A stretch of 64,000 nt of DNA. It comes from an uncultured Candidatus Saccharibacteria bacterium (GTDB lineage: Bacteria > Patescibacteriota > Minisyncoccia > Phycocordibacterales > UBA918). Where the stretch lies: positions 1,521 to 65,520 of the forward strand of contig CAZYTF010000001.1 of the NCBI GenBank assembly GCA_964649535.1, written 5' to 3'. Each line of letters starts with the position of its first letter. The first letter of the stretch is position 1. The position numbers were made by a program, and so were the translations under genes. The notes beneath the pieces are model-generated. The model had not been told where the DNA came from. It searched no databases and saw nothing but the letters and a program-made list of their open reading frames with translations. This document shows positions 1 to 64,000 of this stretch, one piece after another.

Positions 1-352
1 AACACAAGTACTTTCAGCTATAAAGGGATTATCAAAGTCAAAAGTAAGTCAACTGATTATTGCATATGAGCCAATATGGGCGATTAGTAAGGGTGATGGA
101 AAGGGGAAGACGGCAACTCCTGAAGACGCCCATGAGATGAAGTTATTTATTCAAAAAATCCTCGCTGATTTTTTTGGAAGAAAAACAGTAGATAAAATTA
201 GGATTCTATATGGAGGTTCTGTTAATTCGCAAAATGCAGAAGAACTTTTTGCTGTAGGACAAGTGGATGGTTTTCTTGTGGGAGGTGCAAGTCTAAAACC
301 AAAAGAATTTATTTCAATTATAAATACTGTCGAAACGTATGCCAACACATAA
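1..352 (+). CDS. tpiA: Triosephosphate isomerase, C-terminal part (5' end lies outside the window)
   Basis: In-frame translation from position 2 gives ...IAYEPIWAI...ILYGGSVN...GFLVGGASLKP, which is the TIM signature region. The ORF runs to the stop at 350-352. Confidence 0.8.
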   Translation, partial: TQVLSAIKGLSKSKVSQLIIAYEPIWAISKGDGKGKTATPEDAHEMKLFIQKILADFFGRKTVDKIRILYGGSVNSQNAEELFAVGQVDGFLVGGASLKPKEFISIINTVETYANT

Positions 353-1478
353 ATTGCCTGCCGTTACTGAGTGTACAGATTTGAAAGGAAAATATGTGCT
401 ACTTCGCTCTTCACTCAATGTGCCTATTGCCGACAATCAAATAAAAAATCATTTTAGGATTACTCGAGCTATTCCAACGCTAGAGTACTTAGTTAAAGCT
501 GGAGCTCGCGTTATTCTGTGTGCGCATATTGGTAGAGAAAAAGAGAACACTCTTGAACCAATATTTACATATCTTCAAGATACATTCACCATTCACTTTT
601 CCGATGAGGTTGTTGGGCCACATACAAAAGAAATGCAGGAAGGCCTTAAAGATGGAGAGATTCTCATGCTCGAAAATCTTAGGCGTGACCCGCGTGAGCA
701 AAAAAATGATGCAGATTTTGCACGTTCACTCGCAGACTTGGCAGAGTTGTATGTAAACGATGCATTTGCAGCTTCACACAGAGAACACGCTTCACTTATT
801 GGCGTACCTGCATTTCTGCCTACGTATTTTGGAATCAATTTCCTACTTGAGTATGAAGAGCTACAAAAAGCAGAAAAGCCAGAGAGTCCTTCTTTGTTTA
901 TTCTAGGTGGTGCTAAGTTTGAAACAAAAATGCCACTAGTAGAAAAATTTTTGGATTTGTATGACCATGTATTTGTTGGGGGTGCACTTGCTAATGACTT
1001 TTTTAAAGCTAAAGGTATTGAAATTGGAAAGTCATTGATATCGGATGTAGATCTTACAGGGAGCCCTCTTTTGTCAAACGAAAAAATACTTCTACCGAAA
1101 GATCTCGTTGTTCGAGATGATTCTGGAGCTACTAGAGTTGTCATTGTTGAGGATGTACGACCAGATGAGACCATTGTAGACTCGGGGCCAGCAACAATTC
1201 AGATGCTGGAGTTGTTCATCAGAAATGCAAAAATTATTTTGTGGAATGGACCGCTTGGAAATTACGAAGCTGGTTTCAATACTGAAACACTAGCGCTGGC
1301 TACTTTGCTCGCCAATGCCCCAGGGCGTTCAATGGTGGGTGGTGGAGATACCGTCGCTGCGATTGAGTCACTTGGCTTCCAAGATAAATACACCTATCTT
1401 TCAGGTGCGGGTGGGGCAATGCTTACTTTCTTGGAAAAAGGTTCCTTGCCAGCAATTGATGTTGTTGTAAAAAAGTAA
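339..1478 (+). CDS. pgk: Phosphoglycerate kinase
   Basis: 379 aa. Contains PGK N-terminal motifs (KGKYVLLRSSLNVP, ARVILCAHIGRE), and PGK-like GGA..F. and GGGDT(V)AA motifs towards the C-terminus. The start overlaps the tpiA stop by 14 nt. Confidence 0.9.
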   Translation: MPTHKLPAVTECTDLKGKYVLLRSSLNVPIADNQIKNHFRITRAIPTLEYLVKAGARVILCAHIGREKENTLEPIFTYLQDTFTIHFSDEVVGPHTKEMQEGLKDGEILMLENLRRDPREQKNDADFARSLADLAELYVNDAFAASHREHASLIGVPAFLPTYFGINFLLEYEELQKAEKPESPSLFILGGAKFETKMPLVEKFLDLYDHVFVGGALANDFFKAKGIEIGKSLISDVDLTGSPLLSNEKILLPKDLVVRDDSGATRVVIVEDVRPDETIVDSGPATIQMLELFIRNAKIILWNGPLGNYEAGFNTETLALATLLANAPGRSMVGGGDTVAAIESLGFQDKYTYLSGAGGAMLTFLEKGSLPAIDVVVKK

Positions 1479-1487
1479 GTACCAAAT

Positions 1488-1520
1488 ACAAAAGGAGGTT
1501 TAAAAACCTCCTTTTGTTGT
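1488..1520. terminator. Bidirectional intrinsic terminator between convergent pgk and the HIT gene
   Basis: Hairpin aaaaggaggttt-aaaa-acctcctttt flanked by A/T runs on both strands. Confidence 0.5.
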
Positions 1521-1526
1521 AGTTAC

Positions 1527-1952
1527 TTAATCTAAATCACTTTCATCCGTGCCTTCCATTGCCGCCTGAATTTGAGTTGCGACGACAGCGAGTTCTTCGT
1601 CAGTAGCTTCCATGCCTTCAGACATTATCATACTTAGTGCCTTTTCAGTGTTTTGCATCGGGTAAATTTTTATATGCACGTGAGGAACCTCAAACCCTTC
1701 AACAACCAAGCATGTCCTTTCTGCATTCAGTGCTTTGTCAGAAGCTTTCCCAACCTTTTTGGCGACTTGAAAAAGGTGCAGATACGTATCATCGTCAAGA
1801 TCAAAGGCATAGTCAACATCTTTTTTTGGGATAATAACTGATTGACCTTTAACTGCAGGATTTTTGTCTAAAATGGCAATACAAAGATCGTCTTCATAAA
1901 TAAAATGAGCAGGAACCTCGCGCTTTATGATTTTTGTGAAAATAGAAGACAT
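1527..1952 (-). CDS. HIT-family (histidine triad) nucleotide hydrolase
   Basis: 141 aa with a histidine-triad motif VPHVHIKIYP and a HIT-like N-terminus (FTKIIKREVPAHFIYEDD). Confidence 0.85.
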   Translation of the reverse strand: MSSIFTKIIKREVPAHFIYEDDLCIAILDKNPAVKGQSVIIPKKDVDYAFDLDDDTYLHLFQVAKKVGKASDKALNAERTCLVVEGFEVPHVHIKIYPMQNTEKALSMIMSEGMEATDEELAVVATQIQAAMEGTDESDLD

Positions 1953-1963
1953 GACTGGATATT

Positions 1964-3724
1964 ATGAGATTATTGGAACATGGTACCATAGCTTTCATGG
2001 TTAACTACAGAGTGGCAGATGCTGCCCCCAAAGAGGTCAAAGAAATTCTGTTTGAGTATAGTCCTTTGGTGCAACAATTGCTCTATTCTCGGGGTATTGT
2101 AACGGTCAATGAGGCTCAATCTTTTTTAAATCCCTCATATGAAACTGATTTGCATGACCCGTTCCTTTTGCATGATATGGATATAGCAGTCACGCGAATT
2201 CTTGATGCAATGAAGAAAGATCAGAAGGTAGTTATTTATAGTGATTACGACTGTGATGGAATTCCGGGAGCTGTCATTCTCCATGATTTTTTTAAAATGG
2301 TTGGCTTTGGTAACTTCACTAACTATATCCCCCATAGACACTATGAAGGATTTGGCTTCAGTACCTACGCAGTGGGGAAGCTGTCTGAGGATGCTGTAGA
2401 GCTCATCATTACTATTGACTGTGGGACAACTGACGTTGAAGCTGCGGCACTTGCTAAAGAGAAGGGAATTGATGTCATTATTACTGACCATCATGAACCT
2501 AAACAATCTGAAAAAAAAGAACTAATGTTTCCTCAGGCGCATGCTATTGTGAATCCAAAGATTGGCGATACGTATCCGTTTGGAGGCTTGTGTGGAGCTG
2601 GCGTTGTTTTTAAGCTGGCTCAAGCGCTCATTGCTAAAGGTGTTCAAGAGCACATGTTTGAAATAAAACCAGGCTTGGAAAAGTGGTGGCTCGATATGGT
2701 GGGTATTGCAACTATCGCAGATATGGTGCCACTTACAGGTGAAAATCGTGCACTTGCGTATTATGGACTTCAGGTGCTGAGGAAGTCCCGACGTCCAGGG
2801 CTGCAGCAGCTTCTTCGCAAACAAGGGGTTCAACAAAGGTCACTGACCGAAGACGATATTGGATTTACTATTGGCCCTCGCATTAATGCGGCCTCAAGAA
2901 TGGATAATCCTGAAGATGCGTTTTGTCTGCTCACAACAACCGATGAAGGAGATGCAGGAGCCAGGGCAGCGCATTTGGAAAAATTGAATAATGAACGGCG
3001 AGGTCTCGTTGCTGCAATGACTAAAGAAGCGCATAAGCGACTTAAAGATATTGTTGAGGTACCTGATGTGCTGGTGATGGGAAATCCTGATTGGCGCCCT
3101 GCGTTGGTTGGACTTGTTGCGAATAAGCTGGCGGAAGAATATAAACGCCCGGCGTTCTTGTGGGGACGAGATGGAAATGGGGTAATAAAAGGTTCGTGTC
3201 GCTCAGACGGGCGGGTGAGCGTTGTGCGTCTTATGGAGGGTGTCACAGATCATTTTGATGAGCACGGTGGACACCATCAATCTGGTGGATTTAGTGTAGT
3301 AGAAGGTTCCATACATACCTTCTCGAAAGCACTTAATGACGCCTATGTTGCTTTGGGCGAAGGAGCTCTGATAGATGAAGAGTTACTCGTGGATCTTTCA
3401 TTGGAACTTCACGACATAGATACTGCCTTTTTGCGTGAACAAGTGAGTCTTTCGCCATTTGGTGTACATAACCCAAAGCCATTGTATGAGTTTAAAGATA
3501 TCGAGCCAACTTCGGTAGATATTTTCGGGAAAACAAAAGAACATACAAAACTTTTGTTCGAAACAGCAGGAATCGCTCGTGAAGCAATTGCCTTTTTTCG
3601 TTTGCCAGGACAGTTCTGTGCGGAACCAAAAGTGGGCCAAAAGCTAACGCTTTTGGCCCACTTAGAGCAGTCTTTTTTCATGGGGCGCCAACAAACTCGC
3701 TTACGCATCATAGATATTGTATAG
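1964..3724 (+). CDS. recJ: Single-stranded-DNA-specific exonuclease RecJ (DHH/DHHA1)
   Basis: 586 aa with DHH motifs (VVIYSDYDCDGIPG, ITDHHEP), GGH and a DHHA1-like C-terminus. The exact start is uncertain; the gene is divergent from the HIT gene with an 11-nt gap. Confidence 0.85.
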   Translation: MRLLEHGTIAFMVNYRVADAAPKEVKEILFEYSPLVQQLLYSRGIVTVNEAQSFLNPSYETDLHDPFLLHDMDIAVTRILDAMKKDQKVVIYSDYDCDGIPGAVILHDFFKMVGFGNFTNYIPHRHYEGFGFSTYAVGKLSEDAVELIITIDCGTTDVEAAALAKEKGIDVIITDHHEPKQSEKKELMFPQAHAIVNPKIGDTYPFGGLCGAGVVFKLAQALIAKGVQEHMFEIKPGLEKWWLDMVGIATIADMVPLTGENRALAYYGLQVLRKSRRPGLQQLLRKQGVQQRSLTEDDIGFTIGPRINAASRMDNPEDAFCLLTTTDEGDAGARAAHLEKLNNERRGLVAAMTKEAHKRLKDIVEVPDVLVMGNPDWRPALVGLVANKLAEEYKRPAFLWGRDGNGVIKGSCRSDGRVSVVRLMEGVTDHFDEHGGHHQSGGFSVVEGSIHTFSKALNDAYVALGEGALIDEELLVDLSLELHDIDTAFLREQVSLSPFGVHNPKPLYEFKDIEPTSVDIFGKTKEHTKLLFETAGIAREAIAFFRLPGQFCAEPKVGQKLTLLAHLEQSFFMGRQQTRLRIIDIV

Positions 3725-3731
3725 TCAGGAG

Positions 3732-4154
3732 ATGGAAAAAGTAATTGCGTATACAGATGGGGAAGCCCGAGGCAATCCAGGGCCTGCAGGAATCGGTGTG
3801 TACATACAGAATGAACAAGGAATGCTGTTGAAAGAAATGTCCGATTTTATTGGGAACAGTACTGATGATTTTGCTCAATATCAGGGCGTCATGACTGCAC
3901 TTCAAGCACTTGAAGATATGTACGGAAAGAAGTTGAAAGAAATGGAGTTTGAGATACGGATGGGTAGTGAACTCGTAAAGAAACAGCTAAATCATGAATG
4001 TCAGATAAAGGAACCAGGGATTGTCCCGATGTTTATTGAAATCCACAACATGCGCGTTTCAAGTTTTCCAAATCTTATCATCACACATGTTTCGAGCAAT
4101 AAAAATGCAGAAGCTAACCGTTTAGCTAACGAAGCAATAGAGACTAAAGGATAA
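3732..4154 (+). CDS. rnhA: Ribonuclease H (RNase HI-like)
   Basis: N-terminus IAYTDGEARGNPGPAGIGV is typical of the RNase H fold. The ATG at 3732 lies 8 nt after the recJ stop, which suggests translational coupling; the ORF track starts at a TTG at 3717. Confidence 0.7.
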   Translation: MEKVIAYTDGEARGNPGPAGIGVYIQNEQGMLLKEMSDFIGNSTDDFAQYQGVMTALQALEDMYGKKLKEMEFEIRMGSELVKKQLNHECQIKEPGIVPMFIEIHNMRVSSFPNLIITHVSSNKNAEANRLANEAIETKG

Positions 4155-4240
4155 TCTTCCTTGACCATGGTTTGATTCCATAGTATTTTCCTATTCACCA
4201 CTATTCAATTTCAGAAGTAGTGCGTTCTTTGGAGGAATGA

Positions 4241-4459
4241 ATGACTATTACAACAACAGTCACTAAAAATTCTGGTTTGTCAGCACGCTTGGAATCTTTG
4301 CGTGAAAAACATGAAAAACTTGATACAAAAATTTTGGCAGCTCAAAATTGTGTTTGTCCGGATTCACTCGAAATCACAGAGGATAAGCGCAGGAAGCTTA
4401 AATGCAAAGAAGAGATTTTGCGGATTGAAGAAAAGATTTCGAAGCTCCAGGAAGGGTGA
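4241..4459 (+). CDS. Small coiled-coil protein, DUF465/YdcH-like
   Basis: 72 aa. KRRKLKCKEEILRIEEKISKL resembles the conserved LKKrKLxLKDEI segment of the YdcH family. GGAGG ribosome-binding site 6 nt upstream. Confidence 0.4.
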   Translation: MTITTTVTKNSGLSARLESLREKHEKLDTKILAAQNCVCPDSLEITEDKRRKLKCKEEILRIEEKISKLQEG

Positions 4460-4554
4460 GTTAGTGTCGTTGTTATATTAGGTCGGTGCAGATTACATCG
4501 ACCTCATATGCGATTGTCGTAATAAGGTATATTGATATTTGATACACTACGTAT

Positions 4555-6162
4555 ATGCGTGGTGTATTTTTTTATGTTGCTGTCATAGGATTAGTGTTGG
4601 GTATTTTTGCACGTTCTCTGTATGAGTTTGGGGTAGAGAGTATTGCCTGGATATTGTTTCTAAGTTTCACTGCGGTAGTTATTTGGAAAAGAAGTACCTT
4701 AGTTGCCAGGGAGGAAATTAGTTTTGAAAACAAGTCTTCATGGAATCAGCACTCTTCATTGTCGTTCGTTTTGTTGTGTAGCATCTTCATGCTTTGCATG
4801 TCACTTGGGGCGTTGCGGATGGAAGTAGCCAATTGGAAAGATGGTCAGAGTCAGTTTCTGTCTTCAGTTGGAAAAGAAGTTGCTTTTAGAGGGGTTGTAC
4901 AAAGAGAGCCAGATATTAGGGAAAATGCGACACATCTCTATGTGCGTGTAGATACAGAAATTGTATTGGTGACTACGGACAGGTTTGCAAATATACGTTA
5001 TGGTGATGAGCTTTTTGTGACGGGGAAGCTCATGGAGCCCTCCTCATTTGAAACAGACTTAGGCCGCACTTTTAATTACCCAGGATATTTGAGGGCACGA
5101 GGTGTTGCGTACATGATGCAGTATGCAGACATCGAAAAAGTTTCTTCCGGAAAGGGAAATCGTGTTGTCTCGGCACTTTTGTCTTTTAAGATGCGTTTCA
5201 TGGAGAATATTGAAACGGTGCTACAGGAACCACATGCGGGGCTTTCAGAAGGATTGCTTCTCGGAGTGAAACGTGCACTTGGAGAAGATCTTGAAACTGT
5301 CTTTAGGAAAACTGGCATAATCCATATTGTTGTACTCTCTGGCTATAACATCATGCTTGTTGTAGCGTTTGTCATGTATGTGCTCGCATTTCTTTTGCCA
5401 ATGCGCGCACGTCTTGTGTTTGGAATTGTCGCAGTGTCTGCTTTTGCGCTTATGGTTGGACTGAGTGCAACGGTCGTTCGCGCCAGTATTATGGCGGCAC
5501 TCGTTTTGGTTGCACGTTCGTTTGGTCGAACCTATACCGTTATGCGTGCACTTATGCTTGCTGGCCTTGTGATGCTTTTCATTAATCCCTACTTACCTGT
5601 GTATGATACGGGTTTTCAGCTTTCATTTGTCGCGACGCTTGGACTGATACTGGTTGCTCCGGTTATAGAGGCACGACTTCATCTCGTGCCAACAGTAATT
5701 GGTCTACGTGAATTCCTTACCGCGACACTAGCTACACAACTTTTTGTGATGCCAATATTGCTATACCAAATCGGTGAGTTTTCTGTGGTCTCAGTGGTGG
5801 TGAATGTACTTGTCCTCCCAATGGTTCCTGTTGCGATGCTTTTAACTTTTGCAGCTGGCATGCTTGTGTTTGTTTCTCATACACTTGCATTGCCGATAGC
5901 GTTTGTGGCATACGGGTCACTGACATACATAATTTCTGTAGCAACATTCTTTGCTGCACTCCCGTTCGCATCATTTGTTGTTCCCACATTCCCTTTTGTG
6001 GGTGTGCTTGTTGCGTATGGTGTCCTTGGTTACGGACTTTATTATTTTTCTCATGTTAAAAAAGATACTAAAGATACTCAGACGTTCTCGGAGTGGACGA
6101 TAGAGGAGGCTGCAGATGTAGAAAGAGAAAAAGAAAAGCCTCTGCCTGTGTTCTTTCGGTAG
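4555..6162 (+). CDS. comEC: ComEC/Rec2 competence channel protein (DUF4131 plus Competence domain; no MBL domain)
   Basis: 535 aa polytopic membrane protein. Has an N-terminal OB-like region and the competence-domain motif (IIHIVVLSGYNIM, many TM helices). It ends before any beta-lactamase-fold domain. Confidence 0.75.
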   Translation: MRGVFFYVAVIGLVLGIFARSLYEFGVESIAWILFLSFTAVVIWKRSTLVAREEISFENKSSWNQHSSLSFVLLCSIFMLCMSLGALRMEVANWKDGQSQFLSSVGKEVAFRGVVQREPDIRENATHLYVRVDTEIVLVTTDRFANIRYGDELFVTGKLMEPSSFETDLGRTFNYPGYLRARGVAYMMQYADIEKVSSGKGNRVVSALLSFKMRFMENIETVLQEPHAGLSEGLLLGVKRALGEDLETVFRKTGIIHIVVLSGYNIMLVVAFVMYVLAFLLPMRARLVFGIVAVSAFALMVGLSATVVRASIMAALVLVARSFGRTYTVMRALMLAGLVMLFINPYLPVYDTGFQLSFVATLGLILVAPVIEARLHLVPTVIGLREFLTATLATQLFVMPILLYQIGEFSVVSVVVNVLVLPMVPVAMLLTFAAGMLVFVSHTLALPIAFVAYGSLTYIISVATFFAALPFASFVVPTFPFVGVLVAYGVLGYGLYYFSHVKKDTKDTQTFSEWTIEEAADVEREKEKPLPVFFR

Positions 6163-6253
6163 TCTTCACAAGATAGTATTGTGTTGCATATTAATAATTT
6201 CTTCTCAAAATGGGTATACTAAATTTATATACATCGAGATACAGGAGGTTGTT

Positions 6254-6340
6254 ATGATAATTTTTCATTATCCAGTAAGTTTCCTCATTGTGTGTGTTGT
6301 ACTTCTTTTTCTTAGCGCATTAGTTTTGGGACTTATTTAG
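6254..6340 (+). CDS. 28-aa hydrophobic small ORF (MIIFHYPVSFLIVCVVLLFLSALVLGLI)
   Basis: ACAGGAGG ribosome-binding site 5 nt upstream of the ATG, a single predicted TM helix, and a hairpin plus T-run immediately downstream. It is below the 60-aa cutoff of the ORF track. Confidence 0.3.
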   Translation: MIIFHYPVSFLIVCVVLLFLSALVLGLI

Positions 6341-6352
6341 TATAAGTTGATT

Positions 6353-6389
6353 CGCCTGACTAGGCATGCAGCCTGGTCAGGTGCTTTTT
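6353..6389 (+). terminator. Hairpin plus U-run after the small ORF
   Basis: cctgac...gtcagg stem followed by cttttta. Confidence 0.4.
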
Positions 6390-6437
6390 AATAAAATATA
6401 TTTACCAACGCTTCATTCTCCCTTATACTAAGAAGAT

Positions 6438-7043
6438 ATGAAAAAAGTTAACATTCGCGAATCCCTTGGAGTAGGATGGTCACAATTTAAAAAACGGCCA
6501 TGGTACCTCCTCGGGCTCACGCTTGCAGTTGCGGGATTATTTGTAGTAGCTGGCGTTAATGAAGTGGGGGTTACAGCACTTGCCTATATTGTGTACGGTG
6601 GTTTTATAGCGATACTCCTTAAACATTACGCGGGTCAGGTTGTGGAATTCGATGATTTATTTGATATCGATAAACGGTGGGTTTACTTTGCATTCCTTGG
6701 AATAATCAAAACTTTGTTGATAATGCTTGGTTTTCTCTGCTTCGTAATTCCAGGAATCTACCTTTCTGTACGATGGATGTTTGCTGAACTCTTTGTTATT
6801 GACCAAGGAATGCGACCTGTAGAGGCACTCAGAGCGAGCAGCAAGATTGTCGAAGGACACTGGTGGAAGTTATTTTTGTTCAGCATTGCGGGAGTGTTAT
6901 TGGTAGTAGTGAGTCTCTTTGCGTTTATTGTTGGTGCTGTCATTGCGTGGATTGTCATGCATTTTGCAGTAATCAAAATATATAAAAATTTACAACTCAC
7001 TGAAGTATTGGTTGAAACAGAGGCTCCGTATATTGAAAATTAG
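6438..7043 (+). CDS. Integral membrane protein (DUF975-like topology), function unknown
   Basis: 201 aa with 4-5 predicted TM helices and no catalytic motif recognised. Confidence 0.5.
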   Translation: MKKVNIRESLGVGWSQFKKRPWYLLGLTLAVAGLFVVAGVNEVGVTALAYIVYGGFIAILLKHYAGQVVEFDDLFDIDKRWVYFAFLGIIKTLLIMLGFLCFVIPGIYLSVRWMFAELFVIDQGMRPVEALRASSKIVEGHWWKLFLFSIAGVLLVVVSLFAFIVGAVIAWIVMHFAVIKIYKNLQLTEVLVETEAPYIEN

Positions 7044-7046
7044 AAA

Positions 7047-7091
7047 GCACATAAAAAAGCGGCACCTTTGGGCGCCGCTTTTTTATGTGCT
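7047..7091. terminator. Bidirectional intrinsic terminator (17-bp inverted repeat)
   Basis: gcacataaaaaagcggc ... gccgcttttttatgtgc, lying between convergent genes. Confidence 0.6.
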
Positions 7092-7664
7092 TTACACTCG
7101 ACCTGCGACAACTTCCCAGTTGAGGTTTTCAAAGAAAGCATCGATATACTTTTTCTTTTCACTTGGCGGGTAGTCAAGCATGTATGAATGTTCCCACATG
7201 TCGAGTCCGAATACGATGTGCACATCAGCAAGTTGTCCAATGTGTTGCTCGTCCACCCATGTGCAGACAAGTTTGTGTACTGAAGCATCGAAATATACGA
7301 GCACCCAGCCTACTCCTCTCGTCATTGCGGTGCCAGAAACATGGGCAACGAATCCCTCCCAAGAACCATACTGCTCTTCAGCAAGAGTTTTGAAAGTTCC
7401 TTCAGGGACTTCTTTTGCTCCACCTTCAAACTGCTCAAAATAGTATTCGTGGTTTTTCATCCCTCCGAACTCAAATCCAAGACGACGGTTCACTTCAGCG
7501 AGTGCATACGCATTTTTTTCTGAATCTTGCTTTAGTTCAGCAATTTTTTCATGGATAAGATTCACATGTTTTACGTATCCTGCGTAAAGGCCTAAGTGTT
7601 CTTTAATGGTATTCTCTGAAATTCCTTTAAGTTTGGGAATAGTAAATGTTTTTATTTCGTACAT
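7092..7664 (-). CDS. sodA: Fe/Mn superoxide dismutase
   Basis: 190 aa from MYEIKTFTIPKL. The C-terminus DMWEHSYMLDY and the NHxxYF motifs are diagnostic for Fe/Mn SOD. The annotated 302-aa ORF carries a non-coding 5' extension. Confidence 0.9.
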   Translation of the reverse strand: MYEIKTFTIPKLKGISENTIKEHLGLYAGYVKHVNLIHEKIAELKQDSEKNAYALAEVNRRLGFEFGGMKNHEYYFEQFEGGAKEVPEGTFKTLAEEQYGSWEGFVAHVSGTAMTRGVGWVLVYFDASVHKLVCTWVDEQHIGQLADVHIVFGLDMWEHSYMLDYPPSEKKKYIDAFFENLNWEVVAGRV

Positions 7665-7713
7665 AGTGGTGATTTTACAGACCGGTAATGGTGACCAGTG
7701 TATCATATTCATA

Positions 7714-8577
7714 ATGACAGACACTCTTGCGCGTATGCGTCTCATGATTTTAATTATGCTGCTTCTATCTATGGCAGGGGTGTGGATATTGCCGAAGATG
7801 GAGGAAGAAGAACGGAATCCTGAACTTTTTGTATCCTTCCTTAACATCGGGCAAGGGGACGCTGTGTTTATCGAAACTGCATCAGGGGTACAGATACTTA
7901 TAGACGGCGGTCCAACCTCAGCGATACTTCGCGAACTTGCAGAGGTAATGGATATATTCGATACACACATTGATATTGTCGTCGGGACACATCCTGACAA
8001 AGATCATATTGGGGGACTTGTCGATGTTCTGAATCGATATAACGTTGATACTATTATTACTACTGAGAATGAGTCTGAAAGTGCAGTTTTCCAAGCATTT
8101 AAAGATGCAGTCGCTGCTGAAGAAGCGGATGTTATTCTGGCGCGAAGAGGGCAGATTGTTACGCTCGATGCCAGCACAACTCTTGAGATTTTGTTTCCAG
8201 AAAATAATCCAAAAGACATGGAAAGTAATGCTTCATCGATTGTGCTTAGGCTGACGTACGGAGAAAGTTCTTTTTTATTTACAGGAGATTCACCAAAACG
8301 AATTGAGGAGTACTTAGTGTTGGCAGAAGGGGAGTATCTCAAAAGTGATGTACTTAAGATTGGGCATCATGGTTCACGTACCTCAACATCCGAGATTTTT
8401 CTTGATGAAGTGCACCCTACCTATGCAGTTATTTCAGCAGGCAGAGATAATAGTTATGGACATCCACATGTTGAAGTCACTGACACGCTTTTCAACGCAG
8501 GCGTTCGAATCCTCAATACAGCAGAGGTTGGAAGAATTACTTTTGTATCTGACGGGGAAGGTATACAAGTTAAATAA
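7714..8577 (+). CDS. MBL-fold metallo-hydrolase, ComEC C-terminal (Lactamase_B) domain-like, stand-alone
   Basis: Motifs FLNIGQGDAVFIE, VVGTHPDKDHIGG and KIGHHGSRTSTS match the ComEC-type beta-lactamase domain. The N-terminus has a signal/TM segment. The start at ATG 7714 avoids overlap with sodA. Confidence 0.75.
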   Translation: MTDTLARMRLMILIMLLLSMAGVWILPKMEEEERNPELFVSFLNIGQGDAVFIETASGVQILIDGGPTSAILRELAEVMDIFDTHIDIVVGTHPDKDHIGGLVDVLNRYNVDTIITTENESESAVFQAFKDAVAAEEADVILARRGQIVTLDASTTLEILFPENNPKDMESNASSIVLRLTYGESSFLFTGDSPKRIEEYLVLAEGEYLKSDVLKIGHHGSRTSTSEIFLDEVHPTYAVISAGRDNSYGHPHVEVTDTLFNAGVRILNTAEVGRITFVSDGEGIQVK

Positions 8578-8600
8578 AAAAAGCGGCATGCCCGCTTTTG
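8577..8600. terminator. Intrinsic terminator (aagcgg-catgcc-cgctt)
   Basis: Hairpin with flanking A/T runs between convergent genes. Confidence 0.5.
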
Positions 8601-8602
8601 GT

Positions 8603-9001
8603 CTACTCACTGACAGGCATTCGAGTCAATAACTTTTGGTAATCGGACTCGACGTGCGCTATCGTTCGTTGCGTATGTGCTAGAGCAAGAAGGTATGCAA
8701 TTTCTCTTTGCATACTCTCACTTTCGATTCTTGACTCTGGTGTTGTAAAAATGGTGCTGTAGTACAGTTCGTAACTTGTCAGAATCATGCCCAACACTTT
8801 GCTGACTTCATTCAATCCAAAGTGTTTTGACAGCAACCCAAGTATTTGTCGTTCAGTCCTGACTTGCGTGTGTGAACGAACTGCAAGTTCGGAATTGAAG
8901 TAAAGTTCTTGGCATGCTTTTATCAGCAGTTGCCATCGCTCTGGACTGAGTTTCGTTATACGACGTCGTGAAGATATGTGAATAATGTTTGATTTTCCCA
9001 T
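8603..9001 (-). CDS. Hypothetical protein (possible HTH-containing)
   Basis: 132 aa. AGGAGAAG ribosome-binding site and a TATACT -10 upstream. No confident family. Confidence 0.4.
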   Translation of the reverse strand: MGKSNIIHISSRRRITKLSPERWQLLIKACQELYFNSELAVRSHTQVRTERQILGLLSKHFGLNEVSKVLGMILTSYELYYSTIFTTPESRIESESMQREIAYLLALAHTQRTIAHVESDYQKLLTRMPVSE

Positions 9002-9069
9002 GTTCTTCTCCTAATGTTCTGTGTTCCTGTGCGAGTATAGCAAAAATATGTGCATTAGACAGAGAATAA

Positions 9070-9102
9070 GAAAAAGCCGAACGCTTTGCGTTCGGCTTTT
9101 TC
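9070..9102 (-). terminator. Intrinsic terminator downstream of rpmB
   Basis: aagccgaacgc-tttg-cgttcggctt followed by a T-run. Confidence 0.55.
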
Positions 9103-9118
9103 TTGTATCTTCACAAAT

Positions 9119-9361
9119 CTAAATAAGTTTTGCTTCCTTAAGTGTTTTGTATGCACCGTTCTTTGCGATAGTTCGAAGTGCTTTAGTAGAAACATTTATT
9201 GTTACGTACTTATCAATCTCTGCAACAAATATTCGCTTCTTTTGAAGGTTTGGAGCTCGTTTCGTTTTGCCGCTAGGGTTAAACTGCGTCGCACGAGTAC
9301 GGTTGCTGTATTTTCCTCCGATTTGGGTTTTCTTCCCTGTGATGTCGCATTGCTTTGCCAT
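9119..9361 (-). CDS. rpmB: 50S ribosomal protein L28
   Basis: 80 aa. MAKQCDITGKKTQIGGKYSNRTRATQFNP is a typical bL28 N-terminus. Confidence 0.85.
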   Translation of the reverse strand: MAKQCDITGKKTQIGGKYSNRTRATQFNPSGKTKRAPNLQKKRIFVAEIDKYVTINVSTKALRTIAKNGAYKTLKEAKLI

Positions 9362-9441
9362 ATAATTGGTTTCTTTAGTGGCGCTATCGTACCATAGTCC
9401 TTTGATTCTGCAAGCCTTTTGCAGTAGTATAGTGCTTACTT

Positions 9442-10080
9442 ATGGAAGAACAAATCGCAATCATCATCGCACTTATAATATCAATCGTGCTTCATGAAAT
9501 GGCACACGGCTATGCAGCCAATGCGCTAGGTGACCCAACTGCCCGACTGCAGGGCCGACTTTCACCTAATCCGCTTGTACACATTGATCCCCTTGGTTCA
9601 GTTATTATTCCTGGATTTCTTATACTTGCGGGATCAGGAATTTTGTTTGGTTGGGCAAAACCAGTTCCGTATAATCCGTATAACTTACGAAATAGGAAAT
9701 GGGGTGAAGCGCTTGTTGCAGCGGCAGGTCCAGCCACAAACTTCCTCCTCGCCTTTATTTTTGCAATGATTATTCGTTCTGCAGATATGCTAGGACTTTC
9801 GGCATCGTTTGTTGAGCTTGCAAAATATATCGTGTACATCAACATTCTTCTCGCTTGTTTTAACCTTATTCCATTTCCTCCACTTGATGGGTCAAAGATT
9901 TTTCCAGCTTTGTTACCCTTTAGTGCTCAAATGCAATACCAGCGCTTCGTGAAGACTATCGAGGGATATGGATTTCTAGTTACTTTTATATTTATATTTA
10001 TATTTATAAACCTACTTTGGGGACCATTTTCTTTAATCCTGGGGAATATTTTCGAACTATTCACAGGGATGCGATTTTAA
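9442..10080 (+). CDS. Peptidase M50 family (site-2 protease-like) membrane zinc metalloprotease
   Basis: HEMAHG (HExxH) inside a TM helix and a polytopic topology. A second zinc-ligand aspartate LDGS lies in the predicted last TM helix. Confidence 0.8.
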   Translation: MEEQIAIIIALIISIVLHEMAHGYAANALGDPTARLQGRLSPNPLVHIDPLGSVIIPGFLILAGSGILFGWAKPVPYNPYNLRNRKWGEALVAAAGPATNFLLAFIFAMIIRSADMLGLSASFVELAKYIVYINILLACFNLIPFPPLDGSKIFPALLPFSAQMQYQRFVKTIEGYGFLVTFIFIFIFINLLWGPFSLILGNIFELFTGMRF

Positions 10081-10279
10081 TTAGTTAAAAACGCTGCTGC
10101 AACGTATGTAATTCGGTCATATAAAATTAAGGCATCTTGCGTATCACTCGCAGAGGGTGTGCAGGCCCCTCCTTGTTTGGAGTCGCTTCTGGGCTACATG
10201 CCTATCTGTGATGCACGCCGGTCAACACTGGCTTTTTTTCTTGCAAAAATAACTATATATAGTATTGTAGGCGAGCTTT

Positions 10280-10690
10280 ATGGCAACAATAAATCAATTA
10301 ACAAAACGAAGTCGAAAAGACAAATCAACTAAGTCAAAGGTTGGTGCGCTTCAAGCGGGTTTTAACTCAATTAAAAACCGTACAAACGAATACAACTCTC
10401 CGTTCAAACGAGGAGTGTGTACTCGAGTGACTACAAAGACTCCACGTAAGCCGAACTCTGCGATTCGAAAGATTGCACGTGTTCGACTTTCAAACGGTCA
10501 GGAAATCACAGCGTACATCCCAGGTATCGGCCATACTCTACAGGAACACTCTGTTGTGCTTGTGCGAGGAGGACGCGTGAAGGACATTGGTGTGAACTAT
10601 ACTGTTGTACGCGGTAAATACGATGCGACTGGTGTTGATGCTCGACGACAGGGGCGCTCACGTTACGGCGCGAAAATGCCAAAGGAGTAA
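10280..10690 (+). CDS. rpsL: 30S ribosomal protein S12
   Basis: ATINQL...RGVCTRV...[17 protein letters not shown]...IPGIGH...VRGGRVKD. Confidence 0.95.
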
Positions 10691-11001
10691 TCCTTTAGAA
10701 AGCAGACCGCTTTCAAACAACATTACAAATAGTTTATATTCGCTACAGATAGTAGACGCGACTCAAGCTCCGGCTTCGGAGTCAAACTATGCGAAGAATG
10801 AAAATATGATTTTGTCATACTTCTCATTTCAATCGCTACTAGCTAGCAATTACAGCAGGGTGCAGCGACAGTCAAAGTTTGAGATTTTTTAATCTCTTAC
10901 AGAGACTGTATACCTTGTCGACATTTTTTAAAAAATATCAGGCAAGGTCTTGCGAAAGTCCCATGGACTTTCTCACGCTCCGCTTTTAACAAAAATAAGT
11001 C

Positions 11002-11475
11002 ATGCGACGACCAATTAAAAAACGAAACGTTGTACAGCCTGACATCAAGTTCGGTTCAGTAGACGTTGAACGACTCATCAACTACGTGATGCTTCGCGGA
11101 CAAAAGGAAACTGCACGAAAGATTGTGTATTCTGCGTTTGAAGAAATTAAAAATGCAAAGGAAGGCGGCGGCGACCCACTTGAAATCTTTGAGACAGCAC
11201 TTAAAAATGCTGGACCACAGATGGAGGTACGTTCACGACGTGTTGGTGGTGCAAACTACCAGGTTCCTCGTGAAGTTCGCCCAGAGCGACGTCATGCACT
11301 AGCGCTTCGATGGATTATCGCAGCAGCTCGTGGACACAAGGGAATCCCAATGCACAAAGCGCTTTCCAACGAACTTATGCTTGCAGCTAAGGAAGAAGGA
11401 AATGCAGTGAAGAAGAAGGAGGATACGCACAAGATGGCTGAAGCCAACCGTGCGTTCGCACACTTTGCCTGGTAA
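11002..11475 (+). CDS. rpsG: 30S ribosomal protein S7
   Basis: 157 aa. [15 protein letters not shown]...[14 protein letters not shown]. Confidence 0.95.
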
Positions 11476-11713
11476 CAGACATTTTCTTTGCGATACTGCG
11501 TTAAATGGCCCGAAAATTTGTTCACCGTACGTTACGTACGGCTCACAAATTTTCGGGCTTTTTGACTTGTGACCTAATTTTCAAAGAGCAAAGCGTTTAT
11601 GAAAATAGAAATGCCCTTGTGGTGCTGCCTTTGAAAAACTCAGTTACCATGTTTGCAATTTTTGCTTAAATTAGGCATGCTAGCAATAGTTTGGCATAAG
11701 GGAGAAGAGTATA

Positions 11714-12529
11714 ATGGATGATACCGAAGTCTTCAGATTATCTTTCTTGTTTCCTCATGAAACCAGAGAACAGTTCCCCACAATTACACTTACCTTCAAG
11801 GAGTCACTTTTAAAACCCTTGTTGGAATGGTTTGAAAAAAGAAACACGCATTCTGAATTTTTAGCAGCAACTAAAAAATACCTGGCTGATGATGCCGAAT
11901 TCCAAGAATTGGAAGCAGATTTGTTTGGCAATTCATCGTTTGGATATGGTCGTACTGTTTCTGTCATGATAAGTGGTGATCAGATCACTCTAGGAATCAT
12001 GATAATGAGTAGTAAATACAGTCAGCATTCGGGTCTCATGCTGCATTATATTCTGAACTTTCTCCAAGGCAACCATGAGCCAGCAATGTTTTTGAGTAAT
12101 AGAAAGCAACGCATAAGTCTCTACACCGCAGCTTCGCTAGGGGAAGTTCGGAAAGCTCATGCAGTCGCAGGTTTTATAGGTAAAGAGGTAATCAAGTGGC
12201 TTAGCACTTACACTGAGTCTAGTCCAGATGGAATGCCGTTGCCTGCAGTTGTACGAGATGCGATGCAGAATTCGTGGCACTTCTGTTCCATGAGCCATGA
12301 AGGTCAAGCTATGCCTGATGAATGTCGAGCTTTAGTGACTGGAGATGGACGGTTCTTTTTTGGTTGTTTTGGAGACGCTACGGACTTGGCTATCTATCCA
12401 GATTTAGATTACCAAAAAGGACGCGAGTTCGCAGAGTTTAGTTGTCATAATTTGGATGCCGCTGAACAACAATTGGCGCTCGTGTCTGGCTTAGCTATGT
12501 TGTATAGATTGGTAGAAGAAGATGCTTGA
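11714..12529 (+). CDS. Hypothetical protein
   Basis: 271 aa with no recognisable motif. It is the first gene of the block that separates rpsG from fusA. Confidence 0.45.
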   Translation: MDDTEVFRLSFLFPHETREQFPTITLTFKESLLKPLLEWFEKRNTHSEFLAATKKYLADDAEFQELEADLFGNSSFGYGRTVSVMISGDQITLGIMIMSSKYSQHSGLMLHYILNFLQGNHEPAMFLSNRKQRISLYTAASLGEVRKAHAVAGFIGKEVIKWLSTYTESSPDGMPLPAVVRDAMQNSWHFCSMSHEGQAMPDECRALVTGDGRFFFGCFGDATDLAIYPDLDYQKGREFAEFSCHNLDAAEQQLALVSGLAMLYRLVEEDA

Positions 12530-12585
12530 AGGCAGTCTCTCAAGACTGCCTTTTCTTTTTGCATTAATATCGTACTATTCAACCC

Positions 12586-13020
12586 ATGAACATCACTTTT
12601 ATCGGCATGAGTGGAGCAGGGAAGAGCTATACAGGGAAACGCTATGCGCGGGAGCATGAGATGGATTTTATTGATATCGACAAGGAGATGGAACAAGAGT
12701 ACGGGAAGCCACTGCAGGACATTCTCGATGAACTCGGCGATAAAGTTTTTTTACAAAAGCAGGAGGAACAAGTGCTCGCACTTGAAGGTCTCGATAACAC
12801 TGTCATCTCTCCCGGCGGAAGCGTCGTCTACACAGAACGAGCGATGGAGTTCCTGAAAGCAAACTCAAAAATCATCTACCTCGACGTACCACTTACCGTC
12901 ATCAAAAGTCGCATCAACACAACTAGTCGAGGAATTGTAGGGATTCAAGATAAGACGTTCAACGAACTTTACAAAGAACGTATAAAACTCTACAAAAAAT
13001 GGGCAGATGAGACAGGGTAG
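12586..13020 (+). CDS. aroK: Shikimate kinase-like P-loop kinase
   Basis: Walker A GMSGAGKS, DID, ISPGGSVV (matches ISTGGG of AroK) and a lid region. Confidence 0.65.
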   Translation: MNITFIGMSGAGKSYTGKRYAREHEMDFIDIDKEMEQEYGKPLQDILDELGDKVFLQKQEEQVLALEGLDNTVISPGGSVVYTERAMEFLKANSKIIYLDVPLTVIKSRINTTSRGIVGIQDKTFNELYKERIKLYKKWADETG

Positions 13021-13292
13021 AATTATTTTACTAAACAAAAGTCTACACGTGATATGCAGTACCACATTACTTTTTCCAGTACTACGAGCAGTTCGTTTGA
13101 ACTTCATGCAATAGTATTGCTCAGAAAGCAGCAGATTGAGAAGGGTGAAGGAACATATACGTAATCACTGAAATTATATTCTCGAATGACAAAATTTTTT
13201 CTAACTAAACGAAGGAATTTTGTACTCTGGCAACTACCGAGAATTCTTTAGAGGCTAGCCGAAGAAAATGATTAGTATTGTAAGATATAAAT

Positions 13293-13601
13293 ATGAAAAA
13301 AATTTCAATGCACCTACACGAAATACCATTTCGAGCTATCGAACGTGGTGAGAAAAAAATTGAAGTTCGGTTGTTTGATGAAAAACGGCAGGCTATTTCT
13401 GTAGGTGATGTTATTGAGTTTTTGTTGCGACCAGACAATACTAAGAAAATAGAAAAAAAGATTGTCGCACTACATCGATTCCCTACATTTGCTGATTTTT
13501 ATAATGTATACCCAGCAGAGTTAAGTATCTCAGATGCTCGCGATTACTATTCATCAGAAGATGAACAAAGGTATGGTGTGCTTGCTGTTGAACTTGGATA
13601 A
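13293..13601 (+). CDS. ASCH (PUA-like) domain protein
   Basis: 102 aa. IEVRLFDEKRQAISVGDVIEF fits the ASCH beta-barrel pattern. Confidence 0.5.
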   Translation: MKKISMHLHEIPFRAIERGEKKIEVRLFDEKRQAISVGDVIEFLLRPDNTKKIEKKIVALHRFPTFADFYNVYPAELSISDARDYYSSEDEQRYGVLAVELG

Positions 13602-13699
13602 AAAAACCTCGTTTGTGTAGCTGACAGGGGAGTCATTACTGGACAATAAAATTTGCTTGATTTAGTTTGAACTTTCAAAACATAAACATAAAAAGTTGG

Positions 13700-14737
13700 T
13701 TACTGGTATGTTGTGTTGAGTGATTCAATTCCTTTTACGAGTCCTAAAAATATTTGTTCTTTTGTTTCTTCTGACCATAAGTTGTCAGGTCCTCTTGGGT
13801 CGAGTTTGCGAGAATGTAGTCTTGTTCCGTCCGCTTCGTAGCGCCACCGCTCAAAGGCAGGTCTAATGTCGTTTATAGGCATAGTGATAAGTACCAATTC
13901 ATCAACGTGTGCTTCATGGAGTGCTGTGCTCCGGACACGGTTAAGCTGTCGTTCCTTACGTTCTGTTGCTCCGGTGTTCATTGTAAACTGGATGCCGATA
14001 TGACTTTGTTGTTTTGGCTCGTCAACCTTTACGCCACGTCGTGTATTTGCAACAGTAATAATGAAATCAATTTTGTGCTCGACATCTTCATATACATCGA
14101 CCTCCGCCACTGAAAAAGGCAGGTCCGCATCGAACATTTTCTTTGTTAAAAATGAAAGAAGCATTTTTTCAGCAAGTATGCCTGTTGGCATAGTTTCTAG
14201 ATTAAAATTTACTTCCTCGATGCGCTCATATGTATCACGCTTTCGGTCGTCTGACAGCCTGTTCACTTTTCCGAGCTGCACAAGTTGATTGTCATACTGT
14301 GCTGCCACTATTTTACGTACTTGATTTGACATAATTTTCTTTTGGAACTCTGCGGGGACGGATTGGTCAAATTTCCACCAAAAACCCCACGTATGAGCAG
14401 CTAGTATTTCTCCAATGCTAAGCGTGATTTTGTCACCACCCTTAGTGTGGGTGACAAAGGTGTTGTCGTCACGATATTGTAATTCCCATGCTCCAGGCTG
14501 CTCTTCAAATGCACGCTCTCGTTGGTCGCTTACAGCCTTTACCTCTTTTGACCAAAACTTTTTTCGCCATCTTTTAAGGTTTTTAACAAAATCTAGCTTC
14601 TGTACCTGTAATTCAAGAATGAGGTCGCGAGTGTCTTTATCTACAGTGCGTTCAATAAGTTCAAAAGCTTCTTGATCTCCTATAGTGCCTGCTGATTCCT
14701 GATCTTTCTTAAGATAAGTTTCAAACTTTTCTTTCAT
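13700..14737 (-). CDS. Hypothetical 345-aa protein with a possible PD-(D/E)xK-like segment
   Basis: No family recognised. The segment AEVDVYEDVEHKIDFIITV has a D..ExK arrangement followed by a hydrophobic strand. Confidence 0.45.
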   Translation of the reverse strand: MKEKFETYLKKDQESAGTIGDQEAFELIERTVDKDTRDLILELQVQKLDFVKNLKRWRKKFWSKEVKAVSDQRERAFEEQPGAWELQYRDDNTFVTHTKGGDKITLSIGEILAAHTWGFWWKFDQSVPAEFQKKIMSNQVRKIVAAQYDNQLVQLGKVNRLSDDRKRDTYERIEEVNFNLETMPTGILAEKMLLSFLTKKMFDADLPFSVAEVDVYEDVEHKIDFIITVANTRRGVKVDEPKQQSHIGIQFTMNTGATERKERQLNRVRSTALHEAHVDELVLITMPINDIRPAFERWRYEADGTRLHSRKLDPRGPDNLWSEETKEQIFLGLVKGIESLNTTYQ

Positions 14738-14935
14738 ATGAATAGTATACGTTATGGTGGAACGTCTTGATGTAAAAGGATTATTTGTGTTTACACTATA
14801 GTAAAATAAGCCCCATAAAAATAGTTGGGACTCTACTACTTTTGTCTGTTGTCGTGCAAAGAAGTTGCTATGTTCCAGACACGAGCTCTTGTATTGCCAA
14901 CTGGTTTTGCAAGTGTTGATTCGAGTACACTTGCT

Positions 14936-15118
14936 TTACGCAGTTTTTTTCAAAATCTGATTGAGGTTACTCGGGTGGATATCTTTATTGAAATATCCAA
15001 GCAACCAACTGCGTATTTGCAGTTCTCGCAGATTCGGTTGCCGATACAGGACAGTAATTATCATTGAGGTATTCTGCTTGTCATTTAAACCCAGTGCGTC
15101 AAATACAAGGTTGAGCAT
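14936..15118 (-). CDS. Small protein (60 aa), unknown function
   Basis: Very strong ribosome-binding site (TTAAGGAGGAGATATG). Confidence 0.4.
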   Translation of the reverse strand: MLNLVFDALGLNDKQNTSMIITVLYRQPNLRELQIRSWLLGYFNKDIHPSNLNQILKKTA

Positions 15119-15186
15119 ATCTCCTCCTTAAAGAGCTTTGGCATTTTCGTTCATAATACCTTTCTTGTCACTATAGCGAAAAATAC

Positions 15187-15762
15187 TTAAAGTGCAATTT
15201 TCTTAAGCATATTTTCTAAAAGTACTTTTGTTTCCTCAATGTTGTATGTATCAGTATCTATACAGACACCGTTGGTTTGTGAATATTTTCTTAAGACATC
15301 AACTTCGTCTTCTGCGGGATTTTGTTCGAGGACTGTGAACGCCTCGCGAGTGATTGGCGTCTTCCCTTGTCGTTCGAGGCGCCCGTTGTAACGAATGAAA
15401 CGTGTGTCGGGGGATGCGTCGATAAAAATAAACATGAGTTTTTCTCCTCGTGCATTAGCAACGTCAGTAAGTGTCTTGAGGTCTACTTTGCGACGATTTC
15501 CCTCGATGACGAGGTGTGGCGCAGCAAGAGCCTTGGCTCTTGCTGCGATTTCTTTTGCAAGCCAATCTTCGCCACGTTCTTCTCTGAGTGTTACAAAGAG
15601 ATTTTGCAGGGTTGTTTTATCAGTTGCGTCTAGTCTGTGTTTTGTAGCGATGTCTGCAAGTATCTCTGAATAGCGCATGTACGCTGCGCCGTATTCACCT
15701 GTAAGTACTTCGGTTACTGTTGTTTTGCCGCTGGCAGTCGGTCCAGCAATTCCAAATAACAT
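15187..15762 (-). CDS. P-loop nucleotide/nucleoside kinase-like protein
   Basis: Walker A GIAGPTASGKTT at the N-terminus and a Walker B-like IFIDAS. Size and layout are those of a small-molecule kinase. Confidence 0.55.
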   Translation of the reverse strand: MLFGIAGPTASGKTTVTEVLTGEYGAAYMRYSEILADIATKHRLDATDKTTLQNLFVTLREERGEDWLAKEIAARAKALAAPHLVIEGNRRKVDLKTLTDVANARGEKLMFIFIDASPDTRFIRYNGRLERQGKTPITREAFTVLEQNPAEDEVDVLRKYSQTNGVCIDTDTYNIEETKVLLENMLKKIAL

Positions 15763-15858
15763 AGTATATATATCATAATATAAAAAAATGTCAGAGACGA
15801 CTTTGAAAATATCTCCAAATTTTTATACTTAACACAATTTCTTTTACACTCCTTCTTT

Positions 15859-16869
15859 CTATGAGGGTCGCTTCCCAAACTTTCGTGCAAGTTTGTAGAG
15901 TGCAAAAAGGATTCCAAAAAGAATGGTGAGTTGCACAAAAATAGCATGACCTAAATAGAAAGATACGCTCGCAAGTGTTGCGGTACATAGTGCACTCCAA
16001 ATATTCTTACTTACTAAAATTATTGAATTAAGAAAACTTCCTTCCTTTATTTCCGGCATATCGGGAGTTTCAATTGCAATGCCGTTATTTGTAGTTCTTG
16101 TGATTTGTCCGAACCCATCTTCGTTAACAAAAATTTCTGGGGGAGTGGTTTTTTCGGTCTCTGCTTCCTGACGAACTTCGCGGTAGGTATCTATATTTTG
16201 TTTGGTGGTATTCAAGATGTCCGTAAAGTTTGAAAGTGCAGTATATGCGGGGCTTGGCGTAAGGTATTGTTCAAATCCACGATTTTCTTTAGTTCTGGTT
16301 GCATCGGCGATGCCACCATCGTCGGTGACGTCAGTGTTTGCTTGATTTATGTTGTCTTGTTTTTCATTAAATACGAGTGGATTTGTATTATTTTCTTCTT
16401 CAACAGTGTCACTTATGCCGTCCCCATCATCGTCAATGTCATCTACGTTCCCAACACCATCTTTGTCAGTATCGTAGTCGACAAAAATTATGTCTTCTGC
16501 CAGAGCAGACGTAACTTCCACAGCTTTTGTTGAGGAGCCAACTTTTGAAAGTTCTGTGCGGGAAAGTGAAGCGGAAAGTGTGTGTTCACCATGGTCTGGT
16601 ATCCAATCAGTCCAACTCTCGACAATTCTTCCGTCAAGCGCTGACACTTCCGCCCGCCCTATAACCTTATTATTGTCGTAGAATTCGACACGTCCTGTCA
16701 GGTCCTCTCCTGTGTTGTTGCGAATGGCAACATAAATACGCACTGGTTCATTTGTAAAGATTTTTTCCTGAGAATACCAAAGCCCGTTAATAAGTCCCGC
16801 ATTAAATTCTTGCGCGAACGTACATGGTGTCAGTAGTGTAATGAGTAAAAATAAAAGCACCCACTTCAT
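15859..16869 (-). CDS. Secreted/anchored protein with thrombospondin type-3-like Ca-binding repeats
   Basis: Signal peptide MKWVLLFLLITLLTPCTFA, D-rich repeats DTDKDGVGNVDDIDDDGDGISD, and a C-terminal TM helix plus basic tail. Confidence 0.55.
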   Translation of the reverse strand: MKWVLLFLLITLLTPCTFAQEFNAGLINGLWYSQEKIFTNEPVRIYVAIRNNTGEDLTGRVEFYDNNKVIGRAEVSALDGRIVESWTDWIPDHGEHTLSASLSRTELSKVGSSTKAVEVTSALAEDIIFVDYDTDKDGVGNVDDIDDDGDGISDTVEEENNTNPLVFNEKQDNINQANTDVTDDGGIADATRTKENRGFEQYLTPSPAYTALSNFTDILNTTKQNIDTYREVRQEAETEKTTPPEIFVNEDGFGQITRTTNNGIAIETPDMPEIKEGSFLNSIILVSKNIWSALCTATLASVSFYLGHAIFVQLTILFGILFALYKLARKFGKRPS

Positions 16870-16943
16870 AGATGCATTATATCTTATTGTATATATAAAG
16901 TTTGGTCCGGCGCACTATTCGCGCCGGACCGTGTCGGCCGATC

Positions 16944-17330
16944 CTAAACCAGATTAAGGATTCTTTGACTGGCCATGAGGGGACTGATGAATTCCCCGTG
17001 GCAGTCACACCCAATCTCGTGTGCCACATTCTTGGCTTCTTGCGATCCTCTCACATATCCGAGTGCCTCCATGACACCTCCGACAGTGCCGTCAGTGTAG
17101 ATCCCCATGATTTCGAGCTGTTGTGCCATTATCTCGAAAACTGTTTCCGCAACTGGGAGGTCGGCTACTTTTTCTTTTGTCCAGCCTTCAATTCTTTGGA
17201 TTCCTCCAAGATTCTTCATATGAAGTCGTCCGACCACATCGGCTAAATATCTGATCATATCATCCCGGCTTATGCCGGGTATTCCGCTTTCGGCCGCTAA
17301 TGATCCCGTTGGCATCATGTTCATCGACAT
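16944..17330 (-). CDS. Hypothetical protein
   Basis: 128 aa with a CDCHGE cluster. GC-rich 10-bp hairpin downstream (16903-16932). Confidence 0.4.
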   Translation of the reverse strand: MSMNMMPTGSLAAESGIPGISRDDMIRYLADVVGRLHMKNLGGIQRIEGWTKEKVADLPVAETVFEIMAQQLEIMGIYTDGTVGGVMEALGYVRGSQEAKNVAHEIGCDCHGEFISPLMASQRILNLV

Positions 17331-17489
17331 CTCCTCTTTCTAGGGCATCTGGCTTCCTCCAATGGGGCCAGTCCCAAGGAGGATAGTAGTGCTAGTTTGA
17401 TAAGCTGTCAAATAAATCTGACAAGCTTTTCACTACACAAGGAATGGCAGTTTGATTGCATCGCTCACGTAGTGTAAGCTACGAACCTT

Positions 17490-18968
17490 ATGTCTCAACA
17501 AGGACTTATCTCATTTCATGGTGTTTCGTATGAACACGATGCGACCAAGCCGATTCTCATCGATGCTAATTTTTCTATACGGCGTGGAGCAAAGTTTACA
17601 CTTATGGGCCAAAATGGTGCCGGCAAATCTACACTCTTCGCACTTATCACTGGCACATTAAAGCCAGATGAGGGAGATATTAATATTGCGCCACGCACGA
17701 GTATCGCGGTATCTCGACAAGTCATTCCACGCGATGAGCTCGAACTCACCATGCGAGCTTTTTTTGAAAAGTGTTTCACAGAGAAGATATACGACATTGA
17801 TCCTCGTATTGAGGCGGTGCTTAAGGTGGTAAACCTCTCGCCTGCTAATGCTGAAGTAGCTGCTACATTTAAAGACAGAATCATTGGAAGTTTTTCAGGC
17901 GGCCAACAAGCTCGTCTTTTGTTGGCAAGTGCACTCATTCAGAATCCTGACGTATTACTGCTTGATGAGCCGACAAATAACCTCGACACTGCAGGGATTG
18001 CCCACCTTACAGAATTTTTGAAAGAATATAGAAAGACAGTAATTGTTATTTCCCATGATGCGGATTTTCTCAATGCTTTTACTCATGGTGTGTTGTATCT
18101 CAATGTGCAGAACAGAATCGTAGAACAATATGAGGGTAACTATCACAGCGTATTGAAGGAAATTAAATTGCGTGTAGAAAAGGAGCAGCGAAAAAATGCT
18201 CAGCTTGAGAAGGAAATTCAAGCAAATAAAGATAAATCAAACTTTTTTGCAAATAAGGGAGGTAATATGCGACTCGTCGCTAAACGCATGCGTGAGAAAG
18301 TGGATGAGTATGAAGACAATAAAGTCGATGTGCGTAAGGAGGACAGAACTATTCGTCCCTTTACAATTCCTGTACAAAAAGGCACTCCGCTCAATGTCCT
18401 TCAGCTCAATTCATACAAAGTCATTCGCAATCATAGTCCAAAAGATGTGCCTTGTGATATTACGCTAAAACGCGGACAGCATATGCGAATCATTGGTCCT
18501 AATGGCATTGGGAAGACAACACTTTTAGAATCACTTGCGTCTGGACATGCTGATGGTGAGAAAGTTGCTGACGGGGTTGTGATTGGCTACTATCGACAAG
18601 ATTTTTCAAACCTTGATTTTAATCAAACTGTAGCAGAGTGCCTCATGTCAGTAATGGATAAAAAAATTGAACAAGATATGCGTTCAGCTGCGGCGGGGTT
18701 CCTAATAAATAGCGACATTATTAAAACAAAAATTGGTCTTCTTTCTGAAGGTCAGAAAGGGCTTGTTGCATTTGCGCGATTGGTACTTTTGAAGCCGGGT
18801 CTTTTAATTCTTGATGAGCCGACTAACCACATCAATTTCAGGCATATCCCAGTGATTGCTGAAGCACTCCATACGTTTGAAGGAACGATGATGCTCGTAA
18901 GTCATGTTCCAGAATTTGTCGAACAGGTCAGAATCGATGAGACACTTGATTTAGATAAAAAGAAATAA
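17490..18968 (+). CDS. ABC-F family ATPase (tandem ABC domains, no TM domain)
   Basis: Two Walker A (GQNGAGKST, GPNGIGKTT), two signature (LSGGQQ, LSEGQK) and two Walker B (LLLDEPTN, LILDEPTN) motifs, separated by a charged linker. Confidence 0.85.
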   Translation: MSQQGLISFHGVSYEHDATKPILIDANFSIRRGAKFTLMGQNGAGKSTLFALITGTLKPDEGDINIAPRTSIAVSRQVIPRDELELTMRAFFEKCFTEKIYDIDPRIEAVLKVVNLSPANAEVAATFKDRIIGSFSGGQQARLLLASALIQNPDVLLLDEPTNNLDTAGIAHLTEFLKEYRKTVIVISHDADFLNAFTHGVLYLNVQNRIVEQYEGNYHSVLKEIKLRVEKEQRKNAQLEKEIQANKDKSNFFANKGGNMRLVAKRMREKVDEYEDNKVDVRKEDRTIRPFTIPVQKGTPLNVLQLNSYKVIRNHSPKDVPCDITLKRGQHMRIIGPNGIGKTTLLESLASGHADGEKVADGVVIGYYRQDFSNLDFNQTVAECLMSVMDKKIEQDMRSAAAGFLINSDIIKTKIGLLSEGQKGLVAFARLVLLKPGLLILDEPTNHINFRHIPVIAEALHTFEGTMMLVSHVPEFVEQVRIDETLDLDKKK

Positions 18969-18976
18969 ATAAAAAT

Positions 18977-19008
18977 GCCTCGCCCAAAATTGGGCGAGGT
19001 CTTTTTTT
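18977..19008 (+). terminator. Intrinsic terminator
   Basis: cctcgccc-aaaatt-gggcgagg followed by a T-run. Confidence 0.6.
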
Positions 19009-19015
19009 GAATTGG

Positions 19016-19873
19016 TTACACGCGAGTAATGCTTTCGTAAAACGCACGTTTCGCAGTTTCGTCCCACTCCAACTTAAGAAGTGGATTGCGGGTGTTGTCT
19101 GCACCCATGAATGGGATACAAGAACCGGAGAATCGTACGAAGGTTCTGAAACAGTCCTTAGTTGCAAAGCCGGGTTCATGCGGACAAAATGCATTGAGCA
19201 AATGAAATCTATAGGGTTGTGGTTCGTGTCGTTCTAAACCTATACTCTGCTCATTCAGAGCTTTGAATAAACCCTTCTTGTCTGCAGGTAAAGCTTCGAC
19301 ATCAAACGAATGGCATACAAATCGCGTTGGTATGGCATTTGTGATAGCCAGCTGGTGTTGCGCAACTTGAGGAAAGATTGATGATTTTTGGAATCCGTCC
19401 AAATGAATTCCAGTCTTCCGCTGTGATGTATCTTTTTTAACGTATGACTGCTGAATGGTTAGGTACAAATATTGTCCTTGCAAGTATGGGTTAAATTTTT
19501 CTTCAATACTCAAAATTGAGTCAATGATGTTAGAAAAACAATTCAAGACAACATCTGGAATGTGCACAATTCCATGAGGTACTTTGATGGGCATATCTTC
19601 AATATAGAGACCAGTCTCACTAAAGTGTTTTCTGACAAACGTTTCAGTAGCTGGCCCTGCCCACACCTGACTGCTACTCTCTCTCTTGTGTGAAAAAAGC
19701 GGCAGCTGTGACTTCGGGCGAGCTGGGCTGGCGAGCGAGTTTTGAATTTCTGTATTCACACTTGGAAAAATGTAAGGAAGGTGGGGGATAGCAAGCTTTC
19801 GCTGATCCCAGATGACTCCTTTTTTAAAATCACTAAGTGTATGCTTCCGATATTTATCCATCTGTTTCTCCAT
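19016..19873 (-). CDS. Hypothetical protein
   Basis: 285 aa. Scattered His/Asp motifs (TGIHLDGF, HIPDV) but no confident family. Confidence 0.45.
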   Translation of the reverse strand: MEKQMDKYRKHTLSDFKKGVIWDQRKLAIPHLPYIFPSVNTEIQNSLASPARPKSQLPLFSHKRESSSQVWAGPATETFVRKHFSETGLYIEDMPIKVPHGIVHIPDVVLNCFSNIIDSILSIEEKFNPYLQGQYLYLTIQQSYVKKDTSQRKTGIHLDGFQKSSIFPQVAQHQLAITNAIPTRFVCHSFDVEALPADKKGLFKALNEQSIGLERHEPQPYRFHLLNAFCPHEPGFATKDCFRTFVRFSGSCIPFMGADNTRNPLLKLEWDETAKRAFYESITRV

Positions 19874-20225
19874 CTTTGTAAAAGATCTTTGTAGTGGATT
19901 ATGCAGGAATACGTATATTTATCAAGCTTTTTGAATATGGTCACTCATTTTGGAGGTTTTGTTGCTAACTATAATTTTACCTACTGGAAAGTTTTTTTGT
20001 ATATAGCTATTTGTTATGTACATAGGTATTGTATAATTAAAGGACTTATACATCTAAGTACATACCAATGCGAATTTAATTTTTTGGAGAAATATTTAGT
20101 AGCGTAATCCACAATGTATGGCTGAGCGAATTGCCCACAAAAAAGAAAAGAAGAAACCAAAGAAGGACAAGACAGTGAAGAAATAAATATAAAGGCAGCA
20201 CTTCGGTGCTGCTTTTATATTTACA

Positions 20226-21521
20226 ATGTGCTGTACATCTGCGACTATGTTCTCTATGTCTACAAAAAAACTATGTGTGGGTTTGATTATTTACATCCTT
20301 GTTTTTCCTGGGAATGTTGCGTTGGCAAAAAATGATTCAGATACATTAGAATTACTCACGCATCAAATCACGGCACTTGAGAAATATATTGCACGCACGA
20401 ACCTTCGCATGGGGCTTTCTGAAGCCGTAGCTCTTCCTCGTGAAGACATGCGAGATGTAATAAAAAATGGAGTTGCTTGGCTTGTGGAAGCACAAGAGGG
20501 GACTGGTCATTTTGCATATGAATATTTGCCGTACAGTGATGAGTATAAGTATGGCGACAATATCGTGCGGCAGGCAGGTGCGCTGTACGCACTTACCGAA
20601 GTTGCTCGACGAGATGCTGTGGGAGATATGCATCGGTCTGCTGCTATCGAGGAAGCAGTAGTTTTTTTTGAAAATGCATCACTTGCACACACTTATGAAG
20701 GGAAGGAGGTTCGATGTCTTGCGAGAAACAAGGACAGTAAAACGTGCATCCTTGGCGCAACTGCTCTTGCGCTTGCGGGAGTACTTGGCTATGTTGAATC
20801 TGACCCAGCAAAAGCTAGTACGTACGAACATCTGATAGAAGGGTACATTTCATTTATCATGGCTTCCAAAAAAGAAGCCGCCGGTTTCCGTGATCAGTAT
20901 CGCATAGGGACGGGTTTTGTAGGTGATAAGGAGTCTTCGTTCTCAAACGGCGAAGCCTTGTTGGCTCTTGTTCGTTACTATCAGTATAGTCCGGACCAAG
21001 AAGTAAAAAGAATTATTGATGAAACTTTCTCTTATCTTGAAGTAATACCGTTTGATACCCCGCTGTACCTTTGGGCAATGGCAGCATTGAAAGACATGCA
21101 TGCACTTTGGCCAAGTGAAAAGTACACAACATATGGTGAGAAATTCACCGCTTGGCGCATGGGGTCGCTTTATAGAAGTCATGGCACCACTAGAAATTAT
21201 TGTGCCTCAACGGAAGGTTTGGCAAGCGCCTATACCCTTATTGAAGACTCTGCTTCAAAGGAGGTTCTAGAGCGTCTGCGAACAGAAATTGATTTTTGGA
21301 ATTTAAAAAATGTTGACTTACAAATTACATCAAATGATCTATACCGATTGGCTACACGCGAAGACGGAACGATCTTTTTGGAATTTGTGCAAAATCTGAA
21401 CAAAAGTAGGGGAGGCTTCTTAACAGCTGAAAACGAACTGACACAAAGAATCGATTTTACGCAACATTGTGTCAGTACCTATGTGCAAACGCTGGTTGAT
21501 ATTGATGGGCAGTTATTATAG
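20226..21521 (+). CDS. Secreted protein, possible alpha/alpha-toroid (prenyltransferase/terpene-cyclase-like repeats)
   Basis: Signal peptide. KNGVAWLVEAQEGTGHF resembles the QW-type repeat motif. Family assignment is low confidence. Confidence 0.45.
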   Translation: MCCTSATMFSMSTKKLCVGLIIYILVFPGNVALAKNDSDTLELLTHQITALEKYIARTNLRMGLSEAVALPREDMRDVIKNGVAWLVEAQEGTGHFAYEYLPYSDEYKYGDNIVRQAGALYALTEVARRDAVGDMHRSAAIEEAVVFFENASLAHTYEGKEVRCLARNKDSKTCILGATALALAGVLGYVESDPAKASTYEHLIEGYISFIMASKKEAAGFRDQYRIGTGFVGDKESSFSNGEALLALVRYYQYSPDQEVKRIIDETFSYLEVIPFDTPLYLWAMAALKDMHALWPSEKYTTYGEKFTAWRMGSLYRSHGTTRNYCASTEGLASAYTLIEDSASKEVLERLRTEIDFWNLKNVDLQITSNDLYRLATREDGTIFLEFVQNLNKSRGGFLTAENELTQRIDFTQHCVSTYVQTLVDIDGQLL

Positions 21522-21676
21522 GGACTTACGTTTATAAAAAATTGTAGCTAAAGAATGTTGCCCATTTGTTATATAAATTATGGCAGGGTGTAGGTTTCAA
21601 GCATGCAAATGGCCTAAACAAAACTAGCAAAATCAAGTACCTTGCATTGCATAGTACCTTGTGATAATATTTTGCT

Positions 21677-22087
21677 ATGGCAGATTCGTCACAAGATAGG
21701 AATCCTGGCAGCAATAACGAGCCAGTAATAAAAGACGTTTTGAAATACAATGTCGAAAATGCGCAGTCACAAATGCGAAAGGGTTTTTTGGAATTCCCTG
21801 TTCTTTTGATAATCGGTGCAAAGCCGACATATGCTCCAGATATTCTGAAGCAGCTTAAAAAGGCAAATTTATTAGTAGTAGAGGGTACATTATATCCTCT
21901 CTTATCGAGACTTAAGCGGCATGGCCTTGTTGGGTATGAATGGGAAGAGAGTAAAAGTGGCCCACCACGAAAAATGTACACCGTAACAGTCGAAGGAAAA
22001 GAAGTATTGCAGCAACTAGATGCGTCATGGAAAACTCTAGACACATCAGTAAATACACTAATCAAGCATTATGAAAAAGGTAATTAA
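21677..22087 (+). CDS. PadR-family transcriptional regulator
   Basis: GTLYPLLSRLKRHGLV...PRKMYTVT matches the PadR winged-helix signature. Confidence 0.8.
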   Translation: MADSSQDRNPGSNNEPVIKDVLKYNVENAQSQMRKGFLEFPVLLIIGAKPTYAPDILKQLKKANLLVVEGTLYPLLSRLKRHGLVGYEWEESKSGPPRKMYTVTVEGKEVLQQLDASWKTLDTSVNTLIKHYEKGN

Positions 22088-23306
22088 CATAACACTCGGA
22101 GGAATAGTTTTTGCTATAGAGCAAGATGCGTACGATACACTCGCTTCCTACCTTGAAGATATTAAAAAGAATCTTACTCTGACTGATGACGCCCAGGAAA
22201 TTGTGGGGGACATTGAAAGTGCAATTGCTGAGAAGTTTTCTGTACGCAAGCGTAATGAAAGGGTGGCAGTTACTGATGGGGATGTTGCGGCTGTGGTTTC
22301 TGAAATGGGCAGCCCTGCTGACTTTCGTGAAAGCGAAGATGCTGACACCACAAGTTCAGTGCATGCACAGGTTTCGTCAGACGCGACTGTTAAAAAGCGA
22401 CTGTATCGTGATACTGACGACGCTATCGTTGCTGGTGTTGCTTCGGGGCTCGCCAAGTATTTCGACATCGACCCTGTAATTGTGAGACTTGCTTTTGTTA
22501 TCTCAATTTTCTTCAATGGACTGGGCATCCTTGCATACAGTATCTTGTGGTTAGTTATTCCGAAGGCAGAAACCACTGCACAAAAATACGCTATGCGAGG
22601 TGAGAAGGTGACACTTAAAGAAATCACTGAACAAGTAAAAAAAAATTTGAAAGGTCTTGATGAAGTGGATATGAGTAGTGCAAAAAGTGCATGGACTCCA
22701 ATTCGAAATTTTCTCAACAAAGTATTTATTGTGCTCGGAATTATTGTGCTGGCCTTTGTAAGGATGCTTCGATATCTGGGAGGCTTCTTGGTTCTGATGG
22801 TCGGTGCTTTTTCACTCGCAGCACTAGTCTCTGTATATAGTGTTGTGTTGTTATCTGATCAAATATTTATACCTACTGAAGCTCAGACTGCTGTTAGCAT
22901 TATGGTCAGCAGCGTTTCAGGTATTCTAGCCATCGCCTCTTCTTTTGTTGTTTCTGCTATTCCGTTACTCTTTTTGATTTTGATTGGTGGAAGTTTGCTT
23001 GTAAAACGAAACTTATGTACTGCTTCGAAAACTATTACACTTGTAGTGGTATGGATTATCGCTATCGTACTTGCGGTTACAGCTTCAGCTCTGCAGGTGG
23101 AAAAGGTTATGCATGCTTTGAGTACTGATAGTTTTAAACATGACGAGTACCAAGTCTACATTAATCTAGGAGAAAGTGATGAAAATGAAGACTCAGTTGA
23201 GTTGCGGTGGGGGGATGAAGAAATGTCTATTGTATCTACAGAGTCACAAGATTTGCCTGATGCTCTAGCTTCAGAAGAAAGTTCAATTGAGTTCGATGCG
23301 CAATAA
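22071..23306 (+). CDS. PspC-domain membrane protein (DUF1700-like N-terminus)
   Basis: LYRDTDDAIVAGVASGLAKYFDIDPVIVRLAFV is the PspC domain. Followed by multiple TM helices and an acidic C-terminus. Overlaps PadR, an operon-like layout. Confidence 0.7.
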   Translation: MKKVINITLGGIVFAIEQDAYDTLASYLEDIKKNLTLTDDAQEIVGDIESAIAEKFSVRKRNERVAVTDGDVAAVVSEMGSPADFRESEDADTTSSVHAQVSSDATVKKRLYRDTDDAIVAGVASGLAKYFDIDPVIVRLAFVISIFFNGLGILAYSILWLVIPKAETTAQKYAMRGEKVTLKEITEQVKKNLKGLDEVDMSSAKSAWTPIRNFLNKVFIVLGIIVLAFVRMLRYLGGFLVLMVGAFSLAALVSVYSVVLLSDQIFIPTEAQTAVSIMVSSVSGILAIASSFVVSAIPLLFLILIGGSLLVKRNLCTASKTITLVVVWIIAIVLAVTASALQVEKVMHALSTDSFKHDEYQVYINLGESDENEDSVELRWGDEEMSIVSTESQDLPDALASEESSIEFDAQ

Positions 23307-23391
23307 AATTACAGGATAAAAATGTGTAGATTAAATCTACACATTGACTTATTTAGGTTGCAATTTGGCCATAAAGGGGGATAATTTAGAC

Positions 23392-23871
23392 ATGAGGTTA
23401 TTATCAAACATTTTGTTTGTCGTGAGTGCTATATTTATTTTGGCTTGCGTTGGGTTGTATTTATTTAGTACTGCCCAAATTGCAGAAGCTCCAGTGATGG
23501 ATGTAGGTAGTGTAGACACAGCTGAGTCAGTAGTCATGGTTTCAGTCAATTCTTTTGAAGAGTGTGCAGCAGTTGGTAATCCTGTAATGATGTCTAGTCC
23601 AGCGCAGTGTCGCCACAATGGTGTGCTTTATACTGAGGAAGCTGTAGTTTCAGCTGAGCCGCAAGAAGGTGAAACTGTTTGTTCTCCTGAATCGAAGTTA
23701 GCCGAAGTTTGCACAATGGAATATGCGCCAGTGTGTGGTTTGGTGCAGGTACAGTGCGTGACTACACCGTGTAACCATGTTCCGGAAACTTTTTCAAACG
23801 ACTGCATGGCGTGTGCACAAGAAAATGTTATTTCGTATAAAGAAGGTGAGTGTTCACTAGAAGTTCAATAA
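23392..23871 (+). CDS. Secreted Cys-rich protein with a Kazal-like domain
   Basis: Signal/TM anchor. CTMEYAPVCG...TFSNDCMAC matches the Kazal Cys spacing and the Y-x-PVCG and N-x-C motifs. AAAGGGGG ribosome-binding site. Confidence 0.55.
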   Translation: MRLLSNILFVVSAIFILACVGLYLFSTAQIAEAPVMDVGSVDTAESVVMVSVNSFEECAAVGNPVMMSSPAQCRHNGVLYTEEAVVSAEPQEGETVCSPESKLAEVCTMEYAPVCGLVQVQCVTTPCNHVPETFSNDCMACAQENVISYKEGECSLEVQ

Positions 23872-24197
23872 TTATGTTTGCAATAATAAAAGGTTATATA
23901 GCGTATATAAAAGATAATCCTGAGGGCTTTTGGTTTAAACGAAAAGCATACGGCTATGGTTGGACGCCAGCAACAATAGAAGGTTGGCTTGTGACACTCG
24001 GTTCTTTTCTCTTTATACTCGGCATTGTGTTGCGAGCTGACCGTCTGGAAATTAAAGAAAGTGAAGCGCTTATACAAGTAGTTATCCCGATGTTTACGGT
24101 GATAGGGTTTCTTATTTTGATTTGTTTAAAGACAGGAGAGTCTCCAAAGTGGCAGTGGAAATTGCCAAAAAAATATTTCGAAGACACTAAAGATTAG
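23850..24197 (+). CDS. Small membrane protein, unknown function
   Basis: Two predicted TM helices. The start codon is ambiguous. Confidence 0.35.
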   Translation: MFTRSSIIMFAIIKGYIAYIKDNPEGFWFKRKAYGYGWTPATIEGWLVTLGSFLFILGIVLRADRLEIKESEALIQVVIPMFTVIGFLILICLKTGESPKWQWKLPKKYFEDTKD

Positions 24198-26275
24198 ACT
24201 GCTTGCCATTTTTTTAAAAATTTTGATAGTACAAGTGAGGCAACAAAGATGACTACCGAAAGACCAAGATATTTTGGGTCGAGGGTATTAAATGATATTC
24301 CATCCATTTTGAATGATTCAATATCAAGTGATGCGCCGATTGAAACAAAAGTTGCGGTGCCCAAAAGAATCCCCACAAAAGTCGCTGCAATAAATGGAAC
24401 AAATGCAGTCTTTAGTATCCCCGCAATATAACTCACACCATCAAATGGCAGGAAGATAAGTCGCATGGTTAGTATTGAAATGAATGTATTTTTTTGGAGA
24501 GAGGTAACCCAATTCCCAATGATTGAATCTTCTGGAGATAATCCCTTTCCAAAAAAACGCCCAACGGCATACGCAACACCTGAAGATAAAGTTGCTGCGA
24601 GTATGGTAAGTACAGTACCGCCCCAGAAGCCAAAAAATATACCCGAAAGTATCGTGAGTGCTGTGGCAGGGAAGAAGGTAAGTGGTCGTAGCGCATATAC
24701 CAGCACATAAAGCAGTGGTCCCCAGATGGTCATGGTGATGAAGTCAAAAATCATCAGCGCTGTTTCTGTCGTACCCATTCCATGTGCAGTTTTATAAATA
24801 TAAAGCTGCAAAAGACCCATAAGCCATAGAGCTCCTACAAGAATTTTAGGAGTGTGTTTTTTGAGTAGATATAAAATGTCTGATTTTAAATTTGAAATTT
24901 GCTGGGCAAAGAAATGATCACCTGCTTTCTTGACGACAAGTGAGTACGTTGGATATGCATACATAATGTTGCGCAAACTCCACATGGAAATCTTTTTATC
25001 TAGAGCAAGTGTAAAAATTGATATGAGTTCACCTGCGGATGGTCCGATTATGTTCGCTCCAAGCACGGCCCCATTAAGCCTCTTTGCATACACGACGAGA
25101 AGCCCATCTGTGTCGCTATCTGTTTGAGCTCTATCGTTTTCTAGGAAAGGAACCTCAATGCGCATGACTTCTTTTTCCGTATATTTTTGAAGTGCGTCTT
25201 GGTATGACATGCCGACTTGTGCGATTTCTGGTTCAGTATAGGTTACTTTTGGAACTGCTTTTTTATTGTCTGCACGTAGGAATCCCTTTGAGACAACATG
25301 TGTAACAACTTGCCGTGCGCTATCGTTTGCCGTGTGCGTAAATTTTAAACGTTGTGCAATATCACCAACAGCGTATACATGTTTATTTGAGGTGCGGTGC
25401 TGTTTGTCGACTTGGATGCCGTATGTATCTGCTGCAATTCCTGCGGTGTCTAATCCTTTTGGGAAATTGGGCAAACGACCAACTGCATAGAGGATTTTGT
25501 CATACGCGACACGTACTTCAGTGAGTGTCGATTCGTTACCGTTTTCCTTGATCTCAAATAGGGCTTGTTTGTTTTCGACTTCTTTTATAAACGCATTGAG
25601 GTGTATGGTTATTCCTAAATTGGTGAAAACTTTTTGGATAATAGGCGATACTGCTTCGTCTTCGAGTCGCGCAAAACGGTCGTTTACATCGGCAATGGTT
25701 ACGTTACTCCCAAGCATTGCAAACGCTTGTCCCATCTCCATGCCAATCGGTCCTGCACCTACGATGAGTAATCGTTCGGGAACGGTTTCTAAATCAAAGA
25801 TATTTTGATTTGTGAGAATGTCGTTCTGGCTAATTCCAGGGACGTTAATCATTCGTGGGCTTGAGCCGGTCGCAATGACGGCATGTTTGTAACCAAACTC
25901 TGATTCTTCAATTTTGATAGTGCATGGTGCAACAAATTCCGCTTCTCCAAATTCAACGTCAATACCTTGAGCACGAAACGCCTCAGGAGTTTCGTGCTCC
26001 AAAATACCTTCAACCTTACTTCGTACATATACAAAAGCATTCGTGCGGTATGCTTCATTTTTTTTGTTTTTACCAGAGATAGTGAGTGCACTATGGAATG
26101 ATTTTGCATGATGTAGTAATGCTTTAGACGGTATACACCCGGAGTTGGTGCATTCTCCTCCCATATGTTCTTGTTCTACAAGCAATGTTTTTCTTCCAAT
26201 TTTAGCGAAACCGGTAGCGGCAGTAAGTCCGCCTGAGCCTGCACCAATCACCACAACATCGTAGTCTTTTTTCAT
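24194..26275 (-). CDS. Fusion protein: N-terminal FAD/NAD(P) pyridine-nucleotide-disulfide oxidoreductase (lipoamide/mercuric-reductase-like) plus C-terminal DedA/TVP38 (SNARE-associated) membrane domain
   Basis: DYDVVVIGAGSGG and the redox-active GGECTNSGCIPSK disulfide motif at the N-terminus. The C-terminal roughly 230 aa are polytopic with the DedA-like segment FPATALTILSGIFFG. Confidence 0.8.
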   Translation of the reverse strand: MKKDYDVVVIGAGSGGLTAATGFAKIGRKTLLVEQEHMGGECTNSGCIPSKALLHHAKSFHSALTISGKNKKNEAYRTNAFVYVRSKVEGILEHETPEAFRAQGIDVEFGEAEFVAPCTIKIEESEFGYKHAVIATGSSPRMINVPGISQNDILTNQNIFDLETVPERLLIVGAGPIGMEMGQAFAMLGSNVTIADVNDRFARLEDEAVSPIIQKVFTNLGITIHLNAFIKEVENKQALFEIKENGNESTLTEVRVAYDKILYAVGRLPNFPKGLDTAGIAADTYGIQVDKQHRTSNKHVYAVGDIAQRLKFTHTANDSARQVVTHVVSKGFLRADNKKAVPKVTYTEPEIAQVGMSYQDALQKYTEKEVMRIEVPFLENDRAQTDSDTDGLLVVYAKRLNGAVLGANIIGPSAGELISIFTLALDKKISMWSLRNIMYAYPTYSLVVKKAGDHFFAQQISNLKSDILYLLKKHTPKILVGALWLMGLLQLYIYKTAHGMGTTETALMIFDFITMTIWGPLLYVLVYALRPLTFFPATALTILSGIFFGFWGGTVLTILAATLSSGVAYAVGRFFGKGLSPEDSIIGNWVTSLQKNTFISILTMRLIFLPFDGVSYIAGILKTAFVPFIAATFVGILLGTATFVSIGASLDIESFKMDGISFNTLDPKYLGLSVVIFVASLVLSKFLKKWQAV

Positions 26276-26291
26276 GCATATAGTATATCGT

Positions 26292-26370
26292 ACGTGCTTT
26301 ACTTTTGTTTTTTTAAAAAAGAAAATACCTCATGTGTATTCTCTTTGAGAAATGTACATGAGGTATTGGA
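26292..26370 (-). terminator. 12-bp inverted repeat plus U-run downstream of the gene at 26404..26871
   Basis: aatacctcatgt ... acatgaggtatt, with an A/T run beyond it on the minus strand. Confidence 0.4.
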
Positions 26371-26403
26371 CTGAAAGGCGTCCCCTGAAAGCCTCTCAAA
26401 TTT

Positions 26404-26871
26404 TCAACTACCCTCTGGTGATTTCACCAGCGTTCGGGGCGATGTCATTAACCCTGCTCTCAGGGTTTTATTGAAAGCATCTTGATCCGCTGCTCGACGC
26501 AAGCCATAATTAATGTAGAGTAGGTACTCTGTTTTTTCGGCAATATTTACGCTATTGAGGGTCAGTTTTCCCTCTTTCGCAACAAACGAGAACTCACAAA
26601 GTTTTTTTGGGCAAATCCCGGCAAAGTCAAACTGGACATCTTCGAAGAGGATGAATGGCAATTCAGCATCGTCTCCGATTGTTGCAATTGTTTGCATTTC
26701 GATTCGTTCGTCAGCCAAGGAGGTATTCCCTTGCGGGACTTGTTCTGCAAGGCTGATGTCAACAATTTTCCTGCTATCACCTCCCACGCTTCCTTGGTCA
26801 GCAAGGACCGGAGACAGATTTGCGAAAAAAATGACAGCAGCGAGGGCAGGTGTGATGAACTTACTACGCAT
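26404..26871 (-). CDS. Secreted hypothetical protein
   Basis: Signal peptide MRSKFITPALAAVIFFANLSPVLA. No family recognised. Confidence 0.45.
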   Translation of the reverse strand: MRSKFITPALAAVIFFANLSPVLADQGSVGGDSRKIVDISLAEQVPQGNTSLADERIEMQTIATIGDDAELPFILFEDVQFDFAGICPKKLCEFSFVAKEGKLTLNSVNIAEKTEYLLYINYGLRRAADQDAFNKTLRAGLMTSPRTLVKSPEGS

Positions 26872-27144
26872 TGGATTTTTCTCCGTGTAGCGCTGAGGGG
26901 GTTCGTAGGTACCCCTCAATATACCTGTAGCCCACCATAACATGTTTTATTTGAAAGTCATTAAATGTCCAAAATCACTAGATTTTGAGCTAAAGGCTGT
27001 TGCTAAAGGGTGTGTAATACCGTATAGTACTGGCCAACAAGCCTTACGGCTGTTTTCTATTTGCGTGAGTGGACAGCCTTGGCGTCAGCATTTGCACCAA
27101 TAGGGAGGTTATACATATATATTAGCTAAATATTATAAAAAATT

Positions 27145-29331
27145 ATGGCACGAGCATTTCCACTCGAAAAACTACGCAACTTCGGTATTGTTGCGCACGT
27201 TGACGCAGGTAAGACAACTACATCTGAACGAATTCTGTTCTACACAGGTATGAGTCACAAAATTGGTGAAGTGCACGATGGTGCAACGGTTACTGACTGG
27301 ATGGATCAAGAGCGAGAGCGGGGTATTACTATTACTGCGGCTGCAATTTCTTGTAACTGGTCTAAAACGCTTGAAGAAGATCGAAAGGACAAAAGCAAAA
27401 TGTTCACGTTTAACATTATTGATACTCCAGGTCACATCGACTTTACTGCGGAAGTAAAGCGTTCGATGCGTGTGCTTGACGGTGCTGTTGTTGTATTTGA
27501 CGGTGCCGCAGGTGTTGAGCCGCAAACAGAAACAAACTGGGGATACGCTGACGAAGCTGCAGTGCCTCGAATCTGTTTTGTAAACAAAATGGACAAACTC
27601 GGCGCTGACTTTGACGCTTCAGTAAAGTCTATTGAAGAACGACTTTCAAAGAAAGCATGCCGAATCCAGATTCCTATGGGAGCTGAAGACAACATGCGAG
27701 GCGTGGTTGATCTTATCGCGATGAAGTCATACACATTTGCTGGTGAAATGGGAATGGAAGTTACCGAAGCTGAAATTCCTGAAGAATTCCTTGCGGAAGC
27801 TACTGCTCGACGAGCTGAGCTTATTGAACGTGTTGTGGAACATGATGATGTGCTTATGGAAGCGTTTCTTGAAGGAAACGAGCCAACAAATGAAGATCTC
27901 AAAAAAACACTTCGGAAAGCAGTGCTCGCAAATGAGATTTTTCCAGTCATGACCGGAACGGCTCTAAAAAATATCGGTGTACAGCTCGTGCTCGATGCAG
28001 TGGTGGATTACCTCCCGTCACCACTAGACCTGCCTCCGACTCACGGAACAGATCCAAAAGACGAGGAAGTTGTTGTTGAACGCAACCCTTCTGACGAAGA
28101 GCCATTCTCTGCGCTTGTGTTTAAGCTCCAGGATGACAAATTCGTTGGACAGCTTGCATTCTTTCGTGTGTATTCTGGTGCTGTAAAAGCAGGAAGTTAC
28201 ATCCTCAACTCTTCAACAGGGGACAAAGAGCGAGTAGGACGAATCGTTCGACTTATGGCTGATAAACGAGAAGAAGTCGATGAAGTGTACGCAGGAGAAA
28301 TTGCTGCAGCAGTAGGTATCAAAGAAGTTAAGACTTCGCATACACTTTGTGACGTAAATGCTCCAATTCTTCTTGAAACAATCACGTTTCCAGAGCCAGT
28401 AGTTGCGGTGCGTGTTGAACCTAAGACAAAGCAAGACCAGGAAAAGATGGGTGTTGCACTTAAGCGTCTTTCAGACGAAGACCCAACATTCAAGGTTTCA
28501 ACAGACGATGAAACAATGGAAACGATTATTGCAGGTATGGGTGAACTCCACCTCGACATTATTGTCGACCGTATGAAGCGAGAATTTGGTGTTGAAGCAA
28601 ATATCGGCCAGCCACAAGTTGCGTACCGAGAAACAATTCAGCGCGAAGCTGAGGCAGAGCACAAATACATCAAACAGTCAGGTGGTCGTGGACAGTACGG
28701 TCACGTTAAGATTCGTATCAAGCCACTTGAGCCACTTGCTAAAGATGCAGACGGTGAAGACGAAAAAGTTGCCAAGAATGTGACCCGTGAAGATCACTTT
28801 GAATTTATCAACAGTATTAAGGGAGGTGTTATTCCGCAGGAATACATTTCTCCTGTTATGAAGGGATGTAAGGAAGCAATGGCGCGAGGTGCAGTTGCTG
28901 GATACAAGATGGAAGATGTGTCAGTAGAGCTCTACGATGGTTCATTCCATGACGTGGACTCGTCTGAAATTGCCTTTAAACTTGCCGGCATTAATGCCTT
29001 CAAGGAGGCTGCGCGAAGAGCTAACGCTGTTATTCTTGAGCCGATTATGAAGGTTGAGGTGCGTACTCCAGAAGAATATCTTGGAGATATCAATGGGAAT
29101 ATCTCTTCAAAGCGTGGACAAGTCGAAGCGTCTGAAGAACTTGGAGGTAAAACTATTGTGCACGCAAAAGTCCCTCTTTCAGAAATGTTTGGGTATACAA
29201 ACTCATTGCGTTCGATGACACAAGGACGTGCGTCCATGACAATGGAGTTTGATCACTACGAAGTGGTGCCTCCAAATGTTGCGGAAGAAATTAAGAAAGC
29301 CCGCGGAGTGAAGACTGAAGAGGAGGTGTAA
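27145..29331 (+). CDS. fusA: Elongation factor G
   Basis: 728 aa with the G domain AHVDAGKTT, DTPGHIDF, NKMD, and conserved domains II-V. Confidence 0.95.
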   Translation: MARAFPLEKLRNFGIVAHVDAGKTTTSERILFYTGMSHKIGEVHDGATVTDWMDQERERGITITAAAISCNWSKTLEEDRKDKSKMFTFNIIDTPGHIDFTAEVKRSMRVLDGAVVVFDGAAGVEPQTETNWGYADEAAVPRICFVNKMDKLGADFDASVKSIEERLSKKACRIQIPMGAEDNMRGVVDLIAMKSYTFAGEMGMEVTEAEIPEEFLAEATARRAELIERVVEHDDVLMEAFLEGNEPTNEDLKKTLRKAVLANEIFPVMTGTALKNIGVQLVLDAVVDYLPSPLDLPPTHGTDPKDEEVVVERNPSDEEPFSALVFKLQDDKFVGQLAFFRVYSGAVKAGSYILNSSTGDKERVGRIVRLMADKREEVDEVYAGEIAAAVGIKEVKTSHTLCDVNAPILLETITFPEPVVAVRVEPKTKQDQEKMGVALKRLSDEDPTFKVSTDDETMETIIAGMGELHLDIIVDRMKREFGVEANIGQPQVAYRETIQREAEAEHKYIKQSGGRGQYGHVKIRIKPLEPLAKDADGEDEKVAKNVTREDHFEFINSIKGGVIPQEYISPVMKGCKEAMARGAVAGYKMEDVSVELYDGSFHDVDSSEIAFKLAGINAFKEAARRANAVILEPIMKVEVRTPEEYLGDINGNISSKRGQVEASEELGGKTIVHAKVPLSEMFGYTNSLRSMTQGRASMTMEFDHYEVVPPNVAEEIKKARGVKTEEEV

Positions 29332-29350
29332 GGGTTGAAATATATAATGC

Positions 29351-29381
29351 AAAAAGTGCGAGGGCTAAGCCCTTGCACTTT
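29351..29381 (+). terminator. Intrinsic terminator after fusA
   Basis: 11-bp stem agtgcgagggc/gcccttgcact followed by a T-run. Confidence 0.6.
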
Positions 29382-29388
29382 TTACATA

Positions 29389-29428
29389 TAAAACCCGGTA
29401 GCTCACAAGCTTCCGGGTTGGGTGATTT
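29389..29428 (+). terminator. Second hairpin after fusA
   Basis: aacccgg-(14 nt)-ccgggtt. Confidence 0.4.
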
Positions 29429-29433
29429 TAGTT

Positions 29434-29619
29434 TCAACGCACCTGCTCAATGGTTGCAGATGCAAACTCAGTTTCAGAGTTGCGATATGAAACAATAGGT
29501 CTGCTTTTCTCGATGTGCATCGTGCTGGCAAGCCATATTAGGCATAGCGCAGGCAAGCCCATAACACAAAGTGCTGGCAAGCAGATGTAAAGAGTTCTCA
29601 AGAAACTTCTTTTCATCAT
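29434..29619 (-). CDS. Small membrane protein (61 aa)
   Basis: GGGAG ribosome-binding site and one TM helix. Confidence 0.35.
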   Translation of the reverse strand: MMKRSFLRTLYICLPALCVMGLPALCLIWLASTMHIEKSRPIVSYRNSETEFASATIEQVR

Positions 29620-29703
29620 TACTCCACTCCCTTTGTTGTAAGTACAGGATACTATTGTTCCTCACATTTGCCTAGTATATGATGCAAAAAATACTAAAAA
29701 ACC

Positions 29704-29731
29704 CTTGCAAAAACGCATTGCTCATGTACAA
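29704..29731 (+). promoter_or_regulatory. Sigma70-like promoter for tuf
   Basis: TTGCAA, a 16-nt spacer, then TACAAT, about 190 nt upstream of tuf. Confidence 0.4.
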
Positions 29732-29920
29732 TACCGCCACCGCTTCGGCTTTTTGCTGGAAGTGGAGTAATCATATGATGCTCCTTTACACTCTTGCTGA
29801 GTGAGCAGACGTAGTGCGATGTTCTCGCGGAACTACTTCTGAATGCTCAGACAAAGCTTTTTATTTTATTAAAAGCAGCCGTGTGCGGTAATTTATTAAA
29901 GGTAATTAATCTTACTATTT

Positions 29921-31114
29921 ATGGCAGATTTTGATCGGTCAAAAGCACACGTAAACGTTGGTACTATTGGTCACGTTGACCACGGAAAAACTACGCTTAC
30001 AGCTGCAATTTTGAACGTGCTACACGCACATGAGTCAGAAGGGTATTCAGCTAACCTTAAAGCTGTTGAAGATATTGACAAGGCACCTGAGGAAAAGGCT
30101 CGAGGAATTACTATTTCTCTTTCTCACTCAGAGTACGAAACTCCAACTCGACACTACGCACACATTGATGCGCCAGGTCACGCGGACTACATTAAGAACA
30201 TGATTACTGGTGCTGCTCAGATGGATGGTGCTGTGCTCGTTGTTGCTGCAACAGATGGGGCTATGCCACAAACACGTGAGCACGTTCTTCTCGCAAAGCA
30301 AGTTGGTGTACCAAACATTATCGTTTTCTTGAACAAGTGCGATATGGTTGATGATGAAGAAATGATTGAACTCGTTGAAGAAGAACTTCGTGAACTTTTG
30401 ACAAAGAATGGTTTTGACGGAGCGAATGCTCCAATCATCAAAGGTTCTGGTCTTAAAGCTCTTGAAGAACCAACAGGCGAATGGGGAGATAAGGTGCTTG
30501 AACTTGCGAAAGCGATGGATGAGTACTTCCCGCTTCCAGAACGTGAGCTTGATAAGCCATTTCTTATGCCAGTTGAAGACATTTTCTCAATCGAAGGACG
30601 CGGTACTGTAGTTACAGGACGTGTTGAGCGAGGAGCTGTAAAGGTGGGTGAAGAAATTGAAATCGTTGGTATCAAGGATACTGCTCTTACAACTGTTACA
30701 GGTGTTGAGATGTTCAACAAGCAATTGGATCGAGCTCAAGCTGGAGACAATGCTGGTATTCTTCTCCGAGGTATTAAAAAGGAAGACATTCACCGAGGAC
30801 AGGTACTTTCTGCTAAAGGTTCAGTAACTCCACATACAGAGTTTGAAGCTGAAGTATACGTACTTTCTAAGGAGGAAGGTGGTCGACACACGCCATTCTT
30901 TACAGGTTACAAACCACAGTTCTACATCCGTACAACAGACGTAACGGGAGACGTTACGCTTGCTGAAGGTACAGAAATGGTTATGCCAGGAGATACTGCA
31001 ACTTTCAAAGTGAAGCTTGTAGCTCCAGTAGCTCTTGAAGATCAGCAGAACTTTGCGATTCGAGAGGGTGGCAAGACCGTTGGTGCTGGTGTGGTAACTA
31101 AGATTGTTGCGTAA
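29921..31114 (+). CDS. tuf: Elongation factor Tu
   Basis: [21 protein letters not shown]. 397 aa. Confidence 0.97.
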
Positions 31115-31142
31115 TCAGTATTCGACTTAATCTACAAGAACT

Positions 31143-31496
31143 ATGGCAACATCAGAAAAAAAAGAATCAAAGAAAACAGCAGCATCTGAAATTCAGAAAC
31201 TGCGAATTCGAGTACGTGCATATGAGCACAAGATTCTTGATACAAGTGTAAAGCAGATTATAGATACTGCATTGCGTTTTGACGCAAAAGTTGTAGGTCC
31301 AATTCCGCTTCCGACTGAAATCAAGAAGTACACTGTGAACCGATCATCATTCGTGCACAAAGATGCGCGAGAACAATTCGAAATGCGAACTCATAAACGT
31401 GTTATCGATATCATGAATCCGAGTGCAAAGGTTGTTGAGGCGCTCACTAATCTTTCGCTTCCGTCTGGTGTCAACATCGACGTGAAGATGATGTAG
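31143..31496 (+). CDS. rpsJ: 30S ribosomal protein S10
   Basis: [12 protein letters not shown]...GPIPLPT...RTHKRVIDI. Confidence 0.95.
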
Positions 31497-31644
31497 TAAT
31501 TTCGCCAGAAATAGCGAGTTGCTGCGTTGAACATCGGTAATCAAACGCTCGCCGTACAATACGTACGTCTCGTGTTTGATTCCTCGTTCACCTTGCAGCC
31601 CATCAATTTCTGACAAAATTGTGATAGTTGCTATAGCCAAAAAC

Positions 31645-31679
31645 AAAAAAGTGCGGACCTATGGTCCGCGCTTTTTTGT
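31645..31679 (+). terminator. Intrinsic terminator after rpsJ
   Basis: gcggacc-tat-ggtccgc followed by TTTTTT. A second hairpin lies at about 31700-31735. Confidence 0.6.
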
Positions 31680-32433
31680 GTATACGCATGCAAAAGAAAA
31701 ATCAGCACTTGGGGCCGCTGATTTTTCAAAAAACACATTTCCTCGGCCTGTGGACTTCAGATAATGTATTTGATCGTGTGTGGTGGGAGACCTCTCACTC
31801 TTGCGATTATACCTCCAGCAAGAAGTCAGTGCCTTCCTACGATGCGCTCATAACACCTTTTACAGAGGCGGTAGACTTTAGCAATATTTTTTCAAAATAT
31901 CAGTTAAAGTTTTACAAAGTGCCACCCAGGCACTTTTCACACATCTTACCTTTTATGATGTGTAAAAAGTGCTTTTCTTTCAATAAAAAAGCTCGATGTT
32001 ACATTTTGTGAATGTATAAGCACCGAGCTTCGATTTTTCAGGGTATTGCATTTGGTAGCAAGCACTTTGCTTAACTTTCACCTTGTCAATCCGCCCTGAC
32101 GGGGTCGTGATGGATAGCTTCGTAGGCTACCCATCGGGATCACGGGTGGCGAGGTAATACTCGAAGAGAGAAAGTTCTCCTTTGAAGATGTTTACCACTG
32201 TCGCACGCATAGCCGTACCCCTTTTTTGCAGACAATCGGCACTCTAAAAAATAGAGTTTGGAATCGTGTCTACTATTACAAATTCCGTTACTTACGATAC
32301 TCCTATTCTTTTTGAGACGCAAGTTGTAATATGTAAGTAACCTATTGCAAATAATTGACATTATTCATATATATACTGTATTCTGCATTCTAGAAGTGTA
32401 TCGATTCGTACACAAGCATTGGAGGTATAGGAC

Positions 32434-33549
32434 ATGAAGACACGCTTAATTGAGTTTGGAGTGTTTGTTATTGCAATTGTGCTCATTTGGCATTGGTATG
32501 TTGGTTTGTTTTGGCAACCTTTGTTTTTTGCTGTGCTTCTGGCGGTAACCTTTCATGATTTTTTTGAACGGTTGTGTCGTCAAGTATGGATCAGTGATTC
32601 TATTGCTGCACTGATGGTTGCTATGATTGCGTTGCTGATCCCGGTCATTCCGGCAGTCTTCGCAGTCTACTATTCTATTGGTGTTGCTGATCGTCTGATT
32701 AGTGCACTACGCATACCGACATCGGATGAATATTTGTGGTTGTCAGAAATCGTAACAGAACTTAATGAAAGAGTTCCATTTCTGGCTGAATATCTCCAAC
32801 TTGATGGAGGAGGTATTGATTCGTTTACGAAACTGTTGACGAGTAACTGGAATGGAGTTGCGTCTGTCAGCCGATCAATTATTGGCACTGTATATACAAG
32901 CTTTGCGGGTATAATGTTTGGCATTGTTGTCGCACTCTTGGCTCTCTACTACTTTCTGAAAGATGGGAAGAAGTTGCTTGCTTTCGTAAAAAAGGCAGCG
33001 CCAGTGCGTGTCGAGTTCGTGACTCGCGCATTCGATGAGTTTGTGCAGATGACGCGTGCAATGGTTAAAGTGACCATCATCGTTGGGTTTGTGCAGGGTG
33101 CTATTGGTGGGGCAGCCCTTTGGTTTGTCGGCACGCCGTCTGCACTCATGTGGACATTTGCCATGATGCTGCTTTCCATGATGCCCATACTGGGTGCTGG
33201 TATAGTGCTTGTTCCGACATCAATCATCTACTTCTTCACAGGAGACATGGTGAGTGGCTCGGTTGTGTTGGGGACATTTGCGTTTGTGTCGGTGGTGGAT
33301 AATATCCTGAAGCCGAAAATCATTGGCGGTGATATGTCACTGAATGAAGGTTTGATTTTGCTTTCGGTTGTTGCTGGCTTGGCAACATTTGGAGCTATCG
33401 GCATGTTTGCTGGACCAATTTTGTTTGCATTGCTTACTGCAATGATTGATGTCTATCTGCGCATGGCTAGTAGTACGTTTGAATCTAAGCCGTGGCAGCC
33501 GTATACGCCACCGCCACCTGTTTTTCGTACACACAAACATCGTGTGTGA
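32434..33549 (+). CDS. AI-2E family transporter (PerM/YdiK-like) membrane protein
   Basis: 371 aa with about 8 TM helices and the length and Gly-rich helices typical of UPF0118/AI-2E. Family call from topology and composition. Confidence 0.55.
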   Translation: MKTRLIEFGVFVIAIVLIWHWYVGLFWQPLFFAVLLAVTFHDFFERLCRQVWISDSIAALMVAMIALLIPVIPAVFAVYYSIGVADRLISALRIPTSDEYLWLSEIVTELNERVPFLAEYLQLDGGGIDSFTKLLTSNWNGVASVSRSIIGTVYTSFAGIMFGIVVALLALYYFLKDGKKLLAFVKKAAPVRVEFVTRAFDEFVQMTRAMVKVTIIVGFVQGAIGGAALWFVGTPSALMWTFAMMLLSMMPILGAGIVLVPTSIIYFFTGDMVSGSVVLGTFAFVSVVDNILKPKIIGGDMSLNEGLILLSVVAGLATFGAIGMFAGPILFALLTAMIDVYLRMASSTFESKPWQPYTPPPPVFRTHKHRV

Positions 33550-33793
33550 AATGCAAAGCGTCTGGGATTTATCTCAGGCGCTTTTTACTTGCATATACTT
33601 TGAATATCAGTATACTAACGACCAGCTTTAGAAGACCTATGTTCGGTGATATGTGGCTTGCCACATTGAGAACCAATGGGCACAAAACCGCGTTTTTTTG
33701 CGGGACTTGTGTCCCGCCTAAAACGCGGTTTTGTTTATCCTCTCGAGGGTATCGGGTCTAATAAGGCAACTTTATTAGATAGTTCAAAAATAA

Positions 33794-34414
33794 ATGAAGT
33801 TTATTTTAGGGACAAAGGAAGGAATGACACAGGTGTTTGACGCAAACGGTGTCTGTCACCCTGCAACGATTCTTCGTGTTTCTCCAGCAACTATTACGCA
33901 AGTAAAAACTGCTGAGAAAGATGGATACACTGCAGTGCAGGTTGCATCAGGAGCACAAAAAGAACATCGTGTGAACAAAGCGCAGAAAGGACACCTTGGT
34001 GGCTCTTTTCAACACGTTAAAGAATTCCGACCTCGTACAAATTATGAAGAATCAGTTGATGGTCTTGAAAAAGGTCAAGTGATTGATGCTTCTGTATTTG
34101 AAGCTGGTGATACAGTGGTTGTCGCAGCGATTTCAAAAGGTAAAGGGTTTCAGGGTGTGGTGAAGCGATATAACTTCAAAGGAGGTCCTGCTTCACACGG
34201 CCAGAAGCACTCACATCGAGAACCAGGTTCTATTGGGGCTACAGGTCCAGCTCGTGTATTTAAAGGTATCCGAATGGCAGGACGCATGGGTACTGATAGA
34301 ATTACAGTAAAAAACTTGCAGGTATTGCAGGTTAATAAAGATGAAAATGTATTGCTCATTCGTGGCGCAGTACCTGGTCGAAAAGGAACATTAGTAGAGG
34401 TACGTAACGTGTAA
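33794..34414 (+). CDS. rplC: 50S ribosomal protein L3
   Basis: ILGTKEGMTQVFD...FKGIRMAGRMG. Confidence 0.95.
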   Translation: MKFILGTKEGMTQVFDANGVCHPATILRVSPATITQVKTAEKDGYTAVQVASGAQKEHRVNKAQKGHLGGSFQHVKEFRPRTNYEESVDGLEKGQVIDASVFEAGDTVVVAAISKGKGFQGVVKRYNFKGGPASHGQKHSHREPGSIGATGPARVFKGIRMAGRMGTDRITVKNLQVLQVNKDENVLLIRGAVPGRKGTLVEVRNV

Positions 34415-34418
34415 GTAT

Positions 34419-35111
34419 ATGCATATGGAAACAAAAGTATTCACACAAGAAGGAAAAGAGAGCGGAAAAGTCACACTCCCAGACGCTGTGTTTGGAGTTG
34501 CATGGAACGCTGACCTTATCCACGAGGTGGTTGTCTCTATGCAGAGCAATGCACGGCAAAGTACTGCACACACAAAAGATCGAAGTGAAGTCGCCGGTGG
34601 CGGTAGAAAGCCATGGAAGCAAAAGGGGACTGGTCGCGCGCGACATGGTTCACGACGTTCACCGATGTGGGCTGGTGGTGGTATAGCACACGGACCTCGA
34701 AACGAAAAAGATTACTCCAAGAAGATCAATAAGAAGGTAAAAGCTAAAGCACTTGCCGTAACGCTTTCAAAGAAGTTTACTGACGGAGAAGTTATCTTCG
34801 TAGATGCACTGAGCTTTGAAGCGCCAAAGGCTGCTGATGCAAAAAAGGTTGTTGCAGCACTCGCGAAAGGTTCAGGCAATGAAATGCTTGTATCAAAGCG
34901 AACAAATGCAGCGCTCATTGTGCTTTCAGATCGGGATGAAAACGCTGAGAAGAGTTTTCGTAACTTTGGGAACATGGAAGTCATGCAAGCAAAGGATATA
35001 AATCCAGTCGACCTTCTTACCTATAAGTATGTTGTTGTAGCAAATCCAGCAAAGGCTCTTGAGATGCTTGAGTCACGTATTGGTTCTACACAATTAAGTA
35101 AGTCAAATTAA
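34419..35111 (+). CDS. rplD: 50S ribosomal protein L4
   Basis: [15 protein letters not shown]. Confidence 0.9.
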
Positions 35112-35112
35112 T

Positions 35113-35496
35113 ATGGCACTCTTTAGTCGAAACAAAGAAAAAAACACTGGAGAGAAAAACGCGGCAGCGAACGTGACGAAGAAGCCTGTGGCTTCGAGTG
35201 CACTTCCAACAGATCGCAACCTTTCTGCGGTAATTATTAAGCCTCGTATTACTGAAAAAGCAGCAACGCAAGGCGAACGCAATGTATATACGTTCATCGT
35301 CCGTCGAGATGCAACAAAGTACGATGTGCGGGATGCAGTAAAGGAACTCTTTAATGTGACGCCGGTAAAAGTGAATATCGTCAATAAATCACACAGACAA
35401 TTTATGTCACGAAGTAAGAGTCGAAAAATAACAGAAAAAGGAATGAAAAAGGCATATGTGTACCTTAAGCAAGGTGACCATATTGACCTCGCATAA
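35113..35496 (+). CDS. rplW: 50S ribosomal protein L23 (with N-terminal extension)
   Basis: [10 protein letters not shown]...YTFIV...A.K.DV..AVKELF.V. Confidence 0.9.
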
Positions 35497-35513
35497 CCTG
35501 TAAGAATTATATT

Positions 35514-36365
35514 ATGATAAAAAAATATAAACCAACATCTGCAGGTCGTCGTGACGGTTCTGTTATTGACTATAAAAAAATACTTACGACGACAAGAAGT
35601 AAGCCACTTAAGTCGCTTACAAAAGGGAAGCGCTCAACTGGTGGACGCAATAGTCAGGGACGTACCACAACATGGTACCGTGGGGCTGGAAATAAGCGAA
35701 AGTATCGAGCTGTTGACTTCAAGTTTGAAAAGAAAGATATTGAAGCAAAGATTGAGACAATCGAGTATGATCCATACCGATCAGGATTCATCGCACTTGT
35801 CTTGTACAAGGATGGTGAACGACGATATGTACTTGTGCCACAAGGCATGAAGGCTGGAGACACATTTATTGTGTCAGAAACAGCAAAGGCAAAAACTGGA
35901 AATCGTTTGCCGCTTGCAAACATTCCTGTAGGTACTTACGTGTACAGCATTGAGATGAAGCCGGAAGCTGGTGCTCGTATCGCACGTTCAGCAGGTAACT
36001 ATGCAGAAGTAGTTGCTCATGATGCGGGATACACACAGTTGAAGATGCCGTCTACTGAAATTCGAAAGATTCTTTCTACATGTTGGGCTTCTATCGGTGA
36101 GGTTTCAAACGAAGAACATCGTTTAGTATCTATTGGTAAGGCTGGTCGTGCACGACACATGGGACTTCGACCAAAGACTCGTGGTACTGCAAAAAACGCT
36201 GTGGACCACCCACATGGAGGTGGTGAAGGTAAGTCTCCTCGAGGTCATAAACGATCTCGTACAAAACAAGGTCGTCCAACCGGAAAAGGACAAAAGACAC
36301 GTTCACCGAAGAAACATTCAAACAAACTTATTGTTTCACGACGTAAAGTTGGGAAGCGGCGATAA
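35514..36365 (+). CDS. rplB: 50S ribosomal protein L2
   Basis: IKKYKPTSAGRR...GGEGKSP. Confidence 0.95.
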   Translation: MIKKYKPTSAGRRDGSVIDYKKILTTTRSKPLKSLTKGKRSTGGRNSQGRTTTWYRGAGNKRKYRAVDFKFEKKDIEAKIETIEYDPYRSGFIALVLYKDGERRYVLVPQGMKAGDTFIVSETAKAKTGNRLPLANIPVGTYVYSIEMKPEAGARIARSAGNYAEVVAHDAGYTQLKMPSTEIRKILSTCWASIGEVSNEEHRLVSIGKAGRARHMGLRPKTRGTAKNAVDHPHGGGEGKSPRGHKRSRTKQGRPTGKGQKTRSPKKHSNKLIVSRRKVGKRR

Positions 36366-36383
36366 GAGTAGTGTGTTACACAA

Positions 36384-36411
36384 AAAGCCGGCGCTTTGCG
36401 CCGGCTTTTTG
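36384..36411 (+). terminator. Intrinsic terminator immediately after rplB
   Basis: aagccggcgc-tttg-cgccggctt followed by TTTTT. Confidence 0.6.
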
Positions 36412-36499
36412 TGTATAAAGTGTTGCTACTTTTTTACTAGTTTGACGCAGGATTTTTTCTATATATATTAAAAATACTTGGCAATTGTTCTGCCAAGTA

Positions 36500-36754
36500 T
36501 CACTTCTTCTCCTTCACGCAGAGGAGGGGGCCTTTATGAGCTCTGAGGTATTTTTTATTTTCTGAACACTTTGCCCATGCGCGCATTGATCGCCTTCCGC
36601 GCAGCCAAGCTTCTTTTTCGCTTAGTGCGTTAGTGACGAGGACAACTTCATTGCTCTTGTCGCTGTCAGGAACACGGTCGCCGCTCAAAAGGTCCTGTTT
36701 TATGACCACGGCAACAAAACGTTTTGGTTGTTTGAACGCAATAACATTTTTCAT
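36500..36754 (-). CDS. Small protein (84 aa), possibly toxin-like (weak BrnT-like C-terminal pattern)
   Basis: AGGAG ribosome-binding site. EVVLVTNALSEKEAWL loosely resembles the RIISAR-AT..E..Y motif of DUF497. Confidence 0.35.
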   Translation of the reverse strand: MKNVIAFKQPKRFVAVVIKQDLLSGDRVPDSDKSNEVVLVTNALSEKEAWLRGRRSMRAWAKCSENKKYLRAHKGPLLCVKEKK

Positions 36755-36842
36755 GAGGTTCTCCTAAGAACTTTTTAAATATTCAAACACGTCTATCTAA
36801 ATTTGACAATAGCTGTTGCAAAGTATAAGAGAATCTTCTTCC

Positions 36843-37160
36843 CTATACCCCTGGCTTCCGTTCTCTTTCCTTGAAACTGAAGTTCTGCAGTTTCTTGCTG
36901 TTTTGAAGCGCATGAAACACTTCCCTTGGTTTGTCTGCGTGTACCGCAATTTTTTGGACACTCTGACCTGTGATGATGAGTTCTATGCCGGCTGTTGTGT
37001 ACGCAGCTGTTACAAAGCGAGAGCTTGATCCTTTTCGACTTTGTGTTTTTATCATGCCAGGAGCAATCATTTTGACGCCATTAAGCCGTTTTAGTACAGA
37101 TACAACTAACGCAGCGGTTTCAGTCAGTGTTGTATGTTCTTTTCCACGGGGTTTTGCCAT
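36843..37160 (-). CDS. Hypothetical small protein (105 aa)
   Basis: Basic N-terminus MAKPRGKEH. No Shine-Dalgarno sequence. Weak HU/IHF-like pattern only. Confidence 0.3.
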   Translation of the reverse strand: MAKPRGKEHTTLTETAALVVSVLKRLNGVKMIAPGMIKTQSRKGSSSRFVTAAYTTAGIELIITGQSVQKIAVHADKPREVFHALQNSKKLQNFSFKERERKPGV

Positions 37161-37186
37161 AGGGGGAGCATAGCATAAAAAATGTA

Positions 37187-37222
37187 AAAAAAGCCGCGAA
37201 TTTTCGCGGCTTCACTCTTTTT
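37187..37222 (-). terminator. Terminator downstream of the membrane-protein gene
   Basis: aagccgcgaa-tttt-cgcggctt followed by a U-run on the minus strand. Confidence 0.5.
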
Positions 37223-37227
37223 GTGCA

Positions 37228-37557
37228 TTATCGTTTAAATGCCGGCCACTTTGTGAACAGCGCTTTGAAACTTGTTGAAAAAGCGGTTTCAGATTCGTCT
37301 GATAGTTTCCTCTTATGAAACCATATAATCCAAGCTATTATGGCAAAAATAGAAGATATGAACCAGTATGAAACAAAAACCAAAAATAGTCCTCCGTAAA
37401 GCAGTACGGTACTCGGCCTACGTAACACTTCATTTGTATTTATGTCGTGTAACACTTGGGTAGTCATTGACGCTGCTAACACTAGCAAAAACACCCAGTT
37501 TATAATCAGCCTGACCACATGGTTTTGAGGCATTGCGGAACTTTTTCTCGGTTTCAT
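37228..37557 (-). CDS. Small membrane protein (109 aa)
   Basis: Three predicted TM helices. Confidence 0.4.
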   Translation of the reverse strand: MKPRKSSAMPQNHVVRLIINWVFLLVLAASMTTQVLHDINTNEVLRRPSTVLLYGGLFLVFVSYWFISSIFAIIAWIIWFHKRKLSDESETAFSTSFKALFTKWPAFKR

Positions 37558-37628
37558 GTAAGAACTCCTTTCAATAGTTAGTTAACTCTTTTTCCAGTAT
37601 CGAGTCAAGCCTCTTGTGCTTCAATTTT

Positions 37629-37657
37629 ATTGACTTTTGCCCTTATTTCCCGTACTA
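37629..37657 (+). promoter_or_regulatory. Sigma70-like promoter for rpsS and downstream genes
   Basis: TTGACT, a 17-nt spacer, then TACTAT. About 160-nt leader before rpsS. Confidence 0.4.
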
Positions 37658-37816
37658 TAGCGCACGTTCTAACCTCGTTTTGGATTCGCTCCTGGTAGGG
37701 CAATCCCTAACAAAAACCGTTACACTTTGAGCGTTTTACGCTCGAGGGCAGAATAAAATTATTAGTTTGTGGCTACTGTAAGACCACTGGTTTTTATGTA
37801 GTCGTATTTCATTCTT

Positions 37817-38146
37817 ATGTCACGATCTCTTTATAAAGGGCCGTATGTTGAAGAGAAGCTCCTAAAGAAAATTGCAGGCAAAAAGCCTAGCGATACAGGA
37901 TCTATCAAGACATGGGCCCGTGATTCGGTGATTGCTCCGGAAATGGTTGGCTTCACATTTGGAGTTCATAACGGAAAAGACCATATTGACGTACTTGTTA
38001 CGGAAGATATGGTGGGTCATCGTCTCGGTGAATTTTCACCAACGAAGAAATTTTATCGCCATGGCGGTAAAATGCAGAAAGAGCTTGATATCAAGAAGAA
38101 GGAGTCTGAAATTGCTGCTGCTAAAGCAGCAAAAGCAGCCTCATAA
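37817..38146 (+). CDS. rpsS: 30S ribosomal protein S19
   Basis: [10 protein letters not shown]...HNGKDHI...[10 protein letters not shown]. Confidence 0.95.
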
Positions 38147-38160
38147 CCTAACCTGGATAT

Positions 38161-38484
38161 ATGAAAGCAGTTTTGAAAAACTACCGACAGTCTCCACGTA
38201 AGGTTCGCCTTCTTGCAGATCTCGTTCGAGGAAAAAAAGTAAAGGAAGCTCTTGCATTACTACAGTTTGCTGATAAAAAAGCAGCTGAGCCCTTTGCAAA
38301 AGTTGTACGTTCAGCAGAAGCAAATGCCACTCAGGCTGGAGCAGACGTGAGCAAGTTGATTATCAGCAAAGTGACTGTCGACAAGGGTACGATCATTAAG
38401 CGTTTTATGCCACGAGCACGTGGAAGCGCTTCACGTATCAACAAACGAAACAGTCACATTACCGTTGAACTCGGTACTAAGTAA
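38161..38484 (+). CDS. rplV: 50S ribosomal protein L22
   Basis: YRQSPRKVRLLADLVRGK. Confidence 0.95.
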   Translation: MKAVLKNYRQSPRKVRLLADLVRGKKVKEALALLQFADKKAAEPFAKVVRSAEANATQAGADVSKLIISKVTVDKGTIIKRFMPRARGSASRINKRNSHITVELGTK

Positions 38485-38496
38485 TAAGGAAATTCT

Positions 38497-39216
38497 ATGA
38501 CACACATAGCACATCCGTACGTACAACGACTGGGTATCAACCGTGACTGGAAAAGTCGTTGGTTTACAGCTGACCCAAAGAAGTACCGCGAATATATCCG
38601 CACAGACGCTGCTATCCGAAAGCTCCTTGCAAAGAAGCTCAAGGGTATGTCGATTGATGTGGTAGAAATCGAGCGTGACGAAAAGACACTCCGTGTCCTC
38701 ATTAAAACTGCACGACCAGGACTTGTCATTGGCCGCAGTGGTGAAGGAGCTATTAAGCTTAAAAAGGACGTTGATATGCTTTTGCGTACGCTCAAGCTTT
38801 CAGAAAAACCGGATATTAAAATTGATATTGAAGAAGTTCGTTCTATTGAAACGAGCTCTGCGATTGTTGCCCAAATGATTGTTGAAGGACTTGAGAAACG
38901 AATGCCGTTTCGTCGTGTTTTGAAGCAAACAGTTGAGAAGGCAATGGCAAACCGTGATGTTCAAGGTGTTCGTATTATTGTTGCAGGTCGCCTCGGTGGC
39001 GCTGACATGGCACGACGCGAAGAACTTAAAAAAGGTCGAATCCCCCTACAAACCCTTCGTGCTGACATCGACTTTGCTCGAGAGCGCGCTAATCTTCCGT
39101 ATGGTGTGATTGGTGTGAAGGTTTGGATTTATCGAGGTGATGTGTTTGGCGATCGAAAAGCAGGTCAACAAGAAGAGAAGCGACCAGCTCCACGTCGACA
39201 ACCGCGCAACGTGTAA
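38497..39216 (+). CDS. rpsC: 30S ribosomal protein S3
   Basis: KH domain plus S3 C-terminus (GVRIIVAGRLGGADMARRE). Confidence 0.95.
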   Translation: MTHIAHPYVQRLGINRDWKSRWFTADPKKYREYIRTDAAIRKLLAKKLKGMSIDVVEIERDEKTLRVLIKTARPGLVIGRSGEGAIKLKKDVDMLLRTLKLSEKPDIKIDIEEVRSIETSSAIVAQMIVEGLEKRMPFRRVLKQTVEKAMANRDVQGVRIIVAGRLGGADMARREELKKGRIPLQTLRADIDFARERANLPYGVIGVKVWIYRGDVFGDRKAGQQEEKRPAPRRQPRNV

Positions 39217-39226
39217 CTAACTACGT

Positions 39227-39661
39227 ATGTTATTTCCTAAAAAAGTGAAACACCGAAAGTGGCAAGTGATGCGACAGAGTGAAGAAAAGCGAAACTCGCC
39301 AGAAACACGCGGTGTAACTGTAGCTTTTGGATCATATGGTCTCAAGGCAACTACAGCATCGAGAGTGAAATCAAATCAAATTGAAGCAGCTCGTCGTGTT
39401 ATCTCACGAACACTCGGTAAAACAGGTAAGATTTGGATTCGAATTTTTCCAGACCGCCCGGCAACAAAAAAAGCTGCTGAAGTAGGTATGGGTAAGGGTA
39501 AGGGTGATCCAGAATACTTCATGTTTGAAGTAAGCCCAGGTCGTATTTTATTCGAAGTAGACGGTGTCTCTGAAGACATTGCGAAAGAAGCAATGCGAAA
39601 GGCGGCTGCAAAGCTCCCGCTGAAAGCAAAGTTTGTACATCGTAATGAGACACGTGTGTAA
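39227..39661 (+). CDS. rplP: 50S ribosomal protein L16
   Basis: LFPKKVKHRKWQ...GMGKGKG. Confidence 0.95.
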   Translation: MLFPKKVKHRKWQVMRQSEEKRNSPETRGVTVAFGSYGLKATTASRVKSNQIEAARRVISRTLGKTGKIWIRIFPDRPATKKAAEVGMGKGKGDPEYFMFEVSPGRILFEVDGVSEDIAKEAMRKAAAKLPLKAKFVHRNETRV

Positions 39662-39670
39662 AGTAAACAT

Positions 39671-39889
39671 ATGAGTAACTACAAAGAAATCCAAAAGAAG
39701 AGCGACAAGGACTTGGTAGCACATGTTGCTGAAAAGCGTGAAGAGGCACGAAAGTTCCGGTTTAATGTTGCGGGAGCAGGTACACGAAATGTGCGTGCAG
39801 TCCGAAATGCTAAGAAGGAAATTGCTCGTTCTCTTACAGAACTGAACACACGTTCAAAAAAGACTGAGTCTAACGAGAACTCTAAATAA
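39671..39889 (+). CDS. rpmC: 50S ribosomal protein L29
   Basis: 72 aa helical protein with an L29 pattern. Confidence 0.9.
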   Translation: MSNYKEIQKKSDKDLVAHVAEKREEARKFRFNVAGAGTRNVRAVRNAKKEIARSLTELNTRSKKTESNENSK

Positions 39890-40164
39890 TGCGTATGAGT
39901 AACACAGAACAAGGAGAGGCAACAACTCCAAAAGGTCGCGTATTTCGCGGCACAGTTGTCAAATCTGCGATGCAAGATACTTGCACAGTGGCTGTTGAAC
40001 GATATGTAAAACATCCAAAGTACAAGAAGTATCAGCGACGCACACAGAAATTCCTCGTACATGATGCGGGTAATACTGCAGCAGTAGGGCAAAAGGTCGA
40101 AATTAGAGAGACACGTCCTGTTTCGAAGCGAAAAAGTTTTGAGCTAGTTCAAAACTCCAAATAG
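39889..40164 (+). CDS. rpsQ: 30S ribosomal protein S17
   Basis: RVFRGTVVKSAMQDTCTVAVERYVKHPKYKKY. Confidence 0.9.
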   Translation: MRMSNTEQGEATTPKGRVFRGTVVKSAMQDTCTVAVERYVKHPKYKKYQRRTQKFLVHDAGNTAAVGQKVEIRETRPVSKRKSFELVQNSK

Positions 40165-40167
40165 CCT

Positions 40168-40539
40168 ATGATTCAACCACAATCACTAGTAAAAATCACC
40201 GACAACTCTGGCGGTAAGATTGGCCGAGTATTCAAAGTACTTGGAGGCTCAAAGAAACGATATGCCGAACTCGGTGAGTTGGTAATTCTTTCTGTACAAA
40301 CAGCAGAACCACGAAAGCAAACCAAGAAGAAGGATATCGTGTGTGGCGTTGTTGTACGGCAGAAGAAGCCGTTTCGACGAAAAGATGGTTCATATGTTTC
40401 ATTTGACGATAATGCTGTAGTGCTTATCGACAAAGAGAAAAAAGAACCAAAAGCAAACCGTGTGTTTGGTCCTATTCCTCGAGAACTTTCTGAGGCAGGT
40501 TTTCAAAAAATTGTTTCATTAGCACCTGAAGTTGTTTAG
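40168..40539 (+). CDS. rplN: 50S ribosomal protein L14
   Basis: MIQPQSLVKITDNSGGK. Confidence 0.95.
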   Translation: MIQPQSLVKITDNSGGKIGRVFKVLGGSKKRYAELGELVILSVQTAEPRKQTKKKDIVCGVVVRQKKPFRRKDGSYVSFDDNAVVLIDKEKKEPKANRVFGPIPRELSEAGFQKIVSLAPEVV

Positions 40540-40694
40540 CAAAATAATAATTATAAAATAATTATATATTTTGCTTATGCAGACGTTCAGTAGTTTCGAC
40601 CTTCATAGGGAGAAAATACGTTTACGTCTTGCGTAGCAGTCCAACTTTTAAGAGAAAATGAGATTGTTAAGCAAAATAAGGATATAAAACTATT

Positions 40695-41006
40695 ATGAAA
40701 ATAAAAAAAGGAGACAGCGTAATTGTCATCGCCGGCAAGGATAAAGGTAAGAAGGGGAAAGTACTTCTGACACTTCCTAAAACTGAACAGGTTGTTATTG
40801 AGGGAATCAATGTAGCAACAAAGCACTTGAAAAACCGACGGGTACGCTCACAAGGACAGATTATCGAAAAAAGTATGCCACTGCATGTTTCAAACGTCGC
40901 ACTTGCGATTGATGGAAAAGGCGTGCGTGTGGGGTACACGGTCGAACAAGATGGTGACAAGTCTAAGAAGGTCCGTGTTGCACGTCCTTCAGGTAAGAAA
41001 ATATAA
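40695..41006 (+). CDS. rplX: 50S ribosomal protein L24
   Basis: KIKKGDSVIVIAGKDKGKKGKV. Confidence 0.9.
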   Translation: MKIKKGDSVIVIAGKDKGKKGKVLLTLPKTEQVVIEGINVATKHLKNRRVRSQGQIIEKSMPLHVSNVALAIDGKGVRVGYTVEQDGDKSKKVRVARPSGKKI

Positions 41007-41008
41007 GT

Positions 41009-41563
41009 ATGACTACAACTACAACAGCGACAATGAAAGCCAAGTTGGCAGATACATTTGAGTCACTCAAGAGTGTATTTGGGTACAAGAATGTCATGGA
41101 GGCACCAAAGATTGAGAAAGTAGTTATTTCAACTGGTGTTGGAAAGATTGATGATAAGCACAAACTTGCGCTTATTGAAGATAGGCTTGCAAAAATTACT
41201 GGTCAGAAACCATCGCCACGACCAGCAAAACAATCTATTGCATCGTTTAAGCTTCGTGAGGGAGATATTATTGGGTACCAAGTAACACTACGGGGTGCGC
41301 AAATGAATAGTTTCCTCGACAAGCTTATCCATGTTGCATTGCCACAAACACGCGATTTTCGCGGACTTAACGCATCTGCAATTGATGAAATGGGAAATAT
41401 GACACTCGGTATCAAGGAACATACAATCTTCCCTGAGACTACAAATGACGAACTAAAAGACGTCTTTGGACTTGCGATCACTATCGTAACGACAACAAAT
41501 GATATAAAAGAATCCGAAGCACTCCTTCGATACATCGGCTTACCGCTGAAAAAAGCTGAATAG
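41009..41563 (+). CDS. rplE: 50S ribosomal protein L5
   Basis: NVMEAPKIEKVVIS...REGDIIGYQVTLRG. A Thr-rich N-terminus; an alternative start lies at 41033. Confidence 0.9.
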   Translation: MTTTTTATMKAKLADTFESLKSVFGYKNVMEAPKIEKVVISTGVGKIDDKHKLALIEDRLAKITGQKPSPRPAKQSIASFKLREGDIIGYQVTLRGAQMNSFLDKLIHVALPQTRDFRGLNASAIDEMGNMTLGIKEHTIFPETTNDELKDVFGLAITIVTTTNDIKESEALLRYIGLPLKKAE

Positions 41564-41570
41564 CTTTTTA

Positions 41571-41592
41571 GAAAGCAAACTGCTTTGCTTTC
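41571..41592 (+). terminator. Hairpin after rplE
   Basis: gaaagcaaa-ctg-ctttgctttc. Confidence 0.45.
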
Positions 41593-41798
41593 GACAGGGG
41601 TAAGAGTCAAAGGCATGTTTCCTTCTCCTTGCGTAGAGAAGAAAACAGTCGAGACCGGGGAGGAAGTTCTTATGAGCGTAAGCGAATTAGAAACTTGACC
41701 CTTCCTTTGAAAAAAGAAGAAGTTGAGGAGGCTGCGTAAACACTTTTCACGCAGCACAAACGTAACGGTTTGGGTTAATTCTCAAAGTATAGAATAAC

Positions 41799-41830
41799 AA
41801 AAAGGCAGCACCCAGGTGCTGCCTTTTTGT
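41799..41830 (+). terminator. Intrinsic terminator
   Basis: ggcagcacc-cag-gtgctgcc followed by TTTTT. Confidence 0.55.
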
Positions 41831-41836
41831 GTGATA

Positions 41837-41864
41837 TTGACAAAAAAGCTTTATTATGTATAAT
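41837..41864 (+). promoter_or_regulatory. Consensus sigma70 promoter for hflK
   Basis: TTGACA, a 16-nt spacer, then TATAAT. Confidence 0.5.
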
Positions 41865-41928
41865 AATGACAGAATTCTGTGCAATAGTGGCGCAGTTTTT
41901 TGTTTTTTAGAACAGAAAGGGTACTACC

Positions 41929-42933
41929 ATGACATTTCGTGATAATCACACTAAGCCAGATGAAGGTTTTGAGGGGATTGAACAAAAAATTCTTTCCGAA
42001 TGGCCAAAATATCTTCTGCGTGCAGTACTCGCACTCGGCTTGATTTTTGCAGTTCTCAACAGCTGGTATACCGTCGATAAGGACGAGGAAGCGACAGTCC
42101 GCCGTTTCGGCGCACACATCGCAACCACTGGTCCTGGTCTGCACTTCATGATTCCCTTCGTGGATAAGGTGCAAAACACATCAGTGACAACTGTGCACCG
42201 GATTGAGATTGGTTTCCGCACAACGTCTGTTGAGGACAACACCCCTCAGTATGCAGCGTCTTCTGAAGAAGCTGAGATGCTGACTGCCGACGACAACATT
42301 GCGAACATTGATTTTGTCGTTCAGTACCGCAGCAGCGATGCTGCCAAGTGGCAGTTCAGTGTCATGGATCCAGAAAAGACACTGAATCTCATGGCTCAGG
42401 CTGCAATGCGATTGATTATTGGCCGGTCTGACTTTGACCGGGCAGCAACAATCGGTAAAGCTGAAATTCAAGACGAAGTCCGTGATGTGCTGCAAGCCTA
42501 TTCCGACTCTGTTGAAACGGGCGCGCAGATTGTTTCGGTTCAGCTTCAAGATGTGCAGCCGCCGGCACCTGTTATTGAAGCATTTAAGGACGTGGTGACC
42601 GCTCGTGAAGAGCGTGAGACTCTCGTCCAGGTCGCGAATCGACATGCAAACAGGGTATTGCCGCAGGCACGTGGTGAAGCTGCGCAGATTACAAACTCTG
42701 CAAATGCATACTCAAGCGAGCGTGTTGCAGAAGCTATGGGTGATGTTGCTCGGTTCAATGAAGTTTTGGTTAAGTACCAGGCTTCGCCGGAAGTTACTGC
42801 TCAACGACTGATTTTTGAAACGCAGGAAAAGGTCCTGCGTGGTCAGACAATCGTGGTGGACCCCAGTGAAGGTGGTCTTCTGAAATTCTTCAACATTGAT
42901 GGTTCGGGCATTCCGACCGCAACACAGAAGTAA
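41929..42933 (+). CDS. hflK: SPFH/band-7 protein HflK
   Basis: N-terminal TM helix and an SPFH core (VRRFGAHIATTGPGLHFMIPFVD...). About 52% GC, against about 42% in the flanks. Confidence 0.8.
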   Translation: MTFRDNHTKPDEGFEGIEQKILSEWPKYLLRAVLALGLIFAVLNSWYTVDKDEEATVRRFGAHIATTGPGLHFMIPFVDKVQNTSVTTVHRIEIGFRTTSVEDNTPQYAASSEEAEMLTADDNIANIDFVVQYRSSDAAKWQFSVMDPEKTLNLMAQAAMRLIIGRSDFDRAATIGKAEIQDEVRDVLQAYSDSVETGAQIVSVQLQDVQPPAPVIEAFKDVVTAREERETLVQVANRHANRVLPQARGEAAQITNSANAYSSERVAEAMGDVARFNEVLVKYQASPEVTAQRLIFETQEKVLRGQTIVVDPSEGGLLKFFNIDGSGIPTATQK

Positions 42934-42943
42934 GGGAAACGTT

Positions 42944-43690
42944 ATGACTCATGCTGATACAGCTACTCCTCGACCGCGCCGCCGGATGCGGAACAGAATC
43001 CTTTTGGGGATTCTCCTCGTCGCCATGGTTGGGCTGAAGACTAACCTGACTGTTGTCGATGAGACAGAACGGGCCGCCGTCTTCTTCTTCGGTGACCCTG
43101 TCCGTAATCTTGACGAGCCAGGTGTATACCTGACTCCGTTTTGGCAAACGGTCACCGTCATGGACAACCGCTATCGGTTGTACGATAGCAATCCAAGTGA
43201 AATCATCACTGCAGACAAAAAGACTGTGGTGACTGATGACTTCACGCTCTGGCGTATTGGGGACCCAACTAAGTTTATCCAAGCTGTTGGAACTCCAGCC
43301 TCGGCGCTGAAGCGCATCGATGACGACGTGTTCTCGCAACTCCGTCGCTCTTTTGGGGCACGGAACTATGAAGACATCGTGGTTAACGACCGAGAAGCTA
43401 TCATTGCGACAGTAACTGATCGTGCAGGCCGTACGTTGGCGACAATCTCGATTGATGTCGCCATGGTGCTCACAAACCGTGTTGAGCTGCCGCCTGAAAA
43501 CAAGCAGGCAGTCTACACACGGATGAGTGCTGAACGCCTGCAACAGGCGCAACAGTACCGTTCTGAAGGGGAAGCGGCTCGCTGCACAGAAAGCAGCGTA
43601 ACGTTCTTTAACGCAATACCCGGCGGGAATTTATTCCGCCGGTTTTTTTATACAAAACCATTGACTTTAGGCGTATTTTTGGTACTCTAG
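42944..43690 (+). CDS. hflC: SPFH protein HflC, apparently truncated at the C-terminus (possible pseudogene)
   Basis: TM plus SPFH core (ERAAVFFFGDPVRNLDEPGVYLTPFWQTV). The HflC-like sequence stops near 43590 (..QQYRSEGEAAR); the remaining reading frame runs through an intrinsic terminator hairpin. Confidence 0.6.
   Translation: MTHADTATPRPRRRMRNRILLGILLVAMVGLKTNLTVVDETERAAVFFFGDPVRNLDEPGVYLTPFWQTVTVMDNRYRLYDSNPSEIITADKKTVVTDDFTLWRIGDPTKFIQAVGTPASALKRIDDDVFSQLRRSFGARNYEDIVVNDREAIIATVTDRAGRTLATISIDVAMVLTNRVELPPENKQAVYTRMSAERLQQAQQYRSEGEAARCTESSVTFFNAIPGGNLFRRFFYTKPLTLGVFLVL
43619..43649 (+). terminator. Intrinsic terminator at the island's right edge
   Basis: cccggcgggaat-tt-attccgccgg followed by TTTTTTT. 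Confidence 0.6.
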
Positions 43691-43928
43691 TCCTCGACAT
43701 GAGATGTTGCTTCCTTCAGGAAAATACAGCTCGTGAAGGCGAGTTTTATTTGAAAACGAGCCGGATTATTAGGGAGTAAGTTGTGACATCTTCACAATAC
43801 TGCTCTAAAACTAAGTACGAGAAGTGGAGTAACTTCGAGTTCCGACGTCCAGCAATTTGCTCTAGGAAAGGAGCAAATTGGGACGTAAATTCAACATAGT
43901 CGCTTCGCTCCTTGTTTCATTTAATTTA

Positions 43929-44114
43929 ATGGCACGAAAGTCAATCATTATTCGGTCCCTACGGGTTCCGAAATTCAAGTCTCGTGTTGTCCGACGTTGC
44001 AACCAGTGTGGTCGTAAACGAGGATACATGCGCGATTTTGACCTTTGTCGTATTTGCTTTAGAGAGCAAGCGAACGAAGGACATATACCAGGTATAAAGA
44101 AATCATCATGGTAA
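43929..44114 (+). CDS. rpsN: 30S ribosomal protein S14, type Z (61 aa, zinc-binding)
   Basis: MARKSIIIRSL...CNQCGRKRGYMRDFDLCRICFRE. Confidence 0.9.
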   Translation: MARKSIIIRSLRVPKFKSRVVRRCNQCGRKRGYMRDFDLCRICFREQANEGHIPGIKKSSW

Positions 44115-44503
44115 GCGATACAGTAGGGGATTTCATCATTCAGCTTAAGAACGCTGGTATGGTAGGAAAAGAAAATGTATCACTTCCATACTCGAAGCTT
44201 AAGCATTCAATTGCAACTAAGCTTGCAGAAAAGGGGTACATTGCATCTGCAGGTATGCAGGGCAAAGCAGTTACGAAAACACTCGAAGTTGCACTCAAAT
44301 ACGACGCATCAGGTAATCATCAGATTCGTGGAGTGAAACGCGTTAGTAAACCAGGTCGACGGCTCTACGCAAAAGCAACTGAAATTTATCCAGTTAAGTT
44401 CGGGAAGGGCAATATGTTCATCTCAACACCTGCAGGTATCCTCACCGATGACGAGGCTCGCAAGCAGAATGTTGGTGGAGAGCAGCTCTTCATGATTTGG
44501 TAA
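44108..44503 (+). CDS. rpsH: 30S ribosomal protein S8
   Basis: DTVGDFIIQLKNAG...ISTPAGILTDDEAR. Confidence 0.95.
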   Translation: MVSDTVGDFIIQLKNAGMVGKENVSLPYSKLKHSIATKLAEKGYIASAGMQGKAVTKTLEVALKYDASGNHQIRGVKRVSKPGRRLYAKATEIYPVKFGKGNMFISTPAGILTDDEARKQNVGGEQLFMIW

Positions 44504-45042
44504 TTATGAGTCGTCTAGGAAAATTACCACTTGAGCTACCAACAGGTGTCACTGTGACACTCGTTGACCATGTAGTAACAGTGAAGGGCCCAAAAGGTGA
44601 ACTCACCTTGCCAGTTAAAGATGATGTTGTTGAAATTAAGATTGAAAACAACGTTGTAACAATGTTGCCAGGCGTAGATAAGCCAGAAGCGAAAGCGCTC
44701 TGGGGAACGTACGCTTCAATCGTGCGAAGTATGGTCGCTGGTGTTACAGAAGGTTTCGAGAAGAAGCTTGAAATTGAAGGGGTAGGATACCGTGCTGAAG
44801 CACAAGGACAAAAACTTACAGTGAGCGTTGGATTTTCACATCCTGTGATCATTGAAGTTCCTGAAGGCATTACAGCAATTGTAGAGAAAAACGTTATCAC
44901 TATTAGTGGTATTGATAAGCATGCTGTTGGACAGTTTGCAGCTAACGTTCGAAGAGTAAAGGAGCCTGAGCCGTACAAAGGTAAGGGAATTCGGTACCAA
45001 GGTGAATACATTATTCGTAAGCAAGGTAAGAAGGCTGTTTAG
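44497..45042 (+). CDS. rplF: 50S ribosomal protein L6
   Basis: SRLGKLPLELPTGV...KGKGIRYQGE. Confidence 0.95.
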   Translation: MVIMSRLGKLPLELPTGVTVTLVDHVVTVKGPKGELTLPVKDDVVEIKIENNVVTMLPGVDKPEAKALWGTYASIVRSMVAGVTEGFEKKLEIEGVGYRAEAQGQKLTVSVGFSHPVIIEVPEGITAIVEKNVITISGIDKHAVGQFAANVRRVKEPEPYKGKGIRYQGEYIIRKQGKKAV

Positions 45043-45055
45043 TCTCATAGAGCGT

Positions 45056-45406
45056 ATGAATAAATCAACTAAGAAAATTCAAAATCGGACTCGTCGACAT
45101 GCACGAATTCGGTCACGTGTATCTGGGACAGCAACAAAGCCACGTCTTGCCGTTTTCCGGAGTAATCGCTTTGTGTACGCACAATTGATTAACGATGAAG
45201 AAGCAAAGACACTTGCGTCGGCTGATTCACGAAAAGAAAAGGGTGCAAATATGACTGAGAAAGCTACAGCTGTCGGACAGTCAATTGCAACACAGGCTAA
45301 AAAAGCAGGAATTGAAAAGGTAGTCTTTGACCGAGGAGGGTTCCAGTACTTAGGTGTCGTTGCGGCACTTGCAGATGGAGCACGAGCAGGTGGACTCCAG
45401 TTTTAA
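45056..45406 (+). CDS. rplR: 50S ribosomal protein L18
   Basis: PRLAVFRSNRFVYAQLIND...VVFDRGGFQYLGVVAALADGAR. Confidence 0.9.
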   Translation: MNKSTKKIQNRTRRHARIRSRVSGTATKPRLAVFRSNRFVYAQLINDEEAKTLASADSRKEKGANMTEKATAVGQSIATQAKKAGIEKVVFDRGGFQYLGVVAALADGARAGGLQF

Positions 45407-45426
45407 CTAATTAACACATTTATAAA

Positions 45427-46104
45427 ATGAGCGAAGAAAAAAAGCAGGAAGCTACAACGCCGGAAGTCGCAGTCGCGACACCAGCACCAGAAGCCACAAA
45501 GGCTTCTACCGATGCACCCGCTACTGTTTCTTCTGCAACGCCAGCAACTGGTGAAGCAGGACAGCCAGCAACAGGGAATCGACCAGCTCGAGGACCACGA
45601 GGTGCGCGAGGAGGTGATAGAGCGCGTAATCCACGTCGACCACGACGTGGTGGACGACGAGACGACCGCGCACGTCAGGAGTATGAGCAAAAAATCATCA
45701 GTATCCGTCGAGTTACTCGTGTGATGGCTGGAGGACGACGATTCTCATTCTCAGTTGCAATGGTTATAGGTGATAAAAAAGGCAAGGTTGGTGTAGGAAT
45801 CGGCAAGGCTGGTGATACGCAGCTTGCAATTGAGAAAGCGATGCGAGATGCAAAGAAATGTCTCATTACTGTCCCCATGAACAAGGACGGACACCTTCCA
45901 CATGACGTGCATACTAAGTATGCATCAAGTGAAGTAATGATTATGCCAGCACCAGGTCGAGGACTTGTTGCCGGTTCATCAGTACGAACCGTACTTGAAC
46001 TTGCGGGAGTAAAAGATGTGACCGCAAAGATTTTCTCACGAAGCAAGAACAAACTAAATAATGCTCGAGCAGCTATTGAGGCACTTAAGCAGTTGAAAGC
46101 CTAA
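45427..46104 (+). CDS. rpsE: 30S ribosomal protein S5 with a roughly 60-aa low-complexity A/T/P/R-rich N-terminal extension
   Basis: IRRVTRVMAGGRRFSF...GIGKAGD core. N-terminal MSEEKKQEATTPEVAVATPAPEA...RGARGGDRARNPRRPRRGG. Confidence 0.9.
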   Translation: MSEEKKQEATTPEVAVATPAPEATKASTDAPATVSSATPATGEAGQPATGNRPARGPRGARGGDRARNPRRPRRGGRRDDRARQEYEQKIISIRRVTRVMAGGRRFSFSVAMVIGDKKGKVGVGIGKAGDTQLAIEKAMRDAKKCLITVPMNKDGHLPHDVHTKYASSEVMIMPAPGRGLVAGSSVRTVLELAGVKDVTAKIFSRSKNKLNNARAAIEALKQLKA

Positions 46105-46115
46105 ATTATACGAAT

Positions 46116-46565
46116 ATGCAATTACACGAACTAAAACCAACAACTCCTCGAAAGACTGAAAAGCGAATCGGTCGTGGGGGAAAGCGTGGTAAAACTTCAG
46201 GAAAGGGTCATAAAGGTCAAAAGGCACGAGCAGGAAATAGTACTCGACCTGAGATGCGGGAAATCATCAAGAAGATTCCAAAACTTCGTGGTCACGGTGT
46301 AAACCGCGCGAAGACTGTAAATAATGAACGGATACTTCCTACTATTGTGAATGTTGCTGCACTAGAAACAGCTTTCGAGGCTGGAGCAGCAGTAAACCCA
46401 AATGCACTTGTTGCAGCTGGTGTTATCGGAAATCGTCGAAAGAAAGCCCCAACGGTAAAGATTCTTGGAAATGGTGAGCTTACTAAGAAATTAACAGTAA
46501 CTGGATGTATTGTTTCTGCTTCAGCTAAAGAAAAGATTGAAAAAGCTGGAGGGAGCATCGCATAA
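46116..46565 (+). CDS. rplO: 50S ribosomal protein L15
   Basis: RIGRGGKRGKTSGKGHKGQKAR. Follows rpsE directly, so there is no L30 gene. Confidence 0.9.
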   Translation: MQLHELKPTTPRKTEKRIGRGGKRGKTSGKGHKGQKARAGNSTRPEMREIIKKIPKLRGHGVNRAKTVNNERILPTIVNVAALETAFEAGAAVNPNALVAAGVIGNRRKKAPTVKILGNGELTKKLTVTGCIVSASAKEKIEKAGGSIA

Positions 46566-46580
46566 GGTATACTGAATTCT

Positions 46581-47855
46581 ATGGAAAAATTCATACAAAA
46601 GCTCAAGATTATGGTGACCGACAAGTCAATTCGGAATCGGATTCTTTTTGTACTCGGTGCACTTGCAGTCTTTCGAGCACTTGCAACAATCCCCGTGCCC
46701 GGTGTTGATCACACTGTGTTGGAGCAGTTTTTCTCAAACAACCAGTTCCTGGGCCTTCTAAATATTTTCTCAGGAGGGGGCCTTGCTAATCTCTCGATCG
46801 TTATGCTCGGTGTAGGTCCGTATATTACGGCTTCTATTATCATGCAACTTATGACCGTGATGTCTCCAAAAATGAAGGCAATGCAGTCTGAAGACGGAGA
46901 GGCGGGGAGAGCTAAGTTTATGCAGTACAGTCGTATGCTCACTCTTCCACTGGCGATCCTGCAAGCATTTGGTTTCTTGACTCTTTTGCAAAGTCAGGGA
47001 GTTATTGCAGGCCTTTCACCATTTGGATTTGTGGTGAACGTTGTATTGGTGGTTGCTGGCTCGATACTCCTTATGTGGGTTGGTGAGTTGGTGACTGAGT
47101 TTGGTATTGGGAACGGTGTTTCCATCATCATTTTTGCTGGTATTGTTGCGGGTATCCCGCAAACAGTGAGCCAGCTTGGGTATGCATTTGCTGATCCATC
47201 TCAACTCCCGCTCTATGTTGGCTTTATCTTCATTGCACTCGCAATCATTTATGCAGTTGTGGTGATGACAGAAGCAGAGCGACCCGTGCCGATAACTTAT
47301 GCAAAGCAAAGTCGAGGGACAAAGACATATGGTGGCTCAAGTTCGTACCTGCCACTTCGTCTTAATCAGGCTGGAGTAATTCCAATTATCTTCGCACTTT
47401 CGATTATGCTATTTCCGCAGATGATCTTGAACATTCTTTCTGCGTTTAGTCTTCCGTGGGTGCCCGGTGCGATTGATACTATGAATCGACTGTTGAGTAA
47501 TCAGATTCTTTATGGAGTAGTTTACTTTGCGCTCGTCTTCCTCTTCACCTTCTTCTACACTGCGGTGACGTTTGATCCTGATTCAATTGCAAAGAACTTG
47601 CAGCGAAATGGAGCGTTCATTCCGGGCATTCGGCCAGGCGGACATACTTCAGAGTATTTAGGAAACCTCATTACGCGACTTACGCTCGTTGGTGCTGGAT
47701 TCCTTGGATTTGTAGCTGTTTTTCCAGTTGGTATGCAGGTAGTTACCGGAGTAACTTCTCTTGCGATTGGAGGTACCGCACTTCTTATTGTGGTTTCAGT
47801 GGTCCTTGACTTGATTCGTCGGGTTGACGCACAAGTCAGTCTTAGAGAGTACTAA
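46581..47855 (+). CDS. secY: Preprotein translocase SecY
   Basis: 424 aa with 10 TM helices and SecY motifs (GVGPYITASIIMQL). Confidence 0.95.
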   Translation: MEKFIQKLKIMVTDKSIRNRILFVLGALAVFRALATIPVPGVDHTVLEQFFSNNQFLGLLNIFSGGGLANLSIVMLGVGPYITASIIMQLMTVMSPKMKAMQSEDGEAGRAKFMQYSRMLTLPLAILQAFGFLTLLQSQGVIAGLSPFGFVVNVVLVVAGSILLMWVGELVTEFGIGNGVSIIIFAGIVAGIPQTVSQLGYAFADPSQLPLYVGFIFIALAIIYAVVVMTEAERPVPITYAKQSRGTKTYGGSSSYLPLRLNQAGVIPIIFALSIMLFPQMILNILSAFSLPWVPGAIDTMNRLLSNQILYGVVYFALVFLFTFFYTAVTFDPDSIAKNLQRNGAFIPGIRPGGHTSEYLGNLITRLTLVGAGFLGFVAVFPVGMQVVTGVTSLAIGGTALLIVVSVVLDLIRRVDAQVSLREY

Positions 47856-47869
47856 AAATTTTACAATTA

Positions 47870-47905
47870 AAAAGTGCCGCACCTGAAAGGTGCGGCACTT
47901 TTTAA
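47870..47905. terminator. Bidirectional intrinsic terminator
   Basis: agtgccgcacc-tgaaa-ggtgcggcact, flanked by A/T runs. Confidence 0.6.
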
Positions 47906-47960
47906 TATTTTTGTTTAGCAATCACGGTTATCCTAGAGGATAGCTGTGTACTCGCATAGT

Positions 47961-48530
47961 TTAATTAGTAAGCCACGCATTGTATGCATTGATAATTGCT
48001 TCCTTTGCTTCCTCTGGAGTGTTTGTCTTTGTGTCAATAACTAAATCGTAATTCTGGATATCATAGGGGTTGGCATGATATAGGCTTGCATAGCGCTTTA
48101 TTTCGCTAGTGAGACGTTTTTCGAGAACGGTCGCATATTCAGTTGGGTTATGCGGGATGTCTTCAGCCTGCATCCGTTCCTCACTCATATTTGTAAGTAT
48201 TCGAGTAGCTGCTACAGATAGCTCAAGGTCTAGATATACTTTAAATGAATATGGCATCCAATGCCAAGCCATCCGTGAGTCAATAACTAACTCATCATTT
48301 TTTCTGCCCATATCTTGCAGTTTTTTATCAACAAGATGATCAATCTTTTTCTCAGTTTCAGCCAGGACATTTACTTCATATATGTCTATCCCTCGTTCTT
48401 TTGCAATAGTGCGGAAAAGATCTCCTGAAGAAAAATGAGTATATCCAAGTTCAGATGCGATTAGTTTTGATGTTGTTGATTTGCCACTCCCCGGTTTGCC
48501 TGCCAGTGTGATAATGTGTTTCTTTTCCAT
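47961..48530 (-). CDS. Cytidylate kinase-like (CMP kinase family 2 / AAA) nucleotide kinase
   Basis: LAGKPGSGKSTTSKLIASELGYTHFSSGDLFR. Confidence 0.6.
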   Translation of the reverse strand: MEKKHIITLAGKPGSGKSTTSKLIASELGYTHFSSGDLFRTIAKERGIDIYEVNVLAETEKKIDHLVDKKLQDMGRKNDELVIDSRMAWHWMPYSFKVYLDLELSVAATRILTNMSEERMQAEDIPHNPTEYATVLEKRLTSEIKRYASLYHANPYDIQNYDLVIDTKTNTPEEAKEAIINAYNAWLTN

Positions 48531-48590
48531 AATCGCATTACCATACCATCATCTTGTAATTTTGTGTAACTCACGTAAACTGCTTTAGTT

Positions 48591-49190
48591 ATGGATACAA
48601 AAACAGTTATTTTTATAGGTCCACAAGGAAGTGGAAAGGGTACGCAAATTGCCAAATTAGATGCGGTGTTGCGAGTAGTCGATCCAACACAACGTATCGT
48701 TGACATTCAAACAGGTCGTCGTTTTCGTGCACTTGCTGCAAAAAGTGAAGGGTATACTGAAACACACGTTTCAGAGACACTTAATAGTGGGGTGCTACAG
48801 CCTCTTTTTCTGTCTATTAATCTATGGGGTGACGCTATGCGTGAACATGTGGATGACACATGTCATCTATTGATCGATGGTTTTCCGAGGATTGTTGATG
48901 AAGCTCGTGTGCTTGAAAGTGCGCTAGCATTCTATAAGCGAAATGATATAGATATCATCAATCTCGATACTCCTGAAGATGTAGTTCGTGCACGCATGGA
49001 GGGACGCGGACGTACTGATGATACTGCAGATTCGATTGAAGCTCGGCTACGTTGGTATCGTGAAGAAGTGGTGAGTGTGATTGCATATTACAAAACGCGT
49101 GAAGGTGCGACGGTGCACAACATTGATGGGACACTTTCTATTGATGGAGTTCATGAAGCAATTGTTTCAGCGCTTGGCGTCAAAAAATAG
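48591..49190 (+). CDS. adk: Adenylate kinase
   Basis: IGPQGSGKGTQ and an AK fold. Short LID without a Cys4 zinc site. Confidence 0.9.
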   Translation: MDTKTVIFIGPQGSGKGTQIAKLDAVLRVVDPTQRIVDIQTGRRFRALAAKSEGYTETHVSETLNSGVLQPLFLSINLWGDAMREHVDDTCHLLIDGFPRIVDEARVLESALAFYKRNDIDIINLDTPEDVVRARMEGRGRTDDTADSIEARLRWYREEVVSVIAYYKTREGATVHNIDGTLSIDGVHEAIVSALGVKK

Positions 49191-49205
49191 CACTGTTACC
49201 TATAT

Positions 49206-49982
49206 ATGGCAATAACAATCAAAACAGCTGAAGATATCGAGTTAATGCGCACGGGAGGAAAAATCCTTGCGACTATTCTTGATGAACTTGAGAAAGAGGC
49301 GAAAATTGGAAATACAACACTTGATATAGACGATCGCGCAATGGAGCTTATGGAGCAGTACGATGTTGAGCCGATGACGCTTGGGTATCATGCACATTTT
49401 GCACCACGGCCATATCCAGCTGCGACGTGTATCTCAATTAATGATGTGTTGGTTCACGGCATTCCAAATGAGAGTCCTGTCGAAATTTTAGATGGTGACG
49501 TTGTCAGTATAGATGTCGTTATTGCATATAAAGGTATGGTTGTTGATTCTGCTCGAACGGTTGGTGTGGGAGCGATATCTGAGGAAGCACGTCAGTTAAT
49601 TCATATTACTCAAAAGGCACTCGATGCCGGCATTGCGGCTGCTAAAGCTGGTGGCAAGGTAAGTGATATTGGTGCAGCAATTGAAAAAATTGTTCCGAAA
49701 CAGTTTGGTCTCGTCGATGCATTTTGTGGTCACGGTGTTGGGTATAGTCTTCATGAAGAGCCTGAGGTGCCAAACTTTAAAACCTATGGTGACAGTCCAG
49801 TACTTAAGCCAGGTATGGTACTCGCTATTGAGCCGATGATTACACTCGGAAGTAAGGATGTCGAGATCCTTGAGGACGGCTACACTGCAGTCACCGTTGA
49901 TGGCTCTCTTTCTGCCCACATGGAACACACGGTGCTGATTACAGAAGCTGGCCCTGAGAAATTAACGAAAAGTAGTAAGTAA
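49206..49982 (+). CDS. map: Methionine aminopeptidase type I
   Basis: Pita-bread fold with metal-ligand residues (D, D, H, E, E) in conserved positions: HGIPNE, VDSARTV, FCGHGVG. Confidence 0.95.
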   Translation: MAITIKTAEDIELMRTGGKILATILDELEKEAKIGNTTLDIDDRAMELMEQYDVEPMTLGYHAHFAPRPYPAATCISINDVLVHGIPNESPVEILDGDVVSIDVVIAYKGMVVDSARTVGVGAISEEARQLIHITQKALDAGIAAAKAGGKVSDIGAAIEKIVPKQFGLVDAFCGHGVGYSLHEEPEVPNFKTYGDSPVLKPGMVLAIEPMITLGSKDVEILEDGYTAVTVDGSLSAHMEHTVLITEAGPEKLTKSSK

Positions 49983-50073
49983 AAATTGGGAGAGGTACCT
50001 CGCTTGCTCTTGAAAAACATCCAAATTACTGTATACTGCTGCGGTAATTTAAACCTTATTTTTAAACATATTT

Positions 50074-50679
50074 ATGTCACGAAAACCACATCAAGAACGA
50101 TCGCTGATCATTCTTAAGCCAGATGCAGTACAGCGATCACTTATGGGTGAGATTATTGGTCGTTTTGAGCGAAAAGGACTTAAGTTCGTTGCATTTAAAT
50201 TTGTCACTCCTGATGCAGATCATCTTTTTGCACATTATAATAAAGATGACGCGTGGTTTGAAAAGAAGGGTGCAAATATGATTCAAAACCTTAAGGATCA
50301 AGGGAAAAAAGAGGAAAAAAGTGCACTTGAGTACGGTAAGGATATTATCCGAGCAGTAATTAAAGAAATGCAACAATCACCAGTTCTTGCTATCGTGGTT
50401 GAGGGAAATGGTGCGATTGATCAGGTTACAAAACTAGTAGGGACAACAGAGCCTGCAACTGCTGACATTGGAACTATCCGTGGTGACTTCACTATTGATA
50501 CCTACTCACATTCAACCTATGAAGATCGCTCAATTCGAAATCTTATCCACTGCTCAGACGTACCCGAAGAGGCAGAGCGTGAGATTGCACTCTGGTTCGA
50601 TGAGTCAGAAATTATGGACTACACGACTGCACAGGAGCGTATTATGTACAATACACATTTTGATGGAGAGAAGGCATAA
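50074..50679 (+). CDS. ndk: Nucleoside diphosphate kinase with a roughly 40-aa insertion
   Basis: LIILKPDAVQR, GTIRGDF and an NxxH..D active site. Insert NKDDAWFEKKGANMIQNL...EMQ between the Kpn loop-like regions. Confidence 0.85.
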   Translation: MSRKPHQERSLIILKPDAVQRSLMGEIIGRFERKGLKFVAFKFVTPDADHLFAHYNKDDAWFEKKGANMIQNLKDQGKKEEKSALEYGKDIIRAVIKEMQQSPVLAIVVEGNGAIDQVTKLVGTTEPATADIGTIRGDFTIDTYSHSTYEDRSIRNLIHCSDVPEEAEREIALWFDESEIMDYTTAQERIMYNTHFDGEKA

Positions 50680-50685
50680 AGTCTA

Positions 50686-50722
50686 AAAACGCTGTGGTCT
50701 TTAGACCACAGCGTTTTTTTTT
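50686..50722 (+). terminator. Intrinsic terminator after ndk
   Basis: aaaaacgctgtggtc-ttta-gaccacagcgttttttttt. Confidence 0.65.
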
Positions 50723-50961
50723 GTTTTTCTTTGAGTCTCAAAACACTCAATGATATACTATACATGGGACCACTTTACGTATGTTCCGATTAAATATTTT
50801 TGCAGGGCTGCCTGAACTCGCGGGAAATAATGAGAACCGTGCAGTATATGTACAGATTTCAGACATGACTCGGATAGGGTGCCCACCTGGAATTCCCAGG
50901 AGCATACGTCGTGGTTCCCACGATAAAACCCCACAGCGTGGGGTTTTATCGTGTTAATATA

Positions 50962-51351
50962 ATGACACAGTTTATGTTGCAACTTACTACCATCTTTTTT
51001 CTCATTTCATTTTCCATGCTTGCGGGTATTCACTATATTGCAGGGCATCTCTTTTTATATTGGAGGTTGCCGTGGTTTGATATTCCGATGCATCTTTTTG
51101 GAGGGATGGTTGTAGCGCTGGGTTTTTTCGCACTTCGAGATTTGCGTTTGTTCCGAGATTCGTTTCTTCGACCGGTAGTGGTTGTAGCGTTGGTGCTCGG
51201 GGTAGCTCTGATCTGGGAATTATTTGAAGTAGTTATAGGGATGCCAATTGACGCAGGTTATGTACTCGATACAGGAACTGATATTTGCATGGGTCTCCTG
51301 GGAGGATATTTGGGATATTTTGTTGGAAATAGTTTAAGAAGTTTACATTGA
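50962..51351 (+). CDS. Small membrane protein
   Basis: Four predicted TM helices. The 5' part of the listed ORF overlaps a palindromic terminator, so the start is set at ATG 50962. Confidence 0.4.
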   Translation: MTQFMLQLTTIFFLISFSMLAGIHYIAGHLFLYWRLPWFDIPMHLFGGMVVALGFFALRDLRLFRDSFLRPVVVVALVLGVALIWELFEVVIGMPIDAGYVLDTGTDICMGLLGGYLGYFVGNSLRSLH

Positions 51352-51352
51352 T

Positions 51353-52714
51353 ATGTCTTCAGTTTTAGGTTTTTATGGAGGAGTTGGAAGCGTCACTGGG
51401 GCTAATTTTATGCTCGATACTGGGGATGTTTCACTTTTGGTTGATTGTGGACTTGTACAAGGTGATCGCTTTGCTCAACAAGTGAATGCTGATCCTTTCG
51501 TATATAATCCAGCAGATATTGATGTGTTGCTTGTGACACACGCGCATGCCGACCATATAGGACGCATTCCAAAGCTTGTGAAAGATGGTTTTAAAGGCAT
51601 TATTTATTCTACTGAACCAACTCGCGATTTTTCAAGTATTATGTTGCGCGATGCACTTAAGGTTATGCAATACGAAAAAGAGCGGTATGGAAATGAGGTG
51701 CTGTACGGTGGAAGTGACATAGATGCCGCACTATCGCTATGGAAATCCGTTCCTTATAATGAAGCTATTCAGCTTGGAGAAGGGCTCACCGCCTACTACA
51801 CAGACGTTGGTCATATTCTTGGTTCAGGTCTTGTACATATTGAGCGTAATGGGAAGAAGATAATTTTCACAGGAGACATCGGCAATAAACCGCAACCGCT
51901 CCTTGCTCCTCCAGTTATACCAAAAGATTACGACTATATCGTGATGGAAAGTGTCTATGGGGACCGTCAGCATGAACAAGTTGAGGAGCGCACTGAGCTT
52001 TTAAAGGGATATATCGAGGAGGCTCGTCGCAAGAAGGGCACGCTAATCATTCCCGCATTCTCACTTGAGCGGACGCAAGGAATGCTACTTGAGATAAACA
52101 ATCTTGTCGAAAGTGGGGAGATAGAGCCCTTGCCAGTTTTTCTTGATTCGCCATTGGCGATTTCAGTTACTGAAATGTATCGCAAATATCCTCAGTATTT
52201 AAAGCCTGAAGTGCAGGAGCAAATTAAAAATGGAGATGACATTTTTGATTTTGAAGGGCTCTCGTTCACACGAACAGTTAAGGATTCACAAGACATTGGA
52301 AAAGAGAAAGGAGCAAAAATTATTATTGCGGGGAGTGGCATGAGTCATGGAGGTCGTATCCGTGGGCACGAGAAGCGTTATCTTGATGATCCGAGCACGA
52401 TATTGTTGCTTGTGGGGTATCAGTCAGTCGGAAGTCTCGGTCGCCTGCTCCAGGATGGTGCACAAAAAGTGCGTATTGATGAAGATTTCGTGAAAGTAAA
52501 AGCTCGCGTTGCACAAATTCGTGGGTATTCAGGACATGCTGATCGAGATCAATTACTTGAGTTTATTGCCGAAGGTGGTGAAAAGGCTAAGCAAGTGTTC
52601 GTCACAATGGGAGAGGAACATGCCTCATTATTTTTAGTACAACGACTCCGTGATTATCTAGGACTGAATGCTACAGCTCCATCATTAAATGATGAAGTTG
52701 AAATTGATTTTTAA
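51353..52714 (+). CDS. Beta-CASP family MBL-fold ribonuclease (CPSF/RNase J-like)
   Basis: MBL motifs (HAHADHIG, D, H) followed by beta-CASP and an RNA-specificity C-terminal region. 453 aa. Confidence 0.7.
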   Translation: MSSVLGFYGGVGSVTGANFMLDTGDVSLLVDCGLVQGDRFAQQVNADPFVYNPADIDVLLVTHAHADHIGRIPKLVKDGFKGIIYSTEPTRDFSSIMLRDALKVMQYEKERYGNEVLYGGSDIDAALSLWKSVPYNEAIQLGEGLTAYYTDVGHILGSGLVHIERNGKKIIFTGDIGNKPQPLLAPPVIPKDYDYIVMESVYGDRQHEQVEERTELLKGYIEEARRKKGTLIIPAFSLERTQGMLLEINNLVESGEIEPLPVFLDSPLAISVTEMYRKYPQYLKPEVQEQIKNGDDIFDFEGLSFTRTVKDSQDIGKEKGAKIIIAGSGMSHGGRIRGHEKRYLDDPSTILLLVGYQSVGSLGRLLQDGAQKVRIDEDFVKVKARVAQIRGYSGHADRDQLLEFIAEGGEKAKQVFVTMGEEHASLFLVQRLRDYLGLNATAPSLNDEVEIDF

Positions 52715-52849
52715 AAATGAACAAAGGAGTGTGACTATTATTGTAAATTTTGTTCCGAACTCGCCGCTGCCGTAGGGCAAATTCCTGGAGTACTCAAATT
52801 TACTTATTTTTTAAAATATTCTTTTATGTAAAGTATTGGTCATGCAACA

Positions 52850-52883
52850 AAAAGAGCGGCGCCTTTGGCGCCGCTCTTTTTGT
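52850..52883. terminator. Bidirectional terminator between the beta-CASP gene and rplT
   Basis: agagcggcgcc-tttg-gcgccgctct, flanked by A/T runs. Confidence 0.6.
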
Positions 52884-52890
52884 ATCTCTG

Positions 52891-53235
52891 CTACTTAGTC
52901 TGTTCAATAACTCGTGCAAATGATTCAGGGTTTTCTTTTGCGAGAGTCGCAAGTACCTTTCGGTTCAGTCCAATTTCTTTGTCAGAAAGTGCCTTGATAA
53001 AGCGACTGTACTTCATGTCATAATTTTGAAGTGCAGCATTGATTCGCGTTGTCCAAAGACGACGGAAGTCACCTTTCTTATCTTTACGGTGATCAAAGGC
53101 GTGAAGTTGTGCATGGTATATCGCCTCACGTGCCTCACGTTTCTTGGTGCTGCGACCAAATCTGTAGCCTTTAACTTGTTCGAGAATATTTCGACGACGC
53201 TTTTGCGCCATGATTCCTCCTTTTACTCGTGACAT
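52891..53235 (-). CDS. rplT: 50S ribosomal protein L20
   Basis: RVKGG..AQKRRRNILEQVKGYRF...RRLWTTRINAA. Confidence 0.95.
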   Translation of the reverse strand: MSRVKGGIMAQKRRRNILEQVKGYRFGRSTKKREAREAIYHAQLHAFDHRKDKKGDFRRLWTTRINAALQNYDMKYSRFIKALSDKEIGLNRKVLATLAKENPESFARVIEQTK

Positions 53236-53261
53236 AATTGTGTAATTAGCTAATAAAATAC

Positions 53262-53453
53262 TTACGCACCTGTACCTGGCAGAAAACGACGTGTAATCCG
53301 CTTTGAAAGTGTCAGTAATTGTGTACGCTTTCGACGTAATCGTTGCTGACCTGTTTGTCGAGCATTAAAGTGATTTTGGCCTGGCTTTCGAGCAACAAGC
53401 TTCCCATTTTTGGTCACTTTAATCCGTTTTGTGTATGACTTGTTTGTTTTCAT
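53262..53453 (-). CDS. rpmI: 50S ribosomal protein L35
   Basis: 63-aa basic protein, KTNKSYTKRIKVTKNGKL. Confidence 0.9.
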   Translation of the reverse strand: MKTNKSYTKRIKVTKNGKLVARKPGQNHFNARQTGQQRLRRKRTQLLTLSKRITRRFLPGTGA

Positions 53454-53572
53454 AATATTCGCTTTATAGGCAAAAAGTGGTGCAAATATAACCTATTTTG
53501 GTTTGTTTGTCCACTCTTTTTAGATTCCAAAAGAGTAATTATTGGAATTGATATATGCAAGGGTCGAAATGA

Positions 53573-54244
53573 TTAGACCATTCCGTCCTCAAGAAGTTCG
53601 TCGAGAGACTTTTTCTTTGACTTCGTGCCCCCTGAAGCTTCATTTACTTTCTCAACATCTTTCGGCTTTTCGTCATCTTTAATAATCTTAGGTCCTTTTA
53701 CGCTTTTCCCTAGTCGCTCAAGTGTGCACGTAAATCCTTTAGGGCTTTTTTTAATCTCGTCTGCAAGTTTATATTCTGCTGGAATAATCTTAAGAAACCG
53801 TTCGAGTCGTTCTTTGAGGAACGCTGGCTCCATGTATTTGTATCTGCCCCAGAGGAATAGGTCTACTTTTACGCGGTGACCATCGTTCAGCCATTCGGAA
53901 GCGCGCTTTGCTTTGAGTGCCTGGTCGTGCTCTCCAGTTCCTATCTTCACTTGCACGCTCTTTGTTTCAGTGACATGAGACTTTGCTTTCACCTCACTTG
54001 CTTTACGCTTTGTTTCGTACCGGTATTGGCCGAAATCCATTATCTTTGCTACTGGAGGATTTGCTTTTGGGGAAATTTCAATAAGATCAAGGTTTGCTTC
54101 GTCAGCTGCTTTGAGCGCTTCTTCACGTGTGATAACGCCAAGATTTTCGCCAGACCCACCAATAACACGCATTTCTTTTGCGCGAATAGCGTCATTAATA
54201 CGTGTCCTGTTATCTGGTCTGAATGGTCTCTGTGGTTTGCTCAA
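53573..54244 (-). CDS. infC: Translation initiation factor IF-3 with a Lys-rich C-terminal extension
   Basis: RINDAIRAKEMRVIG...EEALKAADEANLDLIEISP. Non-ATG (TTG) start, as is common for infC. Confidence 0.9.
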   Translation of the reverse strand: MSKPQRPFRPDNRTRINDAIRAKEMRVIGGSGENLGVITREEALKAADEANLDLIEISPKANPPVAKIMDFGQYRYETKRKASEVKAKSHVTETKSVQVKIGTGEHDQALKAKRASEWLNDGHRVKVDLFLWGRYKYMEPAFLKERLERFLKIIPAEYKLADEIKKSPKGFTCTLERLGKSVKGPKIIKDDEKPKDVEKVNEASGGTKSKKKSLDELLEDGMV

Positions 54245-54385
54245 GTTTGTTTGATCTTATGTAGTAAATTGCAGTGGGGACTGCGTATGCAAAAAACGGC
54301 CCTAACCGCTTTTCCCAATACACTAACTATTGGTGCATGAAATGTACCACATATATGTATAAAAATGAAGGTGGGGACGATTTAA

Positions 54386-54820
54386 TTAGCCTAAAAATTT
54401 TGCTGCTGTGTAGGCACCTATCCAGCCTGTTGTCGAAATAATTCCGCTCACAATAAGAATTAGTTTTTCGTTTTTTGACAGAGATGAAAATGGTTGTTCT
54501 TGTGCCAAACGCATATGCTTCCCAATAAAAATAGCATTAACCACCAGCATCACAATAAAGAGTATTTTTAATCTAAAAGCAGTGAGAGACAGGAGATACG
54601 CTGGATATGTCGAGAACATTAAAGCTCCAGCTATGATTGTAATAATTAATCCAATCCATATAGCTGTGTGTAGATAGGACATGCGCTTTTGGGGAAGTGT
54701 GTGCATTTTTCCAAAAAGCCACAACGCACCATGTGCATCAGCAATGATGACTAGTAAAAGGGTGAGTGTTACAGAGAACACGTGGATAGGGAGAAGTGGT
54801 AGTGAAAATATAAAATCCAT
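54386..54820 (-). CDS. Membrane protein, unknown function
   Basis: 144 aa with four TM helices. Confidence 0.45.
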   Translation of the reverse strand: MDFIFSLPLLPIHVFSVTLTLLLVIIADAHGALWLFGKMHTLPQKRMSYLHTAIWIGLIITIIAGALMFSTYPAYLLSLTAFRLKILFIVMLVVNAIFIGKHMRLAQEQPFSSLSKNEKLILIVSGIISTTGWIGAYTAAKFLG

Positions 54821-54919
54821 TCCGTATAGTATATCGTATAGTTTTATGTACGCTAATTAATCAATGTACTTGTGAGAGAAAGTGGAAAGCATGTGCATCT
54901 TAGGTGTGGTTAATGGAGT

Positions 54920-55363
54920 TTAAGATAATTTCTTTTGATGACAGGTGGTACATTTACAACCCCCAGGACCAATAATGTCTCTCATGTAGTCTTTCCCGTA
55001 ATTGTAAGTAAACTCCTCCCCAGCTTTAATATTTTTGCAAGCCCGAATATAAATTCGGTCGTCATCTTCATCATGCTCGGCTTCGCAATTTGGCTTGCAT
55101 GCATGATTTATATAGCGTGCTGTGTTTTTTCTGTTTTTGCCATCAATTACGAGCGTGTCAGTAACTTCGAAAAGATATCTCCCCCCTCGTCGGTTTGCTT
55201 CATCTTCACTAATTCTGTCCCCTGTATACTCAATAATGAGTTGTTCTTTTTGTATAGCTTCCCCGGCAAAAAGACCCAAGCCAGCACTCGATCGTTTTAC
55301 GCTAACCTTCGGTCGGTATAAATCGTCAAACATAATGCGGTTGAGTATAGCAAACAAAAACAT
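54920..55363 (-). CDS. SET-domain protein (putative lysine methyltransferase) with a post-SET Cys cluster
   Basis: GLGLFAGEAIQKEQLIIEYTG, RYINHACKPNC and EEFTYNYG are the SET signatures. C-terminus CKCTTC. Confidence 0.75.
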   Translation of the reverse strand: MFLFAILNRIMFDDLYRPKVSVKRSSAGLGLFAGEAIQKEQLIIEYTGDRISEDEANRRGGRYLFEVTDTLVIDGKNRKNTARYINHACKPNCEAEHDEDDDRIYIRACKNIKAGEEFTYNYGKDYMRDIIGPGGCKCTTCHQKKLS

Positions 55364-55374
55364 CTCTCACAGGG

Positions 55375-55402
55375 TTGACTGTAAAATTGTGTATTGTACA
55401 CT
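55375..55402 (+). promoter_or_regulatory. Sigma70-like promoter for the NrtR-like gene (near-leaderless)
   Basis: TTGACT, a 16-nt spacer, then TACACT, with the ATG 8 nt downstream. Confidence 0.35.
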
Positions 55403-55409
55403 AAGATAC

Positions 55410-56081
55410 ATGCATAAAGCCCCAGAAGAATTCAGATTTGCTGCAATAGCGGTAGATATTGTTGTTTTTGGTATTAAAGATAATACGCTTTGTTTGTTGC
55501 TTGACGAAGTCAACAGACCTCCTCATTATCAAAATATAGACGCTTTTATTGGTGGTCTTATTGGTGTTGATGAAACTGCAGACGATGCAGTTGTTCGTCA
55601 TTTGCGCGACAAGGCTGGTATTAAAAATGTGTATACAGAACAGCTCTATACATTTAGTAACATTAACCGTGACAAACGGAACCGAGTTATTTCAGTGAGC
55701 TATATGGCAATTGTCCGGCCAGATGTTGTTGAGCGTTATGTGCACTCGAGTGCTCACTGGACTCCTGTAGCTCCTTTATTAAAACTTGCGTATGACCATG
55801 ATGAAATGCTGAAAGTCGGCTTAGCTCGTTTGCAAGGTAAGTTGGGGTACACAACAATCGTGCAGTATCTTTTGCCTACAGAGTTTACGCTTACAGAAAT
55901 GCAACAAGTATACGAGCTTGTTACTAAAAAAGAATTTGATAAACGGAACTTCAGAAAGAAAGTGCTGGCACTAGACATTATTAAAGAGACAGGGAATGTG
56001 CAAGAGGGAGTTAAAAATAGACCTGCAGCACTCTATGTTTTCAGAAATAAAAACGTTCAAGAACTTCAATTATTTGTATAA
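55410..56081 (+). CDS. Nudix-related transcriptional regulator (NrtR-like: Nudix domain plus C-terminal winged helix)
   Basis: N-terminal Nudix fold with a degenerate box (IGGLIGVDETADDAVVRHLRDKAGI). The C-terminal roughly 90 aa resemble the NrtR wHTH. NAD-salvage genes lie nearby. Confidence 0.6.
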   Translation: MHKAPEEFRFAAIAVDIVVFGIKDNTLCLLLDEVNRPPHYQNIDAFIGGLIGVDETADDAVVRHLRDKAGIKNVYTEQLYTFSNINRDKRNRVISVSYMAIVRPDVVERYVHSSAHWTPVAPLLKLAYDHDEMLKVGLARLQGKLGYTTIVQYLLPTEFTLTEMQQVYELVTKKEFDKRNFRKKVLALDIIKETGNVQEGVKNRPAALYVFRNKNVQELQLFV

Positions 56082-56083
56082 AA

Positions 56084-56120
56084 AGAGTGCCGTCACCCAT
56101 TTATGGGTAACGGCACTTTT
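56084..56120. terminator. Bidirectional terminator
   Basis: agtgccgtcaccca-ttta-tgggtaacggcact. Confidence 0.55.
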
Positions 56121-56123
56121 GTT

Positions 56124-57113
56124 TCATGCTGCTTTAGAAGCTTTTCTAAGTACATATTTGTCAAGTACCTTTCGAGCATCAAATACAAATTGATCGGGAG
56201 GTATTTTCTCCCAGTCAGCAGCGGATGCTGTACAAGGTTCAGTTTTTCCTGGCTCGCCACTGTTCATCGTTCCAAATACTCTGGAGCGATAGAGAAGGGA
56301 GACTTTGTCACCCCGAGGGTCACGTCCGTCATTGCAAAGTGTCGTGATGAACTCGGATTCGTGTATAGACAAGCCTGTCTCTTCAAGTTGTTCCCACATC
56401 ACTGTGTTTTGAGCTGACACATGAGGGTCGATATGTCCGCCAGTGAAGGCGAAGCCGGGAGGGTTGTTCAGTCGCTTGACCATAACAAATTCACCCGACT
56501 CTGTTTCTGCAATGTTGTCTACGCAGTATGAGACATCAGCGCGCAGTGTGTTGCCGATTGTTGACAGCACACTGTACACAGGATAGTTGCCGAGCTTTGC
56601 TCCTCGTCCATTCAGGAAGGGGAGTTCGATGACGGTCATAAACGCTGCGACAGTGCCACCGAGCTTTTCAATCAAACGACATCCGGCTTCTGCAGTGCCA
56701 CCGGTCGCCAGTAAGTCATCAATGAGGACGACAGCTTTTCCGGCAAGATCCATCTCATTGAGATAAAGCTCATCGAGACCGTACTCTTTTTGATACGTGA
56801 CGAACACAGTGGGTGGTGGCAACTTCCCCTTCTTCCGAAGCTGCAAGAAGCCAATACCGAGACGTTCTGCAACTGCAGCGCCGAAGATAAAGCCACGAGC
56901 GTCAAAACCTCCGATGTAATCAATCGTACGACCGTGTTTCTTTGACCAGCTTGCGCACCGTTCTGCGAAGAGATCGGTGACAAGTGTCAAAGCACCTGGA
57001 ACTCCCGTCAGGTCTTGTGAATTCCAATAGAGTATCCCTGGCTTTGGAAAGTCGGGAATTGGAGTAAACAAATGTGGCAAGTCTTGCACAGTGAGTTTTG
57101 TCATGTTCTTCAT
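56124..57113 (-). CDS. apt: Fusion: adenine phosphoribosyltransferase (N-terminal) plus Nudix hydrolase (C-terminal)
   Basis: APRT motifs DFPKPGILYWN, ARGFIFGAAVA, VVLIDDLLATGGT. The C-terminal roughly 150 aa carry a Nudix box-like GGHIDPHVSAQNTVMWEQLEETGL. Confidence 0.75.
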   Translation of the reverse strand: MKNMTKLTVQDLPHLFTPIPDFPKPGILYWNSQDLTGVPGALTLVTDLFAERCASWSKKHGRTIDYIGGFDARGFIFGAAVAERLGIGFLQLRKKGKLPPPTVFVTYQKEYGLDELYLNEMDLAGKAVVLIDDLLATGGTAEAGCRLIEKLGGTVAAFMTVIELPFLNGRGAKLGNYPVYSVLSTIGNTLRADVSYCVDNIAETESGEFVMVKRLNNPPGFAFTGGHIDPHVSAQNTVMWEQLEETGLSIHESEFITTLCNDGRDPRGDKVSLLYRSRVFGTMNSGEPGKTEPCTASAADWEKIPPDQFVFDARKVLDKYVLRKASKAA

Positions 57114-57209
57114 CCTTTCAATGAACCATTCCGTAGCTACTGTACCTTAAGTTTTTAAAAGATAAAGCAATAGAGTACAAATCGTAACAAAAAAGATACA
57201 CTACATGAA

Positions 57210-57240
57210 ATAAAAAAAGCGGCACTGTATGTGCCGCTAC
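57210..57240 (-). terminator. Intrinsic terminator downstream of prs
   Basis: agcggcac-tgtat-gtgccgct followed by a U-run on the minus strand. Confidence 0.55.
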
Positions 57241-57271
57241 AGGCCTTCTTCTGTAAGCGTTTGAGTCTTTA

Positions 57272-58354
57272 TCAGTCAGTTGCTGCCCACTCGTCTTTAA
57301 CTCCTCCGATGCTCCCATCAACAGTGATTAGTTTTAGAACCAACTCTGCCATGAATTTTGCATAGGTGACTCGCACAATGAGTGGGTTATCCTTGTAGTA
57401 TTTTTTTTCACGCGGCAAGGTGTCCAGCGTAAAGATTTTAAATTTTGCTGCTGCTATCTTTGCTTCAGCAGAAGTCAATTTCCCCTTTTTGTCACCATCA
57501 ACGCGTTTCGGACTCATGACATTGTGTGCAACAGCACCGTAGCCTTTCTTTGCTCCCATTTTTAAGGCAAGCATGAGTGAATCTAGTAACGTTCCCATCG
57601 TACCGCCAATATCATCGTAGCCAATCATCGTGTGACTTGTATCACCTACAATTTTGATTGCCTTGCTTCCGCTTTTGTCACGACGCTTGTCAACAATGGC
57701 GATATCGAGACCGGGGTCTGTTTTTTCTGCACAATCACGTCCACGCTTTGACCCTCCAACATCCGTAGCGAGTATGCGCAAAATTCCTTCCTGAATCTCT
57801 TTTGCGAAATACTTCCTGAAAAATGGAGCAAAAATGACATGTGCAGGAATATTAAGTACTTCAATTGTGTCATAGAAGCCCGCAATTTGTGGTGCGTGCA
57901 AGTCAAAGGTGACGAGGTATTTTATGATCCCAAACCCTTCGAGTTTGCGTGCCAAGTCTTTTGCAGTAAGTGGCTGACGGTACATCGGGCGTTCTTGGCG
58001 TGAGTAGGGGAGATAGGGCGCGACGAGAAAAACCCTACCAACCCCCGATGCTTTCAGTGCCCCAAGAGCTATCTCAAGTTCTTGAATGCGGACGTTGATG
58101 TCGCCAGTAAAGTTCCTCGGAGTAAAGTCCCAAAAAAGAATTATTAGCTTGTTGCGAACATTTGGTTTGATGGTTGTGCAGAGTTCCCCGTCACTAAAGA
58201 CGTCAATGTCAATAACGCAGTCACGCGTGTATTCAATCGGGACACCTCTGTGTTGGAGCTGCCGAGCAATTTTTTTTGTGACAGGGTCCATGTTTCTGGA
58301 CGTCATTATCACAATGCCGTCTTTGCACCAGGAAAGTAGTTGGGGGATAGCCAT
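57272..58354 (-). CDS. prs: Ribose-phosphate pyrophosphokinase (PRPP synthetase) with a C-terminal extension
   Basis: VIMTSRNMDPVTKKIA, DGE, a PRPP-binding loop DKRR..SG, and DDIGGTMGT. Start at ATG 58354 with a GGAG ribosome-binding site. Confidence 0.85.
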   Translation of the reverse strand: MAIPQLLSWCKDGIVIMTSRNMDPVTKKIARQLQHRGVPIEYTRDCVIDIDVFSDGELCTTIKPNVRNKLIILFWDFTPRNFTGDINVRIQELEIALGALKASGVGRVFLVAPYLPYSRQERPMYRQPLTAKDLARKLEGFGIIKYLVTFDLHAPQIAGFYDTIEVLNIPAHVIFAPFFRKYFAKEIQEGILRILATDVGGSKRGRDCAEKTDPGLDIAIVDKRRDKSGSKAIKIVGDTSHTMIGYDDIGGTMGTLLDSLMLALKMGAKKGYGAVAHNVMSPKRVDGDKKGKLTSAEAKIAAAKFKIFTLDTLPREKKYYKDNPLIVRVTYAKFMAELVLKLITVDGSIGGVKDEWAATD

Positions 58355-58459
58355 ATCATTCTCCTTTTCAATGAACTCGTTTCTCCAATACTCTACACAA
58401 CCATGCCTAAAAGTACAGGAGTGATTGATAATTTGTAACAAAAAGAATACACTTGAATA

Positions 58460-59194
58460 ATGCAATTAAAAGACATATTTAAACGACTTGGGTACCCTAA
58501 ACATTCCGACACAATCTACGAGGTCCTTACACAAAGCAAGGAGACACTTTCGGTGTCTGCACTTGCAGAACAGTGTGGTGTTTCTCGAGTCGTTGTATAT
58601 CGCTGTGTTGAAAAACTTGAAGAGGATGATTTGATAGTGAGAGACATAGTCGGCCGCCGAACGTACTATAAAACTTCAAGTCCTCATAAACTTACGGAGG
58701 CAATGCGGTGTGTAGAAGATGAGTCAGCACAAGTGGTGAAACAACATATACAAACACGCGAAAAAGATGTGCCACACAATGTGCGATTCCTTCATGGTGC
58801 TCGTGGCATTCGCGAAGCATTTGATGATGTCATTACGCATACTAGGAAAGGGGATACATTCTTCCGATATACGTCTGAGCGAGATCTTGAAAAGGTTAAT
58901 GCCTACCTATCGAAGGAATATCGACTACAACGTGACCAGAAGAAGTTAGAGCGACTGGTAATCAGTAATCCAGTTTCTGGTACACAAAAGAAATCGAGAC
59001 TTGAACGTTTTATTAAATATATTCCTACCGACGCAGATCAGTTTGAGCACAATATTGTTGAACTAATTTACGGCAGTCGCGTCTGTATCATTGACCTCAA
59101 CCTTGAAGAAGTGATGATTATTGATAATCAGCAACTAGCAGACTTTCAAAAGGTGATATTCAAACTACTCTACAAACGCCTCTCAAACGAGTAG
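58460..59194 (+). CDS. TrmB-family transcriptional regulator
   Basis: N-terminal HTH (LSVSALAEQCGVSRVVVYRCVEKLEEDDLI) plus a TrmB-like C-terminal domain. Confidence 0.55.
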   Translation: MQLKDIFKRLGYPKHSDTIYEVLTQSKETLSVSALAEQCGVSRVVVYRCVEKLEEDDLIVRDIVGRRTYYKTSSPHKLTEAMRCVEDESAQVVKQHIQTREKDVPHNVRFLHGARGIREAFDDVITHTRKGDTFFRYTSERDLEKVNAYLSKEYRLQRDQKKLERLVISNPVSGTQKKSRLERFIKYIPTDADQFEHNIVELIYGSRVCIIDLNLEEVMIIDNQQLADFQKVIFKLLYKRLSNE

Positions 59195-59264
59195 ATATTG
59201 ACAGAAAACAAAATAATGGTATTTTACAAACAAAGAGTTTTTTGAAATTAGAAGGGAAAACACC

Positions 59265-60653
59265 ATGGAAAACGTTGTTACGCTGCCAGTATTAAAAGGG
59301 CAAGGGTTTATCCTGCGCCATTTTGAATCAAACGACGCTGCTTCGCTGCAGCATCACCTCAACGATGAACGAGTGGCTCGCAAAGTGAGTCATATACCGT
59401 TTCCGTATACCATCGACCATGCACGAGATTGGATTTCTCGTACTGAAAGTTCAGTGTGCCTTAATTCCAATCGTATCGATTTTGTAATCGACATTGGCGG
59501 CGAAGCCGTGGGCTCAGTTGCCTTCATCAATATCGAAGGACATAAAGCTCAGTTGAGTTACTGGCTTAGTCCTGACTACTGGGGCAAGGGTATTGTCTCT
59601 GAGGCAGTGAAATTACTGCTCAGCTTTGGCTTTGTGATGCTGCCGCTTGAACGTGCCTATGGGTACGTATATAGCGAAAATACTGCTTCCGCCCGTGTGC
59701 TCCAAAAGTGTGGCTTTCGTTTTGAAGGTACACATAATCGAGAGTGGCGTAAGGTGATTGACGAAGAAGTGAAATTCTTCGATTCAAACTTTTATGCCGT
59801 ACTCCGGTCTGACGTGTTTCGGGAAGTTCGTGATGTGGTTGTATTCAAGTCTGACACTGAGGAGTCCGATCTCGCAAGTAAGGGGTTGGCACGTCAGCTC
59901 AGTGAGGTTGGTGTTAAGGTTCAGATAGCACATCGTGCCGATGAACTCACCGCTCCATTCAGTCTTGCCATTTCTGTGGGTGGTGATGGACAAATGATGA
60001 GAACTGTCCACACCATGTCGCCACTTTCTGTGCCAACTCTGGGCCTTAACGCCGGTAATGTTGGGTTTTTGACGAGTGCGAGAGTTAATCCCCTTGGGGT
60101 GAACCAGTCAGTGTTTCAGCGGATAGTTCAGGGAAACTTTCAGGTCGAACAGCGTCTGGGCATTCAATTTGAATTTGAAGGGCAGTCCTATGGCCCATTT
60201 TCTAATGAGGTTTTACTCAAAGTACCCAAGGGTATGGCGAGTTATGTCCTTAGCGTAAACCAAGAACAAGTATATGCGGACATGGCAGCTGACGGTATTC
60301 TTTTGGCAACAGCAACTGGTTCAACTGGATATAACACCGCTGCTGGAGGACCGATTATTTGGCCTGATTCTCGCAGTGTGGTTGCAACCGCTCTGAATCC
60401 GACAACGTTCAATGTGCGTCCGATTGTGTTTGGTCAACTTGCACAAGGAGGGGAAATATCACTTGGCGTAGCGAAACTGCACCATGATATTGAACCAGTT
60501 GTGTCCGCAGATGGAAAAGATCAGCTTGAAGGAAAAGGGTTGCGCTCGGGCGATGGGGTGGTGATACGTAGGTACCCTCGTCCAATGCTCTTTGCAACGT
60601 TTGGAAGTAGTTCATACCTCCATGCATTAAAAGAAAAAAAGGGATTTATGTAA
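59265..60653 (+). CDS. nadK: Fusion: GNAT (RimL-like) N-acetyltransferase plus NAD kinase
   Basis: GNAT motif A (GYWLSPDYWGKGIVSEA) at the N-terminus. NAD kinase motifs GGDGQMM, NAGNVGFL and ATATGSTGYNTAAGGPI at the C-terminus. Confidence 0.75.
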   Translation: MENVVTLPVLKGQGFILRHFESNDAASLQHHLNDERVARKVSHIPFPYTIDHARDWISRTESSVCLNSNRIDFVIDIGGEAVGSVAFINIEGHKAQLSYWLSPDYWGKGIVSEAVKLLLSFGFVMLPLERAYGYVYSENTASARVLQKCGFRFEGTHNREWRKVIDEEVKFFDSNFYAVLRSDVFREVRDVVVFKSDTEESDLASKGLARQLSEVGVKVQIAHRADELTAPFSLAISVGGDGQMMRTVHTMSPLSVPTLGLNAGNVGFLTSARVNPLGVNQSVFQRIVQGNFQVEQRLGIQFEFEGQSYGPFSNEVLLKVPKGMASYVLSVNQEQVYADMAADGILLATATGSTGYNTAAGGPIIWPDSRSVVATALNPTTFNVRPIVFGQLAQGGEISLGVAKLHHDIEPVVSADGKDQLEGKGLRSGDGVVIRRYPRPMLFATFGSSSYLHALKEKKGFM

Positions 60654-60665
60654 ACTTAAGAAGAT

Positions 60666-60693
60666 GGGCGGCGAGTAACACACGCCGCCCTTT
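60666..60693 (+). terminator. Intrinsic terminator
   Basis: gggcggcg-(10 nt)-cgccgccc followed by TTTT. Confidence 0.5.
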
Positions 60694-60877
60694 TATATAC
60701 ACCATACATAGTGTCGGCTTGAAATTAAGAATTAATAGTATAAGATAGTGTCAGATATACACAAAGTAACGTATGGTAGTTCATTGAAACCTGAGCGGGA
60801 ACATAGACAAAACGCCATTTTAATGGTACTTTTCGACGAAATTGTACATCGCTCTTATAGAAAAACAGGAGAAAGAC

Positions 60878-61501
60878 ATGGCTAAAGTTAACAACTCATT
60901 GAACCACCAAATGTTCAAGCTTGCAGCTCCCGGCGCAGGTGCGATGGTCTTCCAGGAGTTGGATTCGAATACGTTTCGCGTTCTCCTCGCTATGAGGACA
61001 GCGCTTGTCGGACTGGGGCTTGGTATTACAGGCGGTGGGTTCATCGAATGTGGCGCTATCGACGCTCTGCAAGTGGACACCATCATTCAGACAGCTGATG
61101 AGGCCTATCGTGAGTTGTGTCAAGAGAATCTCGGCTTTGAAAATGTTGTTGATATTGATACATTCCTGCTTCACGCGCAGCCTATTGCACTCGTACATGC
61201 TCGTACAAATGACGTTAACCGCGTCCATTCTGTCAACATGTATGGCTTTCGTGCAAACGATAGCCAGTGGAACAGGATTGCTGCGCTTGAACCGGGTCTC
61301 GACAAAGAACGTACCGGACCGCTGCTTGAACACATTGTGCGATGGAAAGGGAAAATCGACCGTCGCGAGCCAGAGCGGTTTGTAACGATTGAGGATGCGC
61401 GTGGCAGATTCCTTGAACGCCATGACTTTCACCACAAGCATGAAATGCACACTGTTGCCTCAATTGCGTGGCATGCTCAAAATGGACGGCTGTTGCCCTA
61501 G
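60878..61501 (+). CDS. Hypothetical protein inside the NAD-salvage cluster
   Basis: GGAG ribosome-binding site 6 nt upstream of ATG 60878. 207 aa with no family recognised. A long antisense ORF is rejected. Confidence 0.45.
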   Translation: MAKVNNSLNHQMFKLAAPGAGAMVFQELDSNTFRVLLAMRTALVGLGLGITGGGFIECGAIDALQVDTIIQTADEAYRELCQENLGFENVVDIDTFLLHAQPIALVHARTNDVNRVHSVNMYGFRANDSQWNRIAALEPGLDKERTGPLLEHIVRWKGKIDRREPERFVTIEDARGRFLERHDFHHKHEMHTVASIAWHAQNGRLLP

Positions 61502-61510
61502 GAGTAAACC

Positions 61511-62170
61511 ATGTTGAAAAAAAGAGTAGGGATTCTCGGAACCTCCGCGAATCCCTTGCATGAGGGTCATGTCGCCCTCGCGCTTGAAGCACTTGCTGTT
61601 GCGCAGCTTGATGAAGTCCTTTTTATGGTCAACCAAAATCCATTTAAGGAGGTCAACGGCTTTGCACCAGTTGCGCATCGTTTGCACCTTGCTCATCTTG
61701 GGGTGCGCGCAAGTGGTCATCTCGGTAATGGTTTGAAAGTAAGTGAGTTCGAAGTGGTACTTCGTCAACTGGGCACTGAGAATGCAACAGCAGTAATGCT
61801 CGCACATTTTTCAAAGGCATATCCTGAACTCCAGCCAGTCTGGATGATGGGCACTGATAACTTTGTGTCTCTGCATACGTGGGGCGGTTGGCGCGACATC
61901 ATGGAGAAATACCCCGTTGTTGTGTTTGGACGCGATCAGAGCAGAGACGTTGCTCAGTATTCGATTGCTGCTACACAGTATCAGACACATGAGCGTGACG
62001 TCGTAAATTTTGATTGCGAACCTGGCACCTGGTGTTTTGTCGATGGAGTTTCTCACCTCGCATCGTCGACCTTGATTCGGGAGGCGTTGCTTCGGAAGGA
62101 GAAGCCCGAGTTCATTTGTGATGAGGCTGTTGCGTATATTCGAAAGTATCAACTATTCGGATGTGTGTGA
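61511..62170 (+). CDS. nadD: Nicotinate-nucleotide adenylyltransferase (NadD-like cytidylyltransferase fold)
   Basis: GILGTSANPLHEGH, a (H/T)xGH motif variant. About 220 aa. Confidence 0.7.
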   Translation: MLKKRVGILGTSANPLHEGHVALALEALAVAQLDEVLFMVNQNPFKEVNGFAPVAHRLHLAHLGVRASGHLGNGLKVSEFEVVLRQLGTENATAVMLAHFSKAYPELQPVWMMGTDNFVSLHTWGGWRDIMEKYPVVVFGRDQSRDVAQYSIAATQYQTHERDVVNFDCEPGTWCFVDGVSHLASSTLIREALLRKEKPEFICDEAVAYIRKYQLFGCV

Positions 62171-62176
62171 TGAGAT

Positions 62177-62267
62177 TCAGAAATTCTCATACCTGTCCGA
62201 CGACGCGAACCTCGCGCCGTCGGACACTATTGAGAGTTCCAGAGTTGGAATTCGTGGACGTTCTTTA
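62177..62267 (+). repeat. Copy 1 of a 91-nt structured element (GC-rich hairpin core gtccgacgacgcgaacctcgcgccgtcggac)
   Basis: Identical at 90 of 91 positions to 63139..63229. Starts right after the nadD stop and ends about 25 nt before the pncA-like start. Confidence 0.5.
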
Positions 62268-62292
62268 CAAGAGAAAAAAGGAGTAAGTCAAA

Positions 62293-63123
62293 ATGATACG
62301 TCGTCTTGCATTTATTATAGACCCACAAAATATGTTCATGACGTTGCCAGGAATGCCGTTGCCGGTGTTTGGTGCTGACCAGGACATGCTGCGTGTTGCA
62401 GTACGTCTGTTGCTCTATCCATTCTATTATGACGAAATCGTGGTTACGCTCGATACACACACTGAAGATCATATCGGGCACCCCGGACGGTGGTTGAATG
62501 ACCAGGGTCAGCAACCTCTGCCATTTACCGTTATTACTTCGGCTGAATACGAGGCAGGGAAGTGGTGTGCGGCCGATCCAGCGGACCAGGTATGGCAAGG
62601 TGACTACCTGCGACTGCTTGAAGCAACTGGTCGTGTGCATACTGTCTGGCCAGTGCATGGTCGGAAAGGTCATTTCGAACATAAGGTGTACAAGCCTCTG
62701 AAAGCCGCACTCGATACGTGGGAGCGCATTACTGGCAAGAAGGTGCGGTACATCGAAAAAGGTATGCATCGTGACACTGAGCAGTTTGGCGTGTTTGGTG
62801 CAAATGTCCCAATCACTGGAGCATCTGAGACAGAAATCAACATGGAACTGCTTGGCGAAGTAAACAGCTTCGATGCAACCCACTACTTTGGTGAAGCTTC
62901 CAGTCATTGTGCAAAGGACTCTGTTACACAGAACCTTGCGCATATACCTGAAGTTGATTTCTCCAAGTACACAGTCTTCCGTGACTGTATGTCGCCTGTT
63001 GCTGCAGTGGTTGATGAAAAAACTGGTGACGTGATTGTTGACTTTCCTGCACAAGCTGAAGCATGGTTTCATGAGCTGCAGGCAAAAGGAGTCAATGTCG
63101 TTAAGGCCGAAGATTACTTTTGA
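62293..63123 (+). CDS. pncA: Isochorismatase-family nicotinamidase-like protein
   Basis: LAFIIDPQNMF (compare IVDVQNDF), TLDTHTEDH, VWPVH, and catalytic-Cys context GEASSHCAKDSV (compare ATDHCV). Confidence 0.6.
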   Translation: MIRRLAFIIDPQNMFMTLPGMPLPVFGADQDMLRVAVRLLLYPFYYDEIVVTLDTHTEDHIGHPGRWLNDQGQQPLPFTVITSAEYEAGKWCAADPADQVWQGDYLRLLEATGRVHTVWPVHGRKGHFEHKVYKPLKAALDTWERITGKKVRYIEKGMHRDTEQFGVFGANVPITGASETEINMELLGEVNSFDATHYFGEASSHCAKDSVTQNLAHIPEVDFSKYTVFRDCMSPVAAVVDEKTGDVIVDFPAQAEAWFHELQAKGVNVVKAEDYF

Positions 63124-63138
63124 CACCTGAGCAATTTC

Positions 63139-63229
63139 TCAGAAATTCTCATGCCTGTCCGACGACGCGAACCTCGCGCCGTCGGACACTATTGAGAGTT
63201 CCAGAGTTGGAATTCGTGGACGTTCTTTA
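63139..63229 (+). repeat. Copy 2 of the 91-nt structured element
   Basis: Same sequence as copy 1. Starts 15 nt after the pncA-like stop and ends about 32 nt before the pncB start. Confidence 0.5.
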
Positions 63230-63261
63230 ACAATTGAATAGAGAGAAACAGGAGTGAAACG

Positions 63262-64000
63262 ATGATTAAGAATCTGCTCTGGAATCCTGACGTGCCGATT
63301 GTCCGCCGTGCGGATGAAAACGACGTATACAAGATTCTGATGATGTATCTCATTTGGAAGTACTATCCGAATCTTCGTGTGAAGTTTGGTTTCAAAAATC
63401 GCACAAAGACAGTTGTATTGTCAGAGTATGTTGATCTGCTTGAACTGCAGGAACAGCTTCGCGAAACTGCAAAACTTCAGTTCACTGAAGAGATTATCGC
63501 AGTGTATCGTACCTGGGATATGTTCCCTGAAGATTTTCTTCAGGCACTTGCAGACATCAAGCTTTCTGCACCAACGGTGTACAAGGAAGATGGACAGCTG
63601 AAGATTGATATCGAAGGTCTTTGGTTTGAAGTGACCCTCTGGGAGATTTATATTCTATGTACGGTTTCTGAGTTGTATGGTCGAGCACGTGCGCGTGCCG
63701 AAAGTATAACTGAGGCAGCACTGTGGAAACAGGGCAATATCCTGCTGAGTGAAAAGATTAAGCTTTTCAAGGCAAATCCTGATTTGCGTATTGCGCAGTT
63801 TGGTCTGCGCCGTCGCTTCAGTGTGCTTTGGGAAGACCACATTACTGAGCGTCTATTGACCGAATGTCCTGGTGTCATCACTGGGGTATCCAACATGTAT
63901 ATTGCGGACAAGTTCGGAATGCCTGCACAGGGTACCAATGCTCACGAATTGCCTATGGCTCTTACGGCGCTTGCGCGTCATGAAGGTCCAGAAGCAATGC
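63262..64000 (+). CDS. pncB: Nicotinate phosphoribosyltransferase (N-terminal part; runs off the window)
   Basis: DVYKILMMY... and GTNAHE near the window end. Open reading frame to position 64000. Confidence 0.8.
   Translation, partial: MIKNLLWNPDVPIVRRADENDVYKILMMYLIWKYYPNLRVKFGFKNRTKTVVLSEYVDLLELQEQLRETAKLQFTEEIIAVYRTWDMFPEDFLQALADIKLSAPTVYKEDGQLKIDIEGLWFEVTLWEIYILCTVSELYGRARARAESITEAALWKQGNILLSEKIKLFKANPDLRIAQFGLRRRFSVLWEDHITERLLTECPGVITGVSNMYIADKFGMPAQGTNAHELPMALTALARHEGPEAM

Follow-up and report, generated by a model that had tools for sequence, protein, structure and literature searches.

The 64-kb window, that is, the whole stretch of DNA that was analysed, carries on its minus strand (24194..26275, stop codon 24194-24196 included) a complete CDS for an FDR::DedA fusion protein of 693 aa, defined by translation and Pfam. 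The preliminary description had proposed that a disulfide-type FAD oxidoreductase and a DedA/TVP38 domain are joined here in one protein, and had named a Pfam search as a check. Pfam called both halves in this order, Pyr_redox_2 (PF07992; residues 5-319, E 1.8e-62) preceding VTT_dom (PF09335; residues 535-648, E 4.7e-18, 66.3 bits vs a gathering score of 33.9, profile positions 1-122 of 123), both above their gathering scores. The approximate domain boundaries given earlier agreed with those found, residues 1-445 for the reductase and 476-693 for DedA. As for a frameshift or stop between the halves, on which the preliminary description had made the fusion depend, none was present in the ORF, which runs from ATG to stop with zero internal stops. 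The identical 693-aa protein was recorded in NCBI, JGI, ENA and Logan sources, including a 165 kb ENA contig and a separate Logan contig. The best 120 homologues were 683-711 aa long, were 57-67% identical across 98-100% of the length and all contained PF09335 (120/120), and more than 120 full-length orthologues were found in Patescibacteria. Since the same protein occurs in independent assemblies and has more than 120 full-length orthologues, the fusion is not a frameshift or assembly artefact.

The architecture is not new, since 'Three Bacterial DedA Subfamilies' (mBio 2023, PMC10127716) already catalogues PF07992+PF02852 with DedA as the domain fusion met most often in the COG0398 subfamily. 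The fusions in that paper have exactly the same architecture, and it gives no function, reductase-clade description or gene context for them. The earlier statement that the function of such fusions is unknown held, in that no function was assigned to the fusion in the literature searched. Taken alone, the gene in the window is an unremarkable orthologue within a large family that is already annotated; new here are the signatures of the reductase clade, its linkage to DedA across phyla, the recurrent neighbour genes and the conservation of the DedA core.

Between the fusion gene and the upstream 179-aa gene, sequence analysis and RNA folding identified a hairpin with a U-tract (26313..26367, minus strand; -19.8 kcal/mol, z = -4.98 vs shuffles). 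The hairpin probably serves the upstream gene as an intrinsic terminator, in which case the fusion gene would be a separate transcription unit. Scans for promoter and terminator consensus sequences around the fusion gene gave no more hits than shuffled sequence, and Rfam gave no match in the window. No genes for Msr, CcdA, thioredoxin-like proteins or CDP-alcohol phosphotransferase were found in the 64-kb window by blastp and HMM searches. Because informative partner genes were missing near the fusion gene, both in the window and in its closest relatives, functional context was borrowed from distant relatives (30-40% identity).

The reductase half and its named relatives

The N-terminal part (24941..26275, minus strand; residues 1-445) is a group-1 flavoprotein disulfide reductase (FDR) module with FAD, NAD(P)H and dimerisation domains. 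In addition to PF07992, Pyr_redox (PF00070; residues 168-237) and Pyr_redox_dim (PF02852; residues 341-449, E 1.2e-21) scored above gathering, and the AF2 pLDDT was mostly >88 in this part. Conservation was assessed in two alignments, A1 (66 sequences) and A2 (about 30 diverse fusions). The FAD-binding Rossmann motif VVVIGAGSGGL (26225..26257, minus strand; residues 7-17) contains the GxGxxG sequence GAGSGG at residues 11-16, with G11, G13 and G16 invariant, and the NAD(P)H-binding motif RLLIVGAGPIG (25742..25774, minus strand; residues 168-178) contains GAGPIG at residues 173-178, with G173, G175, G178 and E180 invariant. The redox-active disulfide motif GGECTNSGCIPSK (26123..26161, minus strand; residues 39-51) is the CxxxxC motif that had been picked out earlier, C42-TNSG-C47, and both Cys were invariant in A1 and A2. 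Apart from C118, conserved at 80%, the protein has no other conserved Cys, the linker and the DedA half included.

A His-Glu acid/base dyad, HxxxxE, is a feature of the group-1 FDR dimerisation domain (PMC10587081). At its position, located by HMMER alignments to LipDH structures, the fusion protein has YAYPTYSL (24938..24961, minus strand; residues 439-446), which was aligned with HAHPTLGE and HAHPTLSE of LipDH. Tyr441 thus stands in place of the dyad His and Leu446 in place of the dyad Glu, and Y441 and P442 were invariant. Tyr occupied the His position in 74 of 77 aligned locus reductases, almost all of which were linked to DedA; paralogues without such linkage in these loci had HPTxxE or a MerA-type C-terminal CC instead. 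The class-I oxidoreductase label given in the preliminary description therefore stands for the cofactor motifs, the CxxxxC motif and the dimerisation domain, but not for the dyad, which is missing.

The reductase is followed by a clade-specific C-terminal helix (AGDHFFAQQI...) and a basic juxtamembrane segment (24851..24940, minus strand; residues 446-475) leading into TM1. In the AF2 model (pLDDT 86.4, pTM 0.78), a helix at residues 446-461 was followed directly by a helix at 463-497. The motif A-D-x-[FW]-[LFM]-x-[EQ]-T was common to fused and split DedA-linked reductases and missing in unlinked paralogues. Judged by these sequence signatures, the reductase belongs to a distinct clade, with Tyr for the His-Glu dyad, an extra C-terminal helix and no MerA C-terminal Cys pair.

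None of the NCBIfam equivalog cut-offs was reached. Scores were 351.6 bits for TIGR01350 (dihydrolipoyl dehydrogenase; cut-off 408.8), 294.4 bits for TIGR02053 (MerA; cut-off 454.45) and 200-220 bits for the RclA/Har models NF040477 and NF041853 (cut-offs 740 and 650). The best model was NF004991 (PRK06370.1-3, 'FAD-containing oxidoreductase'), a subfamily model without a functional name, at 387.3 bits vs a cut-off of 620; its match extended into the clade-specific C-terminal tail, and four split DedA-linked reductases scored 325-459 bits with it, all below 620. Labels as E3/LipDH, MerA, RclA/Har or soluble transhydrogenase were rejected on cut-offs and missing signatures. Close homologues (57-61% identical) bear the JGI label 'pyruvate/2-oxoglutarate dehydrogenase complex dihydrolipoamide dehydrogenase (E3) component/unch…'. 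With the dyad missing and no equivalog cut-off reached, naming the protein an E3/dihydrolipoyl dehydrogenase or a mercuric reductase is unjustified.

The best PDB sequence match was LipDH 1EBD (E 7e-56). A Foldseek search with the whole model returned matches to the reductase half only, including S. aureus MerA/Har structures, with TM-scores of 0.83-0.90 when normalised to LipDH and MerA targets. LipDH (E3; 1EBD, 2EQ7, 1ZMC) comprises the closest solved relatives (TM-score about 0.88) and shares the three domains and CxxxxC, but its HxxxxE is YxxxxL here, where the clade-specific C-terminal helix and the membrane domain are also found. RclA and Har (6KGY, 8AJJ), which reduce HOSCN or reactive chlorine, are likewise short group-1 FDRs, for oxidant defence, and E. 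coli rclA shares an operon with the membrane protein gene rclC. Unlike the clade described here they are without a DedA partner, and RclA retains the dyad as His426-Glu431 (PMC10587081).

MerA (GbsMerA and the Tn501 core, 1ZK7) has the same redox Cys pair and a Tyr at the catalytic-His position of GR/LipDH, Tyr605 in RC607 numbering, which is matched by Tyr441 here. This Tyr is functional in MerA (Tyr441' of Tn501, Tyr437 of GbsMerA), and the Y437F mutant is inactive (PMC10587081). The second active-site Tyr of MerA is Tyr264 in RC607 and Tyr100 in the Tn501 core; an invariant Phe100 lies near that position here, as judged by spacing from Cys42 and not by alignment. MerA also works with a membrane transporter, MerT, a comparable logic. 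It differs in its vicinal C-terminal Cys pair (Cys628/629, RC607 numbering; PMC8261052), its NmerA domain and its mer operon, none of which is present here, though the short GbsMerA is also without the Cys pair (PMC10587081). Because a true MerA-like paralogue ending in SCCI adjoins the module in one locus (L063), the module and MerA-like enzymes are distinct.

The DedA half and its linkage to the reductase

The C-terminal part (24197..24850, minus strand; residues 476-693) is a TVP38/YdjX-type (COG0398) DedA (VTT) membrane domain, assigned from PF09335, AF2 helices, hydropathy and charge counts. The inferred topology comprises TM1 (476-497), re-entrant loop 1, TM2 (537-571), a cytoplasmic loop (572-606), re-entrant loop 2, TM3 (625-648) and TM4 (667-687), with the C-terminus inside. 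Putative re-entrant loop 1 is GPLLYVLVYALRPLTFFP (24668..24721, minus strand; residues 519-536), in which Y527, R530, P531 and P536 are conserved, and putative re-entrant loop 2 is IFLPFDGVSYIAGILKTA (24404..24457, minus strand; residues 607-624), in which P610, D612 and G619 were invariant even in the diverse set, as was R605 just upstream. AF2 placed short helices (519-533 and 611-620) before long ones (537-576 and 625-648); no solved DedA structure was matched. Loop 1 had a mean Asp+Glu of 0.0 in 66 sequences, and near loop 2 only R605 was conserved; on both counts the domain belongs to the COG0398 subfamily.

The preliminary description had asked which side of the membrane the redox domain faces. 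No signal peptide was found in the fusion protein, whose Rossmann fold begins at residue 7, and among 66 homologues the mean Lys+Arg alternated along the chain, being high in the inner segments (6.2 ahead of TM1, 5.6 in the cytoplasmic loop, 2.9 in the C-terminal tail) and low in the outer loops (0.1 in the first, 0.7 in the second). Given this clear positive-inside pattern and the lack of a signal peptide, the redox domain faces the cytoplasm.

Relatives of the DedA half numbered 2786 at E<=1e-3 among 1.84e9 representative proteins, and none was found in PDB by sequence. Mean pairwise identity in the diverse set was 0.44-0.46 for the pairs of re-entrant loop and TM vs 0.36 for the reductase, and in the Patescibacteria clade the cytoplasmic loop 572-606 was the most conserved DedA segment (0.68 mean pairwise identity). 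The DedA core is thus constrained at least as strongly as the reductase. COG0398 DedAs resemble the eukaryotic phospholipid scramblases TMEM41B and VMP1 (PMC10127716), and DedA proteins are lipid transporters, with known fusions to CDP-OH phosphatidyltransferase, MprF synthase or phospholipase D (PMC10193950, Fig. 5). TMEM41B, VMP1, UptA and PetA share the VTT/DedA domain, whose two re-entrant loops are putative in the fusion protein, and move lipids (PMC10127716, PMC10193950); they differ in being stand-alone proteins without a coupled redox enzyme, and UptA and PetA belong to the COG0586 group.

The distribution across phyla, another check named earlier, was followed through long proteins and gene neighbourhoods. 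The 150 top matches of the DedA half included 30 long proteins (656-744 aa); DedA was C-terminal in all of these, and 29 of the 30 kept CxxxxC and the Tyr; the remaining one (P0131) had lost both and was left out of A2, which drew on the other 29. The RefSeq name 'bifunctional TVP38/TMEM64 family protein/FAD-dependent oxidoreductase' had led us to expect fusions with an N-terminal DedA. None was found in these 30 long proteins, and the DedA-first cases in Chloroflexota, Deinococcota and Actinomycetota were separate genes.

The locus survey covered 80 loci of species-representative genomes. Fused genes were found in Patescibacteria and some Chlamydiota, adjacent genes with the reductase first in most Chlamydiota, adjacent genes with DedA first in Chloroflexota, Trueperaceae and Acidimicrobiales, and a DedA-reductase-DedA arrangement in Verrucomicrobiota. 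The reductase clade is therefore tied to TVP38 DedA in at least six phyla, fused or adjacent and in either order. Many of these loci had gene overlaps, ranging from a few bases to some tens, which would agree with co-translation. Gracilibacteria read UGA as Gly (code 25), and apparent split genes in their loci were discarded as artefacts of table 11 translation. On this distribution, the reductase and DedA halves are obligate partners. What the fusion and the neighbourhood prove is functional linkage, whatever its kind; the pattern would look no different under regulation or simple co-localisation.

A CDP-alcohol phosphotransferase gene (PF01066) adjoined the pair in 29 of 80 loci from 5-6 phyla, often with overlapping stop and start codons. 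Its product is neither PgsA nor PssA and is weakly similar to PIP and AIP synthases. The known DedA fusions with head-group enzymes parallel these operons of DedA, reductase and phosphotransferase, but have two domains without a flavoprotein, and the phosphotransferase here is a separate gene. Genes for extracytoplasmic MsrA/MsrB or CcdA-thioredoxin were found in 16 of 81 loci in at least four different arrangements, among them a secreted msrB overlapping the reductase start in Chlamydiota, and, in Patescibacteria, a Trx-like gene followed by CcdA::DUF3179, both upstream of the fusion gene and on its strand. The Msr/CcdA loci make up about 20% of the total, and several are close relatives. No mer, ars or metal-regulator genes recurred among the neighbours of the surveyed loci, and no E1, E2 or glycine-cleavage genes were present among the neighbours examined. 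Literature searches on the reductase, DedA and phosphotransferase triad, on Msr with DedA and on Patescibacteria with DedA returned nothing relevant.

Patescibacteria are mostly fermentative, with reduced lipid metabolism. The COG0398 fusion has been tied to aerobic metabolism (PMC10127716); the member described here comes from Patescibacteria, whose mostly fermentative life and reduced lipid metabolism fit poorly with that association.

Possible roles of the pair

We give an even chance to the reading in which the cytoplasm-facing reductase acts on a substrate handled by its DedA partner, in the maintenance of membrane or envelope redox state. The reductase (residues 1-445) would presumably form a homodimer like its relatives, and electrons would pass from NAD(P)H through FAD to Cys42-Cys47. 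Its last helix is predicted to run directly into TM1 of an intact TVP38/YdjX-type DedA domain, and because the helix continues into TM1 the reductase would sit on the inner membrane face, by the cytoplasmic loop and second re-entrant loop of DedA. The DedA half may be a working transporter or scramblase, more than an anchor, that presents or conducts a membrane-associated substrate, either the head group of a lipid or a small molecule in passage across the membrane, which the reductase half would then reduce. Common soluble disulfides, for example lipoamide and glutathione disulfide, are probably not this substrate, because an invariant Tyr replaces His-Glu, as in MerA. The partners seen in other phyla (CDP-alcohol phosphotransferase, secreted MsrA/MsrB, CcdA with a thioredoxin-like protein) may point to membrane-lipid and envelope redox maintenance.

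It seems unlikely that DedA is a membrane anchor only, placing at the inner surface a general NAD(P)H-dependent reductase (a diaphorase, a small-oxidant (HOSCN) reductase like RclA/Har, or a quinone or lipid-peroxide reductase) to whose chemistry DedA transport would be irrelevant. Group-1 FDRs of like size include RclA and Har, whose models match at 200-220 bits, and S. aureus MerA/Har structures match by fold; Msr/CcdA neighbours would also suit a shared oxidative-stress regulon without mechanistic coupling. Those scores, however, are far below 740 and 650 bits, RclA has the His-Glu dyad that the DedA-linked clade has lost, and the DedA core motifs are conserved as much as the enzyme or more. 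The pair is also encoded by separate genes, in either order or as DedA-reductase-DedA, and a mere anchor would not be kept as a gene of its own.

We consider similarly improbable a metal or metalloid detoxification unit like MerT/MerA, in which DedA conducts an ion (selenite, tellurite, Cu(II), Ag(I) or Hg(II)) and a MerA-like reductase reduces it on arrival. A DedA protein has reportedly been linked to selenite resistance, and MerA is among the best family and fold matches. The Tyr for His is as in Tn501 MerA and GbsMerA, the latter also without the C-terminal Cys pair (PMC10587081), and flavoproteins of this class reportedly reduce tellurite (PMC4960239). Against this, the protein has neither the vicinal Cys pair nor the NmerA domain, no Cys outside C42/C47 is conserved in the linker, the DedA half or elsewhere, TIGR02053 scores 294 vs 454, mer, ars and metal-regulator genes do not recur among the neighbours, and L063 has a true MerA-like SCCI paralogue next to the module. 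That small Patescibacteria genomes retain the gene almost universally also resembles housekeeping, not accessory resistance.

A redox-gated scramblase, in which the flavoprotein is mainly a sensor (of NAD(P)H/NAD(P)+ or of the redox state of thiols) that turns lipid scrambling by DedA on or off and does not turn over a substrate, is very unlikely. Fusion and operon linkage are equally compatible with regulation, and the loop 572-606, at 0.68 identity in Patescibacteria, would suit a regulatory interface. Sensors that gave up catalysis usually degenerate, but both Cys, the FAD/NAD motifs and Tyr441 are invariant over very divergent sequences, and we know of no precedent among group-1 FDRs. A membrane-anchored E3 of a 2-oxoacid dehydrogenase or glycine-cleavage system, to which the JGI name, the LipDH sequence and fold matches and the 351.6 bits with TIGR01350 point, is effectively refuted because the His-Glu dyad needed for dithiol oxidation is missing throughout the clade, and the score lies below 408.8, some of the surveyed loci also contain canonical HPTxxE paralogues, and E1, E2 and glycine-cleavage genes are absent from the neighbours.

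A further reading, which we regard as a long shot, is that the reductase, DedA and, where present, the CDP-alcohol phosphotransferase make up an unrecognised route moving reducing power across the cytoplasmic membrane. The phosphotransferase would make a phospholipid with a thiol/disulfide or other redox-active head group, DedA would flip this lipid between leaflets, and the membrane-tethered flavoprotein would re-reduce it with NAD(P)H at the inner face. If true, such a route would supply extracytoplasmic MsrA/MsrB and thioredoxin-like proteins as a lipid-based analogue of DsbD/CcdA.

Few membrane proteins of poorly understood function are as widespread as the DedA proteins, and of their branches bacterial COG0398 is the nearest to human TMEM41B and VMP1. 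There are few ways to approach what COG0398 transports, and a partner enzyme, fused or operon-linked in many phyla, offers one of them. The phosphotransferase and Msr/CcdA neighbours, together with the reductase clade, suggest a redox-relevant membrane substrate for COG0398 DedAs. The catalogued fusion has become a testable proposition, with a dedicated reductase clade, a MerA-like Tyr and a clade-specific docking helix. Very many Patescibacteria have kept the fusion gene in spite of their very small genomes, so it may have a part in the upkeep of a membrane that these episymbionts are largely unable to make.

Coding sequence and surroundings of the fusion gene

The fusion gene (24194..26275, -) was read on translation as one open reading frame of 693 codons from ATG to stop, and the coordinates of each of its sub-features were confirmed in the same way. 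Pfam searches placed Pyr_redox_2 at residues 5-319 (E 1.8e-62), Pyr_redox at 168-237, Pyr_redox_dim at 341-449 (E 1.2e-21) and VTT_dom (PF09335) at 535-648 (E 4.7e-18; 66 bits vs a gathering score of 33.9), and translation placed the redox motif GGECTNSGCIPSK at residues 39-51. The fusion is real, and its motifs for FAD, NAD(P)H and the redox disulfide are intact. The preliminary description had proposed a single protein joining a disulfide oxidoreductase to a DedA/TVP38 domain, and had said that a frameshift or a stop codon separating the halves would refute it. That condition was not borne out, because the identical 693-aa protein is on record in NCBI, JGI, ENA and Logan (including a 165-kb ENA contig and a separate Logan contig) and the best 120 database homologues are full-length (683-711 aa, 57-67% identity over 98-100% of length, PF09335 in all), with named sources among Patescibacteria and Candidatus Kaiserbacteria. 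The species-representative genomes closest to the gene are Paceibacteria. The earlier interpretation therefore holds, with three refinements: the architecture has been published before, the reductase clade is neither E3 nor MerA, and the redox domain faces the cytoplasm.

In a scan of species-representative genomes, one locus (L003, Paceibacteria MAG JTS-AC487) carries an in-frame stop at 7650-7654 within the DedA half of the orthologous fusion, which could be a pseudogene, a sequencing error or recoding. The Gracilibacteria fusion genes (loci L031, L032, L036 and L039) appear fragmented under translation table 11; these bacteria read UGA as Gly (code 25), the likely cause of the fragmentation.

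The fusion gene looks monocistronic, since a terminator-like hairpin lies upstream and a convergent gene downstream. The hairpin with its U-tract, UUUUCUUUUUU (26313-26367, -; -19.8 kcal/mol, z = -5 vs shuffles), lies between the upstream gene for a 179-aa secreted protein (26404..26943) and the fusion gene, leaving about 40 nt before the ATG, and probably terminates the 179-aa gene. A TATACT box about 5 nt upstream of the ATG would point to a leader that is very short or missing. Downstream, a small membrane-protein gene (23850-24197, +; 115 aa from GTG, 107 aa by another gene call; no Pfam family) overlaps the 3' end of the fusion gene by 4 nt. Its homologues occur in 11 related Patescibacteria loci at varying distances, so that synteny is probable rather than partnership. 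Beyond it lie a gene for a 175-aa protein (23344-23871, +) whose N-terminus bears a TM or signal segment and whose C-terminus is Cys-rich, matching a Kazal-type inhibitor below threshold (18.7 bits vs 21), and a PadR-family regulator gene overlapping the start of a PspC-domain/LiaF-like membrane-protein gene (21677-23306, +), a putative envelope-stress pair. This pair is followed by a perfect palindrome with an 11-bp stem (23321-23345) that looks like a bidirectional terminator. Rfam gave no RNA family at gathering score across the window (1-64000). GC content is 0.50 in the 2-kb bin 42001-44000, vs 0.40-0.48 in the rest of the window.

Here and in close relatives, the fusion gene lies beside or between genes of the ribosomal-protein/elongation-factor cluster (rpsL, rpsG, fusA, tuf, rpsJ), and the genes around it there vary between genomes. 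Its divergent neighbour is often glutamate dehydrogenase. In several Patescibacteria the gene for this enzyme (ELFV_dehydrog), or a ~442-aa homologue, adjoins the fusion gene. This neighbour is divergent from the fusion gene at L083 (8559-9887) and L085 (8582-9907), and six further loci (L005, L008, L009, L010, L014 and L036; for example L009 4521-5849) also have one. It could be a local NAD(P)H source, or mere synteny.

Active site and membrane topology

Among solved structures, sequence comparison with the PDB found the closest relatives of the reductase in dihydrolipoyl dehydrogenases (LipDH; 1EBD, E 7e-56), followed by MerA, glutathione reductase and RclA/Har-type enzymes. An AlphaFold2 model of the fusion (pLDDT 86.4, pTM 0.78) gave target-normalised TM-scores of 0.83-0.90 against LipDH and MerA structures; a fold search of the PDB returned no structure covering its C-terminal third. 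None of the NCBIfam equivalog cut-offs was reached: NF004991, 'FAD-containing oxidoreductase', was best (387 bits, cut-off 620), followed by the models for lipoamide dehydrogenase (352, cut-off 409), MerA (294, cut-off 454) and RclA (200, cut-off 740).

The HxxxxE pair is the hallmark of group-1 flavoprotein disulfide reductases and is retained in RclA (PMC10587081). Where LipDH has HAHPTLGE or HAHPTLSE, the query has YAYPTYSL; across 66 Patescibacteria homologues and 30 very divergent fusions Tyr441 and Pro442 never change, and the Glu position is variable. MerA enzymes have a functional Tyr at the dyad His position (Tn501 Tyr441', GbsMerA Tyr437; Y437F is inactive) (PMC10587081), a likeness to the query, but differ in their signature C-terminal vicinal Cys pair (PMC8261052). 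That pair is absent from the query, in which the homologue alignment shows only Cys42 and Cys47 as conserved, with Cys118 at 80%. An E3 identity was rejected on the missing His-Glu dyad and the sub-threshold LipDH score, and a MerA identity on the missing Cys pair and the sub-threshold MerA score. With Tyr in the place of the dyad His and no vicinal Cys pair, the reductase belongs to a clade of its own, whose active-site chemistry is MerA-like.

Both domains are already recognised by annotation pipelines. Some records name relatives 'mercuric reductase', 'soluble pyridine nucleotide transhydrogenase' or 'E3', and homologues 57-61% identical carry the JGI name 'pyruvate/2-oxoglutarate dehydrogenase complex dihydrolipoamide dehydrogenase (E3) component/unch…'; the first three names were rejected, as the proteins fall outside the definitions of those families. 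In most distant fusions the second strand of the NAD domain is followed by an Arg-Ser or Arg-Gly motif resembling that of NADPH-dependent enzymes; in the Patescibacteria clade it is followed by TIADVNDRFARLED, which may indicate NADH use, although this cofactor preference is uncertain.

The DedA half has 2786 relatives at E<=1e-3 among 1.84 billion representative proteins, with stand-alone proteins of 230-250 aa interspersed with long fusions. COG0398 members have a first re-entrant loop without an acidic residue and one conserved basic residue at the second (PMC10127716); in this DedA half the first loop is likewise free of acidic residues and Arg605 is the only conserved basic residue at the second. 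Mean Lys+Arg counts, taken as family averages, were 6.2 before TM1, 0.1 in loop 498-518, 5.6 in loop 572-606, 0.7 in loop 649-666 and 2.9 in the C-terminal tail, following the positive-inside rule. The DedA path is accordingly predicted as in-out-in-out-in, crossing the membrane fully four times and forming two re-entrant loops. On which side the redox domain faces, a point raised in the preliminary description, the charge pattern, the lack of a signal peptide in the fusion protein and a Rossmann fold starting at residue 7 together place the flavoprotein half in the cytoplasm. Since in the model the last reductase helix (446-461) runs at once into a 35-residue helix (463-497) that is TM1, the modelled reductase must lie immediately at the membrane's inner face.

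Linkage and gene neighbours across phyla

Among the best 150 DedA-half matches, all 30 proteins of 656-744 aa have DedA at the C-terminus, and 29 of them retain both CxxxxC and Tyr. The remaining protein (P0131) has lost both and was for this reason left out of the diverse alignment of the query and 29 fusions. The scan, in which each GTDB species was represented by one genome, gave 80 loci, which were analysed with HMMs of each half. Fusions with the reductase first were found in all Patescibacteria lineages sampled and in several Chlamydiota. Elsewhere the genes are separate: reductase then DedA in most Chlamydiota, and DedA then reductase in Chloroflexota, Trueperaceae (Deinococcota) and Acidimicrobiales (Actinomycetota). 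A DedA, reductase, DedA order occurs in Verrucomicrobiota and one Chloroflexota. The linked genes behave as a self-contained module, since many loci show overlaps between them of a few bases up to some tens, with differing genes on either side. Fusion and fission in Chlamydiota are recent and recurrent, because fused and split reductases there are 53-66% identical.

Tyr at the His position (74 of 77 aligned reductases) and an extra C-terminal helix, with the motif A-D-x-[FW]-[LFM]-x-[EQ]-T and then a basic tail in fused and split reductases alike, accompany linkage to DedA. Unlinked paralogues at the same loci lack the tail and mostly also the Tyr (HPTxxE at the dyad in L052 and L006), and two unlinked copies (L070; L065 12262-13617) have Tyr without the tail. 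For four split reductases NF004991 was the best match (325-459 bits), extending into the C-terminal tail. In a Chlamydiae MAG (L063), a second flavoprotein reductase (9019-10419, +) directly follows the reductase, DedA and phosphotransferase genes; its C-terminus, ...SKLSCCI, holds a vicinal Cys pair of the MerA type, and FPTLSE stands at the dyad position, a contrast that sets the DedA-linked clade apart from MerA. These comparisons show that this reductase clade is genetically coupled to TVP38-type DedA across phyla.

At 29 loci (Chlamydiota, Verrucomicrobiota, Chloroflexota, Deinococcota, Actinomycetota and one Pacebacteria lineage) the pair is adjoined, mostly on the same strand, by a ~200-aa CDP-alcohol phosphatidyltransferase gene (PF01066) with the motif D-x2-D-G-x2-[AS]-R-x8-G-x3-D-x3-D intact. 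The five proteins tested matched no NCBIfam equivalog; best matches were archaetidylinositol-phosphate and phosphatidylinositol-phosphate synthases (46-76 bits, 64-76 in four of the five, vs cut-offs of 170-180), and PgsA and PssA were rejected on the same comparison.

Extracytoplasmic thiol-redox repair is the second recurring theme, with Msr- or CcdA-type genes at 16 of 81 loci in total, in at least four distinct arrangements. Four Chlamydiota loci encode a secreted MsrA divergently from the reductase; at three of these the start of the reductase gene is abutted or overlapped by a gene for a secreted MsrB, and the fourth (L047) has a single divergent MsrA-MsrB fusion gene. Immediately upstream of the fusion, and in the same orientation, five Paceibacteria loci have genes for a membrane thioredoxin-like protein and a CcdA(DsbD_TM)::DUF3179 protein, and other Patescibacteria and Gracilibacteria loci have them in different arrangements. 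CcdA fused to DUF3179 is paired with the membrane-anchored thioredoxin-like protein at the Patescibacteria loci L004, L006, L012, L013, L022, L033 and L035. DUF3179 is an extracytoplasmic domain of unknown function, and a stand-alone DUF3179 gene adjoins the module in Chloroflexota (L079). Sequence and HMM searches found no phosphotransferase, Msr, CcdA or thioredoxin-like gene within the 64-kb window.

Possible role of the module

DedA proteins are lipid transporters or scramblases, with fusions to CDP-OH phosphatidyltransferases also known (PMC10193950), and COG0398 members resemble eukaryotic scramblases (PMC10127716). On this basis, and on the phosphotransferase and Msr/CcdA neighbours, we give about even odds to a general role in membrane-lipid and envelope redox maintenance. 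The reductase would dimerise, as its relatives do, and electrons would pass from NAD(P)H through FAD and Cys42/Cys47 to a substrate presented or conducted by DedA at the membrane surface. An ordinary soluble disulfide would be an unlikely acceptor because Tyr replaces the general acid/base His.

That DedA serves only to anchor an oxidant or quinone reductase is unlikely. Mean pairwise identity in the diverse alignment is 0.44-0.46 in the re-entrant-loop and TM pairs, 0.36 in the reductase and 0.18-0.26 in TM1 and the outer loops, and W484, G549, S564, R605, P610, D612, G619 and G647 are invariant, a pattern that shows a DedA core under constraint, unlike the drift of a passive anchor. A metal or metalloid unit resembling MerT/MerA would share the active-site Tyr but not the Cys pair, and we consider it improbable. 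A scramblase gated by redox state is a rather remote prospect; a lipid-borne shuttle carrying reductant across the membrane to periplasmic Msr and thioredoxin-like proteins, the most novel of the readings, is very doubtful. A membrane-bound E3 is scarcely credible for an enzyme that has the LipDH fold and not its dyad.

The reductase-DedA architecture is already in the literature: the commonest COG0398 DedA fusion is with PF07992 and PF02852, loosely linked to aerobic metabolism only (PMC10127716). In open-access papers and preprints we found no description of the clade signatures, the equivalence of split and fused forms in both orders, the coupled CDP-alcohol phosphotransferase or the Msr/CcdA context. 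With this comparative evidence, what COG0398 DedA proteins handle can be tested more directly.

Follow-up and report, generated by a model that had tools for sequence, protein, structure and literature searches.

Phylogenomic marker sets and binning checks take the junction between rplB and rpsS in the S10 operon to be invariant. In the window analyzed here (the whole stretch of DNA, 64,000 nucleotides), these two genes lie 1451 nt apart (36366-37816), which raises the questions of what occupies the gap, how the split arose, and whether the genes within it are connected to the ribosomal-protein genes around it. The gap holds three minus-strand ORFs of 84, 105, and 109 aa and no others (Table 1), as a preliminary description of this DNA had reported. 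That description had also placed a strong terminator after rplB, a fresh sigma-70-type promoter and a long leader before rpsS, and a dedicated terminator behind the 109-aa ORF, which it took for a membrane protein. Our analysis bears out each of these points, with a perfect hairpin downstream of rplB, a well-formed promoter and leader ahead of rpsS, and two transmembrane helices followed by a hairpin for the 109-aa ORF. The terminator, the antisense genes, and the new promoter together indicate that the S10 cluster is interrupted physically and, by prediction, transcriptionally at rplB/rpsS. Downstream of rpsS follow rplV, rpsC, rplP, rpmC, rpsQ, rplN, rplX, and rplE. Other breaks in the S10-region cluster separate rpsJ from rplC, where an AI-2E transporter lies, and rplE from rpsH, where Band_7 genes lie.

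Table 1. Features of the rplB/rpsS junction and its flanks (window coordinates; promoters, terminators, and RNA elements are predicted)
Feature	Position	Strand	Details
rplC	33794-34414	+	upstream unit rplC-rplD-rplW-rplB
rplD	34419-35111	+	
rplW	35113-35496	+	
rplB (L2)	35514-36365	+	final gene of the upstream unit; Pfam Ribosomal_L2_N/L2_C, E 1.8e-31 / 1.8e-48
Bidirectional intrinsic terminator of the rplB unit	36377-36415	.	18-bp perfect stem, A5 upstream and U5 downstream; -32.1 kcal/mol, z -10.0, 0/200 shuffles as good
Terminator of the DUF2103/84-aa transcription unit	36473-36501	-	terminator scan; -14.5 kcal/mol, z -4.8
84-aa basic ORFan	36500-36754	-	pI 10.1; AGGAG Shine-Dalgarno 7 nt before ATG; variable cargo
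105-aa basic DUF2103-family protein	36843-37160	-	pI 10.7; conserved resident of the junction; from homologues, PF09876, position, AF2
Extended -10 box of the DUF2103 gene	37167-37175	-	TGCTATGCT; 6 nt before ATG, no Shine-Dalgarno
Terminator of the 109-aa gene	37190-37213	.	bidirectional hairpin directly upstream of the DUF2103 promoter; terminator scan; -17.3 kcal/mol, z -4.65
109-aa ORFan	37228-37557	-	two hydrophobic helices; AGGAG Shine-Dalgarno 8 nt before ATG; variable cargo
Candidate -35 of the 109-aa gene	37603-37608	-	TTGACT; back-to-back with the rpsS promoter; inferred from sequence, not found by promoter scan
rpsS promoter	37630-37658	+	TTGACT-17-TACTAT; promoter scan
rpsS 5' leader, conserved structured RNA, "type II" form	37664-37816	+	~150 nt (152-158 nt to ATG)
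Leader 5' element	37665-37677	+	CGUUCUAACCUCG
Leader P2 hairpin	37677-37711	+	CUGGUA loop 37692-37697
Leader invariant CCGUUAC	37717-37723	+	
Leader P3 hairpin	37727-37745	+	
Leader 3' partner segment	37744-37754	+	GAGGGCAGAAU; could base-pair with the 5' element
rpsS (S19)	37817-38146	+	opens the rpsS...rplE unit; Pfam Ribosomal_S19, E 3.2e-32

The explanation that we regard as probable is an ancient split of the S10 operon at rplB/rpsS, which would have arisen long ago in one Parcubacteria/Paceibacteria (Patescibacteria, CPR) clade and been inherited vertically since, together with a hotspot for accessory genes, a new leader, and a small gene that is either trapped or functionally linked. 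Its fixed core would consist of the antisense 105-aa DUF2103 gene, with its own extended -10 promoter and a leaderless mRNA, and, ahead of rpsS, a conserved sigma-70-type promoter with a structured leader behind it that carries an invariant CCGUUAC; the variable DNA on both sides of DUF2103 would collect accessory genes. Locally, this cargo would be two ORFans, one of 84 aa that follows DUF2103 in the same transcript and a two-TM one of 109 aa with its own promoter and terminator. Transcription of rplC-rplB would stop at the bidirectional terminator, the minus-strand units would be insulated by their own terminators, and rpsS...rplE would form a separate transcription unit.

The promoters, the leaderless start, the termination, and a shared transcript for DUF2103 and the 84-aa ORF are predictions from sequence, and relatives offer a comparison for two of them. 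The rpsS promoter followed by a conserved 5' RNA element is found in 36 of 72 relatives under a strict pattern. Of 81 distinct relatives, 51 carry TGnTAnnnT upstream of the DUF2103 gene with its end 6-11 nt from the ATG (background 1.1%), and 3 have a Shine-Dalgarno-like sequence there. An extended -10 this close to the ATG, with no Shine-Dalgarno, implies that the DUF2103 mRNA would be leaderless or near-leaderless. The two ORFans, with their strong AGGAG sites, differ in this respect from most native genes, which have no Shine-Dalgarno.

The preliminary description regarded the insertion as unusual and the junction as ultra-conserved, and neither view survives comparison with relatives. The DUF2103 gene lies antisense between rpsS and rplB in every long contig looked up and at the same junction, in the same orientation, in nearly all of the 78 species-representative genomes recovered, so the insertion is not peculiar to one genome. 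These species-level genomes are Parcubacteria/Paceibacteria, including Nomurabacteria, Kaiserbacteria, and Parcubacteria. As for the junction itself, in an rpsS-anchored metagenome sample rplB and rpsS lie >150 nt apart in at least 28 of the 50 loci in which both genes were seen, which makes the junction a recurrent breakpoint here. The preliminary description had named, as the finding that would count against it, conservation of the same small genes in all relatives with housekeeping annotations; the 105-aa gene is conserved in this way, so its reading fails for that gene by its own standard (the annotations say only DUF2103 or hypothetical), and the other two ORFs are without homologues.

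Even where protein identity falls to 45%, the DUF2103 gene keeps its position, and its surroundings turn over. Its spacing ranges from 230 to 4400 nt to rpsS and from 73 to 5000 nt to rplB, it is the sole gene in the gap at one locus (L172), and in some relatives rpsJ, or the rplB block, has been displaced with respect to it. Within the rpsS-anchored sample, S19+L22 of the DUF2103-positive loci are 87-94% identical to those of DUF2103-positive genomes, and those of the remaining loci are ≤71% identical, with the exception of locus L121 at 79%. The CCGUUAC motif occurs in 5/5 DUF2103-positive loci versus 1 of ∼57 negative loci; L121 has kept the leader with no neighboring DUF2103 gene. Judged by these sequence comparisons, the gene and the leader mark a single clade, and their co-occurrence is explained by common descent, as one phylogenetic event.

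The same comparisons bear on whether DUF2103 has any link to translation. It could be a housekeeping gene that landed once in the break and was retained between strongly selected blocks, which would fit its opposite strand, its independent promoter and terminator, the variable distances on both sides, the displacement of rpsJ or the rplB block in some genomes, and the presence of unrelated genes in other breaks (the AI-2E transporter at rpsJ/rplC and Band_7 at rplE/rpsH). We consider such an unlinked gene possible and somewhat unlikely, in that the position persists down to the lowest protein identities sampled while everything around it changes.

PF09876 is DUF2103, described as a "predicted metal-binding protein" and assigned to COG4031. 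It is matched by 32/32 aligned members of the 105-aa family (best E 8e-8), and the 105-aa protein itself scores 22.0 bits against a Pfam gathering cutoff of 22.4 (E 1.5e-4). Comparison of the family with distant DUF2103-like proteins by hhalign gives a probability of 99.4% (E 7e-22, 93 columns), and the family shares with other DUF2103 members the motifs H-T-T, P-G-x-I, and S-x-Q, in which the Q is invariant. Unlike DUF2103 proteins described as metal-binding, the family contains no cysteines and therefore no obvious metal site, and unlike other DUF2103 proteins it is a tight conserved subfamily of one CPR clade. The 105-aa protein has 555 homologues at 62-75% identity, and the family alignment has a mean column identity of 71%. 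Distant DUF2103 relatives are standalone proteins without a known role, and the COG4031 literature holds only a phyletic note on Halobacteria and methanogens.

The AF2 model of the 105-aa protein (pLDDT 83) and its setting suggest one candidate role, that of a ribosomal protein, or a factor associated with ribosomes, that is specific to its lineage and stays in the cluster through gene dosage or co-regulation. The protein is small and basic (pI 10.7), its N- and C-terminal tails are basic and disordered, its conservation equals that of L23 (mean identity 58.5% versus 58.1%), its site inside the ribosomal-protein cluster is fixed across the 78 genomes, and the fold of the model weakly resembles eL38, RsfS, and S6, though not significantly. 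However, the gene is antisense with its own promoter, its distant relatives stand alone, and Pfam, PDB sequence, and fold comparisons returned no significant similarity to any ribosomal protein; a PDB sequence search with the family profile gave chance-level matches only (E 0.8). The only literature on DUF2103-like domains proposes them as effector domains in Menshen (NsnC) and type III CRISPR contexts (PMC12065111), which points away from a ribosomal role. We consider it quite unlikely that the protein is ribosomal or ribosome-associated in this sense. Under the ancient split that we favor, we infer instead a small RNA-binding, translation-associated factor, which might bind the leader in trans or might just be caught between selected gene blocks.

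The preliminary description had suggested that the 84-aa and 105-aa proteins form a toxin-antitoxin-like pair, with BrnT/DUF497 or HU-like identities in mind. Sequence searches gave no family match of this kind: no toxin, antitoxin, or defense family was found for either protein in Pfam, NCBIfam, PADLOC, or PHROGs, and the 105-aa protein matched neither the Bac_DNA_binding family of HU/IHF nor the HU fold. The single-sequence AF2 model of the 84-aa ORF (pLDDT 46) was unusable for fold search, and the BrnT-fold idea was therefore testable by sequence only. A type II toxin-antitoxin-like pair inserted in the operon, or a defense islet, would nonetheless account for two small basic genes that are adjacent and co-oriented, an arrangement shared with BrnT/BrnA, MazEF, and VapBC. 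The two genes are also probably co-transcribed, because the 88-nt spacer between them holds no terminator and the first one comes only after the 84-aa ORF. Genuine MazE+PIN pairs lie in the same gap in five relatives, and the proposed effector role of DUF2103-like domains (PMC12065111) would add to the case. Set against this, a toxin-antitoxin system would be expected as a recurring pair with a patchy or mobile distribution, and here the pair is absent from all relatives: the 84-aa ORF has no homologue, and the 105-aa gene is fixed in place, vertically inherited, and conserved like L23, with neighbors that vary, are unrelated, or are absent. Searches by tblastn found no matches to the 105-aa protein in a phage collection, nor to a distant family member (P0163) in a plasmid collection. 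The family also has no known structural homologue, nor does the NsnC domain (PMC12065111); unlike Menshen NsnC, the 105-aa protein is standalone, fixed in a ribosomal cluster, and outside any defense or CRISPR context. A toxin-antitoxin or defense function for the pair is in our judgment highly improbable.

The 84-aa and 109-aa ORFs each find no homologue but themselves among 5.8 billion proteins. The former has no Pfam, NCBIfam, PADLOC, PHROGs, or PDB match, and the latter has a sub-threshold Pfam match to DUF4064 alone. The cargo found in the gap in relatives includes PG_binding_1 proteins (18 loci), YdjM membrane proteins (14), surface proteins (12), and the MazE+PIN pairs. The 109-aa ORF was considered as a YdjM-like protein and proved unrelated to those that precede DUF2103 in the 14 relatives; it is likewise unrelated to the ORF at the same position in the closest relative. 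The slots on either side of DUF2103 are most likely an accessory-gene hotspot. Whether both local ORFs are genes at all deserves scrutiny, as one or both spacers might be non-coding remnants of earlier cargo. Neither ORF has a homologue, the 109-aa ORF is missing from the public gene calls for the same contig, AF2 confidence is low for the 84-aa ORF, and no differences exist among the six public copies of the gap (100% identity), a lack of polymorphism that makes dN/dS on both ORFans impossible. We nevertheless find the non-coding alternative unlikely, in view of the ATG, the strong AGGAG at 7-8 nt, and the dedicated terminator right after the stop that both ORFs possess, and of the two clear hydrophobic helices in the 109-aa ORF.

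Operons with classical ribosomal-protein leaders are repressed when a protein binds their 5' UTR; for the E. coli S10 leader this protein is L4. The rpsS leader resembles such leaders in being a conserved, covarying structure that is confined to a ribosomal-protein 5' UTR and that starts directly at a conserved promoter. In the type II form found here, 8/14 pairs of P2 show compensatory changes, with a covariation of 0.396 versus 0.188 for shuffled alignments (0/500). The type I form has 8 pairs with compensatory changes (0.335 versus 0.202, 0/500 shuffles; slid controls ≤0.195), and within its P1 7/10 pairs are compensatory and 97% are paired. At least three architectures exist, ranging in length from 120 to 435 nt across the clade, with CCGUUAC in common; 78 of 80 loci have this motif, or one close to it, upstream of rpsS. 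A covariance model of the commonest form returns one match per locus, always in rpsS sense and upstream of rpsS, and no other match in 1.07 Mb. Other CCGTTAC sites in the window occur at chance frequency (8 versus 4.4 expected); the site at 32285 was considered as a second leader copy and rejected because the surrounding leader elements are absent. That the leader might mimic 16S rRNA (968-990 region) or 5S rRNA we take as a lead only.

Unlike known ribosomal-protein leaders, the rpsS leader is distinct in sequence and structure, with no match in Rfam 15 (including the 5S covariance model), and comes in several architectural variants; unlike the S10 leader, it precedes rpsS, which model bacteria carry in the interior of the S10 operon. 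A survey by Eckert and Weinberg in 2020 reported 20 r-leader candidates (PMC7247131). The rpsS element is most likely a previously undescribed structured ribosomal-protein leader, as its sequence conservation and predicted structure suggest. By analogy with the classical leaders, rpsS...rplE would be controlled through it, and its ligand would be a protein.

DUF2103 itself might be that ligand, acting in trans on the CCGUUAC leader to control rpsS...rplE and replacing L4/S10-leader control of the distal half. The protein is basic, gene and leader share a junction, and both are confined to one clade, as the distribution of the motif in the rpsS-anchored sample shows; this co-occurrence, however, amounts to one phylogenetic event, the distance between gene and leader varies, and L121 has the leader without a neighboring DUF2103. 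Known ribosomal leaders, moreover, bind ribosomal proteins of their own operon (PMC7247131). A regulator of this kind is, to our minds, doubtful. So is a clade-specific circuit in which an antisense-encoded, non-ribosomal RNA-binding protein binds the leader or the ribosome and sets distal-half expression, an idea to which we give little credence. The ancient split that we prefer is itself weakened by the geometry of the locus: DUF2103 is antisense and up to 4.4 kb from rpsS and so cannot strictly be called the leader's divergent partner.

Breaks in translation-gene clusters have precedents. Two papers report insertions of several genes in Gammaproteobacteria and Bacilli, lying between one ribosomal operon and the next (PMC8046335, PMC6735719). 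As in the cases described there, the cluster here is broken by unrelated genes with its order kept; unlike them, the break falls inside the S10 operon and comes with an antisense resident gene and its own promoter and leader. The unknown ribosomal-cluster gene of the AGNOSTOS paper was set aside as irrelevant, being a case from Gammaproteobacteria (rpsF-rpsR) and not from Patescibacteria.

The CPR/Patescibacteria, a large uncultured share of bacterial diversity, have reduced ribosomes and few known regulators. In one large clade of this group, the break brings together an uncharacterized protein conserved like a ribosomal protein and a covarying leader new to Rfam, which together offer testable handles on how ribosomal proteins are coordinated after the loss of a single S10 unit. 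The gene could give DUF2103 its first functional context; if the clade-specific circuit were true, it would amount to a new kind of trans-acting ribosomal-protein control in reduced CPR translation and to the first function for DUF2103. On a more practical note, the variable slots beside the resident gene may serve strain typing.

On its + strand, the window has a cluster of ribosomal-protein genes that opens with tuf and rpsJ. The preliminary description reported an S10 cluster interrupted between rplB and rpsS, which we confirm, and the three ORFs, terminators, promoter, and leader that it placed in the gap are all present. Where it saw an insertion of antisense genes, the evidence best supports an operon split that is ancient and was inherited vertically. 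The rplC-rplB unit would terminate after rplB, the break holds a resident antisense gene plus transient cargo, and the rpsS-rplE unit would run from its own conserved promoter with a structured leader, which probably acts in feedback control.

Features of the rplB-rpsS gap and the flanking ribosomal-protein genes (window positions)
Feature	Position	Strand	Remarks
rpsJ	31143-31496	+	preceded by tuf; then a break
rplC-rplD-rplW-rplB	33794-36365	+	after the rpsJ-side break
rplB-rpsS gap	36366-37816		1451 nt; three minus-strand ORFs inside
Hairpin terminator after rplB	36377-36415		18-bp perfect stem, A5/U5 flanks, -32.1 kcal/mol, z -10
Hairpin terminator of 84-aa ORF	36473-36501
84-aa ORF	36500-36754	-
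105-aa ORF (DUF2103 gene)	36843-37160	-
Extended -10 of DUF2103 gene	37167-37175		TGCTATGCT; directly past upstream terminator
Hairpin terminator of 109-aa ORF	37190-37213
109-aa ORF	37228-37557	-
rpsS promoter	37630-37658		TTGACT-17-TACTAT; leader ~150-160 nt
P2 hairpin of leader	37677-37711		type II
CCGUUAC of leader	37717-37723		in a junction (type II)
P3 hairpin of leader	37727-37745		variable sequence, after CCGUUAC
rpsS-rplV-rpsC-rplP-rpmC-rpsQ-rplN-rplX-rplE	37817-41563	+	then two Band_7 genes, rpsH and subsequent genes

The resident gene encodes the 105-aa protein, which is basic (pI 10.7) and has 555 homologues at 62-75% identity. Nearly all of these lack a name; the few that have one are annotated "DUF2103 domain-containing protein" and come from Paceibacterota or Pacebacteria MAGs. 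Against PF09876 the protein scores 22.0 bits, slightly below the threshold of 22.4, and 32 of 32 aligned relatives match that family. A subfamily profile aligns with more distant ~100-aa DUF2103-like proteins (hhalign probability 99.4%), with which it shares an invariant Gln and the motifs HTT and PG.I. AF2 models the 105-aa protein confidently (pLDDT 83), predicting an alpha-beta4-alpha-beta topology and disordered basic tails.

On long contigs, the homologues always lie on the opposite strand between rplC-rplD-rplW-rplB and rpsS-rplV-rpsC, while the remaining gap genes vary from one contig to the next. The gaps of the closest relatives hold the DUF2103 gene with one unrelated ORF (L171) or alone (L172). 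A scan of one genome per species yielded 78 loci, all from Patescibacteria and including Nomurabacteria, Kaiserbacteria, and Parcubacteria (NCBI: Parcubacteria group). On a tblastn map of these, nearly every locus with enough flank has the antisense gene between rplB and rpsS, 230-4400 nt from rpsS and 73-5000 nt from rplB. Rearrangements are few: rpsJ adjoins the DUF2103 gene in six loci, and one locus has no rpsS inside 8 kb.

Clustering of all gap ORFs revealed neighbors that are recurrent but not universal, namely, PG_binding_1 secreted proteins (18 loci), a membrane protein of the YdjM family with a stop that overlaps the start of DUF2103 (14 loci), repeated surface proteins (12 loci), and MazE/AbrB plus PIN pairs (5 loci); the junction is thus a hotspot where accessory genes collect around a single fixed one. 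The YdjM-family protein (~200 aa, Pfam E 7e-8) occurs in Kaiserbacteria-type loci (L073-L076, L079, L084-L088), ~600 nt before the DUF2103 start. Because its gene ends 1-8 nt within the DUF2103 start codon region, the arrangement implies translational coupling of the two, and the membrane protein is a possible functional partner. The MazE/AbrB antitoxin and PIN toxin genes occupy the spacer between rpsS and DUF2103 (L075, 7592-8011; L085, 3923-4180; three further loci). True toxin-antitoxin modules do enter this junction, but they are unrelated to the ORFs of the window, and we reject the earlier proposal that the 84-aa and 105-aa ORFs form such a pair, with BrnT or HU relatives as candidates.

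As an unbiased control, a metagenome scan was anchored on S19 alone. Among the 80 loci obtained, 22 are canonical (rplB ≤150 nt from rpsS), at least 23 have a measured gap of 200-4285 nt without DUF2103, and 5 carry the antisense DUF2103 gene. From these counts, the junction is a frequent breakpoint in this radiation, and the DUF2103 resident marks one clade. Identity of S19+L22 to DUF2103-positive genomes is 87-94% for the positive loci and ≤71% for all others except a metagenome relative, L121, at 79%. In L121 (6254-7000) both the rpsS promoter and a GGCCGUUACC leader are present, and its 748-nt rplB-rpsS gap contains an unrelated 110-aa ORF in place of DUF2103; the resident gene may have been lost or relocated there.

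Across 43 loci the mean identity of the DUF2103 protein (58.5%) equals that of L23 (58.1%), with L2 at 78% and S19 at 82%. This ribosomal-protein-level conservation, together with charge and location, suggests an RNA- or translation-linked role. The sole literature placement of DUF2103-like domains, as predicted nucleic-acid-targeting effectors of defence systems (PMC12065111), fits RNA binding but is at odds with the housekeeping pattern. That the protein controls the rpsS unit through the leader is speculative, since the co-occurrence of gene and leader is a single phylogenetic event and L121 keeps the leader without the gene beside it.

An extended -10 (TGnTAnnnT) ends 6-11 nt ahead of the DUF2103 ATG in 51 of 81 distinct relatives (background 1.1%), and only 3 of the 81 have a Shine-Dalgarno-like sequence, from which we infer a leaderless mRNA. 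Judging from the start-site survey, this would be a genome-wide habit, not special to this gene: just 10 of 49 window gene starts have a Shine-Dalgarno site under even a lenient criterion, and at many starts a TATACT/TATAAT-like -10 box stands 5-8 nt ahead of the ATG. These features suggest that leaderless mRNAs are widespread in this organism.

The 84-aa and 109-aa ORFs each match only themselves among 5.8 billion proteins and have no match in family, defence, phage, or PDB searches. Both have ATG starts, terminators, and AGGAG Shine-Dalgarno sites 7-8 nt upstream, placing them among the few of the 49 starts with a strong AGGAG; in a window where most genes lack such sites, they look like real but foreign genes. 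Public gene calls for this contig and for the loci of this organism (L001-L005) include the 84-aa and 105-aa genes and omit the 109-aa ORF, despite its Shine-Dalgarno site and terminator; the database has the 109-aa protein from two short ENA contigs only.

Across loci, the rpsS leader is 119-435 nt long (median 253). Of 80 loci (duplicate contigs counted), 70 have CCGUUAC(Y) no more than 600 nt ahead of rpsS, and eight of the remaining ten carry GCCGUUAAC or GGCAGUUACC. Distinct loci numbered 72 in the comparison of promoter and 5' element. Most loci share a TTGACn-17-TAsTAT promoter followed directly by GCsCGUUCYnAACCUC; in many, a hairpin has CUGGYAG as its loop. In the type I form (34 sequences), a two-helix hairpin presents the heptamer in its loop. 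Compensatory changes occur in 7 of 10 P1 pairs, with 97% of P1 cells paired, and the covariation score is 0.335 versus 0.202 for shuffles (0/500) and ≤0.195 for slid controls. The window's leader belongs to type II (13 sequences), in which 8 of 14 P2 pairs are compensatory (score 0.396 versus 0.188) and GAGGGCAGAAU is predicted to pair with the 5' element; the two strands of this pairing are invariant. The type I covariance model finds exactly one strong match per locus (42-86 bits), which in every case lies shortly ahead of rpsS and on its strand, and no other scoring match in 1.07 Mb. No Rfam 15 family matches the leader, and an r-leader survey lists none ahead of rpsS in these bacteria (PMC7247131). 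We regard it as a new candidate ribosomal-protein leader, probably mediating feedback control; ribosomal-protein operons with leaders are a known kind of system, of which this member is new. The interest of the locus lies in this well-supported RNA, the accessory-gene hotspot, and a clade-wide, uncharacterised antisense resident inside the S10 cluster. In L014 (~7060-7430, minus strand), a ~240-nt insertion separates the conserved 5' element from the remaining leader, which evidently tolerates large insertions.

A 116-aa ORF without a family match (31661-32011) lies in the rpsJ-rplC break (31497-33793) together with a transporter of the AI-2E family (32434-33549, Pfam E 6e-42); an AI-2E transporter also occupies this break in a relative (L009/L010). 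Ahead of rplC, a 244-nt region (33590-33793) with nested inverted repeats (e.g., aaaaccgcg...gcgggacttgtgtcccgc...cgcggtttt) may be a further ribosomal-protein leader. Two Band_7/SPFH genes (41929-43690) split rplE and rpsH; their G+C of 0.50-0.54, against ~0.43 in the surroundings, suggests a foreign origin. A Band_7 gene adjoins rplE in L172. Tight linkage of rplN and rplX is normal; here their spacer (40540-40694) is 155 nt and AT-rich (G+C 0.32-0.36).

Follow-up and report, generated by a model that had tools for sequence, protein, structure and literature searches.

A truncated hflKC cassette in a variable spacer of the ribosomal-protein gene cluster of a CPR bacterium

Organization of the rplE–rpsN spacer

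The window analyzed here is a stretch of 64,000 nucleotides from contig CAZYTF010000001.1 of an uncultured Candidatus Saccharibacteria bacterium. In its ribosomal-protein gene cluster, rplE and rpsN are separated by 2,365 nt, in line with the 2.3 kb given in a first-pass annotation of this DNA. The spacer contains a terminator, a consensus promoter, an intact hflK, a truncated hflC (hereafter hflC') and a second terminator. Antisense open reading frames within the insert carry no Pfam domains, and hflK and hflC' are its only genes. The features are as follows.

41009–41563, plus strand: rplE (L5; Pfam Ribosomal_L5 and L5_C), closing the rpsS-to-rplE unit
41686–41740, plus strand: possible degenerate relic of the rplE 3' end (IRNLTLPLKKEEVEEAA followed by a stop), tentative
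41797–41830, both directions: T1, strong palindromic bidirectional intrinsic terminator, ending the rplE unit
41837–41864, plus strand: hflK promoter, TTGACA-16-TATAAT (12/12 match)
41877–41908, plus strand: weak, terminator-like hairpin with U-run in the hflK 5' UTR (fold z −1.9)
41929–42933, plus strand: hflK, intact, 334 aa (TIGR01933, Band_7, CPR-clade identity)
42944–43690, plus strand: hflC', truncated; 42944–43597 is HflC-homologous, 43598–43690 is an unrelated 30-codon read-through tail
43620–43649, plus strand: T2 terminator inside the hflC' tail (hairpin 43620–43642 plus U7; 9-bp stem, 7 GC pairs)
43661–43688, plus strand: rpsN promoter, TTGACT-N14-TGGTACTCT (extended −10 type), overlapping the end of the hflC' reading frame
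43696–43928, plus strand: structured rpsN 5' leader, about 235 nt
43929–44114, plus strand: rpsN (short, zinc-ribbon-type S14; Pfam Ribosomal_S14), opening the rpsN-to-secY unit

The two flanking genes are well defined. The rplE product is 73–75% identical to those of the closest species representatives, and an in-frame TTG extension upstream of rpsN is not conserved, the corresponding sequence of lineage L002 having an in-frame stop. Downstream of rplE, the ungapped best score of the possible relic of its last 17 codons is 43, against 27.2 ± 3.4 for shuffled sequences (equalled by 1 of 150 shuffles), and a 12/14-nt repeat (D3) of the true rplE end falls within it. A profile HMM search of 41564–41740 for such a relic gave no significant match (E = 6).

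The cassette is a self-contained unit with its own promoter and terminator. Its promoter, described earlier as a perfect sigma70 consensus, is indeed the sole perfect match in the 64 kb, where 0.09 are expected by chance. T2 likewise bears out the strong terminator reported downstream of hflC' (−16.5 kcal/mol, z −2.9). As to the two terminators proposed after rplE, T1 is convincing (−25.8 kcal/mol, z −6.2), while the hairpin at the rplE stop is not (z −1.0, no U-tract). The hairpin at 41877–41908 may be an attenuator, or nothing. The region upstream of hflK has no DNA similarity to relatives.

Composition of the cassette

By its composition, the cassette is foreign to the DNA on either side. 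As the first-pass annotation had noted, GC content rises to 0.50–0.54 over 42000–43650, compared with 0.40–0.45 in the flanks and 0.43 for the whole window, and GC3 is raised as well, to 0.48 in hflK and 0.55 in hflC' against a window mean of 0.379 (sd 0.068, 73 ORFs), corresponding to z of about +1.5 and +2.5, respectively. In codon usage, hflC' is the fourth least typical of the 73 ORFs. That of hflK is not strongly atypical, which counts against lateral gain, and the neighboring ribosomal genes are GC3-poor, which weakens the contrast as evidence of transfer. Moreover, since hflKC exceeds its neighbors in GC in every host examined, the GC excess is partly a property of the cassette itself.

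rplE–rpsN is one of two variable junctions in related species

The insert was initially placed inside a highly conserved operon. That description does not hold for the related bacteria: in a survey of 16 ribosomal-cluster junctions across 80 related Paceibacteria species, just two are variable, rplB–rpsS (L2–S19) and rplE–rpsN (L5–S14). At the latter the gap has a median of 658 nt, exceeds 300 nt in 40 of 61 cases and reaches 4.9 kb. The cargo is diverse, 99 of 146 ORFs being singletons, and its families include ECF sigma factors, phosphatases, Fic, methyltransferases and reverse transcriptase. In close relatives the site is empty or otherwise filled, as in a hotspot. None of the 80 species carries hflKC at rplE–rpsN, nor within 6 kb of rplE.

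Several signals indicate that transcription is divided at this junction. A hairpin similar to that of the window lies shortly 3' of rplE in all close relatives, and terminators follow rplE in 23 of 53 open junctions, versus 1 of 21 tight junctions and 1 of 46 controls. On the other side of the spacer, the rpsN promoter pattern has two matches in the window (0.09 expected), and the same layout is seen by eye upstream of rpsN in L016, L017, L018 and L021.

The rpsN leader is conserved at the DNA level with L001/L002, L016, L017 and L019. It comprises a conserved hairpin module A (43730–43811) and a long hairpin at approximately 43846–43889, and its minimum free energy is −77.5 kcal/mol, compared with −55.6 ± 4.2 for shuffles (z −5.2). 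In the leader hairpin, 8 of 11 pairs covary; a covariance model of it matches just the seven lineages from which it was built and none of 73 other species. A search of the whole window with Rfam at gathering thresholds gave no match, and at E ≤ 5 over 41560–43940 it gave only spurious matches to terminator hairpins.

Judged from these signals, rplE is predicted to end one transcription unit and rpsN to start another, none being interrupted. As no operon would be broken, an insertion at this spacer could be tolerated. The insertion is real but far less exceptional than it seemed, the junction being a routinely variable gap between separately transcribed units.

HflK is intact and HflC' lacks its C-terminal region

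HflK passes the TIGR01933 equivalog model with 229.5 bits (cut-off 159.4) over profile positions 2–260 of 261. Its Band_7/SPFH domain spans residues 48–238 (Pfam), and a hydrophobic stretch read by eye, YLLRAVLALGLIFAVLNSWY, is a putative N-terminal membrane anchor. Family membership suggests that HflK probably remains a membrane SPFH scaffold modulating FtsH. No FtsH was found among the 20 window ORFs scanned, namely the largest ones and the cluster genes, and neither HflK nor HflC' matches the PADLOC anti-phage defense models. The stop of hflK at 42933 and the start of hflC' at 42944 make the genes adjacent and co-oriented, in an order common to all clade relatives.

The likely start of hflC', the ATG at 42944, gives a protein of 248 aa with a complete Band_7 domain (Pfam). 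It scores 91.9 bits against the TIGR01932 equivalog and thus fails the cut-off of 134.4; by best hits and synteny, we regard it as HflC-derived and not as a complete family member. Homology to full-length relatives ends at residue 218 (nt 43597), approximately residue 244 of 334 in E. coli HflC, with which it aligns over residues 4–244, and the alignment with its best match, P0122, stops at residue 225 of 305. The truncation noticed at first pass is thus confirmed, with about 80 residues missing and not about 100. The reading frame does cross the terminator hairpin, as had been observed, and the rpsN promoter as well. Naturally short HflC variants, which would have explained the shortening, were looked for and none was found: relatives all measure 296–305 aa (298–305 aa for five aligned clade sequences, 296–302 aa for partners in gene tables). 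A tblastn search of the 64 kb with the last 95 residues of four relatives did not locate the missing C-terminus (all E > 0.1), nor was an intact, near-identical hflC allele found in the protein database.

Approximately 110 C-terminal residues of HflK and HflC form the hat of the HflK/C cage (PMC12048511). HflC' is predicted to retain the membrane anchor and the SPFH domain and to be devoid of the C-terminal helices of the cage wall and hat, which probably makes it a partner that is decaying or crippled. The cut could have arisen by a deletion of about 240 nt reaching up to the terminator or, alternatively, by a right-hand recombination breakpoint inside hflC.

The closest relatives of the cassette are CPR genes in other contexts

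The nine closest HflK clusters (54–62% identity) form one clade in 200 of 200 neighbor-joining bootstraps. Among its members are a named Paceibacterota sequence and a lineage with ribosomal proteins that share about 72% identity with those of the window. The next tier, drawn from many phyla, is only about 42% identical. Because the closest relatives of HflK and HflC thus constitute a monophyletic, CPR-only clade, there is no sign of a donor outside the CPR, a possibility raised at first pass.

Within this clade the genomic context varies. In L001/L002, intact hflKC lies beside rpsN, divergently oriented, and the gene beyond hflC is not rplE; in L003, L004, L012 and L013 it adjoins guaA and mraZ, both absent from the 64-kb window; in L005/L006 it follows a sortase gene; and in L142 it forms a promoter-hflK-hflC-terminator module. 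A metagenome scan for further rpsN-adjacent copies recovered only the L001 organism again (L130, 99.9% identical). The first-pass annotation had named intact hflKC between rplE and rpsN in relatives as an observation that would refute horizontal acquisition; none was found in the same orientation.

In the tree of lineages the closest partner of the window is L016 (78% bootstrap), followed by L017, within a clade of seven lineages that also holds L001/L002 (200/200 bootstraps); L001 is never sister to the window. The HflK tree places the window copy basal to the eight other CPR copies, and this copy is sister to that of L001 in 0 of 200 bootstraps. The junctions of L016 and L017, of 871 nt and 405 nt, contain no hflKC. 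The absence from these two junctions and the tree position of the window HflK argue for gain over ancient residence, and the patchy clade, the unrelated contexts and a GC content always above that of the host make lateral gain from a higher-GC CPR bacterium most likely, as we infer.

Only composition and the patchy distribution point to lateral transfer. The cassette is flanked by neither an integrase, a transposase nor att-like repeats, and a flanking 8-nt repeat, AGAAAGCA (41570 and 43588), is at chance level, being one of 35 repeat families in the region. Elsewhere in the window (4555–6162) lies a ComEC gene, cited for DNA uptake.

Origin and state of the cassette

The likely reading, in our view, is that a permissive spacer has received an accessory CPR hflKC cassette by lateral acquisition and that the hflC of this cassette is decaying. 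An autonomous SPFH cassette would occupy the spacer between the rpsS-to-rplE and rpsN-to-secY units, a spacer that, like rplB–rpsS, appears to hold different accessory genes in almost every related species. It would have been gained laterally from another, higher-GC CPR bacterium, and hflC would have lost its last ~80 codons afterwards. The presence of hflKC beside rpsN in L001/L002 may reflect shared ancestry, which counts against a separate gain. It is on this point that the likely reading must be weighed against vertical descent, with a single entry into the spacer in the common ancestor of the window and L001/L002, later inversion in one of them, loss in L016, L017 and others, and a GC excess that is a property of the genes. 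The copies of L001/L002 are intact and lie directly beside the conserved rpsN leader, in members of the same strongly supported seven-lineage clade; hflKC is GC-richer than its neighbors in all hosts; and an HflK identity of 62% could fit a ribosomal-protein identity of about 72%. Both trees oppose this scenario, the nearest relatives of the window having no hflKC at the junction, as do the opposite orientations and the gene past hflC in L001/L002. As ancient residence calls for one gain, one inversion and two or more losses, we find it unlikely. A recent acquisition from outside the CPR that broke a strongly conserved operon, close to what was first envisaged, agrees with the contrast in composition, the truncated hflC and the fact that rplE and rpsN are adjacent in most bacteria, with insertions falling between operons (PMC8046335). 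It is very improbable given that close homologues are all from a monophyletic CPR clade, that non-CPR sequences reach at most about 42% identity, and that the junction, which varies in 40 of 61 related species, coincides with a predicted transcription-unit boundary. An assembly chimera, in which hflKC of a higher-GC organism was fused to a CPR ribosomal contig, would explain the abrupt GC change at both insert ends and is hardly conceivable here: both junctions are 100% identical in contigs of four accessions (two ENA assemblies, two SRA runs), among them a 165-kb contig and short single-run contigs, and the boundaries match functional signals (terminator, promoters), not arbitrary points.

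Accessory status and lateral gain leave the state of hflC' to be weighed separately, as its 218 open homologous codons and complete SPFH domain are a caveat to decay and may allow it to keep some function. HflC' might instead be a functional short SPFH partner that joins HflK in an altered, perhaps open, assembly. These codons are uninterrupted in a genome of 43% GC, all four accessions show the truncated allele and no other, and open, asymmetric HflK/C assemblies have been published (PMC12048511). In addition, HflC' shares 58% identity with P0122, its best full-length relative, the level also seen for HflK; relative to HflK, its identity is not reduced against P0122, whereas it is against four other relatives (ratio 0.84–0.88). 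The latter reduction speaks for decay, and so do the uniform length of HflC in the rest of the clade, the loss of the region that forms the cage hat, and 30 new C-terminal residues that translate a terminator hairpin and the rpsN promoter. We hold a functional short HflC' to be rather unlikely and prefer a decaying hflC.

Comparison with known systems and implications

In E. coli, HflK and HflC are modulators of the FtsH protease (PDB 7VHP, 7WI3, 9CZ1). The cassette shares with them an adjacent hflK-hflC pair and, in each protein, an N-terminal membrane anchor (here predicted) followed by an SPFH/Band_7 domain. It differs in that both proteins are shorter and belong to a separate CPR-only clade, and in that HflC' has no equivalent of E. 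coli HflC residues ~245–334, the hat helices of the 24-mer cage (PMC12048511).

Like published rearrangements of translation gene clusters, the locus consists of a small, unrelated gene set inserted into the cluster, after which synteny there tends to relax, and within spc, rpsN itself is known as a site of recombinational exchange. The four rearrangements described there in detail lie between classical operons or inside rpoBC, whereas the breaks at rplB–rpsS and rplE–rpsN lie within the operons known as S10 and spc in model bacteria; they return throughout a whole CPR class, and their cargo keeps changing. In the literature searched, we found no description of the opening at two junctions, of insertions in the spc operon of CPR bacteria or of CPR HflK.

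Horizontal-gene-transfer hotspots flanked by core genes, of which the 2017 work of Oliveira and colleagues is reportedly an example, resemble this locus in their fixed site between conserved genes, lineage-specific accessory cargo and atypical codon usage. Here, however, the site is bordered by ribosomal-protein genes from the most conserved cluster known. It has neither an integrase nor a tRNA associated with it, and the evidence is cross-species, not from a within-species pangenome.

For the spc operon of E. coli, Fu et al. describe the S8-binding site as an autoregulatory ribosomal-protein mRNA leader (Fu et al. 2013, PMC3616713). The rpsN leader is comparable, being a long, stable and covarying 5' UTR before the first gene of a unit encoding S14 and S8. 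The likeness is one of position and kind only; the leader has no Rfam match and is confined to seven related lineages.

We propose, with slightly less than even confidence, that the hflKC cassette exemplifies something found throughout the clade: the ribosomal supercluster of Paceibacteria would be split at two fixed points, rplB–rpsS and rplE–rpsN, into autonomous units, each possessing a terminator, a promoter and a long structured leader that is probably autoregulatory. The spacers would be standing landing pads, whose cargo may swap between species by recombination at the ultra-conserved flanks after DNA uptake, and the rpsN leader would be a new, narrowly distributed regulatory RNA.

Taken alone, the locus amounts to two ordinary accessory genes of a small CPR genome, of which one is damaged. 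HflK and HflC are rare and patchy in the CPR, and an HflK accompanied by a hatless HflC would be a natural test of the need for the C-terminus in assembly. Of greater interest are the two junctions that vary throughout the clade: across a whole CPR class, what is considered the most conserved gene cluster in bacteria appears to be systematically open at two junctions and no others, and each break has new promoters and leaders. This is of practical relevance to binning and phylogenomic pipelines, which take ribosomal-protein blocks to be contiguous, and it would bear on how ribosomal-protein stoichiometry is regulated in reduced organisms.

Organization of the rplE-rpsN gap

In the plus-strand ribosomal-protein cluster of the window, rplE (L5) and rpsN (S14) are separated by 2,365 nt carrying a cassette of hflK and a truncated hflC ORF, hflC'. 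HflK and HflC are SPFH/Band_7 membrane-scaffold proteins modulating the FtsH protease. The region comprises:

41009-41563, plus strand: rplE (L5), Pfam match
first ~230 nt of the gap, after rplE: non-coding stretch
41797-41830: perfect palindromic hairpin with A- and U-runs at its flanks (−25.8 kcal/mol, z −6.2)
41837-41864: TTGACA-16-TATAAT promoter
41929-42933: hflK, 334 aa, passing the HflK equivalog model (229.5 bits, cut-off 159.4)
42944 (ATG) to 43690 (stop): hflC', HflC-like ORF with complete Band_7 domain
43620-43642: terminator followed by U7
43696-43928: rpsN 5' leader
43929-44114, plus strand: rpsN (short S14), Pfam match

The perfect-consensus σ70 promoter reported by the first-pass annotation is indeed present and is the sole perfect match in 64 kb, with 0.09 expected by chance. 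Of the two terminators it placed after rplE, the hairpin at 41797-41830 is convincing and the other is not. hflC' starts ten bases after hflK, and its product scores below the HflC equivalog cut-off (91.9 vs 134.4 bits). Antisense genes, known RNA families and defence-model matches were looked for in the insert and none was found, nor did an Rfam scan of the whole 64 kb window return anything at the gathering score (no tRNA, rRNA or riboswitch). An assembly chimera was ruled out: in contigs of four separate accessions, the sequence spanning the two junctions is 100% identical. The predicted hflK transcription start lies just ~6 nt ahead of a small hairpin with U6-G-U6 behind it (41877-41908; z −1.9, marginal relative to shuffled sequences), which may act as an attenuator of the hflK promoter.

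The cassette lies between two transcription units

In the five closest relatives, a bidirectional terminator follows rplE at ~10-120 nt. More generally, a terminator-like hairpin occurs within 150 nt of the rplE stop at 23 of 53 open junctions, compared with 1 of 21 tight junctions and 1 of 46 coding-region controls. Upstream of rpsN, the window (43661-43688) and its relatives have the promoter TTGAC(T/A)-N14-TGGTAnnnT in common; rpsS (S19) likewise has its own conserved promoter. Because terminators follow rplE and rpsN has its own promoter and leader, the cassette lies in the space separating two independent transcription units, both of which it leaves intact.

The rpsN leader folds more stably than shuffled sequences (−77.5 vs −55.6 ± 4.2 kcal/mol, z −5.2). 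Its DNA is conserved in the related loci L001/L002, L016, L017 and L019, and 8 of 11 pairs of the hairpin, which has an outer stem GGGAG...CTCC and a variable inner stem, show compensatory changes (leader or hairpin at L001 5506-5740, minus strand; L016 7316-7398; L017 6840-6924; L019 6681-6762; L018 9980-10050; L021 7481-7551). No Rfam family matches the leader, and a covariance model of the hairpin found no matches beyond the seven related lineages used to build it. The leader is a candidate autoregulatory RNA for a ribosomal protein, possibly S8, S14 or L5.

In L019 the 3' half of the leader occurs a second time, directly upstream of rpsS (2520-2850; compare window 43840-43928), including the ATAGTCGCTACGCTC box and the long hairpin with compensatory changes. 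Judged from this duplicate, one leader module may serve both cluster breaks. The window also has an in-frame TTG 51 nt ahead of the ATG of rpsN (43878-43928), with a strong Shine-Dalgarno-like GGAAAGGAG, the ATG itself being without an obvious one. In the long hairpin of the leader, GGAAAGGAG occupies the loop, and the extension is not conserved, L002 having an in-frame stop.

Truncation of hflC

Five aligned HflC proteins of the same clade measure 298-305 aa, and the hflK partners in gene tables 296-302 aa. Homology of HflC' to these proteins ends at residue 218 (nt 43597), with complete divergence beyond, and its alignment to the solved E. coli HflC stops at residue 244 of 334. Its final 30 codons correspond to the terminator hairpin and, beyond it, to the −35 and −10 elements of the rpsN promoter, in line with the earlier description of a truncated hflC reading through its terminator. 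The C-terminal loss proposed there, ~100 aa, is real and amounts to ~80 residues. These residues were not found in any frame of the window, and a collection of 5.8 billion proteins yielded no intact, near-identical hflC allele.

Two routes to the truncation fit the data. A deletion of ~240-260 nt could have removed codon 218 to just before the cassette's own terminator; at the L142 locus the terminator lies ~30 nt past the hflC stop. Alternatively, a DNA fragment with arbitrary ends could have integrated just after the rplE stop with its right end inside hflC, the hairpin at 43620 then being the resident rplE terminator. Consistent with such integration, the single terminator of the 'empty' relatives L017 and L019 ends up 10-45 nt before the rpsN promoter, a position matched by the 43620 hairpin of the window. 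Integration would also account for a possible, weakly supported remnant of the 3' end of a foreign rplE: 125 nt past the rplE stop, 41686-41740 translates to 'IRNLTLPLKKEEVEEAA*', resembling the L5 C-terminus of relatives (e.g. 'LGLPLQKPATEEEAA*' in L019). This stretch may derive from a second rplE; an equal score arose in 1 of 150 shuffles, and an HMM test was not significant. An 8-nt direct repeat, AGAAAGCA, occurs just past the rplE stop (41570-41577) and at the exact end of HflC homology (43588-43595), 2,018 nt apart; its placement is suggestive, but 8-mer repeats in the region do not exceed chance level (35 families).

In E. coli, alternating HflK and HflC subunits build the 'hat' of the cage from their ~110 C-terminal residues (PMC12048511), so HflC' lacks most of its hat contribution. 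The sequence shows a strong promoter, an intact hflK and a closely spaced hflC'. HflK would probably still serve as SPFH scaffold and FtsH modulator. HflC' would keep its anchor and SPFH domain, and normal alternating cage closure is unlikely without the hat-forming C-terminus. That 218 codons of hflC' remain open points to a lesion of recent date or to residual function, the latter being rather unlikely.

Origin of the cassette

A search for best matches outside the CPR, the bacterial group of the window, had been proposed as a check. The nine HflK clusters nearest to that of the window (54-62% identity) make up one CPR clade in 200 of 200 quick NJ bootstraps, with one member labelled Paceibacterota, and the next matches, at ~42% identity, come from many phyla. 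In the clade member L001/L002/L130, hflKC adjoins ribosomal genes 65-85% identical to those of the window. As far as these similarities tell, the donor pool is the CPR. Elsewhere, hflKC is divergent from rpsN (L001/L002), adjoins guaA and mraZ (four contigs), lies 3' of a sortase gene, or forms a bare promoter-hflK-hflC-terminator module (L142). The window also carries a ComEC-type competence channel gene (4555-6162), a route for foreign DNA uptake.

The higher GC ascribed to the insert was confirmed: 0.50-0.54 over hflK and hflC' vs 0.40-0.45 on either side, with GC3 of ~0.48 and ~0.55, respectively (0.47-0.56), where the window averages 0.379 ± 0.068. In codon usage, few ORFs of the window are less typical than hflC'. 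The GC contrast is no proof of recent transfer, because it is partly intrinsic to the genes: hflKC is GC-richer than its neighbours in every host examined (GC 0.56-0.60, GC3 0.70-0.79). GC3 of the window copy is intermediate between these values and the 0.38 of its own host. The data are compatible with a compact cassette moving among CPR genomes and partly ameliorated in the window.

Seven proteins, S14 through SecY, were concatenated for an NJ tree, which gave (L001,(L017,(window,L016))); 78% of its bootstraps placed the window with L016 and none placed it with L001. In an HflK tree the window copy was basal to the other eight CPR copies (153 of 200 bootstraps) and never sister to that of L001 (0 of 200); both are quick trees of few taxa, and the shifted composition of the window copy could draw it baseward. 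The nearest relatives, L016 and L017, have rplE-rpsN gaps of 871 and 405 nt without hflKC, and hflKC of L001/L002 has the opposite orientation. Together with both trees, this favours independent placement in the window and in L001/L002, and makes a single ancestral insertion common to them improbable.

Two junctions are variable across relatives

Every cluster junction was measured in 80 genomes, each representing one species. They are those whose L5 comes closest to that of the window (54-75% identity), and all belong to Paceibacteria of the Kaiser-, Taylor-, Adler- or Zambryskibacteria type.

Gap lengths at the two variable junctions
L2-S19 (rplB-rpsS): 48 loci with both genes; median 998 nt; >300 nt in 40; >1 kb in 24; maximum 2,539 nt
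L5-S14 (rplE-rpsN): 61 loci with both genes; median 658 nt; >300 nt in 40; >1 kb in 23; maximum 4,882 nt

At 11 more loci, S14 is absent within at least 3 kb of L5. Twelve of the other fourteen junctions have no gap >300 nt; L24-L5 has one and L18-S5 three. The view of an insertion inside a highly conserved operon is thus not supported: 40 of 61 related loci have gaps >300 nt at L5-S14, and this junction is a transcription-unit boundary.

The L5-S14 gaps contain 146 ORFs, 99 without homologue in any other gap. Recognizable cargo includes ECF sigma factors with DUF5667 partners (3-4 and 3, respectively, by Pfam over all gap ORFs), purple acid phosphatases, Fic, methyltransferases and a reverse transcriptase; the closest relatives have mainly proteins without recognized domain. 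hflKC occurs at this junction in 0 of the 80 loci. The only recurrent multi-gene cargo seen, common to L056, L060, L062 and L074, encodes a ~435-aa protein (minus strand), then ~200-aa and ~370-aa proteins (plus strand).

The window cluster itself is broken at four points:

31497-33793, rpsJ-rplC: 116-aa ORF of unknown kind and AI-2E family transporter (32434-33549)
36366-37816, rplB-rpsS: two minus-strand ORFs, 36843-37160 (weak DUF2103 match) and 37228-37557; bidirectional terminator at ~36381-36414; rpsS promoter TTGACT-17-TACTAT at ~37632-37660, conserved and common to L017-L021
rplE-rpsN: hflK and hflC'
47856-48590, secY-adk: cytidylate-kinase-like gene, 47961-48530, minus strand

S5 and L15 are direct neighbours (45427-46565), the lack of an L30 gene being expected in CPR.

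A study of Gammaproteobacteria and Bacilli details four insertions, between classical operons or inside rpoBC, and also covers recombinational replacement of rpsN (PMC8046335). For variable junctions that recur throughout a clade and have promoters and leaders of their own, our literature search found nothing. With this cassette, a known family gains a new, damaged member at an unusual but permissive site. The pair of clade-wide variable junctions, each with its own promoter and leader, is the more notable result.
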